From IMG/VR virus record IMGVR_UViG_3300021085_002380: DNA of 64,000 bases. One strand, given 5' to 3'. The notes beneath the pieces were generated by a model that was not told where the DNA came from, did no database searches, and saw nothing but the letters and a program-made list of their open reading frames with translations. Positions 1 to 64,000 of the stretch are shown here, in pieces (position 1 is the first letter of the stretch; each line of letters starts with the position of its first letter). Made by a program: the position numbers and the translations under genes. The stretch is from a virus.

Positions 1-270
1 AATATTGCTGATGTCATCAGTAACTGCTTCTGTTGGAAACGTTTGCCCTGCGCCAGTATTAGAACCAGCGTCACCTGCTTGTTTTCTTCTATCAGTCATA
101 TTTCCAAGATTACCGCCAGATGAAACAACAGATAATTCTACAGCTGTACTAGTGGTATAACGATATGCGGCATAATTGTATATGCTATCCATTTGAGTGG
201 AATTAGCAGAGTATACATATGTGATAAAAGTATTGGACGTGTCTAGATACGCCGGCGCTCTAACTGTCAT
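1..270 (-). CDS. Partial ORF running off the window start, possibly a virion structural protein
   Basis: ATG at 270 (minus), open to position 1: MTVRAPAYLDTSNTF...; Ser/Thr/Gly-rich; downstream of minus-strand TATAAATA boxes. Confidence 0.5.
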   Translation of the reverse strand, partial: MTVRAPAYLDTSNTFITYVYSANSTQMDSIYNYAAYRYTTSTAVELSVVSSGGNLGNMTDRRKQAGDAGSNTGAGQTFPTEAVTDDISNI

Positions 271-282
271 GTTAAAAACCTT

Positions 283-471
283 TTAGTTTTGAGCGCAGAA
301 TAAAGTTTTAACTTCAGTGCCTGCAGCGTTATAAATTCTTAAAACGTTGTTTTGGTTTTTAATAGCAGTATTGATTGCAGCATCAGAAACTGAGTCCGTT
401 CCTGAAATATTTGCTAGCTCGCCAGCATTTGTAATGCGAGTTGTTCCGTCTGTTTGTAATGCCATTTTCAT
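283..471 (-). CDS. Hypothetical late protein
   Basis: 62-aa ORF; GGAGGAG RBS suggests the ATG near 465 may be the true start. Confidence 0.6.
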   Translation of the reverse strand: MKMALQTDGTTRITNAGELANISGTDSVSDAAINTAIKNQNNVLRIYNAAGTEVKTLFCAQN

Positions 472-501
472 CTCCTCCTATAATTCGACTAGGCTATGTT
501 T

Positions 502-538
502 TATTTATAACAATTATCCTTTTCTTTATTTATAAATA
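502..538. promoter_or_regulatory. Divergent T4-type late promoters
   Basis: TATAAATA on + at 531-538 and on - at 502-509 and 527-534, between divergent genes. Confidence 0.7.
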
Positions 539-586
539 AAACGTGAGTTATTTGTCATGCAATTCAAAATTTTATAGGAGAATGAA

Positions 587-937
587 ATGGCAGGTAAGAA
601 AAAAGAAGCTGCACCATCGAAATATGACCCCAAAGCCGCAGATTATAACGGCGATGGAGTGATCACTAACGAAGAACTTGATATGCAGCGTAAAATGTTA
701 GAAATGGAAGATGCTGATGCGCAACGTGATGCTATTCGTAAGATGGCATGGTTTGCTTTATTTGGCTTGTTGCTTTACCCAATAGGGATAATGCTAACTT
801 CTTGGTTGGGATTAGATACTGCAGCACAGCTAATTGCAGATATTGCTCCAACATATTTTGCTTCAATTGCAGTCTTAGTTTCAGCCTTCTTTGGTGCTGA
901 TGCATTGAAAGGCCGCGGCGGAAATAGCGACGACTAA
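587..937 (+). CDS. Membrane protein with EF-hand-like loop and two TM helices (possibly holin-like)
   Basis: DYNGDGVITNEE matches the EF-hand loop pattern; two hydrophobic segments; AGGAG RBS. Confidence 0.6.
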   Translation: MAGKKKEAAPSKYDPKAADYNGDGVITNEELDMQRKMLEMEDADAQRDAIRKMAWFALFGLLLYPIGIMLTSWLGLDTAAQLIADIAPTYFASIAVLVSAFFGADALKGRGGNSDD

Positions 938-1711
938 TTATTTAAACTTTTTGACAGAACGAAAAACTTTACGATAGCCTCCGCGAAACATACTCTGCAA
1001 TGCAGTAACGTCGCGGTGGCGTTTTCTACTAAAATCGTCACCTGGGATCATGCTAATAATTTCATGACTCCATGCTTCTCTTTTAAATGGAAATAATTGT
1101 AAAAGTGGAGTACCTTGTGGTATTAATACGCCGTTCTTAGAAAGGTTTGTAAATATAAATGGAAAATTAATTTCTAATGTATAATTGTCTGAGTCTATAA
1201 TACCATTCATAAATTGTATTCCTAGATCTTTTAAATGATCGTTATTATGATGATTATTAACTAAGATACTATATCCAGGTGGTGTTTCAATACAAAACCA
1301 AGTAATAAGTTTTAAAGCAACTGCGTCTGGTGGTGTTTTATCAAATAATGAGTGTTTTCCTAATTGCCATGTACCGTGAAAATTAATAAAATCATGCGGT
1401 GACATACCGCTTTTAGCCCATTCACAATTGAAATGAATATCATCGTCATCTTGCCAAGCTTTAATTTTCATATCCACTGGAGATTTTACAACATATCCCC
1501 CAGTCATTGCATCAAGAACAGGCATACATGTTTTAATTGTAGAATCTTTATCTGGATGTGTACCTTCTGGAAGCTTTCCCACTGGACAAGATTTCGATGT
1601 CTTTCTAAACCATTCCGGAATACTACGATCAGCTGGGACAGGATGATATGGTTTTACGTTCATATCATCTGGTATATAAAACTTAATTACTGGATTCTTT
1701 TTCCAAAACAT
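938..1711 (-). CDS. Hypothetical protein with dUTPase-like (beta-clip) features
   Basis: TIKTCMPVLDAMTGGY, IETPPGYS, GIIDSD, IPQGTPLLQLFPFKRE pattern common in marine phages. Confidence 0.55.
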   Translation of the reverse strand: MFWKKNPVIKFYIPDDMNVKPYHPVPADRSIPEWFRKTSKSCPVGKLPEGTHPDKDSTIKTCMPVLDAMTGGYVVKSPVDMKIKAWQDDDDIHFNCEWAKSGMSPHDFINFHGTWQLGKHSLFDKTPPDAVALKLITWFCIETPPGYSILVNNHHNNDHLKDLGIQFMNGIIDSDNYTLEINFPFIFTNLSKNGVLIPQGTPLLQLFPFKREAWSHEIISMIPGDDFSRKRHRDVTALQSMFRGGYRKVFRSVKKFK

Positions 1712-1730
1712 AATATTCTATCCTTATATG

Positions 1731-1910
1731 GTTTTCGAGGGAGAGGCTTTCTGCAGTGCCCCTCCCTTTATTTGCATTTGACGTATGCAACAACCGACTG
1801 GGTTTTGTTACGGTACCAGTGCTTTTACCGACCTATGCTAGAGGGCCACTTCCTTGCATAGGGTTTATATAATGAGTTCTTACCTCCTGGTCGGGTTTTC
1901 CTCATTATTC
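1731..1910 (-). ncRNA. Candidate structured RNA immediately 3' of tRNA-Pro
   Basis: Four hairpins plus a possible H-type pseudoknot in a GC-richer intergenic stretch. Confidence 0.5.
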
Positions 1911-1912
1911 TT

Positions 1913-1989
1913 TGGTCTCGGAAGTAGGATTTGAACCTACGGTCTCCTGGTCCCAAACCAGGCGCTTTACCAAACTAAGCTACACCGAG
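1913..1989 (-). tRNA. tRNA-Pro(TGG)
   Basis: Cloverleaf; anticodon arm CCTGG-TTTGGGA-CCAGG; GTTCAAAT T-loop; encoded CCA. Confidence 0.93.
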
Positions 1990-1993
1990 TAAT

Positions 1994-2189
1994 AGAACTA
2001 CTTTCCTCATACGCCCAGCTAGTATTTCCAATTTCTCCGCACGGCCTTATTGACATTGCCGCTCTAGTTCGATTGAAACTAACATCTCCACGTTTTCACG
2101 ACACTGATATTTCACAGGCGAATTATTCTCGCGAGATTGTGCTTTCAGGTGGCCTGCCCTCTACACGGACGTATGAGAAAAATAGTCCT
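1994..2189 (-). ncRNA. Candidate ~196-nt structured RNA closed by a 23-bp stem
   Basis: 2167-2189 pairs with 1994-2016 over 23 bp; all 4 non-Watson-Crick pairs are G-U on the minus strand. Confidence 0.6.
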
Positions 2190-2320
2190 TATACATCTAC
2201 ATACGGATTATCTTTTCCGTAGATTTCTTTAGCGCTTGCCCAACCAGAGCGGTTACCAAGAATATATCCAATAACACCGCTAAGAAAGATGATGCCGGCT
2301 AATGTGATAAACTGTTCCAT
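2189..2320 (-). CDS. Small single-TM early protein
   Basis: MEQFITLAGIIFLSGVIGYILG after AAGGAATC RBS; the ORF-track start lies inside the promoter. Confidence 0.6.
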   Translation of the reverse strand: MEQFITLAGIIFLSGVIGYILGNRSGWASAKEIYGKDNPYVDV

Positions 2321-2351
2321 AACTGATTCCTTTTTTCCATTTGATATAACT

Positions 2352-2380
2352 AATATAACTGATTCTAAACAGAATGTCAA
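2352..2380 (-). promoter_or_regulatory. Sigma70-type early promoter with GANTC in spacer
   Basis: TTGACA-17-TATATT; GAATC ends 3 nt before -10. Confidence 0.8.
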
Positions 2381-2486
2381 TAGTTAATTTGCTTCCATAC
2401 CACTTTAATATAATGAGCATCAAGAATATCTCTGTATTCTATGGCGTCAAGAACACAATCAAAGCGTTTGCCGTTAATACAATAAA

Positions 2487-2756
2487 TCATCCCCAATCCT
2501 TAAAGTCCATGTTTACGGTTTCGTTATATTCATGTCCTGCGAAATACTCTTTAATTTGTTCTTCAGTCATAAATTCTTTTTCTATACGAAACGCTTTACC
2601 GGTACCAAGAGGCCAGTAATGCGGGTCATAAGGACGGCCATAATACGAATCAGCACTTCCGCGGTCAAAAGGACCACCGTGCCGAACTGTATCTGATTCT
2701 CCAAACGTAACATCATAAGTAACGCCTGCATATTCAAAATATTCTGGTTTAGACAT
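2487..2756 (-). CDS. Hypothetical early protein
   Basis: MSKPEYFE start after GGAG; HGGPFDRGSADSYYGR motif seen in marine phage ORFs. Confidence 0.65.
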   Translation of the reverse strand: MSKPEYFEYAGVTYDVTFGESDTVRHGGPFDRGSADSYYGRPYDPHYWPLGTGKAFRIEKEFMTEEQIKEYFAGHEYNETVNMDFKDWG

Positions 2757-2994
2757 CTCCGCAAACCTCCATACCAGTAAAGTTTGCTTGTAACCAACCA
2801 CGGTCAATTGCGTGAAGAACAATCATATTCTTATATGGTTCGGATGGCCACAGACCCTTTTTAAGAGCCCACTGTTTCATATCAGACTGAACCATTATTG
2901 ATTGCTCGCCTTGAGCAGTTCCAGCTTCAAGGCGATTGATTTCTTCTTCAGCCATTTCAAAGCCATTACGTGTTGATTGAATCCAAGGTTCCAT
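2749..2994 (-). CDS. Hypothetical early protein
   Basis: Coupled ORF in early operon. Confidence 0.6.
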   Translation of the reverse strand: MEPWIQSTRNGFEMAEEEINRLEAGTAQGEQSIMVQSDMKQWALKKGLWPSEPYKNMIVLHAIDRGWLQANFTGMEVCGDV

Positions 2995-3224
2995 TATACT
3001 GTCTCCATTTCAAGATCAGCCAATGCTTCAAAGCATTCGTCGATGTATGTTGAAGCGTAAATTCCAGCAAGATCCATATACATATCAGACTCAACAAAAT
3101 TCCAAAAATCTGTTGAACCAAATCCAGGGCGCAAGTTAAAATCGTTGCGGATTGCTTTTTGAAAGCTCTCGACAACATCAGCTTTAATCATTGAACCGTT
3201 TGGGAGATGTGTAATTGTTGACAT
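2994..3224 (-). CDS. Hypothetical early protein
   Basis: First ORF after early promoter, AAGGA RBS. Confidence 0.65.
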   Translation of the reverse strand: MSTITHLPNGSMIKADVVESFQKAIRNDFNLRPGFGSTDFWNFVESDMYMDLAGIYASTYIDECFEALADLEMETV

Positions 3225-3255
3225 TTGGTTGTTCCTTTGTTTACCTTATATAAAC

Positions 3256-3284
3256 AATATAACTGATTCTAAACCAAATGTCAA
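3256..3284 (-). promoter_or_regulatory. Sigma70-type early promoter with GANTC in spacer
   Basis: TTGACA-17-TATATT, near-identical to 2352-2380. Confidence 0.8.
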
Positions 3285-3306
3285 CAACTTTTTTAGTGAA
3301 AACGAA

Positions 3307-3789
3307 TTATTTTTTCTCGTTAGCTTCCGCGATAACCATCTTGTCATAATCGTCACGGTCAACAACACCTTCGCTCAATAAACGTTGTCTGTTTACTTCG
3401 TGAGCTGCTTGGGTGTCTTCTTTTGATCCGCCAAAGTAAGGAACACAATGCCCTTCTTCAATCATGATCTCTGTAATTAAACGACCATCTGCTGCACGGA
3501 AATCTCCAAGGATCCGGCCAAACTTGCCTTTCATATCCTCGCCTGATTTATCTTCTGTGGTAATAAGTTTTGCGTCTTTTTCTAAAAGCTCGCCGAGTCT
3601 TTTACTTGATGCTTTACCAAATAGTTTTTCTACGCGGTCTGATGTTCTTGACTCAGGTGTATCAATACCCATGATACGTACCCTTTCATCTTTTAGGCAA
3701 ATACCAAAACCTAGATCAATATCTACATCTACAGTATCACCGTCAACTACTTTAATTACAGTTACGTCATATTCGTTTTGATGGCTCAT
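3307..3789 (-). CDS. Thermonuclease (SNase-like) family nuclease
   Basis: VVDGDTVDV, RVRIMGIDTPE, GKFGRILG motifs. Confidence 0.85.
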   Translation of the reverse strand: MSHQNEYDVTVIKVVDGDTVDVDIDLGFGICLKDERVRIMGIDTPESRTSDRVEKLFGKASSKRLGELLEKDAKLITTEDKSGEDMKGKFGRILGDFRAADGRLITEIMIEEGHCVPYFGGSKEDTQAAHEVNRQRLLSEGVVDRDDYDKMVIAEANEKK

Positions 3790-3847
3790 TTTCTTTCCTC
3801 ATTTATTATAATTGTTATCGGAATGCGATTATCGCCATATATTTATT

Positions 3848-4111
3848 TTAAGTTTGAAGTCTCACAGCATAAGAATGTACATTATCAATAAATTCACCGA
3901 TGGTACCCATGTTTTGTATCCATTCTCTAACTACGTTATCAGGAATTTCTTTTCCTGGATAAAATACGTCCTCAGCTTCCATGACGATATTCATTACGTC
4001 AAGAGAATCAATATAATCACTAATTAGATGTTCTCTTGTTAAATCTTCGCTTGTTTCATTTTTTAGATATTCAAATACCCAACCTTCTAATTCGGTAATT
4101 GGTTTGCTCAT
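3848..4111 (-). CDS. Acyl carrier protein-like
   Basis: 87 aa, acidic, IDSLDVMNIVMEAED phosphopantetheine-attachment motif. Confidence 0.75.
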   Translation of the reverse strand: MSKPITELEGWVFEYLKNETSEDLTREHLISDYIDSLDVMNIVMEAEDVFYPGKEIPDNVVREWIQNMGTIGEFIDNVHSYAVRLQT

Positions 4112-4114
4112 AGT

Positions 4115-4660
4115 TTATTCCCTTCCATTATAAAATCCACTAATTTGTAAAGTATATTTTGGCGTTAAGCCAGCATTTGCGCTAAGGTGTAAATGATCAC
4201 TATCCCAAACAAACCCGTCACCAGCTTTCCAATGAGTACTTGTTTGCCATTTTTTGTAATGATCTTGATAATTTATAAAATGGCCTGGAGCCCAATCTTC
4301 TAAGTAAATATTAGCTCGTACCTTTTTACGCTTATCATCAGGAAACGTTTTGTTTATTTTAAAAAACGTATCCCTATGCATTGTAATAGTATTCCCGGGT
4401 GGCTGCAATATTGCACTTATTGTAACCGGCTCGATCTTTAATTTATTTCCGAGTTCTTCAAAGTCTACATCAATAGGATCAAACCATAGCTGTTGGATCT
4501 TTGTGTTTTCTTCAGAATAGCTTTCTGGAAATCCACCAAATGTTTTATGAATATCTTCTTGTTCACGAACTTGGTAACTGACGCAACTACCTTTGTGTTT
4601 TTCGTAATCAGCATTTAAAAAGGTTGAAAAATCATGTCTCAATTTTATTCTATAAATCAT
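4115..4660 (-). CDS. Cupin / 2OG-Fe(II) oxygenase-like (Asp/Asn beta-hydroxylase-like)
   Basis: QPPGNTITMHRD (HxD) ... WKAGDGFVW...HLSANAG. Confidence 0.6.
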   Translation of the reverse strand: MIYRIKLRHDFSTFLNADYEKHKGSCVSYQVREQEDIHKTFGGFPESYSEENTKIQQLWFDPIDVDFEELGNKLKIEPVTISAILQPPGNTITMHRDTFFKINKTFPDDKRKKVRANIYLEDWAPGHFINYQDHYKKWQTSTHWKAGDGFVWDSDHLHLSANAGLTPKYTLQISGFYNGRE

Positions 4661-5981
4661 TTAAAAACCTTTCCATATCAGATATATCGTGTTCGTTGTA
4701 TCTAAACGCCTTTATATTATGTATATTTATCTCATCACTGTCAATTAAATACTGCGACAAATCAGTATGATATAATCTTTCTACTTCATCCATTACCATG
4801 TTAAAGCGATATAATTGGTTATGCTCCGCATCAAACGAATAGTCAATCCATGGATAAAACCGATATCCTTTACTTTCTAAATAAGGTTTTAAATCAGGTG
4901 ATGCAATCCACAAAAACGGCTGTCCTAGCATTAACGGCCTATAAATTTTTTCAGTAATTGATGGCATATGTGTTCTTGATTCAATTACAACTTGAAATTG
5001 CGAGTCTATAAATTGCGGCGGAGTCCTATACCAAAATTGTCCTGTTGCAACTTTCATCCAACGTGTTTTAATATCTTCGCCATCATCATTTAAAATACGG
5101 TGTTTGAAAACGTTTTCCGGTCCTACGCGGTTTACAGTATCGTGCACAGATTGTTTTAATACTGGGTCTGGGTTTTCTAAATATTTTTTAATAGATGCTT
5201 CTGGGTCTGCAACGTTTTGTGTATGTATTACATCATCTTGCCATAATATGTTTCTTTCAATCAATTCAGCAATTAAGTCTAAACGTAACCATCTTCCGTC
5301 TATCATTCCAACTGGCACTGATAACTTATATTTATGATTTGCATATGGATCCCACTGAATATATGGAAAATGAGAAATCTTATCAAAACAATCAATGTGT
5401 GTTACGTATGGTTTATATTTTTCAGAGTGCGAAGAGTACGGTTCAGTATTTTCTTGGTTTGTATCATATGAATTTAATAACCATTGAAATTTGTTTGGCG
5501 GTATCTTTTCGCATAATTTATCAAAATCTAAAAAGAAATTGTCAAACGTGGAGTCGCTAATATAACGCTCAGGGCGTAATATTACAAACTCAAATATCCA
5601 TGCTACAACTATCTTAACGTTGTTATTATTTACAAAGTTTAATAAGTCTTGACTTTTTAATAATAACCCAGGAATTTCACATAAAGTACGAGTATCATCA
5701 CCCGGTAAGATTATAAGATTTATATCATCATCGTTAACCGTATCTTGATTTATTATTTTGTATGAAGGTTTAAATTTTTCAGAACATTCTTCGTCTCGTT
5801 CGTCTGCAAAATATTTAAAAAACTGTTCTCGTATTTTTTTATCATACCAAATGTATTTAACATCGCCAAGACTATCACCAAACTTTTTAGACTCAGGGCC
5901 GGTCCACATTGGTACATTTCGTACTGGGCAAAAAGCAGGATTCCACGTCCAAATTTTTATTTTGTCAACAAATGGTTTCAT
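4650..5981 (-). CDS. Hypothetical protein with GT10-like glycosyltransferase C-terminus
   Basis: VVIES...SITEKIYRPLMLGQPF resembles the GT10 alpha-1,3-fucosyltransferase motif. Confidence 0.5.
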   Translation of the reverse strand: MKPFVDKIKIWTWNPAFCPVRNVPMWTGPESKKFGDSLGDVKYIWYDKKIREQFFKYFADERDEECSEKFKPSYKIINQDTVNDDDINLIILPGDDTRTLCEIPGLLLKSQDLLNFVNNNNVKIVVAWIFEFVILRPERYISDSTFDNFFLDFDKLCEKIPPNKFQWLLNSYDTNQENTEPYSSHSEKYKPYVTHIDCFDKISHFPYIQWDPYANHKYKLSVPVGMIDGRWLRLDLIAELIERNILWQDDVIHTQNVADPEASIKKYLENPDPVLKQSVHDTVNRVGPENVFKHRILNDDGEDIKTRWMKVATGQFWYRTPPQFIDSQFQVVIESRTHMPSITEKIYRPLMLGQPFLWIASPDLKPYLESKGYRFYPWIDYSFDAEHNQLYRFNMVMDEVERLYHTDLSQYLIDSDEINIHNIKAFRYNEHDISDMERFLNDL

Positions 5982-6035
5982 TTTGCAACTGTCAAATTAT
6001 ATTATGTGTCAAACTTTTGACACTCCCAAAAAACC

Positions 6036-6043
6036 TATAAATA
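6036..6043 (+). promoter_or_regulatory. T4-type late promoter
   Basis: TATAAATA upstream of the 6087-13173 plus-strand operon. Confidence 0.65.
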
Positions 6044-6086
6044 TATATAATAGAGTAAAGTATGCTTTTATCATTATTAATATGGG

Positions 6087-6659
6087 ATGAACATTATGCC
6101 AAGACATTTACTCTTTCTGTTTTTATTATTTATACCTTTCATTGGTCCAACCATAGCGGAGGCAGAGCCAATAGTTACAGAGAGCACAACAGACAGTACT
6201 ATTAACAGCAATAGTACATCGGAGACTACAGTCAATTCTCCACCGCCGTCGGCGATCGCTCCTTCGATTAATTCAGCCAATTCAGATTTATGTACCGTAG
6301 GTGTATCAGGCGCGGTTCAAACACAGATATTAGGTATATCAGGTGCCAAGATGGTTCGTGATATGAACTGCGAAAAACTAAAGAACGCTAAAACATTATA
6401 TGATATGGGAATGAAGGTGGCCGCTGTTTCGGTAATGTGTCAAGATCCTCGTGTATTTAATGCTATGATGGATGCAGGAACACCTTGCCCTTATGATGGT
6501 ATGATTGGTGATGCAGCTAAGGCGGCATGGATTGCCAATCGTGATGAACAGCCTGAAGATCCGCAAAGTAATATAATAAAGGATATGAACGATGAGACCA
6601 AGTCTACTTTGTTCGGCGGTGGCCTTGTGGGCGGCCTCCTTCTCTTATTGCTACTCTGA
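6087..6659 (+). CDS. Secreted Cys-containing protein with C-terminal hydrophobic anchor
   Basis: Signal peptide, Ser/Thr linker, Cys-flanked beta segment, C-terminal LVGGLLLLLLL. Confidence 0.7.
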   Translation: MNIMPRHLLFLFLLFIPFIGPTIAEAEPIVTESTTDSTINSNSTSETTVNSPPPSAIAPSINSANSDLCTVGVSGAVQTQILGISGAKMVRDMNCEKLKNAKTLYDMGMKVAAVSVMCQDPRVFNAMMDAGTPCPYDGMIGDAAKAAWIANRDEQPEDPQSNIIKDMNDETKSTLFGGGLVGGLLLLLLL

Positions 6660-7491
6660 TACAACATATAGTTCAACTAATAACGCCGCGGCGGAAGCTT
6701 TAGCGTGGGCAATGAAAAATGTTTTACCTGATTCAACTGCACCTTATATCTCAGTAGAAATAAATGGTTTAGCTTATCAATATACAATGGTGAAAGATCC
6801 TGAGGCAGACGCAACTGTTACGATTTCAAACGAAGACGCTGCAAATCCTGGGACAAATATTTTTGAAGAAACAGATGATTGGAGTGGTAATCCTGGTGGA
6901 ACTGTAAGGAAATATTTTAGATTTGATTATACAGATTCTTCTAGGTGGGGAGATGGCGAAATAAGTGTTGAAGGCGAAGGTACGGTTACAGACCCATTTG
7001 TAGTTTACAATTACAAGATGGTAGTAGATGAAAGTTTCCAATGTCTTTCACCATTGTCAAATCCAAGTTGTCCTGGATATTCCACGGCACTGGCTGAGTA
7101 TTTAGCTTCGCTTGCGCAACCGCCGTCAATTGGTGATCCGTATTATGATGAGTGGGTCCAAGCAGAATTAAACCGTGAAGCAAATAGAGATGAGGAAGAA
7201 TTAGAACAAGCAGACAACAGTAATGAAGTAGAAGATGATTTGGAAGAGCAACTGGGTGGTAATAACAATATCGACAAGTTAGTTGATGGTGCCGCCCAGC
7301 AATCAATTTTAGCAAATTTATCGTTAAATCCAAAGATTGTACCATATTATGAAGTAACGATCCCGGGCGGCCAATACGAAGATACTTTAGTATTACCTTC
7401 GACAAGTTATCCGGATAATAGAAGAGCGATGAGAAACTTAGCATCAGACGCTAATCATAGATCTATGGTACGCTCACAATACGAACGATAA
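6592..7491 (+). CDS. Secreted beta-rich acidic protein (adhesin-like?)
   Basis: Signal peptide, beta-rich domain, CLSPLSNPSCPGY. Confidence 0.65.
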   Translation: MRPSLLCSAVALWAASFSYCYSDTTYSSTNNAAAEALAWAMKNVLPDSTAPYISVEINGLAYQYTMVKDPEADATVTISNEDAANPGTNIFEETDDWSGNPGGTVRKYFRFDYTDSSRWGDGEISVEGEGTVTDPFVVYNYKMVVDESFQCLSPLSNPSCPGYSTALAEYLASLAQPPSIGDPYYDEWVQAELNREANRDEEELEQADNSNEVEDDLEEQLGGNNNIDKLVDGAAQQSILANLSLNPKIVPYYEVTIPGGQYEDTLVLPSTSYPDNRRAMRNLASDANHRSMVRSQYER

Positions 7492-7502
7492 GGAGAAATT
7501 GT

Positions 7503-8003
7503 ATGTTCAAACATTTAATACTTGGCGGCGCAGCCATGATGATTTGCAGTTCTGCAGGCGCGGCAGAAACTCCAATTACTGGTAACGTAGCGTCAAAATG
7601 TTCGATTTATACGGACACAGCTGGTGTTTATGGTAACCCTACACCAGACGAATTAAGTACAACACCTGCGGACGGTGGTGTTTATCCGGTTGTACGCTAT
7701 GATGTTGCCATTGCAGACTATTACACCGCTAAAATTTCCTGGCCAATTTCGTTTTCATCTGCCCCGAGTCTTACCGACTCAGTAACATGGGATGGAGAAG
7801 TTACAGTAACGAATACATCAGATACTAATATGTCAGGATACGAAGCAGCTAAAATTGAGTACGACAACCACACTGAATACGATCTTAGTGTAGCTGGATC
7901 TACTTGGTTTTCAGTTGAGTCAGAAGCAAAATACGGTGTAGGTAAATCACTACCTGGTGGTGAATACAAGGCAAACGTTATTGCAGAGTGTATTGCGGAC
8001 TAA
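7503..8003 (+). CDS. Fimbrial/pilin-like secreted subunit
   Basis: Signal peptide ending AGA, ITGNVASKC N-terminal strand, C-terminal PGGEYKANVIAEC; 166 aa. Confidence 0.55.
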   Translation: MFKHLILGGAAMMICSSAGAAETPITGNVASKCSIYTDTAGVYGNPTPDELSTTPADGGVYPVVRYDVAIADYYTAKISWPISFSSAPSLTDSVTWDGEVTVTNTSDTNMSGYEAAKIEYDNHTEYDLSVAGSTWFSVESEAKYGVGKSLPGGEYKANVIAECIAD

Positions 8004-8044
8004 AAGGTGTTAATTTGGGTAAAAAGTATATTGAGGGATTAAGA

Positions 8045-8419
8045 ATGAAGTATTTGGTGAGTTTGTTTATTATGTTAACTTGTACACCGGTTTTATCACA
8101 CGAATTGACACCAACATACCCAAAAATGCGCCCTGCATATGTTGACGGTGTGTTGGTGACAACTATGGATATATGGAATAGAAGAACCGATGTAGAATAC
8201 TACGAAATTGAAGTCTTTAATAAATATTGGGAGCCACTTCCGTTTGCTTCACAAGATAAAATAATAAAGATTAACTATTTGCAAAAGAAACAGTTTAACG
8301 TCTATATCAAATCTGAGCATGGAAGTAAAGCTGTATATATATGTACTACCTCTAAATTATTGAGGGAAGATGTACTATCAACCGGAGTAAAATCGAGGAT
8401 ATGCTCCAAGATAAAGTGA
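8045..8419 (+). CDS. Putative pilus chaperone-like (single Ig domain) secreted protein
   Basis: Signal peptide, HELTPTYP, IWNRRTDVEYYEIEV, two C-terminal Cys; follows the pilin-like gene. Confidence 0.45.
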   Translation: MKYLVSLFIMLTCTPVLSHELTPTYPKMRPAYVDGVLVTTMDIWNRRTDVEYYEIEVFNKYWEPLPFASQDKIIKINYLQKKQFNVYIKSEHGSKAVYICTTSKLLREDVLSTGVKSRICSKIK

Positions 8420-8426
8420 GAACATT

Positions 8427-8837
8427 ATGCGTTACATTATTTCATTGTGTTTGTTGTTGTTTACGACCACAGCAAATGCAGACTCTGGTTCGGTAAGTTT
8501 AGCATTGCCGAGCGCCCCAGGAAATTACCAATCTGATAAATTTAAGGCTGGTGATTTAGATTGTTCTAATGCCATCGGATCGGCTACACAACTTGAGCTC
8601 GGTGTAACTGGTCTTATTGACGGCGGTTATTATGATGATGTGAATCGATATATTAACGATAGACGTGTTGATAACGTCGGTGTATATGCAAGGATTGTTA
8701 TACCACTCGGCGCAAGACCTAAAGAAAGAATTGATTGTAATAGGTTATACGAAATGGAATTACAGTTAAAATCGCTGGAATTAGAACGTTTAAGAAGAGA
8801 GCTTCAGCAATTGAAAGAATTATCTTTTGAGGAGTAA
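8427..8837 (+). CDS. Secreted protein with amphipathic beta-hairpin and C-terminal coiled coil
   Basis: Signal peptide; QLELGVTG and VGVYARIVIPLG flanked by Cys; heptad tail. Confidence 0.65.
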   Translation: MRYIISLCLLLFTTTANADSGSVSLALPSAPGNYQSDKFKAGDLDCSNAIGSATQLELGVTGLIDGGYYDDVNRYINDRRVDNVGVYARIVIPLGARPKERIDCNRLYEMELQLKSLELERLRRELQQLKELSFEE

Positions 8838-8839
8838 AC

Positions 8840-9502
8840 ATGGCTGAATTTGAATTTGCAGGAACCACGTTTAGAGGTGGTAAGATGTTTGCTGTTTTAA
8901 CGGCATTATCTACTTTAGGCGGCGGCGCATGGGCGGGTTTTGAATTTTATGCGGACTACATGGACATGAAAGAAATTGTTCAAAATATTGATATTGATGA
9001 AATTGCAGCTGCCAACGTGTTGCAATTACAAAAATTAGAAGATGCTATTGGATATACGCAAGACATTAAAGGAGATTTAAAAGGTGACATTAACAGGAGT
9101 GAAGAGTTAATATCATCGTTGGAAGATCAAATAATTGCAATGGAAACTACCGTAAGAACTTTACGTAAAGATGTTTACGATAAATTAGATACGTTTGAAG
9201 AGCGATTAAGAGTAACACTCAAAAGTAATCAAGATACGATGTCTGATTTACGTGATCGTATTAGTACTAATTTAGAAAACTCTGAGGCAAGAATTAAAGC
9301 TACACAAGCAAGCATTGGCACAACTCTTGAAGGCGTAAGAACAGAAATGAACCAAGTTCAAAAAGATGTAACTGCGTCTATCCGAGAAGTTGAAGCTGGT
9401 GTTCGCCAAACAGATAAAGATATAAGAGCTGATATGAAACAGCTTGATAGAGACATATCCGTAAAATTACAAGAAGCATTAGATAATCCATTATCAGAAT
9501 AG
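8840..9502 (+). CDS. Membrane-anchored long coiled-coil protein
   Basis: N-terminal TM then about 170 aa of heptad-like helix. Confidence 0.7.
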   Translation: MAEFEFAGTTFRGGKMFAVLTALSTLGGGAWAGFEFYADYMDMKEIVQNIDIDEIAAANVLQLQKLEDAIGYTQDIKGDLKGDINRSEELISSLEDQIIAMETTVRTLRKDVYDKLDTFEERLRVTLKSNQDTMSDLRDRISTNLENSEARIKATQASIGTTLEGVRTEMNQVQKDVTASIREVEAGVRQTDKDIRADMKQLDRDISVKLQEALDNPLSE

Positions 9503-9511
9503 GAGATAAAC

Positions 9512-9631
9512 ATGTCAGGACCAACGAGAACGTGTACAGCATGCGGCCATGATTGCCATTGTGATAAATCTGATTGTAAAAATTGCCAAAACGATGTTTG
9601 CGTAAAATGCAAATGTGAAAAAGATGTCTGA
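9512..9631 (+). CDS. Metallothionein-like peptide (39 aa, not in ORF track)
   Basis: AGGAG RBS; MSGPTRTCTACGHDCHCDKSDCKNCQNDVCVKCKCEKDV, 9 Cys and 2 His; stop overlaps next ATG. Confidence 0.75.
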   Translation: MSGPTRTCTACGHDCHCDKSDCKNCQNDVCVKCKCEKDV

Positions 9632-9833
9632 CGACTATTATGAAAATACTAGAGAACAAATTCGAGATATCAGAAGAAGAATTAAAGTCCTTAGAGCAGA
9701 ACTCAATAGTAATACGACACGACCCAGTCCTATTCAAGACGATGGAAAAATGGAGAAATCGCCACGGGAAACCTCCGCAGTTCAAGTCGATCCGAGGGAA
9801 GAACTCAAAAGAAAATTAATGAAAAGAGGATAA
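9624..9833 (+). CDS. Hypothetical protein
   Basis: ATG at 9624 coupled to the upstream peptide. Confidence 0.55.
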   Translation: MSDDYYENTREQIRDIRRRIKVLRAELNSNTTRPSPIQDDGKMEKSPRETSAVQVDPREELKRKLMKRG

Positions 9834-9843
9834 GTATAATTAA

Positions 9844-10185
9844 ATGGAAACTATTGCCATTATAGTATTTCTAGCTATGGGAAGTACAATAAACAACTTA
9901 GAAAACGAAGTCGCAACGTTAGGTTATTTTCAAGAGCAAAATACTATGGAAAGTATAAAGCAACAAGAACAGATTAATGATCTTATAATTAGTACGGAAA
10001 AATTAGAAATTCAAGTTAAAGAATTAGAAAAGACAACTGAAATGAGGCATCTTGCATTATCAGGAGCAATCGCTTCAAAATATGCAAGGCATGAAACGTT
10101 TCACGACATGCAGCAAATACAAATAGATATCATGGAAATGAGACAAGATGAAATTTTACAAAAAATGTTAACAGCAGGGGAGTAA
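9844..10185 (+). CDS. Hypothetical coiled-coil protein with N-terminal hydrophobic segment
   Basis: ORF in operon. Confidence 0.55.
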   Translation: METIAIIVFLAMGSTINNLENEVATLGYFQEQNTMESIKQQEQINDLIISTEKLEIQVKELEKTTEMRHLALSGAIASKYARHETFHDMQQIQIDIMEMRQDEILQKMLTAGE

Positions 10186-10187
10186 CA

Positions 10188-10925
10188 ATGTTAGAAAATT
10201 GTGCAAAAATGGCAGAGATCGCCGAGCTTGCGTATATAGATGGGCCTGAAGCAAAACCTAAATATAAGAAACTAGGTTATACAACCCACAAGTTCATTGA
10301 AGTAAACGGTGCACAATGCCACATCATTTCAAATAAAGAAGAAATCGTAATTGCATTCCGTGGTACTGAGCCAAAAGAGTTTTCCGATATTAAGGCAGAC
10401 TTAAACGCTTGGCCAGATAAACCAAACAATGGACACGGATTGGTACATAACGGGTTTCAAGAAGAAGTAAATAAGGTGTGGCCTGATATTGAAAAGGCTC
10501 TATCTAAAATGAAAAGAATTGGAAAACATTTGTTTCTTTGCGGCCATTCTTTAGGAGCTGCAATGGCAACAATTGCAACAAGCCGACTCGGTGATAAAGT
10601 TACTGCTTTATATACATATGGGTCGCCAAGAGTAGGAACTAGAAAATTTGTTAAATCGTTTGATAATATACCTCATTTCCGCCATGTTAACAATAACGAC
10701 TTGGTCACTTGTGTTCCTTTTGCTGCAATGGGATATAGACACCATTCGCAACCGCGGTACATCAACTACTTCGGTCATATTAGAAAAATGAGCAAATGGC
10801 AAAGAACAAAAGATAAATGGCGTGGAAGATTACGTGCATTTAAAAAAGGAATGCCATTCGACGGAGCATACGATCACGGTATGAACCATTATTGTAAATA
10901 CACGAAAGAAAATGAAAATGTCTGA
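10188..10925 (+). CDS. Lipase class 3 (alpha/beta hydrolase)
   Basis: IAFRGT, GHSLG nucleophile elbow, YTYGSPRVG, DLVTCVP, DH. Confidence 0.9.
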   Translation: MLENCAKMAEIAELAYIDGPEAKPKYKKLGYTTHKFIEVNGAQCHIISNKEEIVIAFRGTEPKEFSDIKADLNAWPDKPNNGHGLVHNGFQEEVNKVWPDIEKALSKMKRIGKHLFLCGHSLGAAMATIATSRLGDKVTALYTYGSPRVGTRKFVKSFDNIPHFRHVNNNDLVTCVPFAAMGYRHHSQPRYINYFGHIRKMSKWQRTKDKWRGRLRAFKKGMPFDGAYDHGMNHYCKYTKENENV

Positions 10926-11160
10926 TGAAATTGAAGTACCAAAAATATTACAAAAGCCTGTGCCATTAAAAGATGAAGATACACCAGAAGGAACTTTTGA
11001 TTTAAGCTTTAGGGTAATGAATAATGAAGTAATAGGCTTTGCCATGCGGGTTGATGATTTTAAAGCAAAATGGCTTATCCTTGGTCTTATAGCTATTGCA
11101 ATACTAGGTTTTGTTGCAACAGCCTTTGGTCCAATGATAATGAGTACGTTTGGTGGCTAA
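10912..11160 (+). CDS. Small membrane protein
   Basis: C-terminal TM segment. Confidence 0.6.
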   Translation: MKMSDEIEVPKILQKPVPLKDEDTPEGTFDLSFRVMNNEVIGFAMRVDDFKAKWLILGLIAIAILGFVATAFGPMIMSTFGG

Positions 11161-11344
11161 ACTATTTGATAAATTCTTTCACAGTAAAGCAGCTCATATA
11201 ACTTATGCTATAAGTACAATACTTTTTATTTTACACCTATTATTACATGCAGTACCTTTTGGTATTGGCGGCTGGGTTATATGGGAATATTTTGGTCATG
11301 GCCATTCGCACGAAAGCGGAACTCACAGTCATAAAGATAAATAG
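11150..11344 (+). CDS. Small membrane protein with His-rich tail
   Basis: TM segments; GHGHSHESGTHSH. Confidence 0.55.
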   Translation: MVAKLFDKFFHSKAAHITYAISTILFILHLLLHAVPFGIGGWVIWEYFGHGHSHESGTHSHKDK

Positions 11345-11346
11345 AC

Positions 11347-11913
11347 ATGGGACTAAAATATGATCCTAATCGCTTTAAACATTACGGAAATAGATCAGAA
11401 GATAGATTGAAAAATAATTATTTTTTGGCTATACCGGGTTTATTTAATTTTGACGACATTTATAGTAGCGAAGTAAATAGAATAAAAGATGGCGGTACTA
11501 TTGTAGAAATTGGAATATGGCAAGGTAAAAGTACTGCGTGGATGGCGGAAGCAATAAAAGACAGTAAAAAAGATATAAATTTTTACGCAATTGACCATGA
11601 TGTATCAAACTTGAATGAACACATTGCACCAGTAAAAGATTATGTTAATATATTAAACTTAGACTCTGTTAAAGCCAGCAAACAATTTGAAGATAAATCT
11701 GTAGATTTTGTTTTCATTGACGGCGATCATAGGTATAGTGCTGTGATGAAAGATATATATGCTTGGGATAAAAAAATAAAAGATGGCGGATGTATTGCAG
11801 GACATGATTATATTAAAGATCATGACACATTAAAAGTATGGGATGCTGTAAACGATTTTTACGGAAAAGCAAATGTTTTGAATATAAGATCATCTTGGTA
11901 TATTAGAAAATAG
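11347..11913 (+). CDS. Class I SAM methyltransferase (Methyltransf_24-like)
   Basis: VEIGIWQGKST, DFVFIDGDHRY, GGCIAGHDY. Confidence 0.85.
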   Translation: MGLKYDPNRFKHYGNRSEDRLKNNYFLAIPGLFNFDDIYSSEVNRIKDGGTIVEIGIWQGKSTAWMAEAIKDSKKDINFYAIDHDVSNLNEHIAPVKDYVNILNLDSVKASKQFEDKSVDFVFIDGDHRYSAVMKDIYAWDKKIKDGGCIAGHDYIKDHDTLKVWDAVNDFYGKANVLNIRSSWYIRK

Positions 11914-11929
11914 AATAAGGGACAACAAA

Positions 11930-12238
11930 ATGGAAATGCTAACTAGAATGTTTGGCGATACGCTGTGGATATATACAGCTATTGGAGGATCCGTTTTAGG
12001 CGCTGCCTTTTTAGCTTGGTTTAGAAATACCAAAGCTGCGCTATATTTAATGGGTAAGCTTGATAATACTTTAGACTACCTAGTTGATAAGTTTGGTTGG
12101 GAATGGTTACAAGATGATCCTGAAGCGTGGCGCAAGCGCTATCCAAAGGTCACAAAGAAAATTGATGATTTAGAACTGCGGCTACGAGCGTTAGAAGCTG
12201 GATCTAAAACAAAAGTTATAAAACAAAAGAAGGATTAG
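11930..12238 (+). CDS. Hypothetical membrane protein
   Basis: N-terminal TM; AAGGGA RBS. Confidence 0.6.
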   Translation: MEMLTRMFGDTLWIYTAIGGSVLGAAFLAWFRNTKAALYLMGKLDNTLDYLVDKFGWEWLQDDPEAWRKRYPKVTKKIDDLELRLRALEAGSKTKVIKQKKD

Positions 12239-12241
12239 ATT

Positions 12242-12439
12242 ATGTTTAGTAAACAGTGTAAATTGCATTTAGAAGAAGTTGGTGAAACAGGATTGCAGCA
12301 TGCTAAACATGCAGTAAAGGCCGCCATCAGATTACAGTTACTCGTGCCTGCGTTATTAGTACATGCTGTTGCTCCTAGATGTTTTACACATACAGCTACT
12401 AACGTAATGAATGATATTTTAAAGGAGAGAAAAAAATGA
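12242..12439 (+). CDS. Small hypothetical protein (DUF6356-like)
   Basis: HLEEVGET..QH ... LVHAVAP..F pattern. Confidence 0.5.
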   Translation: MFSKQCKLHLEEVGETGLQHAKHAVKAAIRLQLLVPALLVHAVAPRCFTHTATNVMNDILKERKK

Positions 12440-12594
12440 ATTGGTTAAAATCAAAAATTTCAGAACGTTCAAGTTTTGACGGAATTTTAATGGTCGCCGC
12501 CGGTGCCGCCATTATTATATTCAGCCCGTTAACTCAAATGATTGCTTATGCAGCGATTGCTTGGGGAGCATGGACAATTTGGCGTAAAGAGTAA
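12436..12594 (+). CDS. Small two-TM membrane protein (not in ORF track)
   Basis: AAGGAG RBS; MNWLKSKISERSSFDGILMVAAGAAIIIFSPLTQMIAYAAIAWGAWTIWRKE. Confidence 0.7.
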   Translation: MNWLKSKISERSSFDGILMVAAGAAIIIFSPLTQMIAYAAIAWGAWTIWRKE

Positions 12595-12597
12595 ACT

Positions 12598-13173
12598 ATG
12601 GCACATTGGACTTTTGAAGATCATAAGAAATGGTACCCTAATAACTTTGACGATGGTATGATAAGATCCTTTGTGGACAAATTTAAACCAAGTTCAGTTT
12701 TTGAATTTGGTTGCGGAATTGGGCATTATTGTAATTATATGTCCAATTCCGATATCCCAATCGTTCACGGTGTAGAACCTGCGCCGATGGATCCAAATAT
12801 GTTTCAGAACGAAGGTTGTGAAAATATTGTTTGGGATATAACTAAAGATCCTGAACCATCGCCAATATTACCAACTTATGATGCAATTGTGTCTATTGAA
12901 GTTATGGAACATATTGACAAAAAATTCCATGCTGAAATATTTGACTATCTTGTTTCTAAAAATCCACGCGTTGTTTTGTTTTCAGCTGCAAGACCTGGGC
13001 AAGGTGGCAATGGCCATATTGCTGAAAGGCATGAAAGAGAATGGATTGATGAGTGGGAAAAGCGTGGATATCGTAGAGACAAAATAAGCTCCGATATACA
13101 AAAGAAAGCGTGCAATAAGAGAAACATTAATCACGTTAGAAATTGCAATATATACTTTAGGAATGACGATTAA
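12598..13173 (+). CDS. Class I SAM methyltransferase
   Basis: VFEFGCGIG, SIEVMEHI, FSAARPGQGGNGH. Confidence 0.85.
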   Translation: MAHWTFEDHKKWYPNNFDDGMIRSFVDKFKPSSVFEFGCGIGHYCNYMSNSDIPIVHGVEPAPMDPNMFQNEGCENIVWDITKDPEPSPILPTYDAIVSIEVMEHIDKKFHAEIFDYLVSKNPRVVLFSAARPGQGGNGHIAERHEREWIDEWEKRGYRRDKISSDIQKKACNKRNINHVRNCNIYFRNDD

Positions 13174-13411
13174 TCATTTCAGTTATTAAACGTAACGGTA
13201 TGTTACCTTGTAGTCTATCAACCTCTACACCATCTTTTAACAACAAGATGCACGGCAAAGTTTTAACTCCATAAGTACTAGCAAGACCGACATTACTCAT
13301 TATGTCTATTTTTTGAATATCAACTCCAAAGTCTTTATCAGCCATTTGCTTATTTAACAGCTTAGCGGAGTTTGAATAATTAGCTATGAATTGGATTATT
13401 TTTAAGGACAT
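13157..13411 (-). CDS. Thioredoxin-fold protein lacking CxxC
   Basis: YGVKTLPCILLLKDGVEVDRLQG tail; YSNSA at the active-site position. Confidence 0.7.
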   Translation of the reverse strand: MSLKIIQFIANYSNSAKLLNKQMADKDFGVDIQKIDIMSNVGLASTYGVKTLPCILLLKDGVEVDRLQGNIPLRLITEMINRHS

Positions 13412-13488
13412 ATTCTTTTAAGTCTCTTTTGCGCATTCTTTTTAGTTTAAGAGTTTCTTTCTTAAACCGCTGAAGTTTCAAAAACTGT

Positions 13489-14211
13489 TTATGATTGTGT
13501 TTGTAAATTGTTGGTTGCGACATCTTTAAACTTTTCTGTTGACCATATATTTAACCAATTATGTGGAGAGAACTTTAGCTGTCCAATATATTCATATCCC
13601 CATTCTTTAAGTATATCGCCAGCCTTATCGTAATAGTCTTCCATAATTACAATAGGTTCATCCCGCATTATTGTATTCTTTGCTCCGCGAATTGCAGACG
13701 GCTCGTGATTTTCAAGATCTAAATGCATAATTGATAATTCTTTTACAGTTAAATCATCAATTGAAATTGTGTTAACTAATTGCGTTTTCTTACTATCATC
13801 TTCTGTAATCTGCGATGCACCACCCATATGACCGTTGTCAAATGTTTGCATATATGCGTGACCACTTTCAAGACTCATAGCTGCGTTAAACAATATAACA
13901 TTAGTCAAATCGTTTTCTTGAACGCAGCGTCTTGTAAGAACATAATTTTCTAATACTGGCTCAAAGGCATATAATGTGGCGTCGCAATGAGCAGAAAAAT
14001 GTGGAACCATATCGCCAAAAAACGTACCACCATGGATCATAGACATTTTAGTTTGTTTCAATACATTGGTAACAAACTCATGAGTTCTTTCTTCGTACCG
14101 ATAACCGTTTATCATCACTTCAGCTGCGGGCCGACGTAATGCATAAGAAGGTATAAAATAAACGTTGCCGAATAAATTAACTTCTTTGTAGTTTATTTGG
14201 TAACTACCCAT
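13489..14211 (-). CDS. FkbM-family methyltransferase
   Basis: HGGTFFG, YAFEP, MHLDLENHE..AIRGA. Confidence 0.8.
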   Translation of the reverse strand: MGSYQINYKEVNLFGNVYFIPSYALRRPAAEVMINGYRYEERTHEFVTNVLKQTKMSMIHGGTFFGDMVPHFSAHCDATLYAFEPVLENYVLTRRCVQENDLTNVILFNAAMSLESGHAYMQTFDNGHMGGASQITEDDSKKTQLVNTISIDDLTVKELSIMHLDLENHEPSAIRGAKNTIMRDEPIVIMEDYYDKAGDILKEWGYEYIGQLKFSPHNWLNIWSTEKFKDVATNNLQTQS

Positions 14212-14428
14212 TTGAATCTCCAAACTCTTTTATTATATCGTCAACAAATACAATTGCCATATTTACTGTTTCTTGAGTAATTTCTTTTAACTCACCCATG
14301 TATATACCTTTGACGACTTCATCTTCAATCTTTTCAACATTGGCTTTACCATTTACTAAAGGCTGGTGATAGCCGTTAAGCATAATATCAATTGCAAGTT
14401 CCGTTGCTAATGTCGTTTGGTAATCCAT
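14204..14428 (-). CDS. Hypothetical protein
   Basis: AAGGAG RBS, downstream of early promoter. Confidence 0.6.
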   Translation of the reverse strand: MDYQTTLATELAIDIMLNGYHQPLVNGKANVEKIEDEVVKGIYMGELKEITQETVNMAIVFVDDIIKEFGDSNG

Positions 14429-14452
14429 ATTGATTCTCCTTTAGATACATTT

Positions 14453-14481
14453 AATATATACCAACTTCTGTGGATTGTCAA
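14453..14481 (-). promoter_or_regulatory. Sigma70-type promoter
   Basis: TTGACA-17-TATATT. Confidence 0.65.
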
Positions 14482-15182
14482 CTAAATGTTTTCCACTTTT
14501 CAGGAGATGATAAGGTTCTATGATAAATTCTTGTTTGAGCCTTTTTAGTAATAATCATATCGCCTGCAACGCAAAATCTGCTTTTAAGTAAATCTTCCTT
14601 AGTATTAAATGATTTTATAACTGTACTTTCCGTGTCTTTCTTTGCAAGGTTATGGCTCATATTGCTTGGAAAAATTAGCATAGAACCTTGTCCCACAGGA
14701 ATAGAAAAATTAGTACAATTCATTTCAGTCCATTCATCAACATAATGATGAAACCAACCTTGGTGTAATTCGTTTGCATGACAAGGCTTTGTATCATACA
14801 AGATAAGGTTTCTTTCTTTACCCGGTTTTATATATGGATAATAAGTAAACGATATATGGTTTTCTTCGTGGTTGTGTTTGTTGATTCCATTATCGTCAAC
14901 TACGTTAAAAAAGGTTTTGGTTACGTGAACATCAAATTTTGTTGAGTCGATACTTAATGTTTTAAAATATTCACGTACACTTGGTATTACTTTATTTTTA
15001 TAAAAACCTTCTAAGCTCGGCTCCAATTGAACCTGCTCATATCCTAAAAGATCGTGAGTTCTTCCATCATTCCCGCAATGTTTAAAATACAAATCAAACC
15101 AATTTTCTTGTTCGTCCTTAGTAACTTCGTGGATTGTATGAGTTATATTAGTTGGAAATAGTGCGAGTGGTTGGATCTTCAT
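14478..15182 (-). CDS. Putative 2OG-Fe(II) oxygenase (TIGR02466-like)
   Basis: LFPT, HNH..HISFTYY, GSMLIFPSNMSH, R. Confidence 0.75.
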   Translation of the reverse strand: MKIQPLALFPTNITHTIHEVTKDEQENWFDLYFKHCGNDGRTHDLLGYEQVQLEPSLEGFYKNKVIPSVREYFKTLSIDSTKFDVHVTKTFFNVVDDNGINKHNHEENHISFTYYPYIKPGKERNLILYDTKPCHANELHQGWFHHYVDEWTEMNCTNFSIPVGQGSMLIFPSNMSHNLAKKDTESTVIKSFNTKEDLLKSRFCVAGDMIITKKAQTRIYHRTLSSPEKWKTFS

Positions 15183-16042
15183 GGATTGCTCATTTCTAAA
15201 TTATACTGGTCTAAACACATGTCTTCTAAAGTTTTAGTCAAATTGCATAATGTTGACGGCGTCGCCACGGCCGCTGCTTGATCACCTAATCTCCTGCCAA
15301 CGATTTCACGGTTCATACTAACACCTGTAACTTTTTCCATTGTATCAAGTACTTCATGGACTGTCCAACCGCTTTGAGAACCTAAGCATTCGTATGGAGT
15401 ATTACTAGGACCAGCTTCAACTGCTTTAACTATAGAACTGCTAAGATCACTGACGTGTATATAATCCCGAATGCAAGTACCGTCCCTAGTATCATAATCG
15501 TTACCAAAGACCTTAACATTGGGAAGCTTGCCAGCAGCCACCATAGCAGCAACACGGATAAGATGGGAAGCCACACCAAGTTGGCGGTTAACACCATCAG
15601 TACCGCTGACGTTAAAAAAGCGAAAAATAGTATACCCATCTGCTTTCTCCTTAATTACATCTTCTGCTCCTACCTTACTTCTTGCGTATGGAGAAGCCAT
15701 TTCAAACGCAGAACTTGTACTTGCGAATATAAAATTTTCTGTTCTGAGTTTTTCAACAGCGTTTTTTGTACCCATTATGTTAGTACGATAATACGCTGAT
15801 GGTTCTTTTAGTGATTGAGGAACGACGCTACGGCCTGCAAGGTGAACTACTGCGTCTCCCCAACCCATAAGCCAATGATCCATAAGATCTTGTACCCAAA
15901 ATTTATCACAGTACTTTTCCACATCATTATGTTCTTTATGAATATTTAAATCAAATCCATATACTGTGTGACCGTGTTCTTTTAACTGTTTACATACATG
16001 ACTACCAATGTATCCTGATGCGCCTGTAACCATTACCTTCAT
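15179..16042 (-). CDS. galE: UDP-glucose 4-epimerase-like SDR
   Basis: VTGASGYIGSH, YARSK, FRFFNV, DYDTRDGTCIRDYIHV. Confidence 0.88.
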   Translation of the reverse strand: MKVMVTGASGYIGSHVCKQLKEHGHTVYGFDLNIHKEHNDVEKYCDKFWVQDLMDHWLMGWGDAVVHLAGRSVVPQSLKEPSAYYRTNIMGTKNAVEKLRTENFIFASTSSAFEMASPYARSKVGAEDVIKEKADGYTIFRFFNVSGTDGVNRQLGVASHLIRVAAMVAAGKLPNVKVFGNDYDTRDGTCIRDYIHVSDLSSSIVKAVEAGPSNTPYECLGSQSGWTVHEVLDTMEKVTGVSMNREIVGRRLGDQAAAVATPSTLCNLTKTLEDMCLDQYNLEMSNP

Positions 16043-16557
16043 AGAGCTAATCGCCTAACTGCCACAACATCAGTGGCTTTAAATAATTTAATTGATACTT
16101 CATTATCTTGATTACCTCCAAGAATTCTGTAATAAACGTCTCCGCCGATTAACTTAAGGTCAATATAAAAACCAACATGACCTTCCCAAGGTTGTCCTCG
16201 TTTTAAAACGACAATGTCTCCATAATCTGGAGTATTAACTTGGTAACCTAATTCTGTAAAACTTCTTGCCATAAATGGATTTTCTGATACTGTTTCAGAA
16301 CCTGGGATACCAGACTCTCGCAACACAGCGTTAACATATGCTGCGCACCATTCAGTTTGAACAGGGTCTACTTTTAAAAACTTTCTTAACTCTGAACGCT
16401 GTTCTGTTTCCGAGTAACCTATGTATTTAGAGGCTTTCGTAATATACTCAAGGTGATCGTGGTTTGGTTCTGCATCAAGATATGAACAGCCTGCAAGACT
16501 ACCTATCAATATGCATGACTTGGGAAAACGTTTGAGGCGGTGGGCAACACCACTCAT
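16039..16557 (-). CDS. NlpC/P60-like (TIGR02594-type) peptidoglycan peptidase, probable lipoprotein
   Basis: WCAAYVN, GHVGFY, LGGNQ; lipobox LAGC about 24 aa after the ATG at 16557. Confidence 0.75.
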   Translation of the reverse strand: MSGVAHRLKRFPKSCILIGSLAGCSYLDAEPNHDHLEYITKASKYIGYSETEQRSELRKFLKVDPVQTEWCAAYVNAVLRESGIPGSETVSENPFMARSFTELGYQVNTPDYGDIVVLKRGQPWEGHVGFYIDLKLIGGDVYYRILGGNQDNEVSIKLFKATDVVAVRRLAL

Positions 16558-17311
16558 AAGTGAATAATTCATTAAGGTTACCAGTCCCTCCTTTGGTTTC
16601 CCACCACTGCTTAACATATCCATATGCGTGATTCGCCACATCTTTTAAATGTTGTGAATTTGGATCGTGAACTGTCGATGGAAATTTCGGTACGTTATGA
16701 TTAAATAGTGGGTGAATATAGAAAGTGCCTAATCCATATACGACATTTTCTATAGTAGGTTTATATTTTTTACTATCTTCACTCTTTAATATATACGGCA
16801 TCCTAAAATGTATTGTGTTATCATTTATAAAATAATAATCTATAATCTTTTTAGCATAATGGCGTTTAATTACATAGCACTGAAGACCATGATCATGACC
16901 ATTACGATGGCGTGGATACATTACAGCCCAGCCTTCGTGCATACAGCACAGCTGGAGACCATCCCACAATACGCCAAACTCCTTAACATAATCCTCATAA
17001 ACAAAGTTCCAATGTTGAATAGTGCTAAAGTCACAGTCATCTTCAAAGAATGCGGCTTGTTCATCGTCAGTATTTTCATACCACCATTTAATGGTTAGGA
17101 GATGAGAAGTAGTAGCACCTAATGGTAGTATATCCAAGGTGTCACGGTCGCCAACAATCTTTAAATTGCTGTCTTCGAGTCTTTTGTATTGTAGGACGGT
17201 TCCATCTAAACCGAGTCTATCAAACTCGGAATTCATATAGTCTCTGCGTTCAACACTTTCTTCAAGGTTGACAACATAACACTTTGGAAATCCTTTAAGC
17301 TTAGGATGCAT
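16499..17311 (-). CDS. Glycosyltransferase family 25-like
   Basis: YVVNLEESVERR, SHL, FFEDD. Confidence 0.8.
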   Translation of the reverse strand: MHPKLKGFPKCYVVNLEESVERRDYMNSEFDRLGLDGTVLQYKRLEDSNLKIVGDRDTLDILPLGATTSHLLTIKWWYENTDDEQAAFFEDDCDFSTIQHWNFVYEDYVKEFGVLWDGLQLCCMHEGWAVMYPRHRNGHDHGLQCYVIKRHYAKKIIDYYFINDNTIHFRMPYILKSEDSKKYKPTIENVVYGLGTFYIHPLFNHNVPKFPSTVHDPNSQHLKDVANHAYGYVKQWWETKGGTGNLNELFTYEWCCPPPQTFSQVMHIDR

Positions 17312-17514
17312 TAGAAATAATTAGTCAACATGTCAAGCTGATCTTCGTACTTAGCCATTTCTTCAAGCTGCTTTTCAATTTCTTCCATAACTTCTGAATG
17401 CTCGCCAACACCTACAGGGTTCCGTAAATAAATTTCAGCATTCATACGATGTTTTTCAATATGAGCTCGAGCATGATCTTTCAAAGCTGTTACCATTTGG
17501 TCACGTAATTCCAT
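17311..17514 (-). CDS. Conserved hypothetical phage protein
   Basis: NPVGVGEH motif, GGAG RBS. Confidence 0.65.
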   Translation of the reverse strand: MELRDQMVTALKDHARAHIEKHRMNAEIYLRNPVGVGEHSEVMEEIEKQLEEMAKYEDQLDMLTNYF

Positions 17515-17523
17515 TTCTTTCTC

Positions 17524-17817
17524 CTATACAATCAGATTGGTTTTTGGTGGTGTTACAAGTCCACTTGTCATTTGACGATATGCGTCTTGTACTTGTTCGT
17601 TTGTTTCCATAATACACGAAATACCATAGAGAGTAACTTCTTTTGGGTTTGCATGGCCTGTCATAGAAATACCATTTGCAAATCCCATTCCTTGGTCGCT
17701 GACAGATACAAACCTAGGATCTTTGAGTTCCACCTTATCGTTATCTTGAGATACGAATTTACCAACATATTCGCCGTTGGTTGTTAGTACCGTAACAATA
17801 TCATTTAGTTTATACAT
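17524..17817 (-). CDS. Conserved hypothetical protein (Sm-like fold possible)
   Basis: GEYVGK ... AYRQMTSGLVTP tail. Confidence 0.6.
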   Translation of the reverse strand: MYKLNDIVTVLTTNGEYVGKFVSQDNDKVELKDPRFVSVSDQGMGFANGISMTGHANPKEVTLYGISCIMETNEQVQDAYRQMTSGLVTPPKTNLIV

Positions 17818-18005
17818 TATATTGATCTTTCAGTTAAATTAATACATAGAGCTTGTTGCCCTGATTTGAAGTAGCCGCCACCTTTACCTACATCATCACT
17901 AAGAGCTTCACGAGCATAAAAGCATTCTGTCATTGTGTCATGTTTTGTCACTAATTCAGCATATGGAATAGTGTCGTAAAAGTATATAAAGACAAGTGCC
18001 CACAT
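17817..18005 (-). CDS. Small hypothetical protein
   Basis: AAGGAG RBS; MWALVFI, two Cys. Confidence 0.55.
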   Translation of the reverse strand: MWALVFIYFYDTIPYAELVTKHDTMTECFYAREALSDDVGKGGGYFKSGQQALCINLTERSI

Positions 18006-18024
18006 TCGTGAACTCCTTTTAATT

Positions 18025-18101
18025 TGGTACTCCCCACAGGACTCGAACCTGTAACCAAAACGTTATGAGCGTTCTGCTCTAACCAATTGAGCTAGAAGAG
18101 T
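18025..18101 (-). tRNA. tRNA with CAT anticodon (Ile2 or elongator Met)
   Basis: AACG-CTCATAA-CGTT anticodon arm, GTTCGAGT T-loop, CCA. Confidence 0.9.
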
Positions 18102-18107
18102 GTTATA

Positions 18108-18192
18108 TGGTACTCGCAACCGGACTCGAACCGGTACGCCCTAAGGCAAAAGATTTTAAGTCTTCATTGTCTACCAATTCCAACATGCGAGC
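18108..18192 (-). tRNA. tRNA-Leu(TAA)
   Basis: CTTAAAA loop, long variable arm, CCA. Confidence 0.93.
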
Positions 18193-18194
18193 AA

Positions 18195-18272
18195 TGGTGA
18201 TCTCTGTAGGACTCGAACCTACGACCTAGTGCTTAGAAGGCACTTGCTCTAATCCAGCTGAGCTAAGAGACC
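18195..18272 (-). tRNA. tRNA-Arg(TCT)
   Basis: CTTCTAA loop, GTTCGAGT T-loop, CCA. Confidence 0.93.
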
Positions 18273-18274
18273 TA

Positions 18275-18745
18275 TCACTTTGTTACATCAATAAATTGTA
18301 GCTCGTATGTTCTACCATTTTGCCTAAAGGTAACAACTGAATAGTCATAAACCTTTCGTGTGGTATCGCGGTATCGCGTTACTGTATCACACTTTCGTTC
18401 CAGGCGATAACCGGTGATAACGCGCTTGCTACCATTTTGCGCTTCGTTTGCGCCAATGATACCGCCCAGGACAGCGCCAGCGGCTGCACCTCCGTCATCA
18501 CCGGTTAGGCCTTTGCCAAGAATTCCTCCGAGGATCATTCCACCTAAAGCGCCAGCACCAGCGTCGCCGCCTTGCTGTCTGCCGTAAATTGGAGTCTCTA
18601 CATCGTAGCATTCTTTGGCCTTATACGGTTTAGAAATAACTTGATTAGCGTAATAGTCTTGTACACCAACCATTTTTGGTTTTGCATCTGCGGCTGCAGT
18701 AGTTGCGGCCAACAATAAGCTTGCTGTAATAATAAACTTAGACAT
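18275..18745 (-). CDS. Secreted glycine-zipper protein
   Basis: Signal peptide; GALGGMILGGILG...AAAGAVLGGIIG. Confidence 0.8.
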   Translation of the reverse strand: MSKFIITASLLLAATTAAADAKPKMVGVQDYYANQVISKPYKAKECYDVETPIYGRQQGGDAGAGALGGMILGGILGKGLTGDDGGAAAGAVLGGIIGANEAQNGSKRVITGYRLERKCDTVTRYRDTTRKVYDYSVVTFRQNGRTYELQFIDVTK

Positions 18746-18849
18746 TGTGTTATCCTTTATGGTTGTCTATTGCGTTCTGAAAGATTTTGTAGGGTAAAAA
18801 ACAAACCCAGCCGTATACACACCAAAAAACAATGTTAGGGAGAATTATT

Positions 18850-19086
18850 TCAATCAACATATTCACTACTAAAATCCCATTCATCAAACGGTTCTGACGA
18901 ACCATCACACTCAAAGCTGATATCTATATCTGAATTGTATTCAGACAGATATTTATTCATCGCGATCTGGCGAGACATGTCTTTAACCTCTTCACGCTCT
19001 TGTTCATCAAAGTTATCATAAAACCAATCAACAACTTTAAATTCTTTGAATTCTTCTAGATCTAAATCTTTACTAAATTTAAACAT
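18850..19086 (-). CDS. Acidic hypothetical early protein
   Basis: Coupled ORF. Confidence 0.55.
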   Translation of the reverse strand: MFKFSKDLDLEEFKEFKVVDWFYDNFDEQEREEVKDMSRQIAMNKYLSEYNSDIDISFECDGSSEPFDEWDFSSEYVD

Positions 19087-19310
19087 TATTTCATAACCTT
19101 TTTAGCATATTTGATAGTCATCAATTGTGCGTCGTTTAAACCTTTAGTTGATGCAGTTTCTGCAAGATGCTCTCCTACATCTGAAAACGCATTCAAGATT
19201 GCCAAAGGTACATTCATATTTTCGCCACTCTCAGAAAACCACATCATCTTACGGCCAAAGTTAGCAACCGTACGCTGTTGAGCAGTTTGTTCAAAAAATG
19301 TAATGTTCAT
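19086..19310 (-). CDS. Hypothetical early protein
   Basis: AAGGAATC RBS after early promoter. Confidence 0.65.
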   Translation of the reverse strand: MNITFFEQTAQQRTVANFGRKMMWFSESGENMNVPLAILNAFSDVGEHLAETASTKGLNDAQLMTIKYAKKVMK

Positions 19311-19340
19311 GGTGATTCCTTTTTTCCATTTGATATATAC

Positions 19341-19369
19341 AATCTATCTGATTCTCTCGAGAATGTCAA
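19341..19369 (-). promoter_or_regulatory. Sigma70-type early promoter with GANTC in spacer
   Basis: TTGACA-17-TAGATT; GAATC ends 3 nt before -10. Confidence 0.8.
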
Positions 19370-19742
19370 CAAATTTTTTCACAAAAACTAAACTTTTTTC
19401 TCTTGCTTCTTTTTCCCACCAACGATCTTCGTATATTGGCTTTTCGCTATCAAGTAGTTTACCAAGGTCTTCTTTCATATATTGTTTTATATGTACGATT
19501 TCATGAGCGATAGTGGTATATATTTCAGTAAGTGTACGATCTTTTATTGCAGCAATTACCATATAGTTTTTTTCATCAAGATCTATGCATAGGCCTGTTC
19601 TCCTGGCAGCTCCTGCCATGTCAGCTAAATATGCAGTTCCAACGACCTCAATACTATCAGGCTTTATGTCAAGCTCCGCGCAACATAGGTTAACAAAGTC
19701 TATTGTTAAAGCCTCTTCTAAATTTTCTACTTTAATATTCAT
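19344..19742 (-). CDS. Putative zincin metallopeptidase
   Basis: TIAHEIVHIKQY ... WWEKEA. Confidence 0.7.
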   Translation of the reverse strand: MNIKVENLEEALTIDFVNLCCAELDIKPDSIEVVGTAYLADMAGAARRTGLCIDLDEKNYMVIAAIKDRTLTEIYTTIAHEIVHIKQYMKEDLGKLLDSEKPIYEDRWWEKEAREKSLVFVKKFVDILERIR

Positions 19743-20214
19743 CTTCCCAAACTTCATCATTTTCCTCAAAGTTCATTTGGATTTCTTCATCGAGGGCAAA
19801 GTGCTCAACAAGATCTTTAGGAATTGAGTCCAACGATCTAATATCATTTGAGTCATATTCGTAATACTCATTTTTACCATTAGTAAACATACCAATAAAT
19901 TCCATACCTGATTCATAATATCTGAGCTCAGCAATACAATCTGGGTTAGTTTCCAAGAAGGTTTGAAACGCTTCTACAGGAGGACTCCACGCACTGTCCA
20001 CAGTACCTGAAATTACGGCAATATCTTTTTCTTCTTCTATAGATAAGTTTTCAGGATCTACATCCCATTTAGTACCCCAACTTTCGATGGCATCTTTATT
20101 CGATGGTGACATAACACACAAAAGACCACCTGCATCCATGATTTCATTATATAAGTTATTAACCTTTTCTTTAGGTCCACTAATAAGAACATCGTTCATA
20201 CACCAGTTAGGCAT
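19732..20214 (-). CDS. MPNWC-type (DUF1281-like) hypothetical protein
   Basis: MPNWCMN, WGTKWD, SAWSPP, YYESGMEF. Confidence 0.7.
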   Translation of the reverse strand: MPNWCMNDVLISGPKEKVNNLYNEIMDAGGLLCVMSPSNKDAIESWGTKWDVDPENLSIEEEKDIAVISGTVDSAWSPPVEAFQTFLETNPDCIAELRYYESGMEFIGMFTNGKNEYYEYDSNDIRSLDSIPKDLVEHFALDEEIQMNFEENDEVWEDEY

Positions 20215-20303
20215 TTATTTCTCCTTTAAAAAAAATGTTTCGTACACAGCTGTAACAGCTACCAATGTAATAAAGAAAACACTACATCCAACAAAAGCTC
20301 CCA

Positions 20304-20510
20304 TTACGCAGCCTCCTTATAATATTCATCAAAAGTTCCATGCAGCCGTAGTTTTACGTTACGAATATGGCTACACGCTTTACGCGGTTTCTTTTTGCAC
20401 GAACAACTAAAACCTTCGTCATGCATTTTTACTATACCTTTAGCATATTGCCATTCTGTACCAACAGCCCAATGGCCTTGCGTTTTTACTAACGAAGTAG
20501 AAAATATCAT
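20304..20510 (-). CDS. SWIM-type zinc-finger protein
   Basis: FSCSC-x6-CSHI. Confidence 0.6.
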   Translation of the reverse strand: MIFSTSLVKTQGHWAVGTEWQYAKGIVKMHDEGFSCSCKKKPRKACSHIRNVKLRLHGTFDEYYKEAA

Positions 20511-20680
20511 ACAGCTTGCGCCTCGATAATTTGAGCCATTTCAAGACGCTCAGCGCGATCTTCATAATCTTCAGCAATCATAATAATTTCTTCAAGGAGT
20601 TCCTGCCGAGATTTGCCAAAGTTATCGGCACGGCGAGATAAACTACGAAGACGTTCGGCAATTGTAATAAGTTCAATCAT
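20507..20680 (-). CDS. Small early protein (not in ORF track)
   Basis: GGAAGGA RBS; MIELITIAERLRSLSRR... 57 aa; ATGA overlap with the next gene. Confidence 0.6.
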   Translation of the reverse strand: MIELITIAERLRSLSRRADNFGKSRQELLEEIIMIAEDYEDRAERLEMAQIIEAQAV

Positions 20681-20706
20681 GTACAGTTCCTTCCATTTAT
20701 AGAACT

Positions 20707-20735
20707 ATACTATCTGATTCGCGATATAATGTCAA
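20707..20735 (-). promoter_or_regulatory. Sigma70-type early promoter with GANTC in spacer
   Basis: TTGACA-17-TAGTAT; TGATTCG on +. Confidence 0.8.
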
Positions 20736-20738
20736 TAG

Positions 20739-21149
20739 TTATTTAGATAATTCACTGAAAAATATGTCTGACATAACTGCTTCTAATTCGTATGCTTCTT
20801 TTTCCCACGGTAAAGAATAGTAGTCTCCGTCGTATGGTTTACCGTTCCAACGCGATCGCCTGTTACCTATCCCAGAAACAAGCTCACCGTTTATATATTG
20901 TTTTGCGTGGACAAACTCGTGAAACAGAGTCATGATTACCATTTTCTTATTAAGCTTTGGATTGACAAATAATGTTATACCATCTTCGTCATCGTAGTCG
21001 CAATAGCCGGCACAGTCGTTATCAAATTCTCCACCAAAATCTATTTCTACAGACTCGTCTATTTCAAGGAAGTCTGATGCAAACAGTACAGCCTTATCCA
21101 TAAGATCATCGGATATTTTGTTTGGCTTTCCATAACTAACATAATACAT
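20739..21149 (-). CDS. Putative zincin metallopeptidase
   Basis: TLFHEFVHAKQY ... LPWEKEA. Confidence 0.72.
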   Translation of the reverse strand: MYYVSYGKPNKISDDLMDKAVLFASDFLEIDESVEIDFGGEFDNDCAGYCDYDDEDGITLFVNPKLNKKMVIMTLFHEFVHAKQYINGELVSGIGNRRSRWNGKPYDGDYYSLPWEKEAYELEAVMSDIFFSELSK

Positions 21150-22498
21150 TATGATTCCAACTCGTCAAGATCTGTTGTGAATTGTTTTGCTGGTGTTGTC
21201 TTAGACCAGAACTTAAGATCCTTTTCAGCCTCTTTGATTTCTTTCTCCAATGCCTTTACCATTTCCTGTGTAAGGCTTAGTATATTAATACGGAGACAAC
21301 GGTCAACATCATCGTAGTTACGCTGTGCATCCGTTTCAATGTAAATCTGCTCTGATACATCAGCTTTCTTTTTGTCTTTAAACTCAATACGATTATCAAG
21401 TACTGCTTGAATGAATTGCATTTTAACATTCAGCCAACGCATTTCCTCTTCAGCTTCTTTCTTGCGCAAATCAATACGCTGCTGAAGAACACCCATACGG
21501 AATTCGCAAAAGTCTTTAATAAGATGACGTTCGTCTTTATATTCGCGCAGCTTTCCGTCAAATCCAATTACTGTTAAGTTTTCAGTTAATGGCTTTGATA
21601 GTTTAAATTTTGAAATAACTTTTGCGTTAGTCCATGTTGATGAAGTGTTTTGTTTTAGTTTAACTTCAAATTTAAAACCGGATTTATCGCAAAGATCTTC
21701 GTAGGAAACGATATCTCCGTCTTCTTCTAGCTTGTCGAGTACTTTAACATAGCCTTCTCTGTCAAAGCCATACGGTACTTCAGTTATTTCTAATACTGTT
21801 TTACTCTTCTTTTCAAAACAACCAAGAACTGTGTATTTATCCTCAGTTTTGTCATAGTTTACGGTACCTTTGAAGTCCGGAAAGGACACTGGAAGCCTTT
21901 TCGATATATTACCATACGTCACATATTCGCGACAGGCACGAGAAAGTGCGTCAGCGCTTCGAGGTAGTATGTTTGTAGCAAAACCAGTTGCAATACCTTT
22001 AGTTCCATTGGTCAACACGAGTGGAATAACTGGAATATAAAACGCAGGTGGCTCGTGTTCAGGATCGCTGTGCTGTGGAGCTAGATCTAAATCACGGATA
22101 TACTTTTTGAAATTTTGATGTAAACGAGTGTAAACATATCGAGCTGCACCGGGCTCTTGAACTAACCGAGTACCAAACGATCCTCGACCTTCAACTAAGC
22201 AAACGTTATTGTTCCACTCTGCGGCCATAAGTTGACCTGCGCCAGCTGCGCTTGCCTCGCCGTGGTTATAACCATAATCTGATATAATACCAGCAACCGC
22301 TGATACCTTTTTGAAATCGTTTTTAGAATTTAGGATTGATGAATATAAGTAAAAGCGCTGAACTGGTTTCAATCCGTCAATCATATTTGGAATTGCTCGT
22401 GATTCAACCGTGTACATCGCAAACGATAACCATTCGTTCCTGGCAACTTTTGATATTGGATATTCATTAGCTTCAGTTGTGAAATCTAAAAGGCTCAT
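21149..22498 (-). CDS. 52: DNA topoisomerase II medium subunit (gp52)
   Basis: RAIPNMIDGLKPVQR, YNHGE, AARY active site, GIATGFATNI. Confidence 0.95.
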   Translation of the reverse strand: MSLLDFTTEANEYPISKVARNEWLSFAMYTVESRAIPNMIDGLKPVQRFYLYSSILNSKNDFKKVSAVAGIISDYGYNHGEASAAGAGQLMAAEWNNNVCLVEGRGSFGTRLVQEPGAARYVYTRLHQNFKKYIRDLDLAPQHSDPEHEPPAFYIPVIPLVLTNGTKGIATGFATNILPRSADALSRACREYVTYGNISKRLPVSFPDFKGTVNYDKTEDKYTVLGCFEKKSKTVLEITEVPYGFDREGYVKVLDKLEEDGDIVSYEDLCDKSGFKFEVKLKQNTSSTWTNAKVISKFKLSKPLTENLTVIGFDGKLREYKDERHLIKDFCEFRMGVLQQRIDLRKKEAEEEMRWLNVKMQFIQAVLDNRIEFKDKKKADVSEQIYIETDAQRNYDDVDRCLRINILSLTQEMVKALEKEIKEAEKDLKFWSKTTPAKQFTTDLDELES

Positions 22499-22666
22499 TT
22501 AAAATACGTCCCGTCTGTGTAGTGTGTACCGCTGTTTTGAGTTGCCCACCATAGGCAGTTTAATCTATTATATCTAGAGTACCAAGCACCTTTATTAGTT
22601 ACTCCCATTTCAGCTCCTCTGATTCTCAATTCACGATACCACAATATTAAATTAATGATTCTATCC

Positions 22667-22695
22667 ATTCTACAATATTAATCTCCATATGTCAA
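22667..22695 (-). promoter_or_regulatory. Sigma70-type promoter upstream of gp52
   Basis: TTGACA-17-TAGAAT. Confidence 0.65.
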
Positions 22696-22830
22696 CCGAT
22701 AATTGCAATACACTTTCCATCCTTCCCACAAGCTATATGATATAACTGGGCCGATGTATGGAAAGAATAAAAAATTTAGTATTAACCACGCACAAAAGAT
22801 TGCAGCTAACATATCATACCATTGTATCAT
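22678..22830 (-). CDS. Small membrane protein (not in ORF track)
   Basis: MIQWYDMLAAIFCAWLILNFLFFPYIG...; ATGA overlap with the gp39 stop. Confidence 0.5.
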   Translation of the reverse strand: MIQWYDMLAAIFCAWLILNFLFFPYIGPVISYSLWEGWKVYCNYRLTYGD

Positions 22831-24656
22831 GCGAACATATACTCCTTACGTAATGCTGAGTCTTTACCAAACATCATTTGAAAAATACTTGCATCATCAA
22901 CTGTAACAGTATCATATTGCGGATCGTTAATAATACTATCATATTCGTTTTCAGTTAATGAACCGAGACCCTTGATGTAACGGTGTTTCCAATTTGGATT
23001 TTTTTGTTTATGATCGTTTGCACTATCGTAATCATAAAACCAAGTAACCTTATCTTTAAATGTTGAAATCATCATAGGTGTACGAGTAATCTTTACGCGT
23101 TTTTCAGTCAATAGCCGTGGCCAGAATTTGAAAAAGAATGCAATCAGCAATGGACTAATATGGCCAATACCATCATGGTCAGCATCAGTTAGAGTTGCAA
23201 TGCTTTCATATGTCATATTGTCAACACTATTAGGATTAGTAATATCAAGTCCTAAAACCGCAACGAGCTCAGAGAGTTCTTTGTTCTTCAATACATCAGC
23301 AGGTTTCATATCCCATGTATTCATAATAACACCACGAAGCGGGTATGCCCCAACCTTATTAGCATCGCGAACCTTAAGTAAGAAACCCATAGCTGAGTCA
23401 CCCTCAACAATCTTCAAAGTTGCGTTTGGTTTGTTGGCAGCAATATGTTTTGCAACCTTAACGCGGCGTAGGCCTTTCTGAGCAAGCGTAGCGGCACGTT
23501 TATCAGCTGCAATCTTTCTCGCAAGTTGCGCTTCGATGATAGGATCAATAAGCTCAGGAGTATTTAAAATTTTGCGAGCAAAGAAAACAGCTTCTTTAAT
23601 TCCTGCGGCTAATGCGTGTTCTTTAACGTTTCCAGTTGGGTTTGTTAAACGCTCTTTAGTTTGGCTGTCAAATTTTGGATTAGTAAAATTGCGAGCAAAC
23701 ATAATAAACGTAAGATTACCTTTACAATGATTACGATTGATTTCAATCTTGTGTTTACGTTTAATCATAACGCACAATTCTTCAACAATGCTATTCATTA
23801 CAAAATCAACATATGTTCCACCTTGGCGTGTATTAACACCGTTCACAAAACTGTTTGAACGAAACCCGTCTGACGAGTGAGCAATAAAGAACGACAAGTT
23901 ATCAGATTTTTCTATAATTGCTGGCTGGTCGCCTACAAACATTTTAGAATACTTTTTAAGATCGTTAACTTTAATACGTTTCTTATTGAATGAAAATGTA
24001 ATTTCAGGAAATGCCATTTGCAAACTGATAAGACGATCTTCAACTAAAGAAATCGTATCGTATTCGTTTAGGCTATTACATTCAAACAGATCAAAGTCAG
24101 GAACAAATGAAACTTCAGTTCCGTTGCCTGCTTTGTTCATTACGGATTCTTTAATTGTTTCAGCGCCGTTAGTACAAGTAACAACTTGGCATTTGCCACC
24201 GTTCCATGTTTTGCCTGTAAATTTTGAAGACAAGAAGTTAGTCGCCGCAGATCCTACGCCGTTCGTTCCGATAGTTACTCGCTCATCATCAAAGGATGTA
24301 CCTGCATTAACACGGGTCCACGCCGCGGTTGCTTGCGCTATCTTACTTCCTGTGGTTTCATCGTAAACCAATTCATGCGGTATACCGCGGCCGTTATCTG
24401 TTACGGTAATTGAGTTGTCCATTTTGATAGACACGTCAATTTTATTTGCATATTTGAAATTCGTGCGAATTGCTTCATCTATTGAATTATCTAATATTTC
24501 ATCAATCATTTTTGATAAAGCTGGAACGTATTCAACTCTATCCCATTTGCCCATCATAAAACGCTCAATAGGTTCACGGGCGCTTGATCCCATGTACATA
24601 CCAATGCGTTCACGAACGTGTTGACGAGCTGTTAAGATTTTAAATTGTTCAGACAT
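22827..24656 (-). CDS. 39: DNA topoisomerase II large subunit (gp39+gp60 fused)
   Basis: EILDNSIDE, DNGRGIP, GTNGVGS, EGDSA, PLRG, TDADHDG, YIKGLGS. Confidence 0.95.
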   Translation of the reverse strand: MSEQFKILTARQHVRERIGMYMGSSAREPIERFMMGKWDRVEYVPALSKMIDEILDNSIDEAIRTNFKYANKIDVSIKMDNSITVTDNGRGIPHELVYDETTGSKIAQATAAWTRVNAGTSFDDERVTIGTNGVGSAATNFLSSKFTGKTWNGGKCQVVTCTNGAETIKESVMNKAGNGTEVSFVPDFDLFECNSLNEYDTISLVEDRLISLQMAFPEITFSFNKKRIKVNDLKKYSKMFVGDQPAIIEKSDNLSFFIAHSSDGFRSNSFVNGVNTRQGGTYVDFVMNSIVEELCVMIKRKHKIEINRNHCKGNLTFIMFARNFTNPKFDSQTKERLTNPTGNVKEHALAAGIKEAVFFARKILNTPELIDPIIEAQLARKIAADKRAATLAQKGLRRVKVAKHIAANKPNATLKIVEGDSAMGFLLKVRDANKVGAYPLRGVIMNTWDMKPADVLKNKELSELVAVLGLDITNPNSVDNMTYESIATLTDADHDGIGHISPLLIAFFFKFWPRLLTEKRVKITRTPMMISTFKDKVTWFYDYDSANDHKQKNPNWKHRYIKGLGSLTENEYDSIINDPQYDTVTVDDASIFQMMFGKDSALRKEYMFA

Positions 24657-24784
24657 ATTGTCTCCATTTTATATATGGTACTCAAAACCAATGAGTACAA
24701 TCATCGCACGGATCATCCCATTTATGCGGAATGTCGTCGTTGTCCATACGGATCCTTGTTTCTGTTTCCGGTTACTCTATTTAT

Positions 24785-24824
24785 TATAAATATCTATACT
24801 AACTGATTCGGGACAGAATGTAAA
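24785..24824. promoter_or_regulatory. Adjacent early (-) and late (+) promoters
   Basis: Minus TTTACA-17-TAGTAT with GAATC (24796-24824); plus TATAAATA at 24785-24792 before gp3. Confidence 0.7.
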
Positions 24825-24831
24825 TAGGAAA

Positions 24832-25323
24832 ATGAACATGCAGACAAATTATTTGAATCCAACATCCTTTTTGGTGTCTATTGAAAGAATACCAAATGTA
24901 GTGTTTACAACACAGCGGGCTATCTTGCCTTCAGTTTCGATGTCTGCAGTTACTACGCCTAACCCGTTGAAAAATATTTATCAAGTTCCTGACCATCTTG
25001 AGTATGCTGAACTTGACTTGAGTTTTGTCCTTAACGAAAATCTTGATAATTATATAGAAATTTTAAATTGGATGGAAGGTCTTGCAACTCCTGAAAGTTT
25101 GTCGCAATTTGATCGTTTAAAGAACACAAGGGATGGCTTAAAGTCAGATATCGTCATTATAGTAACAAACAGCCACAAGAACCCAAATATAGAGTTTAGG
25201 TTTAAAGACGCGTTCCCACTTACAATTTCTCCAATCAGTTTAGATATTACACCTGGCGATGTCGTAAATCCTGAAGTAACCGTCACATTCCGTCATAACG
25301 GTTTCACAATCACTCAATTATAA
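24832..25323 (+). CDS. 3: Tail tube terminator / tail completion protein (gp3-like)
   Basis: NYLNPTSF..IERIPNV, F.DAFP; gp3-uvsY-uvsW synteny. Confidence 0.75.
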   Translation: MNMQTNYLNPTSFLVSIERIPNVVFTTQRAILPSVSMSAVTTPNPLKNIYQVPDHLEYAELDLSFVLNENLDNYIEILNWMEGLATPESLSQFDRLKNTRDGLKSDIVIIVTNSHKNPNIEFRFKDAFPLTISPISLDITPGDVVNPEVTVTFRHNGFTITQL

Positions 25324-25326
25324 TTG

Positions 25327-25355
25327 TTGACATTCCACTGATTCTAGTGTAGAAT
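25327..25355 (+). promoter_or_regulatory. Sigma70-type promoter for uvsY-uvsW
   Basis: TTGACA-17-TAGAAT with GATTC in spacer. Confidence 0.7.
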
Positions 25356-25381
25356 AGCAGTATAAGCTAGAGGAGTATAGT

Positions 25382-25819
25382 ATGAGCACTGATGATATCA
25401 GCGAGCTGTGGTCAAAAGATTCTAAAATCGATGAAACAAACCTTATGGGTGAATCAAAGCGAATTCCTGAATTACATAGTAAGTATTACAATTTATATTA
25501 TAAGGAAGCGCTAAAAGTAAAAAAGCTTCGGTATGATTATAAAGAACTTGAGATGGCAAAACGTGAATGGATTGATGGATCCATGGCAGAAGAAGATTTG
25601 CACGAACGGGGTTGGCGACCTTTTCAGAAAAAAGTTATTCGCCAAGATATGGATAAATATATACAGAGCGATAAAGACATTATCAACTTAAGTCTTAAAA
25701 TAGATTATCATTCGGTACGTGCAAACTATCTCGAAGATATCGTTAAGACAATACATAGTCGCAATTTCATTATCAAAAATATAATTGATATTATGAAATT
25801 CCAAGCTGGAGAATACTAA
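25382..25819 (+). CDS. uvsY: Recombination mediator UvsY
   Basis: IPELHSKY, R.F.IKNIID..KFQAG; synteny. Confidence 0.88.
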   Translation: MSTDDISELWSKDSKIDETNLMGESKRIPELHSKYYNLYYKEALKVKKLRYDYKELEMAKREWIDGSMAEEDLHERGWRPFQKKVIRQDMDKYIQSDKDIINLSLKIDYHSVRANYLEDIVKTIHSRNFIIKNIIDIMKFQAGEY

Positions 25820-26100
25820 TGAAATCAGTAGCTGAACAAGCAATTCAAGCATCGATGTATGGTCATTCTGTAACGTATCCTAACAGTGAAAACATTAAGC
25901 CGCCATTAGAAAAAGAACGTATTCGCGTCGTTGAAGCGGCAACTCGAGCTGAAATTGCTAGCTATCGAGTTAAGGAAATCGAAGAGCGGATAGAAGAGAT
26001 AAATATACTCAGACAGCAAGCTGCTGTTCGTTATGCACCAAATGGAGATAAAGTTCCTGTTGCATATACACAAGGTGAATTTGTAGATATTGAAGTATAG
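25819..26100 (+). CDS. Hypothetical protein
   Basis: Coupled ORF. Confidence 0.55.
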   Translation: MKSVAEQAIQASMYGHSVTYPNSENIKPPLEKERIRVVEAATRAEIASYRVKEIEERIEEINILRQQAAVRYAPNGDKVPVAYTQGEFVDIEV

Positions 26101-26106
26101 GATTAT

Positions 26107-27600
26107 ATGACTGACGTTGTAAATGTTGAACAGATTAATGCTGTTTATTTGAAAGTAACCGCAGATCCTGGAACTCGTCAAGAGATTCAGCAATTCTTTT
26201 CATTTAGACCAAATAATTATCAATTTACTCCTGCATACAAAAATCGTATGTGGGATGGTTGGATACGTCTGTATCAGCCAATGCGTCCAACTCTTTACGT
26301 AGGTTTAATGAAACACTTAGTTAAATTTTGCGAAGATAGAGGTTATGAAATTAATGCTGACGAAGATCTGATACACGGCGATGATATTCCTGATGATTAC
26401 GGTTATCAAATTGCAAGAGATGTAAATTGTAAGTTCGAGCCTCGAGATTATCAGAACGATTATGTTGTTAGTGCATTGAGAGACCGTAGATCATTATCAT
26501 TATCTCCAACTTCATCAGGTAAATCTTTAATCATTTATCTTATGCAACAACATTATTACGAAACATATGGTCATAGAACTTTAATTATTGTGCCTACAAT
26601 TGGTCTTGTTCATCAGATGGCTGGCGACTTCGAAGACTATGGTTGTGATCCTAGTTTGATATATAAAATCCAAGGTGGTGTTGATAAGAATACTTCGGCA
26701 CCTATTGTCATAAGTACTTGGCAATCATTGATTAAACAACCAAAAGATTGGTTCTCTCAATTCAAAGTAGCATTAGGAGATGAGGCTCATTTGTTTCAAG
26801 CTAAGTCTTTGCAGAAAATCATGGAAGGTTTAGACGAGTGCTATTACCGTCATGGATTTACAGGTACTCTAAAAACTGAGGAAAGTAAAACGCACCAACT
26901 TGTTCTTGAAGGTTGCTTTGGGCCAGTACGTCGCTTTGTTAATACTAAGGATTTAATTGAAAGCGGGACAGTTGCAGATTTCAACATCAAAGCAATTGTT
27001 CTTTCTCATAATAACGAAACTCGTAAAAAGTTTAAAGACGCTTTCAAACAAGTTAAAGAAACTCAGAAAAAATACCCAGCTGAAAGAGAGTTTATTGTTA
27101 ATAACGAAAAGAGAAACATATTCATTCGTAATTTGTTATGGTCTCTTAAAGGTCAAAATAACTTAGTGTTGTTTGATTTAGTTGAAAAACATGGTAAGAT
27201 ATTAGAGCCACTCCTTCGGAGAGACGATCGTCAACTACATTTTATATATGGCGCAACAAAAGGTGAAGAACGCGAGCGTATTCGTCATATGATTGAAAAC
27301 GATCCGATTAAACAACATGACATTCTTGCATCTTATGGTGTATTCAGTACTGGCGTTAATCTTAAGAAATTGGATAACGTAATCTTTGCGTCTGGTTCTA
27401 AATCTGAAATCAAAGTACTTCAATCAATTGGACGGACTCTTCGAAAAGGTAACGATGCTGATAAAGCTACGCTGTATGATATTACTGATGACCTGTCGGT
27501 AGGATCGTTTGAAAACTATACGCTCAAACATTTCCGCAAACGTATTGAGATTTATGGTTCTGAACAATTCCCATATAAGATATATACAGTTAACATCTAA
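26107..27600 (+). CDS. uvsW: SF2 helicase UvsW
   Basis: PRDYQ, SPTSSGKS, GDEAH, GFTGT, QSIGRTLR. Confidence 0.95.
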   Translation: MTDVVNVEQINAVYLKVTADPGTRQEIQQFFSFRPNNYQFTPAYKNRMWDGWIRLYQPMRPTLYVGLMKHLVKFCEDRGYEINADEDLIHGDDIPDDYGYQIARDVNCKFEPRDYQNDYVVSALRDRRSLSLSPTSSGKSLIIYLMQQHYYETYGHRTLIIVPTIGLVHQMAGDFEDYGCDPSLIYKIQGGVDKNTSAPIVISTWQSLIKQPKDWFSQFKVALGDEAHLFQAKSLQKIMEGLDECYYRHGFTGTLKTEESKTHQLVLEGCFGPVRRFVNTKDLIESGTVADFNIKAIVLSHNNETRKKFKDAFKQVKETQKKYPAEREFIVNNEKRNIFIRNLLWSLKGQNNLVLFDLVEKHGKILEPLLRRDDRQLHFIYGATKGEERERIRHMIENDPIKQHDILASYGVFSTGVNLKKLDNVIFASGSKSEIKVLQSIGRTLRKGNDADKATLYDITDDLSVGSFENYTLKHFRKRIEIYGSEQFPYKIYTVNI

Positions 27601-27680
27601 TTATTATTTATAGAGACATAAGTCTATTATACACAGTATCCAGAGTATGTCAACCAATATTTTCGTAAAAAGGAAAAAAA

Positions 27681-28274
27681 ATGTTTATAGACTTTGGTTG
27701 CGGTTACGATCTTAGTCAATTCCAACATAAGCAAACCCATTGGCCAGTTCCAAAAGATGTTCCGTATGTTGGGATAGATCGCCGGCCGATTAAACACAAC
27801 GCTTCAAAAGAATTTATAGGTTTACTTGAAGCAGGATATACTCAAACGGCTAAAAACATTTGGATAAAGAAACATGAGTATTCATTTCGTTTACATGATA
27901 TGTATGTGATTGATGATATCAGAAACGATATGCCTTTGATGGCAGAACAGTTCAGATGTGATTCCGTTTTAGAACATATACCCGAGGACGAAGTATTTGA
28001 TACTCTTGTTGGGATCTATAATAAGGTAGACGATGAAGGGTCTGGCGGGATACATATTGACCTTTCAGATCACAAGAAACAAATACCACCTACATTTGAC
28101 CATTACGAAGATAATACTTGGGGTGTTGAAAACCGTGAGCATTACAAAGGATTTTTTCTCAATCGCATTAAAAAAGACCAATGGATAGAATTACTTAACG
28201 AACTTTTTGTATATGAATTGCGTGATCCAGAAGAACCATCTTTTGTATCAGCACGCAATGTTAGAAAAAAGTAG
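27681..28274 (+). CDS. Methyltransferase-like hypothetical protein
   Basis: IDFGCG, YVGID, SVLEHIP. Confidence 0.55.
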   Translation: MFIDFGCGYDLSQFQHKQTHWPVPKDVPYVGIDRRPIKHNASKEFIGLLEAGYTQTAKNIWIKKHEYSFRLHDMYVIDDIRNDMPLMAEQFRCDSVLEHIPEDEVFDTLVGIYNKVDDEGSGGIHIDLSDHKKQIPPTFDHYEDNTWGVENREHYKGFFLNRIKKDQWIELLNELFVYELRDPEEPSFVSARNVRKK

Positions 28275-28303
28275 TTGACATATTAGTCTTTTTAGAATAC
28301 TAT
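28275..28303 (+). promoter_or_regulatory. Sigma70-type promoter for gp55-47-46
   Basis: TTGACA-17-TACTAT. Confidence 0.7.
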
Positions 28304-28338
28304 ATTAATATACCCCACAATAAAGGAGGACACCGTCC

Positions 28339-28842
28339 ATGGCGAAACCTCGCAAACGGAACTACGTCAACAACAAAGACCTGCTGGAAGCTTTAATCAA
28401 TTACAAGAAAGCTTGCCGCGAAGCAGAAGACCAAGGCGAGATAACGCCTCGAGTGCCTGACTACATAGGTAAATGCATTTATCAAATTGCTACAAGACTC
28501 GCAACAAAACCAAACTTTAGTGGGTATTCCTACAAAGAAGATATGATATCAGACGGAATTGAAAACTGTCTTCAGTATATCAATAACTTTAATCCTGAAA
28601 AATCTCAAAACCCATTTGCATACTTTACTCAAATTATTTGGTACGCGTTCCTACGACGTATTCAAAAGGAAAAGAAGCAAATGTATATCCGGTTTAAATC
28701 TTCGCAAAGTATGATTGCAACTGGCGGAACTTATGCCGGTGATGAAGTAGTTCTTAATCTCAATACTAATGCTGATTATATGAATGCATTTGTTCAAGAC
28801 TTTGAGGACAAACTAACTAGAGATAAAGAGAAAAAGAAATAA
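28339..28842 (+). CDS. 55: Late transcription sigma factor gp55
   Basis: YVNNKDL, PNFSGYSYKEDMISDGIENC, NPFAYFTQI. Confidence 0.95.
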   Translation: MAKPRKRNYVNNKDLLEALINYKKACREAEDQGEITPRVPDYIGKCIYQIATRLATKPNFSGYSYKEDMISDGIENCLQYINNFNPEKSQNPFAYFTQIIWYAFLRRIQKEKKQMYIRFKSSQSMIATGGTYAGDEVVLNLNTNADYMNAFVQDFEDKLTRDKEKKK

Positions 28843-28845
28843 TAA

Positions 28846-29910
28846 ATGAAAATAGCAATTATTACAGATATGCATCTCGGCGTACGGGGTGACTCTAAAG
28901 TATTCTTGGATCATCAAGAAAAGTTTTTTAGCAAAATATTTTTCCCATATTTAGACGAACATGGTATTAAGACTGTACTTGACCTCGGCGATACTTTTGA
29001 CCGACGTAAGTATGTTAACTATGTTACACTCGCAAGAGCTAAGAAAATGTTCTTTGACGAATTGTCAAAACGTGACATTGAGTACCATGCAATTGTTGGA
29101 AACCATTCTGTATATTATACAAACACCAACGAAGTTAACTCGATGAACCTATTGCTTCAAGAGTATTCAAACTTCAACATTTACCAAGACAATCCAATTG
29201 AGTTGACATTTGGGTCAACTAGTGTTATTATGGTTCCATGGCTTACAAAAGATAATATGGAAAAAAGTCTTACGGTAATAAAAAACTCAACTGCAAACAT
29301 TTGTATGGGCCACTTTGCTATCCAAGGTTTTGAAATGTTGAAAGGTGCAATTAACGACCACGGTTTACAAAAAGACGTGTTCACTCATTTTGAGCAAGTT
29401 TACTCAGGACACTTTCACCATCCTTCAGAGTATGGCAATATTAAGTACCTTGGCGCTCCGTATGAAATGACTTGGTCCGATTACGAAGGACGTCGTGGTT
29501 TCCGTATACTTGATACTGAAACACGTGGATTGGAATGGATCTTAAATCCGTTTCAAATTTATCATAAGATAGACTACGACGATACCGATATGACTATTGA
29601 AGAAATTGCATCCTTGGATACTGATAATATCAAAGATGCATATATTAAAGTGATTGTGAAAGAACGTTCCAATCCATACATATATGACTTGTTCATTAAT
29701 AAATTAACTGATGCAGGCGCCGCTGATGTTAAAGCTATTGAGGACAGTCTTAATTTAGAGTCAGAAGGGGTTGAAGATATCCTTGATGAAACAAAGGATA
29801 CAAAAGAAATCCTACATAGTTATATTGACTCTCTTGACACAAAGGTTGATAGGAAAGATATTAAAATGCTAATTGATGATTTATATATTGAGGCACAGCA
29901 GGTTGCATGA
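28846..29910 (+). CDS. 47: Recombination endonuclease subunit gp47 (Mre11-like)
   Basis: TDMHLG, LGDTFD, GNH, SGHFH. Confidence 0.93.
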   Translation: MKIAIITDMHLGVRGDSKVFLDHQEKFFSKIFFPYLDEHGIKTVLDLGDTFDRRKYVNYVTLARAKKMFFDELSKRDIEYHAIVGNHSVYYTNTNEVNSMNLLLQEYSNFNIYQDNPIELTFGSTSVIMVPWLTKDNMEKSLTVIKNSTANICMGHFAIQGFEMLKGAINDHGLQKDVFTHFEQVYSGHFHHPSEYGNIKYLGAPYEMTWSDYEGRRGFRILDTETRGLEWILNPFQIYHKIDYDDTDMTIEEIASLDTDNIKDAYIKVIVKERSNPYIYDLFINKLTDAGAADVKAIEDSLNLESEGVEDILDETKDTKEILHSYIDSLDTKVDRKDIKMLIDDLYIEAQQVA

Positions 29911-31619
29911 AGATTGAATTTAAAACTGTTCGTTATAAAAATTTACTATCGTCTGGTAACTCTTGGACGACAATCCCGCTTAATAATAACAGAACAACTT
30001 TAATCAGCGGTACAAATGGTAGCGGTAAGTCAACATTGTTGGACGCTATCGTTTTTGGTTTATACGGTAAAGCATTTCGTAAAATTAATAAGAACCAACT
30101 TATTAACAGTATTAATGGCCGAGACACTCTTGTTGAAATAGAGTTTCAAATTGGTCAAAACAAATATATGGTTCGCCGTGGCATTAAGCCTGTAGTCTTT
30201 GAAATATGGAAAAACGGTGAAGTCATAAATCAGGACGCTGCGTCTCGAGATTACCAATCGTATCTTGAGCAAAACATTCTCAACTTAAATTATAAATCAT
30301 TTAATCAAATCGTTGTGTTAGGTAGTGCAACTTACGTTCCGTTCATGGAATTGCCTGCTCATACACGTCGTGATATCATTGAAGATCTGTTGGATATACA
30401 AGTCTTTAGTACAATGAATACTTTGCTAAAAGATCGTGTATCAATTAATAAAGATAACATTGCCGAGACCGGTTATCAAATGGATCTTACAGAGCAAAAG
30501 CTCGATTCTGCAAAGGAGCACAACGCTTCAATCCGCAAGATCCGTGAAGATGAAGTTGAAAAAGTACGTGAAAAAATGTCAGGCCATTTGGTTAAGGTTG
30601 AAGAAGAAAAAGAAGCAATAGAACAGCTTCAAACAAATATTGAAGAACTGGTTAAAACTATTACAGATAAGCAATCAGTCAAAGCAAAGATTGACAAAGC
30701 AAAGAAATTGAAACAAGAATTAGCTATTAAACTTCGTGGCCATCATGATGAGCTTTCTTTCTATAACAATCACGATAACTGTCCTACATGTAAACAAGGT
30801 ATTGAACACGATTTCAAAGAAACTATTATTACCGATAAAGGTAAAAAGATTGGCGAACTTGACGGCGGTCTTGAACAGTTATTGGAAAAGATAAAAGGCT
30901 ACGAAACTAGAGTCGAAGAAATATCAAATGTTGAGGATCAAATTTCTGAACTTAATTTGACTATTGGCGACCATCGCGCAACTATTAAGGTATCTATGAA
31001 TGCGTTGAAATCGTATAAGAATGAATTGACAAAAGCTGAAGAACAAGTTGAAGCAGTTGATACATCAAAACTTGAAGAGTTAAGTACAAAACTAAAAGAT
31101 TTTGAAACAATGCAGCAAGATCTGTTTAATCAAAAAGAAGTCATCAGTGTTGTTCAAACGATGTTAAGAGATGGTGGTATTAAAGCAAAAATCATTCGCC
31201 AATACATTCCTGTTATGAATAAACTAATCAATAAGTACCTTGGCGCGTTTGACTTGTTTGTTGACTTCCAACTTGACGAAAACTTTAACGAAGTAATTAA
31301 GTCAAGGTTCCGTGACGCGTTTTCTTACGCATCGTTCAGTGAAGGCGAAAAGCTCAGGATCACGTTGTCAATTATGTTGGCTTGGCGTTCTGTTGCGAAA
31401 CTAAGAAATTCTGTTTCTACCAATTTATTGCTACTTGACGAAACGTTGGATGGTGCCCTCGACTCAGTCGGTATTGAAAATCTTATTGACACATTACATA
31501 ATCTAAACACTGATGATAACATATTTGTTATTAGCCATCGTGGCCATCAGTTTGGAGACAAGTTTGATAGTCATATTCGTTTCCAAAAAGTTAAAAACTT
31601 TAGTGAGGTTACAGCTTGA
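29907..31619 (+). CDS. 46: Recombination endonuclease ATPase gp46 (Rad50-like)
   Basis: GTNGSGKST, CPTC zinc hook, FSEGEK, LLLDE. Confidence 0.95.
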   Translation: MKIEFKTVRYKNLLSSGNSWTTIPLNNNRTTLISGTNGSGKSTLLDAIVFGLYGKAFRKINKNQLINSINGRDTLVEIEFQIGQNKYMVRRGIKPVVFEIWKNGEVINQDAASRDYQSYLEQNILNLNYKSFNQIVVLGSATYVPFMELPAHTRRDIIEDLLDIQVFSTMNTLLKDRVSINKDNIAETGYQMDLTEQKLDSAKEHNASIRKIREDEVEKVREKMSGHLVKVEEEKEAIEQLQTNIEELVKTITDKQSVKAKIDKAKKLKQELAIKLRGHHDELSFYNNHDNCPTCKQGIEHDFKETIITDKGKKIGELDGGLEQLLEKIKGYETRVEEISNVEDQISELNLTIGDHRATIKVSMNALKSYKNELTKAEEQVEAVDTSKLEELSTKLKDFETMQQDLFNQKEVISVVQTMLRDGGIKAKIIRQYIPVMNKLINKYLGAFDLFVDFQLDENFNEVIKSRFRDAFSYASFSEGEKLRITLSIMLAWRSVAKLRNSVSTNLLLLDETLDGALDSVGIENLIDTLHNLNTDDNIFVISHRGHQFGDKFDSHIRFQKVKNFSEVTA

Positions 31620-32314
31620 CTTTGTTAAATAACTCAATGTCTACCGAAGGACTTAATGATCTTGAAACCCTCGAGACAATGTTTAAAGAATTCTTTCATA
31701 AACAAACATACGACTGGTGGGTACCTGTCAAGGCTGGCGATATTGTAGTTGATCTTGGAGCTTGCGTTGGTATGTTTACGTGTCGCGCTTTAGATTTAGG
31801 AGCTTCTAAGGTATATTCAGTAGAGCCTAGCATTGATCTGCTGTCCACAACTATGAAAAACGCGCTATCGCATTTAGTTGAACATCCTGGTTCTGTTATA
31901 CCTGAGCATGCATTCATTGGAACTAAAAAAGATCATACCTTAAACTCATTTAATGATTCTAACGCCAAGACAATGGCTTTTTCAGAATTTCTATATAAAC
32001 ACGACATAAAACATATTGACTACTTAAAGATTGATATTGAAGGCGGAGAATACAGTATCTTTACTGAAAAGAATTGGGACTTCCTATCTAATAATGTTCA
32101 GCATATTGCAGTCGAATGGCATCTTGATGTATTTGAAGATGCTCCTAAACAATTCATGTGGATCAGAGACAATTTACTTTCTAAATATAATGGTAAGATT
32201 AGATATATTGATCCTAAGCATAAGCAAAAGGCGTATGACGATGAATGGTTGACTGGCGAATGGCCAATTGGGTGGGGTTCAGGTTTTATGATGTATCTCA
32301 CAAATAATGGTTGA
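31616..32314 (+). CDS. FkbM-family methyltransferase
   Basis: VVDLGACVGMF, VEP, LKIDIEGGEY. Confidence 0.85.
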   Translation: MTLLNNSMSTEGLNDLETLETMFKEFFHKQTYDWWVPVKAGDIVVDLGACVGMFTCRALDLGASKVYSVEPSIDLLSTTMKNALSHLVEHPGSVIPEHAFIGTKKDHTLNSFNDSNAKTMAFSEFLYKHDIKHIDYLKIDIEGGEYSIFTEKNWDFLSNNVQHIAVEWHLDVFEDAPKQFMWIRDNLLSKYNGKIRYIDPKHKQKAYDDEWLTGEWPIGWGSGFMMYLTNNG

Positions 32315-32339
32315 CAAATTGAACATTAAGTGGTATTAT
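32311..32339 (+). promoter_or_regulatory. Sigma70-type promoter for gp43
   Basis: TTGACA-17-TATTAT. Confidence 0.7.
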
Positions 32340-32368
32340 GTTAATCAGAGATAACCTAAAGGATAAAC

Positions 32369-34906
32369 ATGTCTAACTTTTATACATCGGTTGAAAGATT
32401 TGGTAATACAATCTTGTGGCGAGGATACGACAACGGCCGTAGATTTGAACGCAAAGTCAAGTACGAGCCAACTCTGTTTTTGACAACGCAGAAACAAGAA
32501 TCGCAATACCAATCTTTATTTACCAAAAAACCAATTGCCGCTAAGAAATTTGATAGTATGAAAGATGCTAAAGAATTTACCGAGCAATATAAAGGTGTTC
32601 ATGGTATTGAAATATGTGGTAACACAAATTACGTATCGCAATTCATCCAAGAAAAATATCCTAATGAAATCAAATTTGATCCATCGTTGATTAACATTGT
32701 GTCTTTTGACATCGAGGTTGATGTTTCGGACGGCTATCCTGATATGGATTTTGCTGATAAAGAAATTACATCAATTGCAATCAAGTCTTCCAAATCTGAT
32801 ACTTACCATTTGCTTGGGCGTAAAGATTATGATAAGACAAAGACTCTGACCGATATTCCTCAAGATGATATTCAATTTATGAAGTTTGATACCGAAGAGG
32901 CATTGCTTCGCAGGTTCTTGCAGATTTGGGTAAACGACTATCCTGATATTGTTACAGGTTGGAACGTTGAATTCTTTGACATTCAATATATTATAACGCG
33001 TATGAAAAACCTGTTAGGTGAAGAACGTATTAAAGAACTGTCTCCTTGGCGTTCTGTTCGTCCATATTCCCGTGAGTTCTTCGGTAAAGATCAGGGTTCA
33101 TACCGCATCGGTGGCATCGCCGTGATTGACTATATGGACGCGTTTAAAAAGTTTGGCTATAAGTATGGTCCTCAGGAGTCGTGGAAACTTGACCACATTG
33201 CTCACGTTATTCTTGGCGAAAAGAAGATGGACTATTCTGAGTATGGCAACCTTACAAACTTATATGAACAAAATCCACAACTGTATCTTGACTATAACCT
33301 TAAAGATACATGGTTGATCCAAAGATTTGAAGATGAAACAAGTTTGCTTCAGTTAGTTATGACTGTTGCATACGGTGGTGGAGTCAACTACGGCGATGCT
33401 TTCGGTACTGTGGGTATATGGGAAACAACCTTATACCGTAAACTGATTAAAGAAAATCGTATCCCTCCAATCAAAGGTGGCCCAGGACAAAGGGCTGGCG
33501 AATTGGTTGGCGGATATGTTAAAGATCCTAAAGTTGGTATGCATCCTTGGATTGTATCGTTTGACTTGAACTCTCTGTATCCTCACTTGATGTTACAATA
33601 TAATATGTCGCCCGAAACATATCTTGAAGATGAACGTGAAAACGTATCACAAGATATGGTATTGAGCGGTAAGTATCAAAGCCAAAGAACTGACATGTCG
33701 GTTGCAGCCAACGGCGCTTGTTTTACAAATAATCATCTCGGTATTATTCCTGAAATCATTGATGAATATTATGGAAATCGTAAGATCATCAAACAAGAAA
33801 TGCTAAAAGTTGAGCAAGACCTTGAAAATGCAACCGACCCAGCTCAAAAAGAGCAACTAAAACGAAAAGCAAATCAGCTACACAACGCTCAGATGGCTAT
33901 CAAAATTAGTATGAACTCGTTATATGGCGCAATGGCAAATATCTACTTTTTATATTATATTAACGATATGGCTGAAGCAATTACAACGTCAGGTCAATTA
34001 TCAATCCGATATGCTCAAAAGTCTGTTAATGATTATATGAACAAGATCCTCAAGACAGATAACCAAGACTATATTGTATATATTGACACCGACTCAATTT
34101 ATGTTGACATGGCTCCTATTGTTAAGTCTTCGTTTGGTACTGTTGATATTGACCGCAAAAGAGGCGAAGCATTCTTAGATAAAGTTTGCCAAATGAAGAT
34201 TGAGCCAGTTATTGAAGCTGGTTATGAAGATCTGGCGAAAAAGATGGGCTCGTATCGCCAAGCTATGGGTATGAAACGCGAAAAGATTACTGATAAATCT
34301 GTATTCATTGCTAAGAAGCGTTACATTATGAATACGCTAAACTCTGAAGGCGTTCATTACGAAGAGCCTAAGATTTCTGTTACAGGCCTTGAGTCTGTTC
34401 GTTCGTCAACTCCTGAAGTATGTCGTGAAAAGCTAAAGAAATCGTTTAAGGTTATTATGAACGAAGGTGAGTCGGCAATGCAGGACTTTATTGAAAAGTT
34501 CCGTCAAGAGTTCAGAAAGTTACCACCTGAAGATATTGGTCGCAACTCAGGTACTGATAATATCGGTAAGTATATTGTCAAAGGTACCTATAAGAAAGGT
34601 TGTCCAATGCATGTACGTGGATGTATTCTATATAACAATCATCTAAAACAACTCAAGTTAAACAAAAGGTATGAAGTAATTGAAGGTGGCGGAAAGATCA
34701 AGTTTGTCTACCTTAAAGTACCAAATCCGATTAAAGAAAACATTATTTCGTTTCCAGGTGTATTACCCCCTGAATTTGAGTTGACAAATTACATTGACTA
34801 TGATAAACAGTTTGAGAAGGTATTCCTAAACCCAATAGAAGCAATCCTTGAAGCTATCGGATGGTCTGCCGAAAAGATTAACACACTTGAAGATTTCTTT
34901 GCATAG
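32369..34906 (+). CDS. 43: Family B DNA polymerase gp43
   Basis: FDIE exonuclease motif, [23 protein letters not shown]-terminal LEDFF clamp-binding motif. Confidence 0.97.
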
Positions 34907-34914
34907 GAGAACAC

Positions 34915-35097
34915 ATGGCACCGAACCATAAATTAGCAACGCTCGAAGCATCATGGCGTTATCAGAACACTGTCGTTGAATGCCTAGAGGCTGAAAATGC
35001 ACCAGACAAATATGTTCAAAAAGCTAAGAAAGAAAGACTACGTATTAAAGATAAGATCGCAATTTTAAAAAGTGAAGGACTAAAAGATAATGACTGA
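34915..35097 (+). CDS. Small protein (DUF465/YdcH-like)
   Basis: KKERLRIKDKI motif; AGGAG RBS. Confidence 0.5.
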   Translation: MAPNHKLATLEASWRYQNTVVECLEAENAPDKYVQKAKKERLRIKDKIAILKSEGLKDND

Positions 35098-35500
35098 TAT
35101 GGCAAACGATATGAATACAATGCATGATAAATTTGGAGTACATGATTGGTTTCAAAAGAATCGTGGTGACAAAGATCTGATGAGCAAATATCTGATGTTT
35201 CGGATGCTTATGATTGGCGAAGAATACCAAGAAACATTATCGGCTATTAATAATTCAGACGCCGAAGAAGTTGTCGATGGCTTGATTGATATGTGTGTAT
35301 TCGCATTAGGTACACTTGATGTATTTGGAGTTGATGCTAATAAAGCATGGAATGCTATTTACGAAGCTAATATGGCAAAGGAACCTGGTGTAAAACCTGG
35401 ACGTCCTAATCGTTTTGGTTTGCCTGATTTGTTAAAACCATCAGGTTGGACACCACCTTCACACGAAGGTAATCACGGTGATTTAAATAAAGCTTTGTAA
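35090..35500 (+). CDS. MazG/PRA-PH-like NTP pyrophosphohydrolase
   Basis: EEYQE, EEVVDGLID, NMAK, LLKP.GW..P. Confidence 0.8.
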   Translation: MTDMANDMNTMHDKFGVHDWFQKNRGDKDLMSKYLMFRMLMIGEEYQETLSAINNSDAEEVVDGLIDMCVFALGTLDVFGVDANKAWNAIYEANMAKEPGVKPGRPNRFGLPDLLKPSGWTPPSHEGNHGDLNKAL

Positions 35501-35600
35501 AATAAATTACAAAAATATTAAATGTTACCGTTAACATAGCACATGGTGGGTACCACTAAAACATAAATAATATTACGTTGTTTATAGAGGAGGTCCCACC

Positions 35601-35849
35601 ATGTGCAGTCCATTTGTACGTAAAGAAGCCAACCGTTTGAATTGGATTATCAAAGGTAAACTAATTGATAAATCCTGGTCCGACGAAGAAGTCGAAAAAA
35701 CCTATGACTCGTATTTCAAAAGAGTATGGGGCAATAACGAAATTTACCAACACGAATTAGGTTTTCAACAAGCATGGAAGCAAAGAGAAGCTGAAATGTT
35801 TAACGAAGAAATCAAAAAAGTTGCAGTACTCGGTGGGCATTATGACTAG
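35601..35849 (+). CDS. Hypothetical protein
   Basis: GAGGAGG RBS. Confidence 0.65.
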   Translation: MCSPFVRKEANRLNWIIKGKLIDKSWSDEEVEKTYDSYFKRVWGNNEIYQHELGFQQAWKQREAEMFNEEIKKVAVLGGHYD

Positions 35850-35890
35850 TCTTTATAAATAGACTAAACAGATTAGCATGAGGCATTATT

Positions 35891-36361
35891 ATGAGCAATA
35901 TTCCGACTCAGAAAAAACTTTGGTATATCCAATATCCAGTTAAAGTTGATGGAGTAACTGACGAGCAAGTACAAGAGTGGAAACAGCACTGTTCTCTTTA
36001 TGCAGCAATAGATACAGAAACAACCGATGAAAACGGATATCCAATATATGAGTTTCAATCTTATGTAGTTCCTACTTTACTTGTATGTATTAATCGTATG
36101 CTGCAACCTGAAGGTTTAACGTACACTAAAGACGACTTGTCTTTTAGGATGGTGGATTTGGAAGGATCTAATCCTGTTATTATCGTACCTGCTAATCTGC
36201 ACGGCGGAGTTACAATGGATCCTGACACTCAAACCGTAACTATAAACTGCACTGGGCAAGTAATTCCTTATGGAACTGATGCTAGAATGAAAACTGGAGT
36301 TCTTTGGGCAAACACGGTATTCGATGAAATGCCTGAAATAGGTAATCCTCCAATTTCTTAA
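35891..36361 (+). CDS. Hypothetical late protein
   Basis: TATAAATA at 35854-35861 upstream. Confidence 0.6.
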   Translation: MSNIPTQKKLWYIQYPVKVDGVTDEQVQEWKQHCSLYAAIDTETTDENGYPIYEFQSYVVPTLLVCINRMLQPEGLTYTKDDLSFRMVDLEGSNPVIIVPANLHGGVTMDPDTQTVTINCTGQVIPYGTDARMKTGVLWANTVFDEMPEIGNPPIS

Positions 36362-36381
36362 ATATAAAATGAAATTAACTA

Positions 36382-36415
36382 TTGACATTTGGTTCTAAAT
36401 AGTGTAGATTGATTC
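36382..36415 (+). promoter_or_regulatory. Sigma70-type early promoter
   Basis: TTGACA-17-TAGATT followed immediately by GATTC. Confidence 0.7.
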
Positions 36416-36444
36416 TATAAGGTAAACAAAAAGGAATCAATCTT

Positions 36445-36825
36445 ATGAAATACGCAATCTACCAAATCCGTCTTACCGAAGCTCAAATTGATCTTATCAA
36501 TGAAACACAAAGCTTTGAGTCAGTTCCTGCTAAGAAAGCAAAAATTGATATGGACATGGATTTTGCAGGTCATAAGATCGGCGGTTTGGCATACGATGCT
36601 TTCGTAGAAAACAACTATTACACTCACGTTGCTAATATTGAAGCTGCTTCAGTAAATGAAGTATTTCATATCGGTAACATGGGACCTGAAGAAAACATTG
36701 AGCGTTTGACTCAAATGCATTCTATTTCAGTTGGCGATGTTCTCGTTGACGAAGAAGGTCAATGTATTGTAGTTGCGCCAATCGGCTTTGTTGCTTTTTC
36801 GCATGACTGGCGTCTTGCAGCCTAA
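36445..36825 (+). CDS. Hypothetical early protein (YodL-like motif)
   Basis: YAIYQI ... MHSISVGDV; ends RLAA. Confidence 0.65.
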   Translation: MKYAIYQIRLTEAQIDLINETQSFESVPAKKAKIDMDMDFAGHKIGGLAYDAFVENNYYTHVANIEAASVNEVFHIGNMGPEENIERLTQMHSISVGDVLVDEEGQCIVVAPIGFVAFSHDWRLAA

Positions 36826-36921
36826 TAGGCAAATCCCAAAGCGATTACGCTGCCTAACTATTGCTGAGTCAGACTCGGATAAACAATGGGTGTCACAAAG
36901 GAGAGAAAACTTTCGGGTTTT

Positions 36922-36949
36922 AGAGAGGGACTTAGGTCCCTCTTTTTTT
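36922..36949 (+). terminator. Rho-independent terminator
   Basis: AGAGGGAC-TTAG-GTCCCTCT followed by a T run. Confidence 0.85.
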
Positions 36950-36953
36950 GTAA

Positions 36954-36993
36954 CTTTTACAGTACTGTTACAAAACTATCATATTTCTGTAAT
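36954..36993 (+). promoter_or_regulatory. Tandem Pho-box-like repeats
   Basis: CTTTTAC, CTGTTAC, CTATCAT, CTGTAAT at exact 11-bp spacing (consensus CTGTCAT). Confidence 0.7.
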
Positions 36994-37076
36994 AAATATT
37001 TAAGACAAGGTGGTAAAGACTTTGTCTTTTTTAACGCGAGCGACGGGGTAAAGCCGTCAAGCAAAAGGAGAACTAA

Positions 37077-38042
37077 ATGGAACTACTCACAATGTGGAGT
37101 CTTATCGGATTCCTGCTTGCTGCATACGCAGTTATAGCCAATGATTCAGTACAAACTCTCGGTACATGGATGGCGTCAAACAATGAGAGATTTAACTTTA
37201 AAGTATTATGGGCTGCGGCATCCGCGGTTTTGTTATATACACTTTGGTATGGTTGGTATATGAATGGCGGTGATATATCCTATGGCCGTTTGAATAAGAT
37301 CCCATTTCAAGATGTACAATGGTATCATGCGGCAGCACCTGCTATTCTTGTGGCATTAACACGAATGGGTGTACCGGTTTCAACATCATTCTTGGTGTTA
37401 TCGGTATTTGCTAGCACCTTTGTGTTAGAAAAGATGCTAATGAAATCCATTATGGGTTATGGTGTAGCCGCTGCGTTTGCTTATGCAGTATGGTTTGCTA
37501 TTCACAAATACTTTGGACAATGGTACGACGAAACAAAACCAGTATCTGAAAGTAATAAGAAGTTTTGGCGTATTGCCCAATGGGTAGCGACAGGTGGATT
37601 ATGGTTTACTTGGTTATCTCACGATATTGCTAACATTGCGGTATTCCTACCACGCGCCATTCCTGTAGATCTAATGGTCTTTATTAGCCTTGTGTTTGTC
37701 ACCGGTCTATTCTTTATGTTTAGAGAAAAAGGTGGTAAGATCCAAAAGATTGTTTTGGAAAAGCATAACACAAGATATGTAAGATCTGCAACATTGATTG
37801 ACTTATTCTATTGGTTATGTTTGTACTTCTTCAAAGAACTAAACGATATTCCAATGAGTACAACTTGGGTCTTTGTTGGGCTTCTAGCAGGTCGTGAATT
37901 AGCAATGGCTACATACTTTGGTAAAAAGAAAACCAAATCAGTATTCCCATTGGTGGCGAAAGACTTCGGCAAGATGATGGTTGGACTCGGCGCCTCAGTT
38001 GCATTGGTGTTGTTGATCCATTACGTTATCAACCCGGTGTGA
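37077..38042 (+). CDS. PiT-like inorganic phosphate transporter
   Basis: Multi-TM; AND and HDIAN repeats plus PVSTS / PMSTT motifs of the PiT fold. Confidence 0.7.
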   Translation: MELLTMWSLIGFLLAAYAVIANDSVQTLGTWMASNNERFNFKVLWAAASAVLLYTLWYGWYMNGGDISYGRLNKIPFQDVQWYHAAAPAILVALTRMGVPVSTSFLVLSVFASTFVLEKMLMKSIMGYGVAAAFAYAVWFAIHKYFGQWYDETKPVSESNKKFWRIAQWVATGGLWFTWLSHDIANIAVFLPRAIPVDLMVFISLVFVTGLFFMFREKGGKIQKIVLEKHNTRYVRSATLIDLFYWLCLYFFKELNDIPMSTTWVFVGLLAGRELAMATYFGKKKTKSVFPLVAKDFGKMMVGLGASVALVLLIHYVINPV

Positions 38043-38080
38043 CATTTAAGTAACAATTACTAAAATATAAGGCTGGATGG

Positions 38081-38109
38081 TTGACATTTGGCCTTATATG
38101 GTTTATATA
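38081..38109 (+). promoter_or_regulatory. Sigma70-type promoter for tmRNA
   Basis: TTGACA-17-TATATA. Confidence 0.65.
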
Positions 38110-38114
38110 TATCT

Positions 38115-38443
38115 AGTAATCGTTGATACAATTCAACATGCGGACAGGACCTGGGGGCGGTACCCAGCGACTCCACCATAGATACACTATTAACAAAACA
38201 GCCGTGGCTGGCTCGCTAGACTACCCCGGGTTCTTAGTTCGTTAGGGGAAAAAGCTATAGTGTATCTTTGATGGGGTCGAAATAGGATCGACTGACGTAG
38301 AGAGATGAGAGTAGATTACCGTGTTGGCCTACGTTATTCAGCCAAAAACTACAAATGCAAACGATAATTTTGCACCATCTGGTTACGCACTAGCTGCATA
38401 ACACAGGGGGTTGGCCACTTACCTAGCAACAGAAAATGTGGTA
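38115..38443 (+). ncRNA. ssrA: Circularly permuted two-piece tmRNA
   Basis: T-arm plus CGACTCCACCA end at 38178, before the 5' piece GGGGTCGAAATAGGATCGAC at 38273; tag 38357-38401 ANDNFAPSGYALAA*; outer ends approximate. Confidence 0.92.
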
Positions 38444-38479
38444 CTTAACATAACTATTTTTAAAAGGAAAAGAATAATA

Positions 38480-39274
38480 ATGCGCACTTTATTCATCACA
38501 ACAGCAATCACCACAGTATTCGCCAGCGGTGCATTTGCAGAAGACACAGCGGCTCAAGCAGGAGCCATGATTTCAGGAGAGTTTAGTATTAACATTGCTG
38601 AAACTGCTGCTGGCGATTGGGGTGGTACCACCGCTCTTGAACTCGGAGTAGATGCAGGCGGCTTAGCAGAAGTTGACCTAGACTTTGTTTTAGACGCAAA
38701 CGACAATGTTAAACTTGACACATACGGTGTTGGCATGTCGGTAGCAGGAATTGGCTTGTCCTTTGGTAACGACCAAGGCGTATTGCCAGGAGCAGAAGGC
38801 GAGCAAACACTTGCGGCGCCAGTAATGGGAACAGCTTTGGGTGTACAAGCAGCAGGTGCTAAAGTTGCACTTGGTTTTACCGACTTCGGAGCAGACGTTA
38901 CAGATATTAGTAACATCCAAGGCGCATACACAATTGATATGAACCGTCTACAAGTAACTGCTGGCGCTGACTATAATTTCGACACCGAAAATACAGTTCT
39001 TGCAGCAGGCGTTGGTGGTCTTGATCTAGGCGTTGCTGAAATGGGCAGTGCGTTGACATATGACTTAGATGCAGAAGATATTGGTTACGAATTAACTGCA
39101 GACACAATGGGCGTAACAGCATACCTAAACGGCGACTCAGACGAGATGCTACAAAACGTTGGTGCCGAATATGAGTATCAAGTTGGCGGTGGTGCTGAAA
39201 TTACAGTAGGTAGCTCATATAACTTCAATAGCGAAGAGTTTACACCAACTGCTGGCGTAAGCTTTAACTTCTAA
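38480..39274 (+). CDS. Outer-membrane porin (alphaproteobacterial type)
   Basis: Signal peptide ending AFA, alternating beta strands, acidic, C-terminal GVSFNF. Confidence 0.8.
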   Translation: MRTLFITTAITTVFASGAFAEDTAAQAGAMISGEFSINIAETAAGDWGGTTALELGVDAGGLAEVDLDFVLDANDNVKLDTYGVGMSVAGIGLSFGNDQGVLPGAEGEQTLAAPVMGTALGVQAAGAKVALGFTDFGADVTDISNIQGAYTIDMNRLQVTAGADYNFDTENTVLAAGVGGLDLGVAEMGSALTYDLDAEDIGYELTADTMGVTAYLNGDSDEMLQNVGAEYEYQVGGGAEITVGSSYNFNSEEFTPTAGVSFNF

Positions 39275-39301
39275 AGAATACCTATAGAAAAAACTTGGTA
39301 G

Positions 39302-39325
39302 AGGGGCGGCGAAAGCTGCCCCTTT
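39302..39325 (+). terminator. Hairpin / probable terminator
   Basis: AGGGGCGGC-GAAA-GCTGCCCCT-TT. Confidence 0.65.
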
Positions 39326-39384
39326 GGTCATTGAAAGAATGTATAAATAGATCTGATACACACCCTATACAAAAAGGTTTTATA

Positions 39385-39927
39385 ATGACCAATCGTTTGA
39401 AACAGTTGACATGGGATCACCATCAGTCGGCAGAACGTCGAGCTTTTGCTAGAAAACTATTACGCGGCGAACTTACCCCACACGAGTATTACATATTTCT
39501 TTGGTGCCAATGGCATAATTATACCCCTCTTGAAAACGCAGTTATCATTCCTCCGAATTTGTCTGCAATTTATAGAGCTGACCGTATTATGGCTGACATC
39601 CAAGAATTAGAAAAAGAACACGGCTTTGGTATGCCGTCTGCGTTACCACCTTCCGTTAAAGAGTATCAAGCTCATATTGGCGGTTTAGCAGAATCTGACG
39701 ATAACCAAGGTTTGCTTGCCCATATGTATACAAGGCACTTTGGCGAATTGCACGGTGGTCAAATCATTAAAAGAAAAGCACCTGGCTCTGGAACAATGTA
39801 CGAGTTTGAAGGTGATACAAAGATCCTTATTGAGGAGTTTAGAAAACTCTTAAATGACGATATGGCCCCAGAGGCTAAAAAATGTTTTGAATTTGCATCA
39901 AAACTTTTTGACGAATTGTCTACATAA
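39385..39927 (+). CDS. hemO: Heme oxygenase
   Basis: LKQLTWDHHQSAE proximal His; AHMYTRHFGELHGGQII distal helix; TATAAATA at 39342. Confidence 0.88.
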   Translation: MTNRLKQLTWDHHQSAERRAFARKLLRGELTPHEYYIFLWCQWHNYTPLENAVIIPPNLSAIYRADRIMADIQELEKEHGFGMPSALPPSVKEYQAHIGGLAESDDNQGLLAHMYTRHFGELHGGQIIKRKAPGSGTMYEFEGDTKILIEEFRKLLNDDMAPEAKKCFEFASKLFDELST

Positions 39928-39930
39928 TTG

Positions 39931-39959
39931 TTGACATTCTTATATTATTAAGTTATAAT
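39931..39959 (+). promoter_or_regulatory. Perfect-consensus sigma70 promoter
   Basis: TTGACA-17-TATAAT. Confidence 0.8.
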
Positions 39960-39997
39960 ATAAACATACGCTATATAAAAACAGGAGGAGACTTGCA

Positions 39998-40177
39998 ATG
40001 CAAGAGCAAATTACTTACGCAACCGAAGAACCTGAGTTTCAAAAGGATATGAGTAGAGTAAACCGAATGTCAAGGTCAGACGCTGCAAGGCGAAGACGAC
40101 GAAGCGCAAAAGAGACCCGTGAGACGAGATTAGCAAATAAATTCGCAAAAGCTCGTCGGGCCAGAAAAAGAAGTTAA
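39998..40177 (+). CDS. Arg-rich 59-aa protein (not in ORF track)
   Basis: AGGAGG RBS; MQEQITY...DAARRRRRSAKETRETRLANKFAKARRARKRS. Confidence 0.7.
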   Translation: MQEQITYATEEPEFQKDMSRVNRMSRSDAARRRRRSAKETRETRLANKFAKARRARKRS

Positions 40178-40178
40178 A

Positions 40179-40331
40179 ATGAAAACAATGGAAGTAAAAG
40201 AGGATCCCCAAACCGGGGACCTCTACCTAGACATACCTAAGGAAATGTTAGAAGAGCTCGATTGGAAAGAAGGCGATACGCTTGAATGGTCTGGTAACCA
40301 TGAAACTTGGTATGTTAGGAAGAAAGACTAA
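40179..40331 (+). CDS. AbrB/MazE-like small DNA-binding protein (not in ORF track)
   Basis: GDLYLDIPKEMLEELDWKEGDTLEW. Confidence 0.7.
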   Translation: MKTMEVKEDPQTGDLYLDIPKEMLEELDWKEGDTLEWSGNHETWYVRKKD

Positions 40332-41011
40332 TGCATCCGCTATGGGATAGGCTTAACGATTACGCGGACTATATCGCTAAAAGCTTTGATGAGTATTTTA
40401 TTGAATACGATAACGAAGCTATGAATGGTCTGCAATTTAAAGATTGGACAGATCGCTTTTGGCGTTCTGATAATATCCAAAAGGCTCACCTCAAAACTAT
40501 TGTACCGAACGATGGTAAAGGTTTATGGCTAATGCACGTTAATGTATTTCCTAAAGTTGGAATTGAATTGCCTATTTTAGGATTTGATATTGTTGCGGGT
40601 CCAAAAAAGATTACCGGTTCGTTTATGGATTTTTCTCCATTATACGGGTTTCCGCATCCATATCATGACTATATGGAAAAAAGAGTTGCAAACTTAGAAT
40701 GGAATAAACCACGTGAATTGCCACCGTGGGCAAAGGAAATCTTTTCAAGTGATATGCTAGCGGTTGGTAATATTAATACTGATGAAGAGCTTAACCAATT
40801 TATTGAAGTAACCGCCGATTTAGTAGAGTATTATTTAATGAGTATGGAAACAAATCAATTTGAGTCCCATCGTGACACAAAGCCATTATTAAATAAGTAT
40901 TGCCAAAATCAAAAAATGAATCCACATTTACATCGCTCTATATTAGCTATGGGCATATCTGAAAAAGATAAAGATGAATATATCAACAACGTTTTATTTG
41001 AGGAAATCTAA
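40331..41011 (+). CDS. pcyX: Ferredoxin-dependent bilin reductase (PcyX/PcyA-like)
   Basis: LPILGFDIV, DFSP, RELPPWAKEIFS, YCQNQKMNPH; near hemO. Confidence 0.8.
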   Translation: MHPLWDRLNDYADYIAKSFDEYFIEYDNEAMNGLQFKDWTDRFWRSDNIQKAHLKTIVPNDGKGLWLMHVNVFPKVGIELPILGFDIVAGPKKITGSFMDFSPLYGFPHPYHDYMEKRVANLEWNKPRELPPWAKEIFSSDMLAVGNINTDEELNQFIEVTADLVEYYLMSMETNQFESHRDTKPLLNKYCQNQKMNPHLHRSILAMGISEKDKDEYINNVLFEEI

Positions 41012-41668
41012 ATGGCATTTTTAGTACACCCATTGCCGCCAGTTGCGGTATATGTTAAAATGGAGTATCTTTATGATTTAGAACCAGGTCATCCAAGCTG
41101 GGGTAATTTGACTCCAGGTATTTGGATCAGCGTTAAATCAACACAATCAAAAGCATTATATTTTGAAACACTACTTACTGATTATGGGGCACTATATGAC
41201 AAACTACCGATTTCCGCGTTTGTTTGGAAGGAAGACATTAACATTGATGAACAACTCCCGCTGGACGTTCTTCAGCTATGGGATTGTTTTGACTATGATA
41301 TTACTGTTATTGAAAAGCCAATCTTGTGTAGGTGTGAGTTCTTCGGAAAAGATAAAAAGATGCACGGCGGCGAGTACGAATTCACTATTGACAACGCCCA
41401 CCGCGACAAGTCTGTCCTTGACACCAATTTCAGTGAGCAAGATCCCGAGCACAAATCATTCAACGTCATCCGACTTGACAATGGACAATTTGCTGCGCAA
41501 CCAAATAACAGAGTTATATGGAGAGACAGCTCATTAACACCCGCTGATTTGAAACGACCTGATTTTAAAGTGTGTACTCAAAACTATGCAGTTGAAGATC
41601 AGCCTAAATGGTCGGTTGGCCATACTGACGAGTGGCAATATAAAACAAAAGAGGAAGCGGAAGAATGA
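41012..41668 (+). CDS. Conserved hypothetical phage protein
   Basis: GALYDKLPISAF, LQLWDCF, EHKSFN..LDNGQFAAQPNNR. Confidence 0.7.
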   Translation: MAFLVHPLPPVAVYVKMEYLYDLEPGHPSWGNLTPGIWISVKSTQSKALYFETLLTDYGALYDKLPISAFVWKEDINIDEQLPLDVLQLWDCFDYDITVIEKPILCRCEFFGKDKKMHGGEYEFTIDNAHRDKSVLDTNFSEQDPEHKSFNVIRLDNGQFAAQPNNRVIWRDSSLTPADLKRPDFKVCTQNYAVEDQPKWSVGHTDEWQYKTKEEAEE

Positions 41669-41949
41669 ACATTACAGTTACAGAAAGGGCTAAAGAGTAT
41701 TTAGCTAAAGCTGGTAAACCTAATGTATCTCTTAACGTAAAAGGCGGAGGTTGTTCAGGGTTTCAGTATGAATGGGGAACAACCGATAAGGAACCTACTA
41801 TAGAAAATCTTTGGCTTGATCCAATGGCAGAAATGTTTATATTTGGATGTACCATAGATTATATAGAGGAATTAGGTGGTTCTTATTTAAAAGTAGTAAA
41901 CCCAAACGCAACTGCATCGTGTGGTTGCGGAGAAAGTTTTGCAATATAA
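41665..41949 (+). CDS. IscA/HesB Fe-S cluster carrier
   Basis: GGGCSGFQY, NPNATASCGCGESF. Confidence 0.92.
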   Translation: MNITVTERAKEYLAKAGKPNVSLNVKGGGCSGFQYEWGTTDKEPTIENLWLDPMAEMFIFGCTIDYIEELGGSYLKVVNPNATASCGCGESFAI

Positions 41950-42108
41950 TGAAAAAACAGTTGACAGTTAACGGTTGTTGTGATACTGTTAATATAACAA
42001 AAGGACAAACTACTGTCACTTTTGAGAATCACCAGTTTACCGTTACGGTATTCTATTGCTCCAACTGTGGTGGTAAAAAAGCCACCTCAAACATAAGGGA
42101 AGGTAAAT

Positions 42109-42309
42109 ATGAAGATTAACGAGTTCAACGGCGATCGTAGTGGTTCTGCATTACGCGCTGAAATCCATGAATCACCCGATGGATATGAAATTGAGTATTA
42201 TATCAATGACACATTCCAGCAAAAAGAAACGTTTCATACCAAAAGCATCTTTTACGTCGAAGACGCAGCTACTAATTGGATTTCAGGAATCAAGGTGCTG
42301 AATGGATAA
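42109..42309 (+). CDS. Hypothetical protein
   Basis: ORF with RBS; EDAATNW. Confidence 0.6.
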   Translation: MKINEFNGDRSGSALRAEIHESPDGYEIEYYINDTFQQKETFHTKSIFYVEDAATNWISGIKVLNG

Positions 42310-42499
42310 TCATCGTCCTCTTGGCATTAAAGGCAACATGTATGGCGTCATAATTAGTTGTAATGAATCTGACCCACACGTAAAAATAAACGATGAAACA
42401 ATAACCACGAATAGAAAAGAGGTCCTTCTATTCTTACAGGCTTACAGAATGGGAAGGGACCATAAGAAAAATGAAATACGCACCGCATTGGGAATTTAA
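42302..42499 (+). CDS. Hypothetical protein
   Basis: Coupled ORF. Confidence 0.5.
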   Translation: MDNHRPLGIKGNMYGVIISCNESDPHVKINDETITTNRKEVLLFLQAYRMGRDHKKNEIRTALGI

Positions 42500-42506
42500 A
42501 AACATA

Positions 42507-42755
42507 ATGATAACACCACCAAGGTCACCAGAAAAAATTCACCATGAAATTGCTGCAATGTTGGCGAATGGAGTCAACTATATTGACGCACTCGTTGAAT
42601 ATGCTAGAAAGAACGATCTTGAAATCGAGGCAGTAGCAGATATTGTAAAAAAATCGTCTATCCTTAAAGAAAAACTTCGAGGAGAGGCAGTTAAACTCAA
42701 ACTAGTCGAAAAAGAAGAAAGAGATGATCAAGACATCACAGAGCTTTGCAAATGA
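42507..42755 (+). CDS. 33: Late promoter co-activator gp33
   Basis: YIDALVEY..KNDLEIE, LKEKLRGEA; 33-59-32 synteny. Confidence 0.82.
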   Translation: MITPPRSPEKIHHEIAAMLANGVNYIDALVEYARKNDLEIEAVADIVKKSSILKEKLRGEAVKLKLVEKEERDDQDITELCK

Positions 42756-43326
42756 GGAATCATTTAATCTCTATGTCAAGTATCTTGCACTAAAGAAACA
42801 CTTCACTACCGACGGCTACGATTATCATAAGTACAATGGAAAAATAAGAGCTAAGTTCGAGACATATCGTACTCGGAACGACGTATTCTTTTTCCATAAG
42901 CTTGCACAAAAAGACGATCCAATTAATCTTATGATGGCTAATATGTTAGTCAATCCAAATGTTTGGATCAGGACAATCGTAGAGCAGGAAGGTGAAAGCA
43001 AGTACTTTGACTGGAAGAAAAAGATTGATTCTTTAACGCACACTTTCAAATCAGATCTAAACAAATTAGATGATAACTATCAGTCTAACTTTGTCACGCA
43101 TGACGGTCAGCATCCACATGTTATGACCTTATATGTACAACGACAAATAACTCTCGAGACATTTACTATACTTACGCATTTATCAAATATTTTTCCTTAT
43201 TGGGAGCAAAAAATAGTTGACAAAATCGTCGCGCGTGATATAATTAGATTATCAAGAAAGTACAAACCATTCTTGGAAATTAATGAAAAAAAGTTCAAAG
43301 AAATTATCAGAGACAGGTTTTTCTGA
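42724..43326 (+). CDS. 59: Helicase loader gp59
   Basis: YLALKKHF...YDYHKYNGK, R.D.FFF.KLA, ITLETF. Confidence 0.88.
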   Translation: MIKTSQSFANEESFNLYVKYLALKKHFTTDGYDYHKYNGKIRAKFETYRTRNDVFFFHKLAQKDDPINLMMANMLVNPNVWIRTIVEQEGESKYFDWKKKIDSLTHTFKSDLNKLDDNYQSNFVTHDGQHPHVMTLYVQRQITLETFTILTHLSNIFPYWEQKIVDKIVARDIIRLSRKYKPFLEINEKKFKEIIRDRFF

Positions 43327-43354
43327 TATAAATATATCGTTGACTTCGGTTAAC
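43217..43354 (+). promoter_or_regulatory. gp32 regulatory region: sigma70 promoter, late promoter, UUCG hairpin
   Basis: TTGACA-16-TATAAT (extended TG) 43217-43244; TATAAATA 43327; GTTGAC-TTCG-GTTAAC. Confidence 0.65.
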
Positions 43355-43403
43355 TATATTTCGCAATACAAAAACATACATCGCTATACAAGGAGATACC
43401 ACT

Positions 43404-44330
43404 ATGGCAACATCATTTGATGCACTTAAAAAGAATCGTTCAAGTTCACTAAACAAATTGAACGCACAGCTCGAAAAGATTTCAACTAAGAGCTATTCAG
43501 ATCCCAACGAAGGTAAAATGTGGAAACCACAACGTGACAAAGCTGGCAACGGTTTTGCAATTATTCGTTTCCTACCAGCGGCGCAAGGCGAAGAGATGCC
43601 TTTCGTACGTATTTGGGATCATGGTTTTCAAGGACCGACAGGTCTCTGGTATATTGAAAATTCACTCACAACCCTAAACCAAGACGATCCTGTGTCAGAA
43701 TTCAACGGCAAGTTGTGGAATTCTGGTATTGACTCAGACAAAGAACAGGCTCGTAAACAGAAACGTCGTCTAAAGTATGTAGCAAATATTATGGTGATTA
43801 AAGATAGCGCAAATCCTGAAAACGAAGGCAAAGTCTTTATGTATCAGTTTGGCAAAAAGATCTTTGATAAATTGAACGATATGATGAACCCATCGTTTGA
43901 GGATGAAACACCAGTCAATCCTTTTGACTTTTGGGAAGGCGCAAACTTCCGTTTGAAAATCCGTCAGTTTGAAGGATATCCAAACTACGACAAATCAGAG
44001 TTTGACCAACCGTCTGCAGTTTCAGAAGACGATGCTCAGATTGAAGCAATTTGGAACCAACAACATTCGCTACAAGAATTGGTTGACCCAAAGAACTTCA
44101 AATCATATTCTGAATTGAAAGCTAAACTGTATCGTGTTCTTGCGATTGGTGAAGAACCATCTGAGCCATCCACTGCAATGGATGTTGATGATGATTTGGA
44201 TTTGAGCAACATGGGTAACACTCAAGCTGCTGCTCCTACACCATCCGCTCCTGCTGCGGCTCCTGCAGCAACAATGAGTATGGATGATGACGACGATCTA
44301 TCAATCTTTAAGGAACTAGCGAATGGTTAA
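43404..44330 (+). CDS. 32: Single-stranded DNA-binding protein gp32
   Basis: DKAGNGFAIIRFLP, WYIENS, FGKKIFDK, NYDKSEF, acidic tail. Confidence 0.95.
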   Translation: MATSFDALKKNRSSSLNKLNAQLEKISTKSYSDPNEGKMWKPQRDKAGNGFAIIRFLPAAQGEEMPFVRIWDHGFQGPTGLWYIENSLTTLNQDDPVSEFNGKLWNSGIDSDKEQARKQKRRLKYVANIMVIKDSANPENEGKVFMYQFGKKIFDKLNDMMNPSFEDETPVNPFDFWEGANFRLKIRQFEGYPNYDKSEFDQPSAVSEDDAQIEAIWNQQHSLQELVDPKNFKSYSELKAKLYRVLAIGEEPSEPSTAMDVDDDLDLSNMGNTQAAAPTPSAPAAAPAATMSMDDDDDLSIFKELANG

Positions 44331-44649
44331 TAAAACCTACGAAGAGGTTTTAGATTTCGACTTTGGCTTCAGCTTCATTGATGAAGAGCTTCAAGAAAAA
44401 GAAGCTGTGGCCGAACAGAAAATTCAAGAAGTCAGTAGCGAAAAGCAATCACTTGAGGACCAACTCACTGATGCTAAAGTAGCTGCTGACGACTTTGAAT
44501 ATCGTTTAGAACTTCTATACAAATCAATCTCCCCATTCTTAGATAATTTGTGTAAGAATGCGGATAAGTCTACAATTTACTGGCCCGACAGAGTTGGTAA
44601 AATTGAGTCTTATAAAGCTAAACTATTGACGATCGTTGAGGGAAAATAA
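44323..44649 (+). CDS. Conserved hypothetical protein
   Basis: DFDFGFS ... PFLDNL...IYWPDR. Confidence 0.65.
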   Translation: MVNKTYEEVLDFDFGFSFIDEELQEKEAVAEQKIQEVSSEKQSLEDQLTDAKVAADDFEYRLELLYKSISPFLDNLCKNADKSTIYWPDRVGKIESYKAKLLTIVEGK

Positions 44650-44650
44650 T

Positions 44651-45727
44651 ATGAGTCTATTAGACAAACTAGTAAAAAATTCTACCATTAAGTTGACAGC
44701 TCAGTTATCTGAGTCAAAGGTTTTTGGTAAAAAAGAAATGGCACCAACACCAGTTCCTATGGTTAATGTTGCACTATCAGGTGATACTGATGGCGGCCTT
44801 AGCCCAGGATTGTTAGTTTTGGCTGGTCCATCTAAACACTTCAAATCTGCGTTTGCACTATTAACCGCAGCCGCATATATGAACAAATATAAAGATGCAA
44901 TTTTGCTCTTTTACGATTCAGAGTTTGGTACGCCTCAGGCATACTTCGAGTCATTTGGTATTGATATGGATCGCGTGGTTCATACTCCTATTACTAATGT
45001 TGAAGAACTCAAGTTTGATATTAGTAACCAACTAGACCAAATTGACAAAAAAGACCATGTTTGTATTATTATCGACTCAGTCGGTAACTTGGCTTCCAAG
45101 AAAGAAGTTGAGGACGCAATGAATGAAAAATCTGTTGCGGATATGTCTCGGGCTAAATCTTTAAAGTCTTTGTTCCGTATTGTAACACCACACCTTAATC
45201 TTAAAGACATTCCTTTGATTGCGGTTAACCATACCTATCAAGAAATCGGATTGTTTCCTAAGGCTATTGTTTCAGGCGGTACAGGCATCTATTATTCAGC
45301 TGATGCTATTTGGATTGTTGGACGCCAGCAAGATAAAGTTGGTACTGAAATCCAAGGCTACCATTTTGTTATTAATATTGAAAAGTCACGCCATGTTAAA
45401 GAAAAATCTAAAATTCCAATCAGTGTAAGTTGGGATGGCGGTATCGTTAAATGGTCTGGTTTGATGGATGTAGCTGAAAAAGGTGGATATCTTCGTAAAC
45501 CAAAAGTTGGTTGGTATGAAGCAGTTGATCCGTCAACCGGTGAAGTTATTTCGCAAAAGTTAATGCGTGCTAAAGAAGTTAACGATAACGGCGAATTTTG
45601 GAATATGATGTTTGAAACTACAGACTTCAAAGATTATGTACGGAATACATTTACAATTGGAGCTTCAGGCAGTATTATGCGTGAAGATGACGATAGCGTA
45701 TTTGAAGAAGAAGTTATTGAAGGCTAA
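44651..45727 (+). CDS. uvsX: RecA-like recombinase UvsX
   Basis: AGPSKHFKS, FYDSEFG, IDSVGNLASKKE, SGGTG. Confidence 0.95.
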   Translation: MSLLDKLVKNSTIKLTAQLSESKVFGKKEMAPTPVPMVNVALSGDTDGGLSPGLLVLAGPSKHFKSAFALLTAAAYMNKYKDAILLFYDSEFGTPQAYFESFGIDMDRVVHTPITNVEELKFDISNQLDQIDKKDHVCIIIDSVGNLASKKEVEDAMNEKSVADMSRAKSLKSLFRIVTPHLNLKDIPLIAVNHTYQEIGLFPKAIVSGGTGIYYSADAIWIVGRQQDKVGTEIQGYHFVINIEKSRHVKEKSKIPISVSWDGGIVKWSGLMDVAEKGGYLRKPKVGWYEAVDPSTGEVISQKLMRAKEVNDNGEFWNMMFETTDFKDYVRNTFTIGASGSIMREDDDSVFEEEVIEG

Positions 45728-45735
45728 AATATTTG

Positions 45736-45764
45736 TTGACATTATACCAAATGTATAATACTAT
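45736..45764 (+). promoter_or_regulatory. Sigma70-type promoter for gp41
   Basis: TTGACA-17-TACTAT. Confidence 0.65.
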
Positions 45765-45827
45765 AATATTGAAGATGGCGGCTATTAAGTTAGGCGCCAT
45801 CATTTATCTTTACACACAGGAATTCTT

Positions 45828-47249
45828 ATGATTGAAAAAACAGTATTAGCAAACTTGATATTTAACGAAGACTATTTTCGTAAAGTGTATCCTTATATCA
45901 AACAAGAATACTTTGACGATAATGGTCTTAAAAAAATATTTGATACATATTCTGGATATGTTGATGAATACAAATCTCCGCCTTCAATTGAGGCGTTAAA
46001 GATTTCTTTAGACAAACGTAAAGACCTCAACGAAGATGCCTATAAAGGTATTATGTCTGAGGTTGACAATATGGCAGTTGACCAAAATACAGACTTTGAT
46101 TGGCTCGTAAAAGAAACTGAAAAATTTTGCCAAGATAAAGATCTATATAATTCTATTCGTAAAGCAATTCTTGTAATTGACGGCGAAGACAAAGAAATGG
46201 ATAAAGGTTCATTACCAGAACTATTATCTAACTCTTTATCAATTAGTTTTGACACAAGTATCGGCCACGATTACCTTGAGGATTATGAAAGCCGTTATGA
46301 CTTTTATCATAAGAAAGAAGAACGTATTCCATTCGATATTGAATTACTCAACAAGATTACAAAAGGTGGTCTGCCACGCAAATCTATGACTGTATTACTC
46401 GCAACAACTGGTGGTGGTAAATCATTGGTCAAATGTCACCATGCTGCATCGGCATTAATGATGGGTAAGAACGTTTTATATATTACAATGGAAATGGCTG
46501 AAGAACGTATCTCTGAACGTATTGATGCTAATATGATGGATGTTACTATTGATGAAGTGGCCGAAACACCCCGTGATGTTTTCGCAAAACGAATTGGTAG
46601 ATTTACATCAAAAACAACTGGTAAGTTAGTTGTTAAAGAATACCCAACTGGCTCTGCCCATGTTGGCCACTTTAGGCATTTGCTTAACGAATTGAAAATG
46701 AAACGCAACTTTGCGCCTGATATTATTTTTATTGACTATTTGAATATTTGTGCGTCTGCAAGAGTAAAAGGCGCTGCGGCAGCTAACTCATATACTCTTG
46801 TAAAATCAATCGCTGAGGAGGTACGTGGTCTTGCGATGGAATATAATTGTGCTGTGGTTACTAGTTCTCAGTTTAATCGTGATGGTTACGGCAACTCTGA
46901 CGTGGATCTCACTAATACTTCTGAAAGTATGGGAATTACCCATACTGCTGACTGCATTCTTGGTCTAATCACATCTGAAGATTTGGATCAGCTTGGTCAA
47001 TTAATGATTAAACAATTGAAAAACAGATGGAACGATCTTAGTTATTATCGTAGGTTCGTGGTTGGTGTTGATAGATCAAAAATGAAACTTTATGATTTGG
47101 AAAGTAGTGCTCAGAATGGTATATCAAACGACCAACCTGCGGCAAATACTGCGTTCCAAAAACCGTCCTTAACAGATACGCCAATATTTGACAACACTCA
47201 ATTTGGTAAAAAGAAAAAAGGTTTATTTGACACAGGAGATCTGATGTGA
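45828..47249 (+). CDS. 41: Replicative helicase gp41
   Basis: ATTGGGKS, ITMEMAEE, KEYPT, IDYLNIC, KQLKNR. Confidence 0.95.
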   Translation: MIEKTVLANLIFNEDYFRKVYPYIKQEYFDDNGLKKIFDTYSGYVDEYKSPPSIEALKISLDKRKDLNEDAYKGIMSEVDNMAVDQNTDFDWLVKETEKFCQDKDLYNSIRKAILVIDGEDKEMDKGSLPELLSNSLSISFDTSIGHDYLEDYESRYDFYHKKEERIPFDIELLNKITKGGLPRKSMTVLLATTGGGKSLVKCHHAASALMMGKNVLYITMEMAEERISERIDANMMDVTIDEVAETPRDVFAKRIGRFTSKTTGKLVVKEYPTGSAHVGHFRHLLNELKMKRNFAPDIIFIDYLNICASARVKGAAAANSYTLVKSIAEEVRGLAMEYNCAVVTSSQFNRDGYGNSDVDLTNTSESMGITHTADCILGLITSEDLDQLGQLMIKQLKNRWNDLSYYRRFVVGVDRSKMKLYDLESSAQNGISNDQPAANTAFQKPSLTDTPIFDNTQFGKKKKGLFDTGDLM

Positions 47250-47425
47250 GTTACGTAGTACGCAAAACAGAAGTAAAAGACCAATATATGATTTGGGATA
47301 AGGATGAAAATAAACCAATTGATCTTTGGCTTGATAAACAACGTGCAAACGATATTGCCCGCAAGCTCAATTTAGGATCTGGGTTTGAAGGGCGGATCCC
47401 ATCTTTTATTATGGTCAGGATCTAA
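47246..47425 (+). CDS. Small hypothetical protein (not in ORF track)
   Basis: GTGA overlap with the gp41 stop, AGGAG RBS; ...RKLNLGSGFEGRIPSF. Confidence 0.55.
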   Translation: MSYVVRKTEVKDQYMIWDKDENKPIDLWLDKQRANDIARKLNLGSGFEGRIPSFIMVRI

Positions 47426-47469
47426 ATCTTTTATAAATAAACCTATAAGTATTCATAAGAGGGAAGATT

Positions 47470-48525
47470 ATGAAAGGGTTTAAGACACACCTTACTGAGG
47501 CCATTAAAGCTGAAGACTTTGAGGCTGCAATTGTAATTGGTTGGCACGAAATTACTGGCCAACAGATTAGCCCTGAAGCAGCAGGTATATCACAAAAGGT
47601 ATATGATAGTATTATGGCTCAACCGCAATATGTTGATGCTGGTAAAAAGATTGCACAATCAATTAAATCTCATTTTAAACTCGGCGACAAAGTAAAAGCT
47701 GAGCAATACGGTCGTGCAAAGTCAAGCCTTACTTCATTTTGGAGTGGACACGGCGCAACCGATACAACACCAAAGACAGATATCTTAATTGGTGATAAAA
47801 GATTATCGCTGAAAATTGGTATGGCCCAACTTATGTCAGGTGGTAAAGCAGAGTCAACTGCAACTTTCTATGCTGCAATGGAAAAAGCAAACGTTTCCAA
47901 ATCCCCACAACTTAAAAAAGTATTAGGTATCTTTGATGACTTTGTGACTGCACAACTTGCGCCGTCGCAACTAAGACCTATTATTAAAGCAGGTAATAAC
48001 CCGGTAGTTAATCGAGGTGAAGCTGCTCATAAACAAATCATGGCTGAACTTGGTAAACTTTTTGAAGAAAACGAAAAATTCAAAATTGAGTTTGCTCGTG
48101 AAGCAATGTCAGGTTTTGTAAAATACGGAGAGACAAGTAATTCCGCTGCTGAGTTTATGGTTGTCTCGGATCATAACGGATCTTCAACTAAAATCACTTC
48201 AGTATATGACGACGCGTATTGTAAAAAGATTGCTGATGCAATGAAACTGCAGGCTCGGTTTAAAACATCGTCTCGTAAACTAAAAGGTGTAAAGACTGGA
48301 GAGTATAACTTTTGGTCTGTTATTTCCCTTATCGTTGATGCAAAACTCAAGGAAGAAGTTGAGCTTGAAGAAGGTATGTTTAGAAATGTTATTAGCAGGT
48401 TAAAAGGTAAAATTGGTCAAGGTATCAAAAAGGCTAGATCGTTTATTTCAGGTAAGGTATCTAATGTAATGTCATTCTTCCAGGCTGACCCAGATATTAA
48501 GGTTAATACTAAAATTAATTTCTGA
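47470..48525 (+). CDS. Late PD-(D/E)XK-like protein with capsid-targeting-like N-terminus
   Basis: TATAAATA 47432; MKGFKTHLTEA; PKTDILIGDKRLSLK. Confidence 0.6.
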   Translation: MKGFKTHLTEAIKAEDFEAAIVIGWHEITGQQISPEAAGISQKVYDSIMAQPQYVDAGKKIAQSIKSHFKLGDKVKAEQYGRAKSSLTSFWSGHGATDTTPKTDILIGDKRLSLKIGMAQLMSGGKAESTATFYAAMEKANVSKSPQLKKVLGIFDDFVTAQLAPSQLRPIIKAGNNPVVNRGEAAHKQIMAELGKLFEENEKFKIEFAREAMSGFVKYGETSNSAAEFMVVSDHNGSSTKITSVYDDAYCKKIADAMKLQARFKTSSRKLKGVKTGEYNFWSVISLIVDAKLKEEVELEEGMFRNVISRLKGKIGQGIKKARSFISGKVSNVMSFFQADPDIKVNTKINF

Positions 48526-49298
48526 TGGCACAGCTAGGTTTTGTATACGAGCGATATGCATCTGACGCATTAAAGAAATATGATATAGTACCGGCGACAT
48601 TTACACCAGCAGGAGCAGGAGCAGACCAACCGGATTTGATAATTAAAAAGCCAGGACCTCGAGCATTAGGACAGAGTGGTTGTGAATTAAAGATATCGCC
48701 AGCGGCATCAGGTGGATCTTTGGTTTTAAAATATATAAATAGTAAATGGCAATTTGATGAAATACCAGTAAAGGATGTTGAAAAAAGATTTATAAAAGCA
48801 GTTGCAATCCGTGCAAAGGCACTAGACAAAATCAACAAAGCATGGAACGGTATTGAGTCATATAAGTTTGCTACTTCTGCATTATTGACAAACGAAAAGA
48901 AAATATTAACAAAAAGAGAACAATACGCAAAAGAACTGAAAAGGTTTCCTGATGTAAAAGGTGAAATATCAGCTACTGAAATAGAAGGATATTATAACAC
49001 AAAGGACACTTATTATATTAATGTTGGTACACACGGCTTGTATTTGCTAGGACAGAAAAATCCGTTAAATCTAAAAGGACTAAGAACCTTTGGTAAATTA
49101 GCAACAGCAGGTTATAGGGCAAGAGTACAAAACAAAGGTGGCGGAAATTATCAGTTTACATTTGAGTTAACATTTGGTATAATTAAAACGAATCGGTCAG
49201 AATATAATATAGCACCAGTAACAAGTGCAAAAAACGTAACGATAAATTTAGAAGTAATGGAAAAATCTATTGCACGGTTATTTAAGGTAGAAATATGA
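48525..49298 (+). CDS. Putative PD-(D/E)XK endonuclease
   Basis: GFVYE ... QPDLII ... CELK; very basic. Confidence 0.55.
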   Translation: MAQLGFVYERYASDALKKYDIVPATFTPAGAGADQPDLIIKKPGPRALGQSGCELKISPAASGGSLVLKYINSKWQFDEIPVKDVEKRFIKAVAIRAKALDKINKAWNGIESYKFATSALLTNEKKILTKREQYAKELKRFPDVKGEISATEIEGYYNTKDTYYINVGTHGLYLLGQKNPLNLKGLRTFGKLATAGYRARVQNKGGGNYQFTFELTFGIIKTNRSEYNIAPVTSAKNVTINLEVMEKSIARLFKVEI

Positions 49299-50536
49299 AA
49301 AGTTTTAAATCGTTTATGACAGAAGATAAAAACCTTCACATGACACATGCTGAAGACGCTGTTATAGATGGCGGTATAAAAGGAACAAGAAATGTTATCA
49401 ACTATCTCCGTGACATTCGTGATATGCTTAGCGGAAGCGCTAAGTCTGCTGTTAACATAAGTGTTAAATGGGATGGCGCACCTGCAGTGTTTGCAGGAAC
49501 GGACCCGAGCGATGGAAAATTCTTTGTAGCTAAAAAAGGTGTATTTAATAAAAACCCTAAAGTTTATAAAACACATGCTGATATTGACGCAGATACTGTT
49601 GGCAAAGGTGATCTTAATTCCAAATTGAAAGTTGCCCTTGACGAGTTTTCAAAGCTCGGTATCAAAGGTGTAGTACAAGGTGATTTTTTATATGAAAGAA
49701 GTGATATTAAAGAAGAAACGATTGATGGTGAATCGCATCTTACTTTCCATCCTAATACGATTGTTTACGCGGTACCTAAAGCATCAGAACTTGGTAAAGC
49801 AATACTCGGATCCAAGGTCGGTGTGGTCTGGCATACAGTCTACCGAGGAGATGCGTTTGAATCAATGTCGGCAAGTTTTGGAGAGGAGATTGCTTCAGGC
49901 CTCAAAAAAGTAAAATCTGTCTGGTCTGTTGATGCTGTCTTTAAAGACCAATCAGGAACAGCCAATTTTACTGCAGATGAAACTGCAGAGCTTACAAGGA
50001 TACTTTCTCAAATTGGAACACTATTCCGCGTAGTTCCTAAAAAGACATTTGATGGTTTACTACCTTCAACCAATAAAGAACTCAATATGAGAGTAAATAC
50101 TTATATTAACGTTAAGGTACGTGAAGGACAACGTGTAGGTAATCCTAAAGTATTCGTAAAAGGTTTAACAAAGTATCTTAACGATTGGTACGATGGAGAA
50201 ATTGCTACAAAGAAATCACCAAAAGGTAAGGCAACTTGGGAAGCTAAAAAAGCCGACGCAATGAAGTTCTTTAAAACAAACAGGCCAAAAGATATTGAAA
50301 ATCTATTCACAATGTATAACCTAATCGTGGATGCAAAACATATGATCGTACGCAAACTTGAAAAAGTTGACGGATTAAAAACATTGCTTAAAACGAATAA
50401 AGGATTTGAAGTTACAGGACAAGAAGGTTTTGTTGCCATTGACCGTTATGGTAAGAATGCGTTAAAACTTGTTGACCGCTTACAATTTTCAGCAGCAAAC
50501 TTTTCAGACAAATACATTAAAGGATGGCAGAAGTAA
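49295..50536 (+). CDS. DUF6267-like protein, RNA-ligase-like nucleotidyltransferase fold
   Basis: KNLHMTHAED, VKWDGAPA (KxDG), QGDF, EGFV, LKLVDR; starts MKSFKSFMTE. Confidence 0.65.
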   Translation: MKSFKSFMTEDKNLHMTHAEDAVIDGGIKGTRNVINYLRDIRDMLSGSAKSAVNISVKWDGAPAVFAGTDPSDGKFFVAKKGVFNKNPKVYKTHADIDADTVGKGDLNSKLKVALDEFSKLGIKGVVQGDFLYERSDIKEETIDGESHLTFHPNTIVYAVPKASELGKAILGSKVGVVWHTVYRGDAFESMSASFGEEIASGLKKVKSVWSVDAVFKDQSGTANFTADETAELTRILSQIGTLFRVVPKKTFDGLLPSTNKELNMRVNTYINVKVREGQRVGNPKVFVKGLTKYLNDWYDGEIATKKSPKGKATWEAKKADAMKFFKTNRPKDIENLFTMYNLIVDAKHMIVRKLEKVDGLKTLLKTNKGFEVTGQEGFVAIDRYGKNALKLVDRLQFSAANFSDKYIKGWQK

Positions 50537-51327
50537 TGGCTATTTGGAACAAACTAACACAAGCATATTTACAGGGTAATAAAACTCTATTTGAAGCATT
50601 TATGCTTTCAGATAAAGATGGAAATATTATTAATTCGTTTGGCGCTTCCAGTAACGTCCCTATTTCGGCAGGTCTTGTAGATGGTTACGGTCACATTAAT
50701 AAGTTTGGTGCAACCGATGGTGATGTAACCGCAGGTACTATTTGGGATGGAAACAGTGCCGCAGTTATATATCCATATCCAGCAGATAGTGTTGTTGCTG
50801 TTGCTTCGACGCAAAACTCAGGTGCCGCTGTTTTAGTTCAAGGACTTGATGCTAATTTCGAAAGTGCATCAGAAACAATTAATATTGGCTCAACAGGATC
50901 TACAGTATTTTCTCGTATCTTTAGAGCCAGAATGGTCGATACTAATAATGATGCAGATGTATCATTAACTATGGGTGGAACTGTTGCTGCAAAAATTATT
51001 GAAGATCAGGCCCAAACTTTAATGTGCGTTTATACAATTCCAGCAGGTAAAACTGGCTATCTTATGAATATGCAAATGGGTTCAGACAAAGCATCAACAA
51101 ATGCCTCTACGAAATATAGTCTAAGGGCTAGAGATACAGATGGCGGAAACGTGTTTCAAATCAAAGGTATTAATTATGCTGCCGGTGGTCAAAACGTTGT
51201 CCACGAATATCCAATTCCCTTAAAGTTTTCTGAGAAAACCGATATTAGAATTGATGTTGTAGCTGCTGGTTCTGGCCAGACATTTTCTGCAACGCTTGAT
51301 ATTATATTGGTTGACAACCCGACATAA
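50536..51327 (+). CDS. Hypothetical, probably virion structural protein
   Basis: HINKFG..TIW, YTIPAGKTGY, EKTDI motifs; beta-rich. Confidence 0.6.
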   Translation: MAIWNKLTQAYLQGNKTLFEAFMLSDKDGNIINSFGASSNVPISAGLVDGYGHINKFGATDGDVTAGTIWDGNSAAVIYPYPADSVVAVASTQNSGAAVLVQGLDANFESASETINIGSTGSTVFSRIFRARMVDTNNDADVSLTMGGTVAAKIIEDQAQTLMCVYTIPAGKTGYLMNMQMGSDKASTNASTKYSLRARDTDGGNVFQIKGINYAAGGQNVVHEYPIPLKFSEKTDIRIDVVAAGSGQTFSATLDIILVDNPT

Positions 51328-51478
51328 TGTCGCTGTTGCATTAGAAGCAATCCGGCTATATCAAATTGGTAACCATTGTTTACCCATTTCTCTAATAAAT
51401 ATATTTGTAAAAAGGATTAAACCTAGGCGTGGGGTCTAGGATCGGATCATACATACACATATATTAGAGGAAACGGAA

Positions 51479-51733
51479 ATGACACAAGCTATCCTTACGG
51501 CGCACAGCCACTTAACAGGCGCAATCGAAGGCCTACTAGATTTTTTAAAATCAGTAAACGAAAAAAGAATTCAGCATAAAGCAATCCGCGAAACAGAAAA
51601 AGCGCTACAATCATTAACAACTGCAGAGTTGGATGATATTGGAATTACTCGTGGAGATATTTACACAATTGCTCGTTCAAAAAATACTATTGAAAATGTA
51701 AGAACAAACAACAACTTGCGGGGATGGGTTTAA
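51479..51733 (+). CDS. DUF1127 (YjiS-like) small protein
   Basis: ETEKALQSLTTAELDDIGITRGDI. Confidence 0.85.
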   Translation: MTQAILTAHSHLTGAIEGLLDFLKSVNEKRIQHKAIRETEKALQSLTTAELDDIGITRGDIYTIARSKNTIENVRTNNNLRGWV

Positions 51734-51912
51734 TGACAGCATTAGTAAGCAATTATGTATTTTCGCCATTGTCGGGCTTGTGGTCTTCAATAGATCGTTG
51801 GTCCCAGGTGGTTGGTTACTCGAGAGCGGCAGCGGAGCTCGCAAGAATGGGTATGCACGAGGAATCGAAACGTTGTATGATGGAAATCAAAGATTTATAC
51901 GATAACCAGTGA
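51733..51912 (+). CDS. Small hypothetical protein
   Basis: Coupled to DUF1127; GYSRAAAELARMG. Confidence 0.6.
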   Translation: MTALVSNYVFSPLSGLWSSIDRWSQVVGYSRAAAELARMGMHEESKRCMMEIKDLYDNQ

Positions 51913-51939
51913 TATTGACTACAAAGTCTTATAAATAAC

Positions 51940-51964
51940 AGGGCAGCTTAGGTTGCCCTTTTTT
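51940..51964 (+). terminator. Rho-independent terminator
   Basis: AGGGCAGC-TTAG-GTTGCCCT followed by a T run; TATAAATA at 51930 just before it. Confidence 0.75.
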
Positions 51965-51981
51965 GTTTATTGGAGTATATT

Positions 51982-52635
51982 ATGCCAATCTTTTGTGCAA
52001 ATATAAATGATATAGTTGTTAGTTTTACTCATGTACCAAAATGCGGTGGTACATCAGTAAAAACAATGATGCTTGATGCCGAAGGTTTAGATTGGCGAAA
52101 CGAAGTTTCAGTAGATTGGGGTATACCCGAAAATCAACGAACCTATAAAGACTCCTACCGCCAACAAGAAACGCTCTTTCATAAATTCCACAATGAAAAT
52201 TTTTATGATGAAGTACACTATAGAATTTGCATGGTACGCGATCCTATAGAACGATTAAAATCAGCATACACAAATAGAGTTTTATACCACGGCAAGGGAT
52301 CTGTTCCTGGCGGTTGGGAAGAGTTTATATTACGCCTTGGTAAATACAACAACGGCGATCTTACTCATCATACTTTACCTATGGTTAGAGAATTAGGATT
52401 TGAGACTGAAAGATTTGATAAAGTATTTGCAATCAACGAAATGGATAAAGTCGCAAAATTTCTTTCTAAAATAAGCGGAAGAAACGTGCAACCAGTTAAA
52501 CGTCAAACTGGTGGATCTGAATATAAAGACCAAATAAAGCTTTCTGAAAATGATATAAATATAATCAAATACTATTACCGAAAAGATTACAGATATTGGT
52601 GGAATAAAGACGTAGTTCCTCAGGCTTTTATATAA
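51982..52635 (+). CDS. Sulfotransferase (Sulfotransfer_2-like)
   Basis: HVPKCGGTS (5'-PSB), VRDPIERLKSAY (3'-PB). Confidence 0.82.
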   Translation: MPIFCANINDIVVSFTHVPKCGGTSVKTMMLDAEGLDWRNEVSVDWGIPENQRTYKDSYRQQETLFHKFHNENFYDEVHYRICMVRDPIERLKSAYTNRVLYHGKGSVPGGWEEFILRLGKYNNGDLTHHTLPMVRELGFETERFDKVFAINEMDKVAKFLSKISGRNVQPVKRQTGGSEYKDQIKLSENDINIIKYYYRKDYRYWWNKDVVPQAFI

Positions 52636-53297
52636 TGTACATACCAGAAATCAACACATATTTTATTCACATCCCAAAGTGCGGTGGGACCTCGGTTGAA
52701 ATGTTTTTCTTCCGAAACGTATGCGGCTTTCCAAACATGGCAGACAACGGCAAAATGTTTGAACAACTTGGGCGAGAAGTTGGTGCCAAATACCACTTTG
52801 GGCAAAAGACTCCTGAGCCATTACCGACTGGAGAAACTCAACATCTTTCAGCGTGGCAATTAAAAGAATGGAACGATCCTTCTTTCTGTAATTCAAACTA
52901 TACATTTGCGTTTGTTCGTAATCCTTGGCACAGATTTGTATCTGAAACTATATGGAAACAACAACACCTAGGAATGCGCACTCATAACTTAGAAGCTCAA
53001 ATAAGAATGCAGTCGATGGAAAGTACCTATCAAATGAAGTTAAACAGACCTCACAACGCTCCTCAGTATAAGTTTGTTTACGACCAGCATTTTAACTTAC
53101 TTGTTGACGACGTATTTAAGTTAGAAGAAAAAGATAAAGCTGAAAAGGTTATATCAGAAAAGCTTAATATGAAAGTTGAGTTTGGCCACCATAATAAATC
53201 TAAAAGAAAAGATTATGACGATTACCTAACCCCTAAAATCAAAAAAGATTTATATCCATACATTCATAAAGATTTGGAACTGTTTGGCTATGAATAA
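52635..53297 (+). CDS. Sulfotransferase (Sulfotransfer_2-like)
   Basis: FIHIPKCGGTS, FVRNPWHRFVS, DLELFGY. Confidence 0.85.
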   Translation: MYIPEINTYFIHIPKCGGTSVEMFFFRNVCGFPNMADNGKMFEQLGREVGAKYHFGQKTPEPLPTGETQHLSAWQLKEWNDPSFCNSNYTFAFVRNPWHRFVSETIWKQQHLGMRTHNLEAQIRMQSMESTYQMKLNRPHNAPQYKFVYDQHFNLLVDDVFKLEEKDKAEKVISEKLNMKVEFGHHNKSKRKDYDDYLTPKIKKDLYPYIHKDLELFGYE

Positions 53298-54000
53298 AAA
53301 CATATGGATATATTGGTCTCAAGGATTTGACAACGCACCACCTTTAGTCAAAGAATGTTTGAAAAGCGCTAAACATTATAATCCTGATTGGAATATTATT
53401 GAACTTACTGATGTTAACTTAAAAGAATACATTAGTGATATTCATCATCCTGGACCCTTAGCTGCGTATTCAGATATACTCCGTATTTCTCTTCTTAATA
53501 AGTACGGTGGTATATGGATTGATGCAACGGTGTTGTTTAATAAACCACTTGATGAATGGTTGCCTGAATATACAACCGAAGGTATGTTTGCCTTTTCAAA
53601 CCCAACTAAAAGCCATAACGTTTGTAGTTGGTTTTTATATGGTGAAAAAGGTAATTTTTTAGTTGACAAATGGAAAGAAACAGTAGATAATTATTGGGAT
53701 ACGAGACAAAAATTCCACGATTACTTGTGGTTTCATTTTTGCTTTGACACATGTTATAGTCAGTTGCCAGAGTTTAAAAATAAATGGGATAAAGTAAAAA
53801 AGTATAATGCAACATGGAACCCAGCGTCATATGATGGAAATAATCCACATGTATTTGCTCCTTATGATCCAAGACATCTTTCTATCGTTGCCAAAACAGT
53901 TCAAAACTTTACAGCGCCAGTTTACAAGTTAGCGCATCACAATAAAAATTTACCATTAAATTCTCAAATCATTTCACTATTTACTAAGGATATTATATAA
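53290..54000 (+). CDS. Capsular polysaccharide synthesis-type glycosyltransferase (GT32-like)
   Basis: IWIYWSQG..NAP, SDILRISLL.KYGGIWIDAT. Confidence 0.85.
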   Translation: MNKNIWIYWSQGFDNAPPLVKECLKSAKHYNPDWNIIELTDVNLKEYISDIHHPGPLAAYSDILRISLLNKYGGIWIDATVLFNKPLDEWLPEYTTEGMFAFSNPTKSHNVCSWFLYGEKGNFLVDKWKETVDNYWDTRQKFHDYLWFHFCFDTCYSQLPEFKNKWDKVKKYNATWNPASYDGNNPHVFAPYDPRHLSIVAKTVQNFTAPVYKLAHHNKNLPLNSQIISLFTKDII

Positions 54001-54716
54001 TGAAAGTAAGTAAAGCTTATATAATGTATCATGAAGACTCAGTGTCTGTTGAATATGCAAAAGTCTCAGCGGCGTCCTGCGATAAAGTTGGTTTGCCGTG
54101 GGAATATTATAAAGGCTATAAGCCAACCAATCAAAAAGATCTTTGGAAAAACTTTAAAAATACTGCAGGTGTTAATGTTCCTAAATTTAAAGTTATGGCC
54201 GAAGGTGCCGCGGGTTGTACTGCAAGTCATGCTCATTTATGGAAACGTATTTCTGAAAACAAAGAGTGCGTTATTATATTAGAACATGACGGTATTATGC
54301 TGCATCCGCTTAATTTGGATATTCCTGACGATAGAATTGTTGCGCTAGGATATAAGTATTATAATTGGGATAAGTATGACTATCAAACTGCAGGGCCACC
54401 AAAGAGATTGGTTGATGTCCAATTCCACCCAGGATCTCACGCGTATGCTCTTACTCATGTTATGGCTCAAACTTTAGTTGATGAAATAGAAAAAGACGGA
54501 GTATCTGAAGCTATTGATAATAGACACTTTATGCATACGCGAGTAGGATATACAAAAACAAAAATGTGTATTACTGATCCTATTGCTGGTATGGGAGCGT
54601 TAAGGAAATCTACAATATGGGGAGCATCAGCAACCCACAATAATACTAAAGAATTGCTACCTTCGTTTAAGGAGCATTTTACAGGTGAATACACGGAGGC
54701 AGCCAAAAAATGTTAG
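54000..54716 (+). CDS. Glycosyltransferase family 25-like
   Basis: GCTASH..LWK, ILEHD, GSHAY. Confidence 0.72.
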   Translation: MKVSKAYIMYHEDSVSVEYAKVSAASCDKVGLPWEYYKGYKPTNQKDLWKNFKNTAGVNVPKFKVMAEGAAGCTASHAHLWKRISENKECVIILEHDGIMLHPLNLDIPDDRIVALGYKYYNWDKYDYQTAGPPKRLVDVQFHPGSHAYALTHVMAQTLVDEIEKDGVSEAIDNRHFMHTRVGYTKTKMCITDPIAGMGALRKSTIWGASATHNNTKELLPSFKEHFTGEYTEAAKKC

Positions 54717-55474
54717 ACCACGAAATTGAAATTGAAAAAGACGGCGCAAAATATATTATGAAAGATCATAAGTATTATGCGTATTATCAGTTTGGATTGC
54801 AAAGGACAGGGACAACTATTATTGATAGAATGATCCGTGATAACTTTAAATTCAATAAAGCAAATGATCTTACACCGCATACAGTTAAACCACCTAACGC
54901 AGATGTATTAACGTGGAAACATGAGCTTAACGTGCCAAAACTTTTACGCCCGGGTTTACCTGTAGTTTTAAACCACAAAAACCCATATACTTGGCTTGAG
55001 TCCATGTTGTATAGAAGAGGCGCATCAAACGGCGGGTGGCAACAAACATACGGAAAAGTATACGAAACACAAAACCAATGGGAAAGAAACAAAACTAGAA
55101 TTGATGTTGATGACAACGGTACTTGCTTTCCTGACCAAATGCTAAGATGCTATAAACATTGGTTTAATACTTGGCTAAAGTATCATGACGAAAATCCTGA
55201 AACAACAATGCTTATTAAGTGGGAACATTTATTATATAAAGATTTACGTGAAGATATTTTTGACGAAATGTGGAAAAAGTTTAATTGGCCTGAATATCAA
55301 TACCCAGAATATGTTTGGGCAATGCACTCAGGCTCTTCACTACCTATGACTAAAGATCGCATAGCTTATTACGTTAAAAGCGTTCCTACACAATTGGAAC
55401 AAAGGTTTATAGATATGGTTCCTAAAATTATGGGCGAAGATCTTATGAAACGGTTGGGTTACTCAATCTTATAA
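54710..55474 (+). CDS. Sulfotransferase-like protein
   Basis: GLQRTGT, KNPYTWLES, IKWEHL, LGY tail. Confidence 0.65.
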   Translation: MLDHEIEIEKDGAKYIMKDHKYYAYYQFGLQRTGTTIIDRMIRDNFKFNKANDLTPHTVKPPNADVLTWKHELNVPKLLRPGLPVVLNHKNPYTWLESMLYRRGASNGGWQQTYGKVYETQNQWERNKTRIDVDDNGTCFPDQMLRCYKHWFNTWLKYHDENPETTMLIKWEHLLYKDLREDIFDEMWKKFNWPEYQYPEYVWAMHSGSSLPMTKDRIAYYVKSVPTQLEQRFIDMVPKIMGEDLMKRLGYSIL

Positions 55475-55506
55475 ATATTGGGAATAGTTTTTATCTTGAG
55501 GGCAAA

Positions 55507-58401
55507 ATGGCTGATAAAGAAAAAAAGAAAGACAAAAAAATAGTAGGTTATAAAGAGTTCGACTCTACTAAATACATTGATATTGAACCTACTATTGATG
55601 AAGCTAAAAAGAATGGCGGAACTGTAGTTATTGCATGGGGTCGTATGAATCCTATGTCTGCAGGTCACGAAATGCTCGTTAAGAAAGTTATTGATGTGGC
55701 TAAGACCGAAAAAGGTACTCCGCAAATTTACTTATCACATACCCAAGGAGCAAAAACTAAAACCGGCAAAGGGGCGGTTAATAAAGATCCATTATCATAT
55801 GATGATAAAATCAAATTTGCTCAAAAAGCTTTTGGTCCAATTGTTAAGAAATCTCCAGCAAAAACTATCATACAATTACTTAAACTCCTTGATAAGCAGT
55901 TTGATAGAGTTGTATTGGTAGCTGGATCTGATAGAGTCAAAGAGTTTAACAATACACTAAATAAGTACAATGGAAAAGAATATAAATTCAGTGAACTTAA
56001 AATCGTATCAGCTGGCCAAAGAGATGCGGATGCCGATGATGTATCAGGAATCTCAGGTACTAAAATGCGTGGATACGCTAAGACAGACATGAAAAAATTT
56101 ACTGCAAACTTACCGAAAAAATTAAAAGGTGACGCCAAGGAAATTGCAGCGTTAGTAAATAAGGGCACTCAAATGACAGAAGAAAACGATGTAGAAATGG
56201 ATGAAGCTCTGAATAGAGTTCAACGATTTAAAAAGGCCCGCGCTATGAGAAAGGCTCGTGCTAAAATCAAACGTGGCCAAGAACGCGCTAAGCGTAAAAA
56301 GGCTGATATGAAAAAGATTAAACAAAGAGCGCAAAAGTCTGCAAGGAATATGATTAAAGATAGACTTGCAAAACCTAAAAAGTATGCAAGCTTATCATAT
56401 GCCGAAAAAGAACGTATTGATAAACGTATGGAAAAAATTCCACCAGCAAGGATTGATAGACTTGCCCGTAAAATGATACCGATGGTTAAAAAGAAAGAAC
56501 AGGAAAGACTTAAGTCTGCGCGGTCAAAATCAGAAGAAGTTGATCTCGACGAACAGTTTACAATGTTCATGGAAAAAATGACAAAGCCACAAGATAGTGA
56601 CGTGGCAGATCGCCCAGGTTCTCAACCAAAAGGTTATTATAAAGGTGTAGATAAAGATAAGAAAGATGCTCGCGCTGCTCATTTTGAAAAAGGTGCAAAG
56701 ATGTCTGACGATAACCCTGCGGCATACAAACCAGCTCCTGGTGATAAAGAAGCAAAGACTAAAGAGTCGAAGTTTACTAAAAAAGCAAGAGCTATGGGAT
56801 TTACAGAAGATTTAGTTTGGGAAGAATTAGTTGAAGGTCTCGACGAAGGTTTGTGGGGACAGCGAATTTCAAAAAGACCGCATATGCTATATGCTGCAAA
56901 CGGAAAAGTAAAATTTGATAAACGCTTTAAAATGTATAGACCAAAAGATGTTAAAGAGTCAAACGAGTTTGTCATTGAAGACATTGCAGAACTATACGAA
57001 GCGACCGAAGGTTATATGTCTGAAGATAAAGCTGGAAAATCTTTAAAAGATAAAGCAGCGAAATCAGGTATGCCTGCCGGTATTTTACGTAAGGTTTATA
57101 ACCGTGGCGTGGCGGCATGGCGTACAGGTCACCGCCCAGGTACAACTCCTGAGCAATGGGGACATGCTCGAGTAAATTCATTTATTACAAAATCATCAGG
57201 TACATGGGGTAAGGCAGATAAAGACCTTGCTGATAAAGTTCGCAAAGAAGGAATAGAAGAAATGAATGAAGCACCTCGTCGTAAAGGCGCGCCAAAAATG
57301 AAAGGTGACTCTGTTGCAATTCAACGTGCAAAAGACGCAGAACATGCAAAGGCAATGGGGCGTTCAGTAAAAACTGGCCGCAAGTTACCTAAGAAAACAA
57401 TGACTTCAACTCAAAGATCATTAGCTTCATTACGTGGAGAAGATGTTCAAGAAGCTGCTACTCCTCAAATGAAACAGGCCGCGGCAAGTATTGAAGCATA
57501 TGCAAAAAAACATGGTGGTATTGATAAAGCAGACTTTATGAAAGCAGCAAAGATGCTATCATCTGGTAATGCTGGTACAAAATTCATTAAGTTCGTAGAC
57601 GATCTTGATACAGATCCACGTGAATGGTTAATTACTAATCTTGCTAAAACTATGGGTAAACAAACAGTTGAAAAAATGTTTAAAGTTAAAATCCGTGAAG
57701 AAGTAGAACAGCTTGATGAATTAACCGCGGCAGAAAAGAAACTTGTTAATCAAATGTATGATAAGAAAGGTAACCTTACTCCATTAGGCAAAAAGGTTAT
57801 GAACCACGGTAAAAAGCCTGGTGATAAAGGTTACGTAGAATCAAATCTTGATGAGCAAGCTATAGAGTTTTTAGAAAAGTATAAACCAGCAACACCTGAA
57901 GAAATCAAAAAGGATAAAGAACGTGAGCGTAAAGCAAGCGGCAAACAACGTCCTTCAATGAACGCTAAATCTGCCACAAAGAAAACATATGGTGGTATGA
58001 TGGGTGGTCTTAAAGCTGGTTACGGTTATGGAGAAAGCTCAAAAAAATCTGTTGATACTAAACCAACTATTGACGAAGATGAAAAAGAAAACCTAGCTAA
58101 ATATGCAGCAGCGGCAATTGCGCGTAAAAAAGAAGCGGGTGAAATGGATGATAAGCCAAAACCAAAATATAAAGACAAAGTCAAACGCAAAGAGGTTGAT
58201 GAAGCGTGTGGAGCTGGTGAGCAAGGTACTAATGAGCTTACTAAAAAATACAAAAAAGATACACCAATGGAAAGTATTCCACCTGAAGTTGTAGGGGCAG
58301 CATTAGCCGCTCCTATGGTCGCCCAAGGAGCAAAGGCTGCAGCTAAAGGCGCGTATAAAATGGCTAAAAAAATTGTGGCAAAAAAGAAAGCTAAAAAGTG
58401 A
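55507..58401 (+). CDS. Large late protein: N-terminal cytidylyltransferase-like (HxGH) domain plus many small basic modules
   Basis: TATAAATA 55470; GRMNPMSAGH, VAGSDR, SAG.RD, SGTKMR; later VYNRGVAAW..GHRPG..PEQWGHARVNSF module. Confidence 0.75.
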   Translation: MADKEKKKDKKIVGYKEFDSTKYIDIEPTIDEAKKNGGTVVIAWGRMNPMSAGHEMLVKKVIDVAKTEKGTPQIYLSHTQGAKTKTGKGAVNKDPLSYDDKIKFAQKAFGPIVKKSPAKTIIQLLKLLDKQFDRVVLVAGSDRVKEFNNTLNKYNGKEYKFSELKIVSAGQRDADADDVSGISGTKMRGYAKTDMKKFTANLPKKLKGDAKEIAALVNKGTQMTEENDVEMDEALNRVQRFKKARAMRKARAKIKRGQERAKRKKADMKKIKQRAQKSARNMIKDRLAKPKKYASLSYAEKERIDKRMEKIPPARIDRLARKMIPMVKKKEQERLKSARSKSEEVDLDEQFTMFMEKMTKPQDSDVADRPGSQPKGYYKGVDKDKKDARAAHFEKGAKMSDDNPAAYKPAPGDKEAKTKESKFTKKARAMGFTEDLVWEELVEGLDEGLWGQRISKRPHMLYAANGKVKFDKRFKMYRPKDVKESNEFVIEDIAELYEATEGYMSEDKAGKSLKDKAAKSGMPAGILRKVYNRGVAAWRTGHRPGTTPEQWGHARVNSFITKSSGTWGKADKDLADKVRKEGIEEMNEAPRRKGAPKMKGDSVAIQRAKDAEHAKAMGRSVKTGRKLPKKTMTSTQRSLASLRGEDVQEAATPQMKQAAASIEAYAKKHGGIDKADFMKAAKMLSSGNAGTKFIKFVDDLDTDPREWLITNLAKTMGKQTVEKMFKVKIREEVEQLDELTAAEKKLVNQMYDKKGNLTPLGKKVMNHGKKPGDKGYVESNLDEQAIEFLEKYKPATPEEIKKDKERERKASGKQRPSMNAKSATKKTYGGMMGGLKAGYGYGESSKKSVDTKPTIDEDEKENLAKYAAAAIARKKEAGEMDDKPKPKYKDKVKRKEVDEACGAGEQGTNELTKKYKKDTPMESIPPEVVGAALAAPMVAQGAKAAAKGAYKMAKKIVAKKKAKK

Positions 58402-58967
58402 TATCTTTTAAACAATATATTTCAGAAGACTTTTCGTCTGATTTAAATGAAAGCGCATTGACCGCACTTAGAGTTGCAACTAAAGCCCATTCAGGGCAAA
58501 CTCGCAAAAGTGGTGGTAAATACATTGAGCATCCAAAAGAAGTTGCTCGGTTCGTAAAGCAATTTAAAAAGTCAAATAATCTTTCGGCGTTAGTACAGGC
58601 AGCTTATTTGCATGATACTATTGAAGATACTGATACAACTTATGCTGATTTGGTTAAACAGTTTGGTGCTCTTGTAGCTGATATGGTTCAAGAATTAACA
58701 ACAGATAAAGCTGCATCTGATGCTATTGGTAAAGGTGAATACATTGCTGGTAAGATGGCTAAAATGTCAAGTTGGTCATTAGTTATTAAACTTGCGGATA
58801 GATTAGCAAACGTACAAGACATTGATACCCGGCCTGCAGATTTTCAAAAGAAATATGCTGCACAGACTGCGCTTGCTATTAAACGTCTTCGTAGTGATAG
58901 ATATTTGAGTAAAACACATAATAAGATTATATCGGCAATTGAGAAAAAGATTAAAGAGTATGTATAG
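58398..58967 (+). CDS. Small alarmone hydrolase (RelA/SpoT HD domain, Mesh1-like)
   Basis: AHSGQTRKSG..YIEHP, AAYLHDTIEDT, ELT.DK, IKLADRLAN; starts (M)ISFKQYISE. Confidence 0.85.
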   Translation: MISFKQYISEDFSSDLNESALTALRVATKAHSGQTRKSGGKYIEHPKEVARFVKQFKKSNNLSALVQAAYLHDTIEDTDTTYADLVKQFGALVADMVQELTTDKAASDAIGKGEYIAGKMAKMSSWSLVIKLADRLANVQDIDTRPADFQKKYAAQTALAIKRLRSDRYLSKTHNKIISAIEKKIKEYV

Positions 58968-59253
58968 TTTTAAACAATATATATCAGAAGGTCTTAAGAT
59001 CAAACTCATTAGAGGTAAGACCGAAGACGTATTAAAGATACAAGATTCTAAGGAAAAGTCTTGGGTTGAAGTGCGTGGCAAATCTAACTTTGAAACTAAG
59101 TTTGACCCAAAAGATCCTTTACACAAAGCAATTGCATCTTTACGTAAATCGGTTAATGTATCTGAACTCGTGAATGGAGAGCCTGTAGGCATTAATCCAA
59201 ACCACCCACACGGCAAAAAAGCCCTGGCAGCAATAAAGAAGTTAATGAAATGA
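58960..59253 (+). CDS. Small basic protein, capsid-targeting-like N-terminus
   Basis: MYSFKQYISEG. Confidence 0.65.
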   Translation: MYSFKQYISEGLKIKLIRGKTEDVLKIQDSKEKSWVEVRGKSNFETKFDPKDPLHKAIASLRKSVNVSELVNGEPVGINPNHPHGKKALAAIKKLMK

Positions 59254-59570
59254 AAAACTTTAAATCTTTTTTAGAATCAAAAGACGAATACGATAATGAA
59301 GGTAGTATGGCAAAAGGCCAATTAAAAACCATGATTGATGCAGCGCAACAATTGCATGATATGTTATCTGATGACGAAAACATGCCAGAGTGGGTACAAA
59401 GTAAAATCACTAAAGCTACAGATTATATTGACACTGCAAGAGATTATATGAAGTCTCAAGACGGTGATGAAGCTAGCCAACAAGAAGCGTGTTGGGATAC
59501 TCATAAGCAAGTTGGTATGAAAAAGAAGGGCAATAAGATGGTCCCTAATTGCGTTCCAAAGGAAACATAA
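59250..59570 (+). CDS. Small protein, capsid-targeting-like N-terminus
   Basis: MKNFKSFLE; EGSMAKGQL, PEWVQSKIT, CW..HKQVGMKKKG.KMVPNCVP modules. Confidence 0.7.
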   Translation: MKNFKSFLESKDEYDNEGSMAKGQLKTMIDAAQQLHDMLSDDENMPEWVQSKITKATDYIDTARDYMKSQDGDEASQQEACWDTHKQVGMKKKGNKMVPNCVPKET

Positions 59571-59572
59571 CA

Positions 59573-59800
59573 ATGAAAAGTTTTAAACAGTTTTGCGAAG
59601 GTTCAGAAACATGGGAAGCTGGTTATAAGCGCCGTGTTGTCAAAACTACTAAACCTGAGCATAAAGACGACGGAAAAAATTGGAGAATTAAAGGTAAAGA
59701 TAGACCTGAGATTTCAATTAAACTATATAAAGAAAAGCCATCACAGGCAGAATTTAATAAACAAATGCGCAGAGTCGCAGGTCACGAGTTTGGAGGATAA
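59573..59800 (+). CDS. Small basic protein, capsid-targeting-like N-terminus
   Basis: MKSFKQFCE. Confidence 0.65.
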   Translation: MKSFKQFCEGSETWEAGYKRRVVKTTKPEHKDDGKNWRIKGKDRPEISIKLYKEKPSQAEFNKQMRRVAGHEFGG

Positions 59801-59803
59801 CTG

Positions 59804-60061
59804 ATGAATAAGGGACCAAAGACAGAACAACATTTAGCAGTTATTGCCGAATGGATGAAATCTGAAAATCGAGAACAAGTTACAATACATAGCAGCAGAA
59901 AACATGGTGCTATTAAATGGTTAGAATATCATCTTGAAGATTACAGATGGAAATTTCAAAAATGGACTGATTTTCATGAACATTCCATATATTTCCAAAC
60001 AGCTCGAGATGCAGCATTATTTAGAACAAGATTTTTAGATAGTAAGGAAGACAGAGTATGA
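59804..60061 (+). CDS. Hypothetical protein
   Basis: GGAGG RBS. Confidence 0.55.
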   Translation: MNKGPKTEQHLAVIAEWMKSENREQVTIHSSRKHGAIKWLEYHLEDYRWKFQKWTDFHEHSIYFQTARDAALFRTRFLDSKEDRV

Positions 60062-60588
60062 AAACCTTTGCAAAGCATAACTTACACGAAGGTATTGCGT
60101 ATCATTTAGAAAACGACATTCCGTTAGCAGAGTGTGTATATAGACCACACAGCAAATCGTTTTACGAATTTTTTATTGAAGCGCGTAAGTTATTCAAAGA
60201 AGGAATCATAAACCCATCTAATTATTTCGATAGAGACCTATTAGAAACAGATATAGGTGAACACGATATTTACGAAGAACGGCGAGTTCCACTTGACATT
60301 CCCATGATGGAGGATGAAAAGGACGTTGAGCTCAACAAGCCACAAAGAGGTGGTCCCAAAAAGTTCTATGTGTATGTGAAAGATGGGGATAAAGTCAAAA
60401 AAGTAACCTTCGGGGATACGTCCGGTTTGGCCGTAAACTTTGATGATAAAGAGGCACGCAAGTCTTTCGCAGCTCGCCACCAATGTCATTTAAAAAACGA
60501 TAAGACTAAAGCTGGGTATTGGTCTTGCCGTTTACCTCGATATGCAAATGAATTAGGATTAAAAAATGGAGGTTCGTTCTTTTGGTAA
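60058..60588 (+). CDS. Conserved hypothetical protein (DUF6321-like C-terminus)
   Basis: KKFYVYVK, KKVTFGD, RKSFAARHQC, AGYWSC. Confidence 0.7.
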   Translation: MKTFAKHNLHEGIAYHLENDIPLAECVYRPHSKSFYEFFIEARKLFKEGIINPSNYFDRDLLETDIGEHDIYEERRVPLDIPMMEDEKDVELNKPQRGGPKKFYVYVKDGDKVKKVTFGDTSGLAVNFDDKEARKSFAARHQCHLKNDKTKAGYWSCRLPRYANELGLKNGGSFFW

Positions 60589-60857
60589 AACCATATTATG
60601 ATGAACATTTGACAGATAACCAATGGATACGAATATTTAACCCTTATAACACAACCGCTGATGATTATGTTTGGCATAGGGATAAAAACGATAGAGTATT
60701 TACAGTATTAGATGGCGATGGTTGGAAAATACAATTTGATGATGAACTGCCTACTGTTATAAATAAACGTGATACGATAGAAATACCTAAAATGGTTTAT
60801 CACAGGATAATACCTGGAAAAAGCAAATTAAGGATAATAATAAATGAAGACGTTTAA
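60582..60857 (+). CDS. Small cupin-like protein
   Basis: WHRD, GWKIQFD, IPKMVYHR. Confidence 0.6.
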   Translation: MVKPYYDEHLTDNQWIRIFNPYNTTADDYVWHRDKNDRVFTVLDGDGWKIQFDDELPTVINKRDTIEIPKMVYHRIIPGKSKLRIIINEDV

Positions 60858-61221
60858 ATCACATATGACTGAGCATGAAATGCAGCTTGCGCTCGTGTGG
60901 GAACACATGCATGAAGAAAATATCAACCCCGATGATTTAACCGAAGAAGAGTTAAATGAAATCATTGGTAAGGTGATTGGTGGAGCAGCAAAGCTCGCAG
61001 CCAAAGGTATACGCCGAGGTCTTGTTAATAAACAAGGTAATCTTAGAGTTTCTCGTGCTGGACGTAACGACGCAAGACAAGCAAAAATTGATAATATTGA
61101 AAGAAAGAAAAAAGAATTGAAACGAGCCACAGATACTCGTAAAAAGCTTCAGACTGCTAGAGCCGGTTTAAGAACTGCTCGCAAAGATTTTAGAAAAGCT
61201 AGACAACAAACTAACCCTTAA
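60844..61221 (+). CDS. Basic protein, capsid-targeting-like N-terminus
   Basis: MKTFKSHMTE, LNEI, Arg/Lys-rich C-half. Confidence 0.65.
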   Translation: MKTFKSHMTEHEMQLALVWEHMHEENINPDDLTEEELNEIIGKVIGGAAKLAAKGIRRGLVNKQGNLRVSRAGRNDARQAKIDNIERKKKELKRATDTRKKLQTARAGLRTARKDFRKARQQTNP

Positions 61222-61242
61222 TTAATAATAGAGGAATAAAAA

Positions 61243-61452
61243 ATGGATTTTGCATCATCATTTAAATCAAAGATCTTAGAAACTTTAGAAGATCTCGAAG
61301 AAAAGAAAATGGATCCGGTTGGACAAGCCGACGATGATATTGATAACGACGGAGACGTTGACGATTCAGACGAGTATCTTCACAAACGCCGCAAAGCTAT
61401 CAAAAAGGCTATGAAAGAAGAACAAGAAGCTCGCTTATCAGAAGATAAATAA
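61243..61452 (+). CDS. Small acidic protein
   Basis: DPVGQADDDIDNDGDVD.SD.YLH.RRKAI. Confidence 0.65.
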   Translation: MDFASSFKSKILETLEDLEEKKMDPVGQADDDIDNDGDVDDSDEYLHKRRKAIKKAMKEEQEARLSEDK

Positions 61453-61484
61453 ATCAAGAAACCCAAATAAGGAGATATAAAAAA

Positions 61485-61787
61485 ATGGCACTTTGGGGAA
61501 AAACAGATGCATTGGCTTCCGTACCAAAATGGTTGGAAGATGCTGCGTCAAACACAAACAAATCAAACGATAGAGATAACGCAATCTTTGTTGACCTTAC
61601 AGAGGCTGGAATTGCATCTAACCGTGCAAAAGGCATTACTGGTCCAGGCTGGTGGTTATACCATACAGATGGCGGACGTCACCACGCTGAATGTCTAGTA
61701 CCAATGAAAGTAACCGCGGTTGCTGCTGGTGACTTGGGTGTAACAGGCGACACCGCTGTTGAAGATGCTATCGTAGCTGACTCATAA
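61485..61787 (+). CDS. Hypothetical (probable virion) protein
   Basis: MALWG, GITGPGWW; AAGGAG RBS. Confidence 0.65.
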   Translation: MALWGKTDALASVPKWLEDAASNTNKSNDRDNAIFVDLTEAGIASNRAKGITGPGWWLYHTDGGRHHAECLVPMKVTAVAAGDLGVTGDTAVEDAIVADS

Positions 61788-61805
61788 AAGTAAAGAAAAT
61801 ATAAT

Positions 61806-62180
61806 ATGAAATTGACAGAATCAACCTTTCTGTTATTTGCATCTAAATATTACGACAATCCTCAATGTTCCGACGTATCAGAATTTGAGGAAGACCTGAA
61901 AAGGTTTCAATATTTACGCAAATTATTTGGAAGATACAGACAAGATAATGAATTAAAAGAAAGGTTGATTCTGAACCACTTGATAATTATCTATAATATG
62001 TTTGGGCCAGAAGCGACACATATGTTATTCATGAAACTTGAAGAATACCATGAATACATTAAGCCGTTTGTTGAATACTTAAACTATATGCCTATAGAAA
62101 TAATGTATGAAGATCGTATAATAGGTAAAGAAAATATTATAGCTGATCCAGTTATAGAAGAAAAACTTAAAGGAATATGA
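61806..62180 (+). CDS. Conserved T4-like hypothetical protein
   Basis: YDNPQC, EFEEDLKRF.Y, LILNHLI. Confidence 0.75.
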   Translation: MKLTESTFLLFASKYYDNPQCSDVSEFEEDLKRFQYLRKLFGRYRQDNELKERLILNHLIIIYNMFGPEATHMLFMKLEEYHEYIKPFVEYLNYMPIEIMYEDRIIGKENIIADPVIEEKLKGI

Positions 62181-62184
62181 TCTT

Positions 62185-63114
62185 ATGATCGTTGATCTAT
62201 TTTTAGTATACCAATTTATCCGCAGGCTCGCAACTCCTTTTAATAAATGGGAAGCGTTTAAGCTTGGTGTTATTGATAAAGACGGTAAAGTACTAATCAA
62301 ATCAAAAGATTTTACTAAAGCTGCTCAGCGTAAATCATGGGGAGTTTTTGATAGAATGGTAGCCAACCTTAAAAAGTTGTTAGCTAAAGTTCCTGGCGGT
62401 AGTTCTCGATTTGCATCATACGCTGCTGCGTTATTTCTCATTAAAGAATATAAACATTTTACTGATGAAACTACTCTTACAGAAGAATTAACTGATAAAC
62501 AATTAGATGAATCAATACAATTATTTTATAGTAGATATACTCATTATACCACACTTGCAGAAGATGTCAATAGTTTAAACGAAAAGGCTGAACTTTTTTT
62601 AGAAAAGCTAAAAGCATCTGATGATATGGGCGATTGGATTGACGACTTTTACAAATCAGACGCACCACAGTTTAAAGGCAAGTCAAAAGAAAAACGCCGT
62701 AAAATGGCAATTGCTGCTAAGCTTGCAGTTGACGAGTCATTAGAAGAAGCCGCTGTTCCACGTTGGAAACGAGCAGGTACTGATGGCGAAATAGAAGCTA
62801 CTATCGGTGGTAAAAAATACAAAATAGAAAAAGCTTTAGATAGTAACGAACGCCATAAAGGCGAATGGAAAGTTATGGTTTGGGATAAACGTGACTGGGA
62901 GTGGGAGACAACCGAATATGGCAAAGCAAACGCTAAAGCTTGGATCATGGATAGGTTAAAAGAAGATACACCGGTTAATAACGTTGGTGATGGAAATATT
63001 GCAGGAATGGATGGAACTGCAATGTCAAAAGCAGCTCAAAAGAAATGGACATCCAAGAATAAAACTAAAAAGCGTAAAACACTGAGAAATATTATTAATG
63101 GAGAAACCTTATGA
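62185..63114 (+). CDS. Conserved modular late protein
   Basis: TPF..WEAFKLGVID.DG; SDAPQFKGKSKEKR..MAIAA; PVNNVG.G.IAG. Confidence 0.7.
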   Translation: MIVDLFLVYQFIRRLATPFNKWEAFKLGVIDKDGKVLIKSKDFTKAAQRKSWGVFDRMVANLKKLLAKVPGGSSRFASYAAALFLIKEYKHFTDETTLTEELTDKQLDESIQLFYSRYTHYTTLAEDVNSLNEKAELFLEKLKASDDMGDWIDDFYKSDAPQFKGKSKEKRRKMAIAAKLAVDESLEEAAVPRWKRAGTDGEIEATIGGKKYKIEKALDSNERHKGEWKVMVWDKRDWEWETTEYGKANAKAWIMDRLKEDTPVNNVGDGNIAGMDGTAMSKAAQKKWTSKNKTKKRKTLRNIINGETL

Positions 63115-63968
63115 TTACATTAGAACAATTTAGCGCAATGATCCCAAAAAATAAGGACGCTGAGTCTTGGTACGATGCCGCGGTTCCTATGTTTGAAAAA
63201 TACGAAATTAATACAACAAACCGGTTAGCCGGTTTCATGGCTCAATGCGCGCATGAGTCTTTAGACTTTACAAGACTTGAAGAAAACCTTAACTATTCAG
63301 AAAAAGCGTTAAACGGAGTGTTTGGTCGTTATTTCGGAAAGGGTAAAAGAAATGCTAAAGAATACGCTCGCAAACCTGAAAAAATTGCAAACTATGTTTA
63401 TCAAGATGAATACCGCAGCAAACGAGGCGCTATGGGCAACACCACTGCCGGTGATGGGTGGAGATTTAGGGGCCGTGGCATTAAGCAACTTACAGGTAGA
63501 AACAATTATACAGCGTTTGGAAAGTCAGTCGGAATGTCAGCGGAAGAAGCAGCAGACTACGTTGCAACCGAACGAGGAGCTTTAGAGTCAGCCTGCTGGT
63601 TCTGGGCAACAAATAAACTTGACAAGTGGGCTGATAAAGGCGACATTAAAGGATTGACAAAAAAGATAAATGGTGGTACAATTGGTTTAGAAGATCGTAC
63701 ACGTCGTTGGGAAGAAGCATTAGCTATTCTTGGTGGTAAAGTACCCGCGCCAAAAGCAGCAAAGAAATCTGCACCAGCAAAATCTCGTACTTTACGCAAA
63801 GGTATGAAAGGTGACGATGTCGCTAAAATGCAAAAAGCTTTAGGTATTACAGCGGACGGAGACTTTGGTTTCGGAACGCAAACATCAGTTAAAAAATGGC
63901 AAAAACTTAACGGTTTAGTGGCAGACGGCATTGTAGGCCCAGCAACACAAGCCAAAATGTTTAAATAA
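63111..63968 (+). CDS. Endolysin: GH19 catalytic domain plus peptidoglycan-binding domain
   Basis: FMAQCAHES, EENLNYS, FRGRGIKQLTGRNNY, INGG..GLEDR; ADGDFG...ADGIVGPAT. Confidence 0.92.
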   Translation: MITLEQFSAMIPKNKDAESWYDAAVPMFEKYEINTTNRLAGFMAQCAHESLDFTRLEENLNYSEKALNGVFGRYFGKGKRNAKEYARKPEKIANYVYQDEYRSKRGAMGNTTAGDGWRFRGRGIKQLTGRNNYTAFGKSVGMSAEEAADYVATERGALESACWFWATNKLDKWADKGDIKGLTKKINGGTIGLEDRTRRWEEALAILGGKVPAPKAAKKSAPAKSRTLRKGMKGDDVAKMQKALGITADGDFGFGTQTSVKKWQKLNGLVADGIVGPATQAKMFK

Positions 63969-64000
63969 TAAATAATACACAGTTAACATAACAAGGAGAA

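Follow-up and report, generated by a model that had tools for sequence, protein, structure and literature searches.

A late-expressed envelope gene block in a marine T4-like phage contains a three-gene module shared with proteobacterial chromosomes

Introduction

Why should a marine T4-like phage express, late in infection, a run of genes whose products are addressed to the cell envelope? The question is raised by a 64,000-nucleotide stretch of IMG/VR virus record IMGVR_UViG_3300021085_002380 (hereafter the window), in which six packed plus-strand open reading frames, here called A to F, lie behind a late promoter. An earlier note, made from the sequence alone, took them for a single fimbrial system working without an usher. 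Other ocean phages are known to encode surface structures: pelagimyophages and HTVC023P-type podophages carry curli (type VIII secretion) clusters that are widespread in ocean viromes, and the role proposed for them is 'sibling capture' or superinfection shielding (PMC7029224, PMC9599517). Here we report that this envelope block is real, abundant and uncharacterised, that its six genes belong to two distinct modules, and that the fimbrial reading is partly supported.

Results

A late promoter and a syntenic block of exported proteins

The block is preceded by a T4-type late promoter box, TATAAATA, at positions 6036-6043 of the plus strand, an exact match located 44 nt before A. This box occurs 16 times in the window, where 8.4 copies would be expected, and the majority of its plus-strand copies lie directly upstream of plus-strand genes, those outside the block included. 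Neither a convincing terminator nor a second late box was found inside A-F. A to E have signal peptides that begin with one K/R and then a hydrophobic 12-mer (Kyte-Doolittle 1.9-3.1) and end in A-x-A-type sites, with no lipobox in any of the five. The mature proteins have even numbers of cysteines (four in A, two each in B, C, D and E). With five signal peptides and a sixth product that is a membrane-anchored coiled coil, the earlier description of tightly packed exported genes behind a late promoter was confirmed.

The order A-B-C-D-E is conserved in all 57 IMG/VR loci retrieved with C (protein identity 33-97%), and F joins it in viral loci, giving A-B-C-D-E(-F). A lack of synteny elsewhere had been named beforehand as grounds for abandoning the fimbrial reading, and the genes prove to be syntenic. 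What did not survive is the idea of a single system: C-D-E is a bacterial-type module, and A, B and F make up a separate set restricted to phages.

C-D-E is also a bacterial chromosomal operon

Full-length homologues of C, D and E are found in identical order in the T5-like vibriophage Thalassa (gp150-152, with D corresponding to gp151 and E to gp152; E is also homologous to phrog_37374). In that genome, the triad comes after gp147, whose gene is tail-fibre-assembly-like, and two ~820-aa proteins; a T-type holin (PF11031, 3.3e-49) and an M15 endolysin lie ~0.6 kb downstream of it. Moreover, C-D-E or C-D-E-C constitutes a chromosomal operon in many Alphaproteobacteria and other Proteobacteria, and the phage C, D and E profiles match their bacterial counterparts directly. 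Among 80 bacterial chromosomal loci, a C-like gene is present in 79 and a D-like gene in 78, the order being C-D-E in 31 and C-D-E-C in 33; the bacterial D and E genes overlap by ~34-37 nt. These loci lie outside prophages, are flanked by housekeeping genes, and include no exporter gene in the operon. The bacterial carriers are Proteobacteria that include rhizobia and marine stalked bacteria, and no family library covers the module; Vibrio phage Thalassa, Mesorhizobium and Hellea are carriers that can be cultured.

A, B and F and their neighbourhood in other phages

A, B and F are phage-only and separate from C-D-E. A (6087-6659, plus strand) has a signal peptide, a Ser/Thr-rich linker, a nearly invariant 4-Cys domain (C69, C95, C118 and C134 are invariant in the alignment) and a C-terminal hydrophobic tail. 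It matches phrog_20531 and has homologues in Pelagibacter, Roseobacter and Ralstonia phages; none was found among the neighbours of bacterial C-D-E, and PDB and Pfam gave no match. B (6592-7491, plus strand) overlaps A by 68 nt and has a signal peptide, a beta-rich N-domain carrying a Cys pair, an acidic linker and a conserved C-terminus with the motif M-V-R-S-Q-Y. It has no match in Pfam, PHROG or PDB; in the pelagiphages Mosig and HTVC115P, the gene after A shares its layout by eye. F (8840-9502, plus strand) has no cysteine and had been described as a membrane-anchored coiled coil, in agreement with a hydrophobic anchor at about residues 16-38, preceded by K/R, and a long coiled coil ending in D-N-P-L. 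Its Pfam matches are weak and of coiled-coil type, as is its PHROG match to a structural family. The F homologue of HTVC115P is gp49 (7e-26), gp51 of CRP-810 is alike by eye, and length variants in viral loci range from 152 to 231 aa.

Relatives of A, B and F in pelagiphages and roseophages are located near holin or endolysin genes. In HTVC023P, a few genes at most separate the A-B pair from an M15 peptidase, and in Mosig and a Manatee Spring podovirus it lies beside a protein that resembles a 3-TM holin by eye, the gene next to this holin-like protein being annotated as lysozyme in the latter. The A-B pairs of CRP-810 and HTVC115P adjoin F-like genes. The A-B-F set is a candidate for the missing outer-membrane lysis step in phages without recognisable spanins.

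C is an Ig-like subunit with pilin-like termini

C (7503-8003, plus strand) is assigned as a secreted Ig-like beta-sandwich subunit from its alignment, its AF2 model, fold matches and bacterial homologues. The motifs I-T-G-N-V..C33 and G-G-E-Y-K-A-N-V...C163 are present and conserved; the alignment indicates a C33-C163 disulfide pair and a C-terminal strand G-x-Y-x-x-x-V, and of 96 homologues from phages and bacteria, at least 80% retain the two cysteines and G-x-Y. In the same alignments, P-I-T-G-N-V reads as a candidate donor-like strand. C evolves fast, has extra paralogues in some bacteria, and its metagenome homologues form more than 3400 clusters at 90% identity.

The AF2 monomer model (pLDDT 67.5) finds its best structural matches in the DEv-IgG domains of MSCRAMM proteins (ClfB, SdrG and FnBPA), with Z values of 7.6-8.4, in the range of a common arrangement (~100-112 aligned residues, rmsd ~3 A, sequence identity 5-11%). 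No chaperone-usher pilin appears among the top 50 VIA matches of the model. Pfam was empty for C and its 25 homologues, so that neither PF00419 (Fimbrial) nor PF05229 (SCPU) matched; PF05229 also had no match to the C genes of five bacterial genomes at E<=1, and hhalign of C against 11 E. coli pilins, signal peptides removed, gave probabilities of at most 0.2%. Some Mesorhizobium homologues are called 'Spore coat protein U domain-containing' in UniRef, which is a source name only. The model and alignment support a beta sandwich of adhesin or pilin type whose termini are pilin-like. The earlier claim of a pilin-like protein stands for the terminal motifs, the Cys pair and the sandwich, but the closest structures are MSCRAMM domains and not chaperone-usher pilins.

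D is a single-domain protein with a probable PapD-type fold

The reading frame of D (8045-8419, plus strand) sits inside the 7988-8419 open reading frame and encodes a secreted Ig protein of one domain whose fold is probably PapD/MSP-like. Mature D (~105 aa; conserved Cys pair C100-C120) was modelled as one seven-strand domain (AF2 pLDDT 83); bacterial D proteins measure ~125-145 aa. N-domains of PapD-type chaperones are the most frequent of its fold matches. The Foldseek list is headed and dominated by the chaperones DraB, PapD, FaeE, SfaE, Caf1M and FimC (E 1.5e-3 to 1e-2, TM ~0.4-0.5). VIA retrieved nine chaperone families at Z 7.4-8.8 (among them FimC 8.8 with rmsd 3.4 over 94 aligned residues, SafB 8.4, YadV 8.2, CupB2 7.9, CfaA 7.8, PapD 7.7, FaeE 7.6 and CsuC 7.4), where 7-9 is twilight range and the best match is an unrelated Ig domain at Z 10.0. 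PapD_N was the nearest ESM cluster with a Pfam assignment.

At the sequence level, PF00345 (PapD_N) matched neither D and 30 homologues at E<=1 nor the D genes in five bacterial genomes, and an hhalign comparison of the D family with 5 E. coli chaperones, signal peptides removed, gave a probability of 0.5%. The suggestion of a single-domain periplasmic chaperone holds for the single Ig domain and its PapD-type fold matches, but not for a PF00345 or hhalign link, and D does not have the two-domain chaperone layout (N and C domains with a subunit-binding cleft). The first mature residue of D is His in 30 of 30 phage sequences (H-E-x-T-P-T-Y-P).

E combines a stapled hairpin with a coiled coil

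According to alignments and per-column hydrophobicity, E (8427-8837, plus strand) consists of a signal peptide, an N-terminal L-x-L-P strand, a hairpin stapled by C46-C104 and ~3.5 heptads of coiled coil. The hairpin is amphipathic, with alternating hydrophobic strands, a hypervariable polar tip and invariant C46, G59 and C104; S-L-N-L-x-L-P, as seen in the alignments, would be a candidate donor-like strand. A profile search with E recovered 385 clusters at 50% identity, and its N-terminal hairpin domain is in no family library. Bacterial E carries a C-terminal SPOR domain in 9/52 sequences and an OmpA domain in 1/52, whereas phage E ends after the coiled coil, without a wall-binding domain. 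A and E had been paired as Cys-flanked hairpins followed by a helix; this description fits E, with its conserved hairpin and heptads, but kinship between A and E is undetectable.

No usher accompanies the module

The absence of an usher, already pointed out in the earlier note, extends well beyond the window, where all open reading frames of at least 600 aa are topoisomerase, DNA polymerase or cytidyltransferase-like. PF00577 was not found at E<=1 in a related 182-kb phage genome (91% complete), nor was any usher present in the 80 bacterial C-D-E loci. Of five bacterial genomes carrying C-D-E, four lack an usher altogether and the fifth encodes one on a different contig. Pfam, NCBIfam, PDB-sequence and profile-profile searches gave no sequence-level link to chaperone-usher families.

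Discussion

We read C-D-E as a copy, carried by the phage, of a self-contained envelope module of three genes that is widespread in Proteobacteria and that family libraries do not describe; to this explanation, taken with the mechanism that follows, we give a probability of roughly 0.45. C would be exported by Sec and then oxidised in the periplasm, where D, as a single-domain PapD-like protein, may hold or cap it. E would oligomerise through its C-terminal coiled coil and bring its amphipathic, variable-tipped hairpins, stapled by disulfides, into the outer membrane or up to it, thereby anchoring C at the cell surface or passing it there, which elsewhere is the usher's job. In bacteria, the far end of E would often be tied to peptidoglycan via SPOR or OmpA. 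In the phage, the triad would be transcribed late as one unit with A (tail-anchored, 4-Cys), B (secreted, with an acidic linker) and F (an inner-membrane-anchored coiled coil), and the joint late production of these envelope proteins suggests that the envelope or surface of the infected cell is remodelled. Possible uses would be adhesion or aggregation, as in the 'sibling capture' proposed for phage curli, or receptor masking.

A bolder form of this idea, which we hold quite tentatively, is that C-D-E is a new minimal route of surface assembly or display without an usher, captured by ocean phages and vibriophages to place fibres or adhesins on infected cells: PapD-like D would hand Ig-like C to an oligomeric, ~110-residue E, whose hairpins would form the outer-membrane passage and whose coiled coil would reach the wall. 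The pelagiphage fibre secretion genes offer a precedent that counts in favour of the main explanation (PMC7029224, PMC9599517). Counting against that explanation, besides the empty sequence searches, the twilight-range VIA scores of D and the low pLDDT of the C model, a barrel of hairpins admitting a folded Ig domain needs many E subunits, late expression leaves a fibre little time to matter, and the neighbours in Thalassa and the podophages are lysis genes.

These neighbours lead to an unlikely alternative, in which the block is a lysis accessory, a spanin-like trans-envelope complex that breaches or fuses the envelope at the end of infection, with F and H (9844-10185) as inner-membrane coiled-coil arms and A, B and E as their periplasmic or outer-membrane partners. 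The i-spanin topology of F, the closeness of A-B pairs to M15 peptidase, holin-like or F-like genes in other phages, the position of Thalassa gp150-152 near a T-type holin and M15 endolysin, and the late expression of periplasmic proteins with Cys pairs, as in spanins, all argue for it. C-D-E, as a stable chromosomal operon amid housekeeping genes in many bacteria, is a misfit for such a function; furthermore, no PHROG lysis family matches any of the six genes, and the holin and endolysin families tried were found neither close to the block nor in the related genome of 182 kb. About equally doubtful, in our view, is a tether from the periplasm or outer membrane to peptidoglycan that is not displayed at the surface, E binding the wall or outer membrane and C-D being periplasmic cargo; the phage would stiffen or re-wire the envelope, for example for superinfection exclusion or control of lysis timing. 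Such a tether would agree with the SPOR and OmpA domains of bacterial E, with an operon devoid of exporter, and with Sec signals and disulfide pairs on all parts, which are typical of periplasmic proteins. It is harder to reconcile with the hypervariable tip of E, the fast evolution of C and its extra paralogues, which look surface-exposed and under diversifying pressure, or with phage E lacking a wall-binding domain.

Two further possibilities appear very improbable. Were D a histidine-brace copper protein, in a metal-handling module that also involves the Cys-rich mini-ORF at 9513-9632, this would account for the His that begins mature phage D, for the 39 aa and 9 Cys of that ORF after F, and for YcnI and a Cu-only SOD-like protein among the weak fold matches; but invariance of this His is confined to the phage lineage, Thalassa gp151 and bacterial D (consensus in the latter A-Q-S-x-S-P-M) lacking it, and the CopC and YcnI Pfam families did not match, which disfavours a histidine brace of the CopC, YcnI or LPMO type. 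Hardly more credible are ordinary virion or tail-fibre assembly parts: late expression and the place of the Thalassa triad after gp147 and the two ~820-aa proteins would suit them, but five of the six proteins combine a cleavable signal peptide with periplasmic disulfide pairs, bacteria carry the homologues on the chromosome, outside prophages, and no structural PHROG matches save the weak coiled-coil one for F.

Should C-D-E prove to export or display its Ig-like subunit with no usher involved, it would add a new, very small pathway to those known for envelope assembly. Its capture by abundant marine T4-like phages and T5-like vibriophages suggests that phages commonly remodel the host surface late in infection, a strategy that would join the still-unexplained pelagiphage curli clusters.

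Comparison with known systems

Chaperone-usher pili (Pap/Fim; archaic Csu/CupE with SCPU subunits) resemble C-D-E in having an Ig-like G-x-Y subunit beside an Ig protein whose fold, in D, is probably PapD-like, in depending on Sec and disulfides, and in the several subunit paralogues that some C-D-E bacteria also have. They differ in their ~800-aa usher (PF00577), in a chaperone of two domains where D has one of ~105 aa, and in offering no counterpart of E; C-D-E matches none of PF00345, PF00419, PF05229 and PF00577. The MSCRAMM DEv-IgG domains (ClfB, SdrG, FnBPA), the best fold matches of the C model, bind ligands via beta-strand complementation, but are parts of multi-domain proteins that Gram-positive bacteria anchor by sortase.

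Two-component spanins (lambda Rz/Rz1, T4 PseT.3/PseT.2) share with the block late expression, periplasmic partners with Cys, the proximity of A, B and F relatives to lysis genes in podophages, and the layout of F, whose N-terminal TM segment and periplasmic coiled coil are those of an i-spanin in topology only, no spanin PHROG matching it. Unlike them, A-F has no embedded or overlapping o-spanin gene and no lipoprotein partner, since the absence of a lipobox leaves no small outer-membrane lipoprotein with a lipobox Cys among A to E, and C-D-E is also a bacterial operon in a housekeeping context. OmpA/Pal/SPOR envelope anchors are akin to bacterial E, which ends in an OmpA or SPOR peptidoglycan-binding domain after the coiled coil, but the hairpin domain is in no library and phage E stops after the coiled coil. 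Phage curli clusters have entirely different genes, the curli subunit being an amyloid repeat and C an Ig sandwich; CsgG and CsgF Pfam families did not match A to F, and PF03783 (CsgG) gave no match in the related 182-kb phage genome. The likeness is that in both cases marine phages carry several genes of a bacterial-type system, which for curli makes a secreted surface structure and for C-D-E may do so.

Organisation of the six-gene block

Six tandem + strand ORFs make up the block: A (6087-6659), B (6592-7491), C (7503-8003), D (8045-8419), E (8427-8837) and F (8840-9502). A T4-type late box, TATAAATA, precedes them at 6036-6043 on the + strand. This motif occurs 16 times in the window versus 8.4 expected, and most of its + strand copies directly precede + strand genes. 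Within the block, a sequence scan revealed neither a second late box nor a credible terminator. The N-termini of A to E consist of a short basic stretch followed by a hydrophobic 12-mer, these signals terminate in small-residue cleavage sites, and the mature proteins have even Cys counts (four in A, two in each of B, C, D and E). F is Cys-free, with a hydrophobic anchor that starts at residue 16. The earlier note describes the block correctly.

The ORFs of A and B share 68 nt (6592-6659), read in one frame as the hydrophobic C-terminal tail of A (G-G-L-L-L-L-L-L-L) and in another as the signal peptide of B; related loci keep the overlap and both hydrophobic readings. Directly after F, a 39-aa ORF (9513-9632) with a GGAG ribosome-binding site encodes nine Cys and two His in C-x-x-C, C-H-C and C-x-C arrangements. 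Further genes of the late unit, at 9844-12238, specify a transmembrane coiled coil (9844-10185), a class 3 lipase that lacks a signal peptide (10188-10925; PF01764 match of 8.5e-22) and three small membrane proteins, alongside a methyltransferase-like gene; together they may represent an unconventional lysis or membrane-remodelling set of the phage.

The GC content of the window is 33-42%, and its large ORFs match PHROGs for topoisomerase II, helicases, SbcCD, a B-family DNA polymerase and a DnaB-like helicase. The polymerase shares no more than 44% identity with those of T4-like cyanophages, and the only DNA-level match of the region to isolated phages is a 125-nt stretch of gene A. The window is therefore the replication-side portion of an uncultured marine T4-like myovirus.

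Conservation and abundance of the cassette

An IMG/VR scan based on C, the secreted Ig-like subunit, returned 57 loci, all of which keep the order A-B-C-D-E; F usually comes next, with an insertion intervening in some. The alignments of A, C, D and E show strong purifying selection: the 4-Cys domain of A is almost invariant, and conservation extends to C33, C163 and G-G-E-Y-x-A-N-V in C, to H19, an N-R-R motif, C100 and C120 in D, and to C46, G59 and C104 in E. The C profile recovered more than 3400 clusters at 90% identity from metagenomes, Tara samples included. The A-F cassette belongs to an abundant phage lineage. Homologues of F fall into discrete lengths (152, 162, 183/184, 220 and 231 aa) with conserved ends, namely the N-terminal anchor and a D-N-P-L tail, which suggests that coiled-coil repeats have been added and lost as units, i.e. 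a tunable length.

Two modules with separate distributions

The earlier note had read A-F as a single six-gene system. Comparison with other genomes instead separates two modules, as A-B-F loci occur without C-D-E, and the T5-like Vibrio phage Thalassa carries the triad in a region with no A, B or F. Homologues of A (1e-46) and F (7e-26) are present in the Pelagibacter podophage HTVC115P, and one of A in the myophage Mosig; in each of these two phages A is followed by a gene laid out like B, in which a beta domain and an acidic linker are combined with a similar C-terminal motif. The A domain was further found in HTVC023P, HTVC033P, HTVC202P, Baldr, Roseobacter phages CRP-810 and CRP-207, Ralstonia phage RSP15 and spring-water podoviruses. 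C-D-E is missing from the A/B/F loci of these phages, which variously adjoin an M15 peptidase, a gene annotated as lysozyme, a 3-TM protein that looks holin-like by eye, or transmembrane coiled-coil genes. Profiles of A and B had no match in bacterial C-D-E loci, and a paralogous relationship between A and E was ruled out (hhalign probability 1.7%).

Beside the A-B pair, Mosig (L058, 568-1026) and a Manatee Spring podovirus (L061, 5937-6434) encode proteins some 150-165 aa long that have a G-x-L-G-F N-terminus, contain three hydrophobic segments and by eye resemble the 3-TM holins of gene transfer agents. CRP-810 gp51 (L060, 5162-5584) is labelled 'lysozyme', probably wrongly, as its sequence is that of an F-like transmembrane coiled coil starting with E-x-K-I-G-G-F-K-F-K-G and ending in N-P-L-G-R; HTVC033P gp50 (142 aa), also named 'lysozyme', may be the same case.

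C-D-E in vibriophages and bacterial chromosomes

E has matches in 51 T5-like Vibrio phages. The consecutive Thalassa genes gp150, gp151 and gp152 are full-length matches to the C, D and E profiles (14.7, 20.1 and 37.9 bits); a T-type holin and an M15 endolysin are encoded about 0.6 kb downstream of them. Directly after this triad, gp153 (L062, 4308-4511) encodes 67 aa with a clear lipobox (L-I-I-S-G-C), and could be a receptor-blocking lipoprotein like T5 Llp or an o-spanin. Thalassa gp148 and gp149 (about 820 aa) were considered as ushers and rejected, since both lack a signal peptide and an usher Pfam match and lie downstream of a gene matching tail-fibre-assembly PHROGs.

An exhaustive E profile search gave 385 clusters at 50% identity, and bacterial sequences of high GC are present in many of them; a 1795-aa repeat protein it matched (P0259), a LapA/Calx-like repeat adhesin, was discounted as a chance hit. 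On chromosomal contigs, E homologues are preceded by C- and D-sized genes that share the Cys pairs and end motifs of C and D. The first, broad E alignment was too diverse for a genome scan, and a narrower one was used, yielding 235 confirmed stretches. The best 80 of these come from Litorimonas, Hellea, Algimonas, Parvularcula, Hyphococcus, Mesorhizobium, Aminobacter and other Alphaproteobacteria, a taxon list biased towards that class by the single peptide pattern of the narrower alignment. By iterative search, 79 of these 80 loci have C-like and 78 have D-like genes; the gene order is C-D-E in 31/80 and C-D-E-C in 33/80, with an overlap of about 34-37 nt between D and E. The phage C, D and E profiles match the bacterial proteins directly. 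C-D-E is a bacterial module. It is flanked by LysE, PfkB, amidase and endonuclease III genes, which reflect lineage synteny and are not secretion genes, and an usher is absent from four of the five tested bacterial genomes that carry it. In Mesorhizobium and Aminobacter (L106-L153), E is followed by a second C-type gene, at times two or three, and another locus (L065) has two C-D pairs ahead of an E-OmpA fusion; the additional copies of C may correspond to major and minor subunits.

Predicted folds and the assembly reading

D was modelled as a seven-strand Ig domain (pLDDT 83), and chaperone-usher chaperones and MSP domains head and dominate its Foldseek list; the two share a PapD-like fold. 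By VIA, nine chaperone families matched D at Z 7.4-8.8, against Z 10.0 for an unrelated Ig domain, and its nearest named cluster in the ESM Atlas is a weak PapD_N match (0.83), the others being nameless viral clusters, as are all those found for E. The first mature residue of D is a His within H-E-x-T-P-T-Y-P (window 8099-8179, D residues 18-45; alignment A2), invariant in the marine phage lineage only; copper binding by D was rejected because this His is not conserved beyond that lineage. C was modelled as a beta sandwich (pLDDT 67.5), with marginal top Foldseek matches including the PapG pilin domain and CfaB; by VIA, MSCRAMM DEv-IgG domains score highest (Z 7.6-8.4), and no chaperone-usher pilin ranks among the top 50. 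Across 67 diverse sequences, E comprises an N-terminal L-x-L-P strand, D37, C46 and an alternating-hydrophobic strand around the invariant G59, then a polar loop of variable length, a second alternating strand (G-V-Y-A-R-I-x-I-P-L-G), R101 and C104, and finally about 25 residues with a 3-4 hydrophobic repeat. Bacterial E proteins carry C-terminal SPOR (9/52) or OmpA (1/52) domains, which places that end putatively at the cell wall.

The best-supported reading of this parts list and these fold classes is a minimal usher-free assembly by C-D-E, all interactions of which are putative: D would act as the chaperone of C, and E would anchor C or pass it at the outer membrane while also reaching towards the wall. 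A rival reading, an envelope tether to the cell wall, is based on the SPOR and OmpA fusions. Another rival, a role of the block in lysis, is based on the phage gene neighbourhood of A/B/F and C-D-E relatives and on the topology of F; it is still attractive for A, B and F, but is weakened by the housekeeping chromosomal setting of bacterial C-D-E. The lysis families PF00959 and PF13539 have no match in a related 182-kb phage genome; the T-holin family PF11031 has none there nor in any control genome, so that this last search is uninformative.

Comparison with known systems

Literature searches retrieved no paper describing a usher-independent system of the C-D-E kind, and nothing relevant on Thalassavirus. 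Curli secretion clusters whose role is unknown are documented in pelagimyophages and in podophages of the HTVC023P type (PMC7029224, PMC9599517); A-F is not such a cluster, having no CsgG or CsgF and a different gene set.

Against Pfam, PHROGs and NCBIfam, the six proteins matched nothing but nameless PHROGs (A and E) and, in the case of F, coiled-coil noise. Family libraries also had no match for any sequence in the alignments of C and D, and PDB-sequence profile searches with A, B, C, D and E were empty. PF05229 and PF00345 did not detect the C and D genes of five bacterial genomes, and the UniRef name 'Spore coat protein U domain-containing' of some Mesorhizobium C homologues was not confirmed by the PF05229 test. 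An initial hhalign probability of 46-59% between C and E. coli K-12 pilins was driven by signal peptides and fell to at most 0.5% on their removal; D, compared with chaperones in the same way, also reached at most 0.5%. Given that no family is matched and that D has one domain versus two in chaperone-usher chaperones, C-D-E is not a member of the chaperone-usher families, but in fold and gene logic it would work like a pair of chaperone and subunit.

Follow-up and report, generated by a model that had tools for sequence, protein, structure and literature searches.

Marine phages have long been suspected of interfering with the starvation alarm of their hosts. The usual candidate, cyanophage MazG, is reported not to hydrolyse magic-spot nucleotides (PMC6850273). 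Some phages encode alarmone hydrolases, and the enzymes from PVP-SE1 and SSU5 counteract every toxSAS toxin tested (Jimmy et al. 2020, PMC7229694). In phage T4, a different line of work has established how proteins are loaded into the head: mutagenesis assigned leader positions 4 and 7 to targeting and positions 8 and 10 to processing, gp21 cuts after L/I-x-E, and leader fusions reach 20-200 copies per head (PMC9026906), while Alt demonstrates that an enzyme is deliverable by this route (PMC5512222). Each element, the phage alarmone hydrolase and the T4 leader, is known on its own, and no paper joining both was found in the literature; Sullivan et al. 2010 (PMC3037559) mentions neither internal proteins nor prohead core proteins. 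The locus described here lies in a stretch of 64,000 nucleotides from IMG/VR record IMGVR_UViG_3300021085_002380 (the window, meaning the whole stretch analysed), the source of which is an uncultured marine T4-like phage. It carries a RelA/SpoT-type hydrolase that is widespread in such phages and looks designed to be delivered along with the DNA.

The hydrolase and its gene

The gene occupies positions 58398..58967 of the plus strand, exactly where the first-pass annotation had placed it, and encodes 189 amino acids followed by a stop, as supported by the ORF call, profile matches and a structural model. Its GTG start has no clear Shine-Dalgarno sequence and overlaps the TGA of an upstream 964-residue ORF (GTGA); the close relative L010 has an ATG at the position of this GTG and an identical overlap with the upstream ORF. 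A start at the in-frame TTG (Leu21) is possible but unlikely in view of that ATG and of the conservation of residues 1-18 as peptide. Read-through fusion of the 964-residue ORF to the hydrolase was rejected because the two are in different frames and, in that of the hydrolase, a stop occurs two codons upstream of the GTG.

The protein is a complete single-domain RelA/SpoT-type HD hydrolase with an intact active site. Pfam HD_4 (PF13328) matches it at 58.9 bits against a cut-off of 27.2, the HD family matches too, and TIGR00691 (spoT_relA) aligns over its positions 1-137 of 687 only, which is the hydrolase part. The catalytic residues (His31, Gln34, Arg36, His45, His72-Asp73, Glu76-Asp77, Asp134 and Asn138) are all invariant in a 61-sequence alignment of relatives and coincide with the catalytic motifs known from MESH1 and Rel; the catalytic and metal-binding set is therefore complete, from the Arg of H-x-x-Q-x-R through the His of H-P, H-D and E-D to the Asp and Asn of the late D-R-x-x-N. 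By sequence, the nearest solved relatives are MESH1 (2e-15) and Rel hydrolase domains. An alignment-based model (pLDDT 90.4), which superseded a single-sequence fold at pLDDT 58, is an all-helical HD fold whose top Foldseek matches are human MESH1 and the small alarmone hydrolase (SAH) of P. aeruginosa (TM 0.78-0.83), and the closest solved structures are of MESH1 bound to NADPH and to PAPS. When 11 full-length bacterial RSH proteins were compared with the window, only their hydrolase part (residues ~1-190) aligned; the synthetase part had no counterpart, whether there or in a 182-kb relative. The earlier description of a full RelA/SpoT-type HD motif set lacking a synthetase domain accordingly stands, as does its identification of a small alarmone hydrolase, and the protein is predicted to be a Mn2+-type 3'-pyrophosphohydrolase of that family. 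Identity as the type IV antitoxin of a toxSAS operon (ATfaRel type) was rejected because a synthetase partner is missing: no synthetase gene is adjacent in either the window or the 182-kb relative, and the neighbours belong to other families. Against cultured phages, a megablast search with this region returned only a 46-bp common stretch. The clade that bears the leader described below is known from metagenomes only, and the best cultured-phage match is ~45% identical and untagged.

Leader, fold-boundary site and predicted late-gene setting

The first ten residues (58398..58427, plus strand) form a capsid-targeting-like decapeptide which ends in I-S-E and, by the T4 rules, has each determinant in place: aromatic Phe4 and Tyr7, aliphatic Ile8, and Glu10. 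For this comparison the leaders of ipI, ipII and ipIII were taken from NC_000866; the targeting sequence is also quoted in a preprint. The same pattern opens 8 of the 114 ORFs called in the window, where 0.012 would be expected from its rate inside proteins, and 6 in the independent 182-kb relative against 0.014 expected; the pattern was fitted after inspection of the data, and the excess is several hundred-fold and replicated in that relative. Apart from the leader, the eight tagged ORFs of the window are mutually unrelated (blastp E > 0.2), and the six leader-bearing ORFs of relative G001 likewise carry unrelated passengers. Of the ~70 IMG/VR orthologues whose N-terminus can be read, nearly all retain the leader, the codons differing synonymously between relatives while the peptide holds. 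In the model the leader has low pLDDT, and in Vibrio phage pv27 the untagged hydrolase begins with the fold itself. A generic late-gene N-terminus was rejected as an explanation because other late genes lack the leader. A complex prediction of the leader region of the G001 orthologue with two copies of the G001 scaffold protein scored 0.06 and was weighed neither for nor against packaging.

Between leader and enzyme lies a variable linker (residues 11-18, 58428..58451, plus strand), seen in the alignment of relatives, which ends in L-N-E before Ser19 and so presents a second cut-type site, 13 residues before the first catalytic His. An aliphatic residue at P3 with Glu at P1 is found in 109 of 116 short relatives (~95%), in 101 of 104 long ones and in none of the 11 bacterial RSH proteins. 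Among representatives at 50% identity it is confined to the nearest matches, and it is nearly absent from untagged hydrolases below ~48% identity. On these alignments the aliphatic-x-Glu motif is a clade-specific site of protease type at the fold boundary. The first-pass annotation had proposed a packaging tag, ISFKQYISE followed by LNES; both elements are present, as residues 1-10 and as L-N-E/S at residues 16-19 (the slash marking the cut-type junction), and a packaging leader of T4 type is supported by the fit of all four mapped positions and by the excess of tagged ORFs. The predicted mature enzyme would comprise residues 19-189 (58452..58964, plus strand), with a computed mass of ~19 kDa and pI of 9.7.

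By its predicted signals, the hydrolase gene lies within a T4-type late operon. A late promoter box, TATAAATA, identified purely as a consensus match, is found at 55470..55477 on the plus strand, 37 nt ahead of the operon's first gene, and no terminator-like site is predicted on that strand between the box and the hydrolase gene. Eight of the 11 plus-strand copies of TATAAATA stand at most 90 nt upstream of a plus-strand start, that of a tail-tube-like gene included, and the window encodes a gp55-type late sigma factor (28339..28842, plus strand; phrog_234, 7.5e-61), so that T4-type late transcription probably applies. The upstream ORF whose stop overlaps the hydrolase start (55507..58401, plus strand; phrog_3041, 8.8e-84; PF19141) encodes a basic protein of 964 residues (pI 9.8) with a cytidylyltransferase-like N-terminus, a Lys/Arg-rich stretch and DUF5824; in relatives, these modules form fusions with the HD domain. 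A gp21-type prohead protease (Peptidase_S77) is encoded by all three related long IMG/VR contigs examined, the corresponding protease and head genes of the present phage lying outside the window. In G001, a 559-residue ORF between portal and protease bears the hydrolase-type leader and has modules in common with the 964-residue protein of the window; it has no match among cultured phages. The major capsid protein of G001 has an L-Q-E/A site at the position where T4 gp23 is cut.

The other tagged genes of the window, recognised by the leader pattern, are all on the plus strand. A late promoter box at 47432 stands 38 nt upstream of an ORF of 351 residues and no known family (47470..48525), and another tagged ORF encodes a 413-residue DUF6267 protein (49295..50536; PF19782, 3e-108), a family that phrog_455 joins to part of the 964-residue protein. 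Downstream of the hydrolase are ORFs of 97 residues (58960..59253), with a leader that agrees with that of the hydrolase over residues 3-10, of 106 residues (59250..59570), with a Cys-rich C-terminal module that relative L061 carries fused in front of the HD domain, of 75 residues (59573..59800), of 176 residues (60058..60588), with a C-terminal module that L061 carries fused behind the same domain, and of 125 residues (60844..61221), for which a late promoter box lies 86 nt upstream, at 60758. The leader-bearing genes form two clusters, in which gene order differs from one relative to the next.

In many relatives the same HD domain occurs within multi-enzyme chains of 340-1,820 residues, amounting to more than 100 clusters, with the same cut-type junction before the domain. 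Its partners there are cytidylyltransferase, DUF5824, DUF6267, NT5C, kinase, deaminase, ParB and GNAT domains.

Proposed delivery and its rivals

From these features we infer the packaging, cleavage, injection, substrate and purpose of the enzyme. Late in infection, a precursor would be made with a T4-type capsid-targeting leader, which would bring it into the core of the assembling prohead; there a gp21-type protease would cut after Glu10 and/or Glu18, leaving a basic enzyme of ~19 kDa whose N-terminus is the start of the HD fold and which would remain in the head with the DNA. At the next infection the enzyme would enter the cell with the DNA, ahead of any phage gene expression, and hydrolyse (p)ppGpp and/or (p)ppApp, and possibly 3'-pyrophosphorylated tRNA. 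The outcome might be relief of stringent repression in a starved host or the disarming of toxic alarmone-synthetase defences, between which the sequence does not separate. Taken whole, with the enzyme assignment included, this account, in which the hydrolase is taken into the prohead, shortened by cleavage and then injected to clear (p)ppGpp, (p)ppApp or tRNA pyrophosphate, has, in our judgement, slightly better than an even chance of being correct. The case for packaging is strengthened by the clade-specific cut-type site, the late operon, the gp21-type protease of the relatives, the leader on a gene in prohead-core position, and the fused chains with the same junction. If the account is true, the phage could erase these molecules before reading any gene of its own, and 20-200 copies in a very small marine cell would, by our own estimate, amount to about a micromolar. 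It would be a concrete example of a phage countering the stringent response or toxSAS defences with a protein loaded in advance.

An enzyme made late is also present in the producing cell, and injection is not required for it to act. The hydrolase may work mainly there, for example by cancelling the alarmone production or tRNA pyrophosphorylation of CapRel-type toxSAS triggered by newly made capsid protein, the leader merely shedding surplus into heads or being a relic of cassette exchange and injection having no role. The late operon would indeed place the precursor in the cytoplasm during capsid protein synthesis, and CapRel is activated by a major capsid protein and neutralised by a phage hydrolase on co-expression (PMC9712102; PMC7229694). 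Even so, leader and fold-boundary cut site are kept across a clade diverged to ~50% identity, which argues for selection on loading and processing and against a relic, and untagged phage hydrolases exist for purely cytoplasmic use; action in the producing cell is, moreover, compatible with injection as well. We regard its predominance as rather unlikely. Less probable still is that the decapeptide represents a gene-start cassette, whether a recombination joint or a translation-start context, and that the hydrolase is an ordinary cytoplasmic phage enzyme. The two clusters of leader genes with their shuffled order are what a recombination joint would give, and the coding DNA is A+T-rich (TTTAAA), but codons vary synonymously under a constant peptide pattern, that pattern fits the functionally mapped positions of the T4 leader, and the clade-specific aliphatic-x-Glu site falls outside the common decapeptide. 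Likewise, the leader recurs on the prohead-core-position gene of a relative, and fused chains retain the junction where there is no gene start at all; together these make the cassette the least probable of the explanations weighed here.

A further alternative accepts packaging and injection and disputes the substrate, which might be NADPH or PAPS (as for MESH1), 3'-pyrophosphorylated tRNA only, or another phosphorylated nucleotide defence signal. The choice among ppGpp, ppApp, tRNA pyrophosphate and NADPH is not readable from sequence; the nearest solved structures are of MESH1 with NADPH and PAPS, the authors of the phage Adele study consider substrate preference unpredictable at such similarity (PMC12846349), and the fused relatives pair the HD domain with nucleotidase, kinase, deaminase and cytidylyltransferase domains. 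The whole Rel/MESH1 catalytic set is kept, however, and all characterised members among the listed Foldseek matches hydrolyse (p)ppGpp or (p)ppApp in addition to any other activity, so that a substrate other than an alarmone appears improbable, if less so than the cassette.

Beyond the delivery of a single alarmone hydrolase, which remains the preferred reading, the enzyme may belong, as a single unit, to a combinatorial head-cargo system in marine T4-like phages, in which enzymes and modules are either singly leadered or chained (up to ~1,800 residues) with prohead-protease-type cuts between units, all being loaded into the head and delivered ready-made at entry. This broader proposal is tentative, and we place it somewhat short of even. 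The cargo pool under it would comprise alarmone hydrolase, cytidylyltransferase, DUF6267, DUF5824, nucleotidase, kinase and deaminase. If true, such a system would be for phages what an effector repertoire is for a secretion system, with nucleotide signalling as its target in hosts that are starved or defended.

Relation to known systems

As an enzyme, the hydrolase most resembles in structure MESH1 (human HDDC3) and the P. aeruginosa SAH, which have the same catalytic residues; these are, however, cellular enzymes of 26-29% identity without a leader. Among phage proteins, PaSpo of Salmonella phage SSU5 and PbcSpo of PVP-SE1 are similarly single HD_4 domains of ~170-190 residues without a synthetase, whereas neither leader nor virion presence is reported for them, and cultured-phage homologues share at most ~45% identity with the window protein. 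The HD-alarmone phosphodiesterase of jumbo phages (Iyer et al. 2021, PMC7824862) is also an HD hydrolase predicted to counter alarmone-based immunity, but it is a jumbo-phage gene for which the available part of that source describes no leader or packaging.

In their manner of delivery, polyvalent proteins (Iyer et al. 2017, PMC5512222) and MuF-fused (p)ppApp synthetase toxins (PMC12226406) offer a parallel to the fused chains, being multi-enzyme polypeptides predicted or thought to be carried in the head and to enter with the DNA, with RelA/SpoT-family domains among their cargo, and relatives of the window gene are found in such chains. Their RelA/SpoT domain is a synthetase rather than a hydrolase, and the junctions seen here resemble prohead-protease sites, not the sites of an internal metallopeptidase. 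The window hydrolase itself, a single domain with its own leader, falls outside the definition of a polyvalent protein (2-15 effector domains in one polypeptide).

The internal proteins of T4 (IPI, IPII and IPIII, with Alt) share with this locus an N-terminal leader of about ten residues (19 in IPI) that is aromatic at positions 4 and 7 and aliphatic at 8, with Glu at the cut position; they share, too, the use of one leader on unrelated passengers that are small, basic (as is the predicted mature hydrolase, pI 9.7) and, here by predicted signals, late-expressed, and related contigs of the present lineage encode a gp21-type protease. The present lineage is known here from sequence alone, its passenger is an alarmone hydrolase, which the T4 literature searched does not describe, and passengers of this type also occur in long chains. 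Finally, at least eight genes are tagged in the window against three or four in T4. The finding also points to a far wider set of head-delivered enzymes than T4 is known to have.

The hydrolase gene and its enzyme family

The gene at 58398-58967 on the plus strand, exactly where the first-pass annotation had placed it, encodes a 189-residue product that is almost certainly an intact, stand-alone small alarmone hydrolase, given its full motif set, RelA/SpoT homologue (RSH) matches confined to hydrolase domains, and the lack of any synthetase nearby. Pfam HD_4 matches with 58.9 bits (cut-off 27.2), NCBIfam spoT_relA aligns through its first 137 positions only, and PHROGs labels the protein a metal-dependent phosphohydrolase. 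Among solved structures, sequence search places it closest to human MESH1 (2e-15) and to the hydrolase halves of Rel enzymes. The structure model, built on an alignment of 61 relatives after a single-sequence fold was set aside as uninformative, has a mean pLDDT of 90.4 and resembles MESH1 and the P. aeruginosa small alarmone hydrolase with TM of 0.78-0.83. In that alignment His31, Gln34, Arg36, His45, His72-Asp73, Glu76-Asp77, Asp134 and Asn138 are invariant, and they line up with the residues that form the catalytic motifs in MESH1 and Rel. When 11 full-length bacterial RSH proteins are compared with the window, only their hydrolase part aligns, and the same queries find no synthetase domain in the 64-kb window or in G001, a related 182-kb contig. 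The complete RelA/SpoT-type HD motif set without a synthetase, as originally described, is thus borne out. The absence of a synthetase from these two sequences also led us to reject a toxin-antitoxin partnership.

The hydrolase requires a non-ATG start, since the frame has no ATG ahead of residue 96; its GTG shares bases with the TGA of the upstream 964-residue ORF, and in the relative L010 ATG replaces GTG with an identical overlap. Judged by its sequence, the source is a marine T4-like myovirus: the DNA polymerase shares 44% identity with the cyanophage S-RIM8 enzyme, and the other genes include those for a late sigma factor of the gp55 type and a gp32-type single-strand DNA binding protein. 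The same phage carries a MazG-like nucleotide pyrophosphohydrolase (35090-35500, plus strand; phrog_671, 1.8e-21), and the last gene of its late block (63111-63968, plus strand) is an endolysin with glycoside hydrolase 19-like and peptidoglycan-binding domains.

Leader peptide and second cut-type site

In T4, mutagenesis assigns leader residues 4 and 7 to capsid targeting and residues 8 and 10 to processing, and the prohead protease gp21 cleaves after L/I-x-E (PMC9026906). The first ten residues of the hydrolase agree with these rules at every position (Phe4, Tyr7, Ile8, Glu10). The T4 leaders themselves (NC_000866) comprise one decapeptide common to ipII and ipIII and a 19-residue ipI leader whose beginning is nearly that of several window leaders. 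A fitted leader pattern occurs at eight window N-termini (47470, 49295, 58398, 58960, 59250, 59573, 60058 and 60844) against 0.012 expected from its frequency inside proteins, upholding the reported leader before the HD domain; the independent contig G001 has six against 0.014 and, like the window, two clusters. The leader is portable, and the remainders of the eight window proteins are mutually unrelated (blastp E > 0.2). Nor is it a general late-gene start, because it is missing from other window genes that follow a late promoter box, the tail-tube-like gene and gp32 among them. The hydrolase model has low confidence at residues 1-20 and its fold begins near residue 18; in the untagged hydrolase of Vibrio phage pv27 the fold begins right at the N-terminus. 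We regard the leader as probably a loading signal.

A second site, L-N-E followed by Ser, lies at the fold edge, 13 residues before the first catalytic His. Its presence is confirmed and it is clade-specific: of the relatives, 109 of 116 that are similar in length and 101 of 104 that are longer have an aliphatic P3 and a Glu P1, as against 0 of 11 bacterial RSH proteins. Among 50%-identity cluster representatives the site is restricted to the nearest matches and nearly missing from untagged hydrolases below about 48% identity. A putative cut here would leave 171 residues of about 19 kDa with a computed pI of 9.7, resembling in size and charge the small, basic internal proteins of T4 (PMC9026906).

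Predicted late operon, head genes and fused chains

The 964-residue ORF (55507-58401, plus strand) starts 37 nt downstream of a consensus T4-type late promoter box, plus-strand prediction yields no terminator-like site between that box and the hydrolase gene, and 8 of 11 plus-strand boxes precede a gene start by no more than 90 nt. The gp21 family, Peptidase_S77, occurs in each of the three long related contigs tested. The G001 head module runs portal, 559-residue ORF, protease, scaffold, major capsid protein; the last contains L-Q-E|A at the position of the T4 gp23 cut. The 559-residue ORF (L092:3779-5458, that is G001 163779-165458, minus strand) fills the portal-protease gap, where T4 has its prohead core genes, begins with a leader nearly identical to that of T4, shares modules with the window 964-residue protein and ORF 61243, and has no match among cultured phages. 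In relatives the hydrolase gene always sits amid pieces of the 964-residue protein and other leader-bearing modules, on one strand and in shuffled order. The very basic 964-residue protein (pI 9.8; cytidylyltransferase-like N-terminus, long Lys/Arg-rich stretch, DUF5824) carries no leader; its modules turn up again in the G001 leader-bearing ORF and are HD-fused in many relatives, and it may itself be head cargo.

Some neighbouring modules deserve mention. A leader-bearing DUF6267 protein (49295-50536, plus strand; 3e-108) belongs to a family that phrog_455 covers together with part of the 964-residue protein, and DUF6267 is joined to HD in some relatives. An acidic, Asp-rich D-x-D-x-D-G-type motif followed by a basic helix (61243-61452, plus strand; L092:3779-5458, minus strand; phrog_4359, phrog_22379) repeats in small ORFs and within the G001 core-position protein, and may bind calcium. 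The 46 bp at 59503-59548 (plus strand), which share 95.7% identity with cyanophages S-IOM18 and S-8S29, encode the Cys-rich module ending ORF 59250; in the relative L061 this module is fused before the HD domain.

That L061 protein unites in 1,200 residues the cytidylyltransferase part, Lys/Arg-rich stretch, DUF5824, Cys-rich module, HD and the C-terminal module of ORF 60058. A search for longer HD proteins gave 518 matches at E < 1e-10; among the 120 listed, 108 are phage-type chains of 332-1,821 residues, with cytidylyltransferase, DUF5824, DUF6267, NT5C nucleotidase, kinase, deaminase, ParB or GNAT as partners, and the remaining 12 comprise one cellular protein plus long RSH enzymes from bacteria. 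The phage-type chains keep an aliphatic-x-Glu junction ahead of HD. The same passenger thus appears with its own leader or within a cut-type-jointed chain, two apparent delivery forms most simply explained by prohead protease processing. Many long chains of remoter relatives (P0136-P0227) begin with another leader, approximately M-R/K-x-x-E/D-F/L-aliphatic-x-E, suggesting that related, larger phages have a second loading signal.

Proposed delivery at entry, alternatives and known systems

The precursor would be synthesised late, directed by its leader into the prohead core, trimmed after Glu10 and/or Glu18, retained in the head alongside DNA and ejected at the next infection, where it would hydrolyse (p)ppGpp, (p)ppApp or pyrophosphorylated tRNA ahead of any phage gene expression, to the presumed benefit of the phage. 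We give this whole chain slightly better than an even chance, and action at entry an even one. The hydrolase might instead work mainly in the producing cell, late, for example against capsid-triggered CapRel-type anti-phage systems (PMC9712102, PMC7229694), or be packaged and act on something other than an alarmone, such as NADPH or PAPS (PMC12846349; MESH1 structures). That the leader is a mere recombination or translation cassette is a weakened reading: IMG/VR orthologues keep the peptide pattern while codons vary synonymously, the second site lies outside the shared decapeptide, a G001 gene in prohead-core position carries the leader, and chain junctions exist without a gene start.

Full-text searches found, within the literature searched, neither a packaged or injected alarmone hydrolase nor T4-type leaders in marine T4-like phages. 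The cyanophage comparison of Sullivan et al. 2010 (PMC3037559) likewise makes no mention of internal or prohead core proteins. The components are known separately. Small alarmone hydrolases are already established in phages: the PVP-SE1 and SSU5 enzymes neutralise all toxic small alarmone synthetases tested (PMC7229694). HD-alarmone enzymes of jumbo phages have been predicted to be counter-defence (PMC7824862), and the T4 leader is likewise established, as is its ability to carry diverse passengers (PMC9026906). The window hydrolase appears to be a variant combining both. Its nearest counterparts as RelA/SpoT-family cargo are polyvalent injected proteins (PMC5512222) and MuF-fused (p)ppApp synthetases (PMC12226406), in which the cargo is a synthetase, whereas here it would be a hydrolase.
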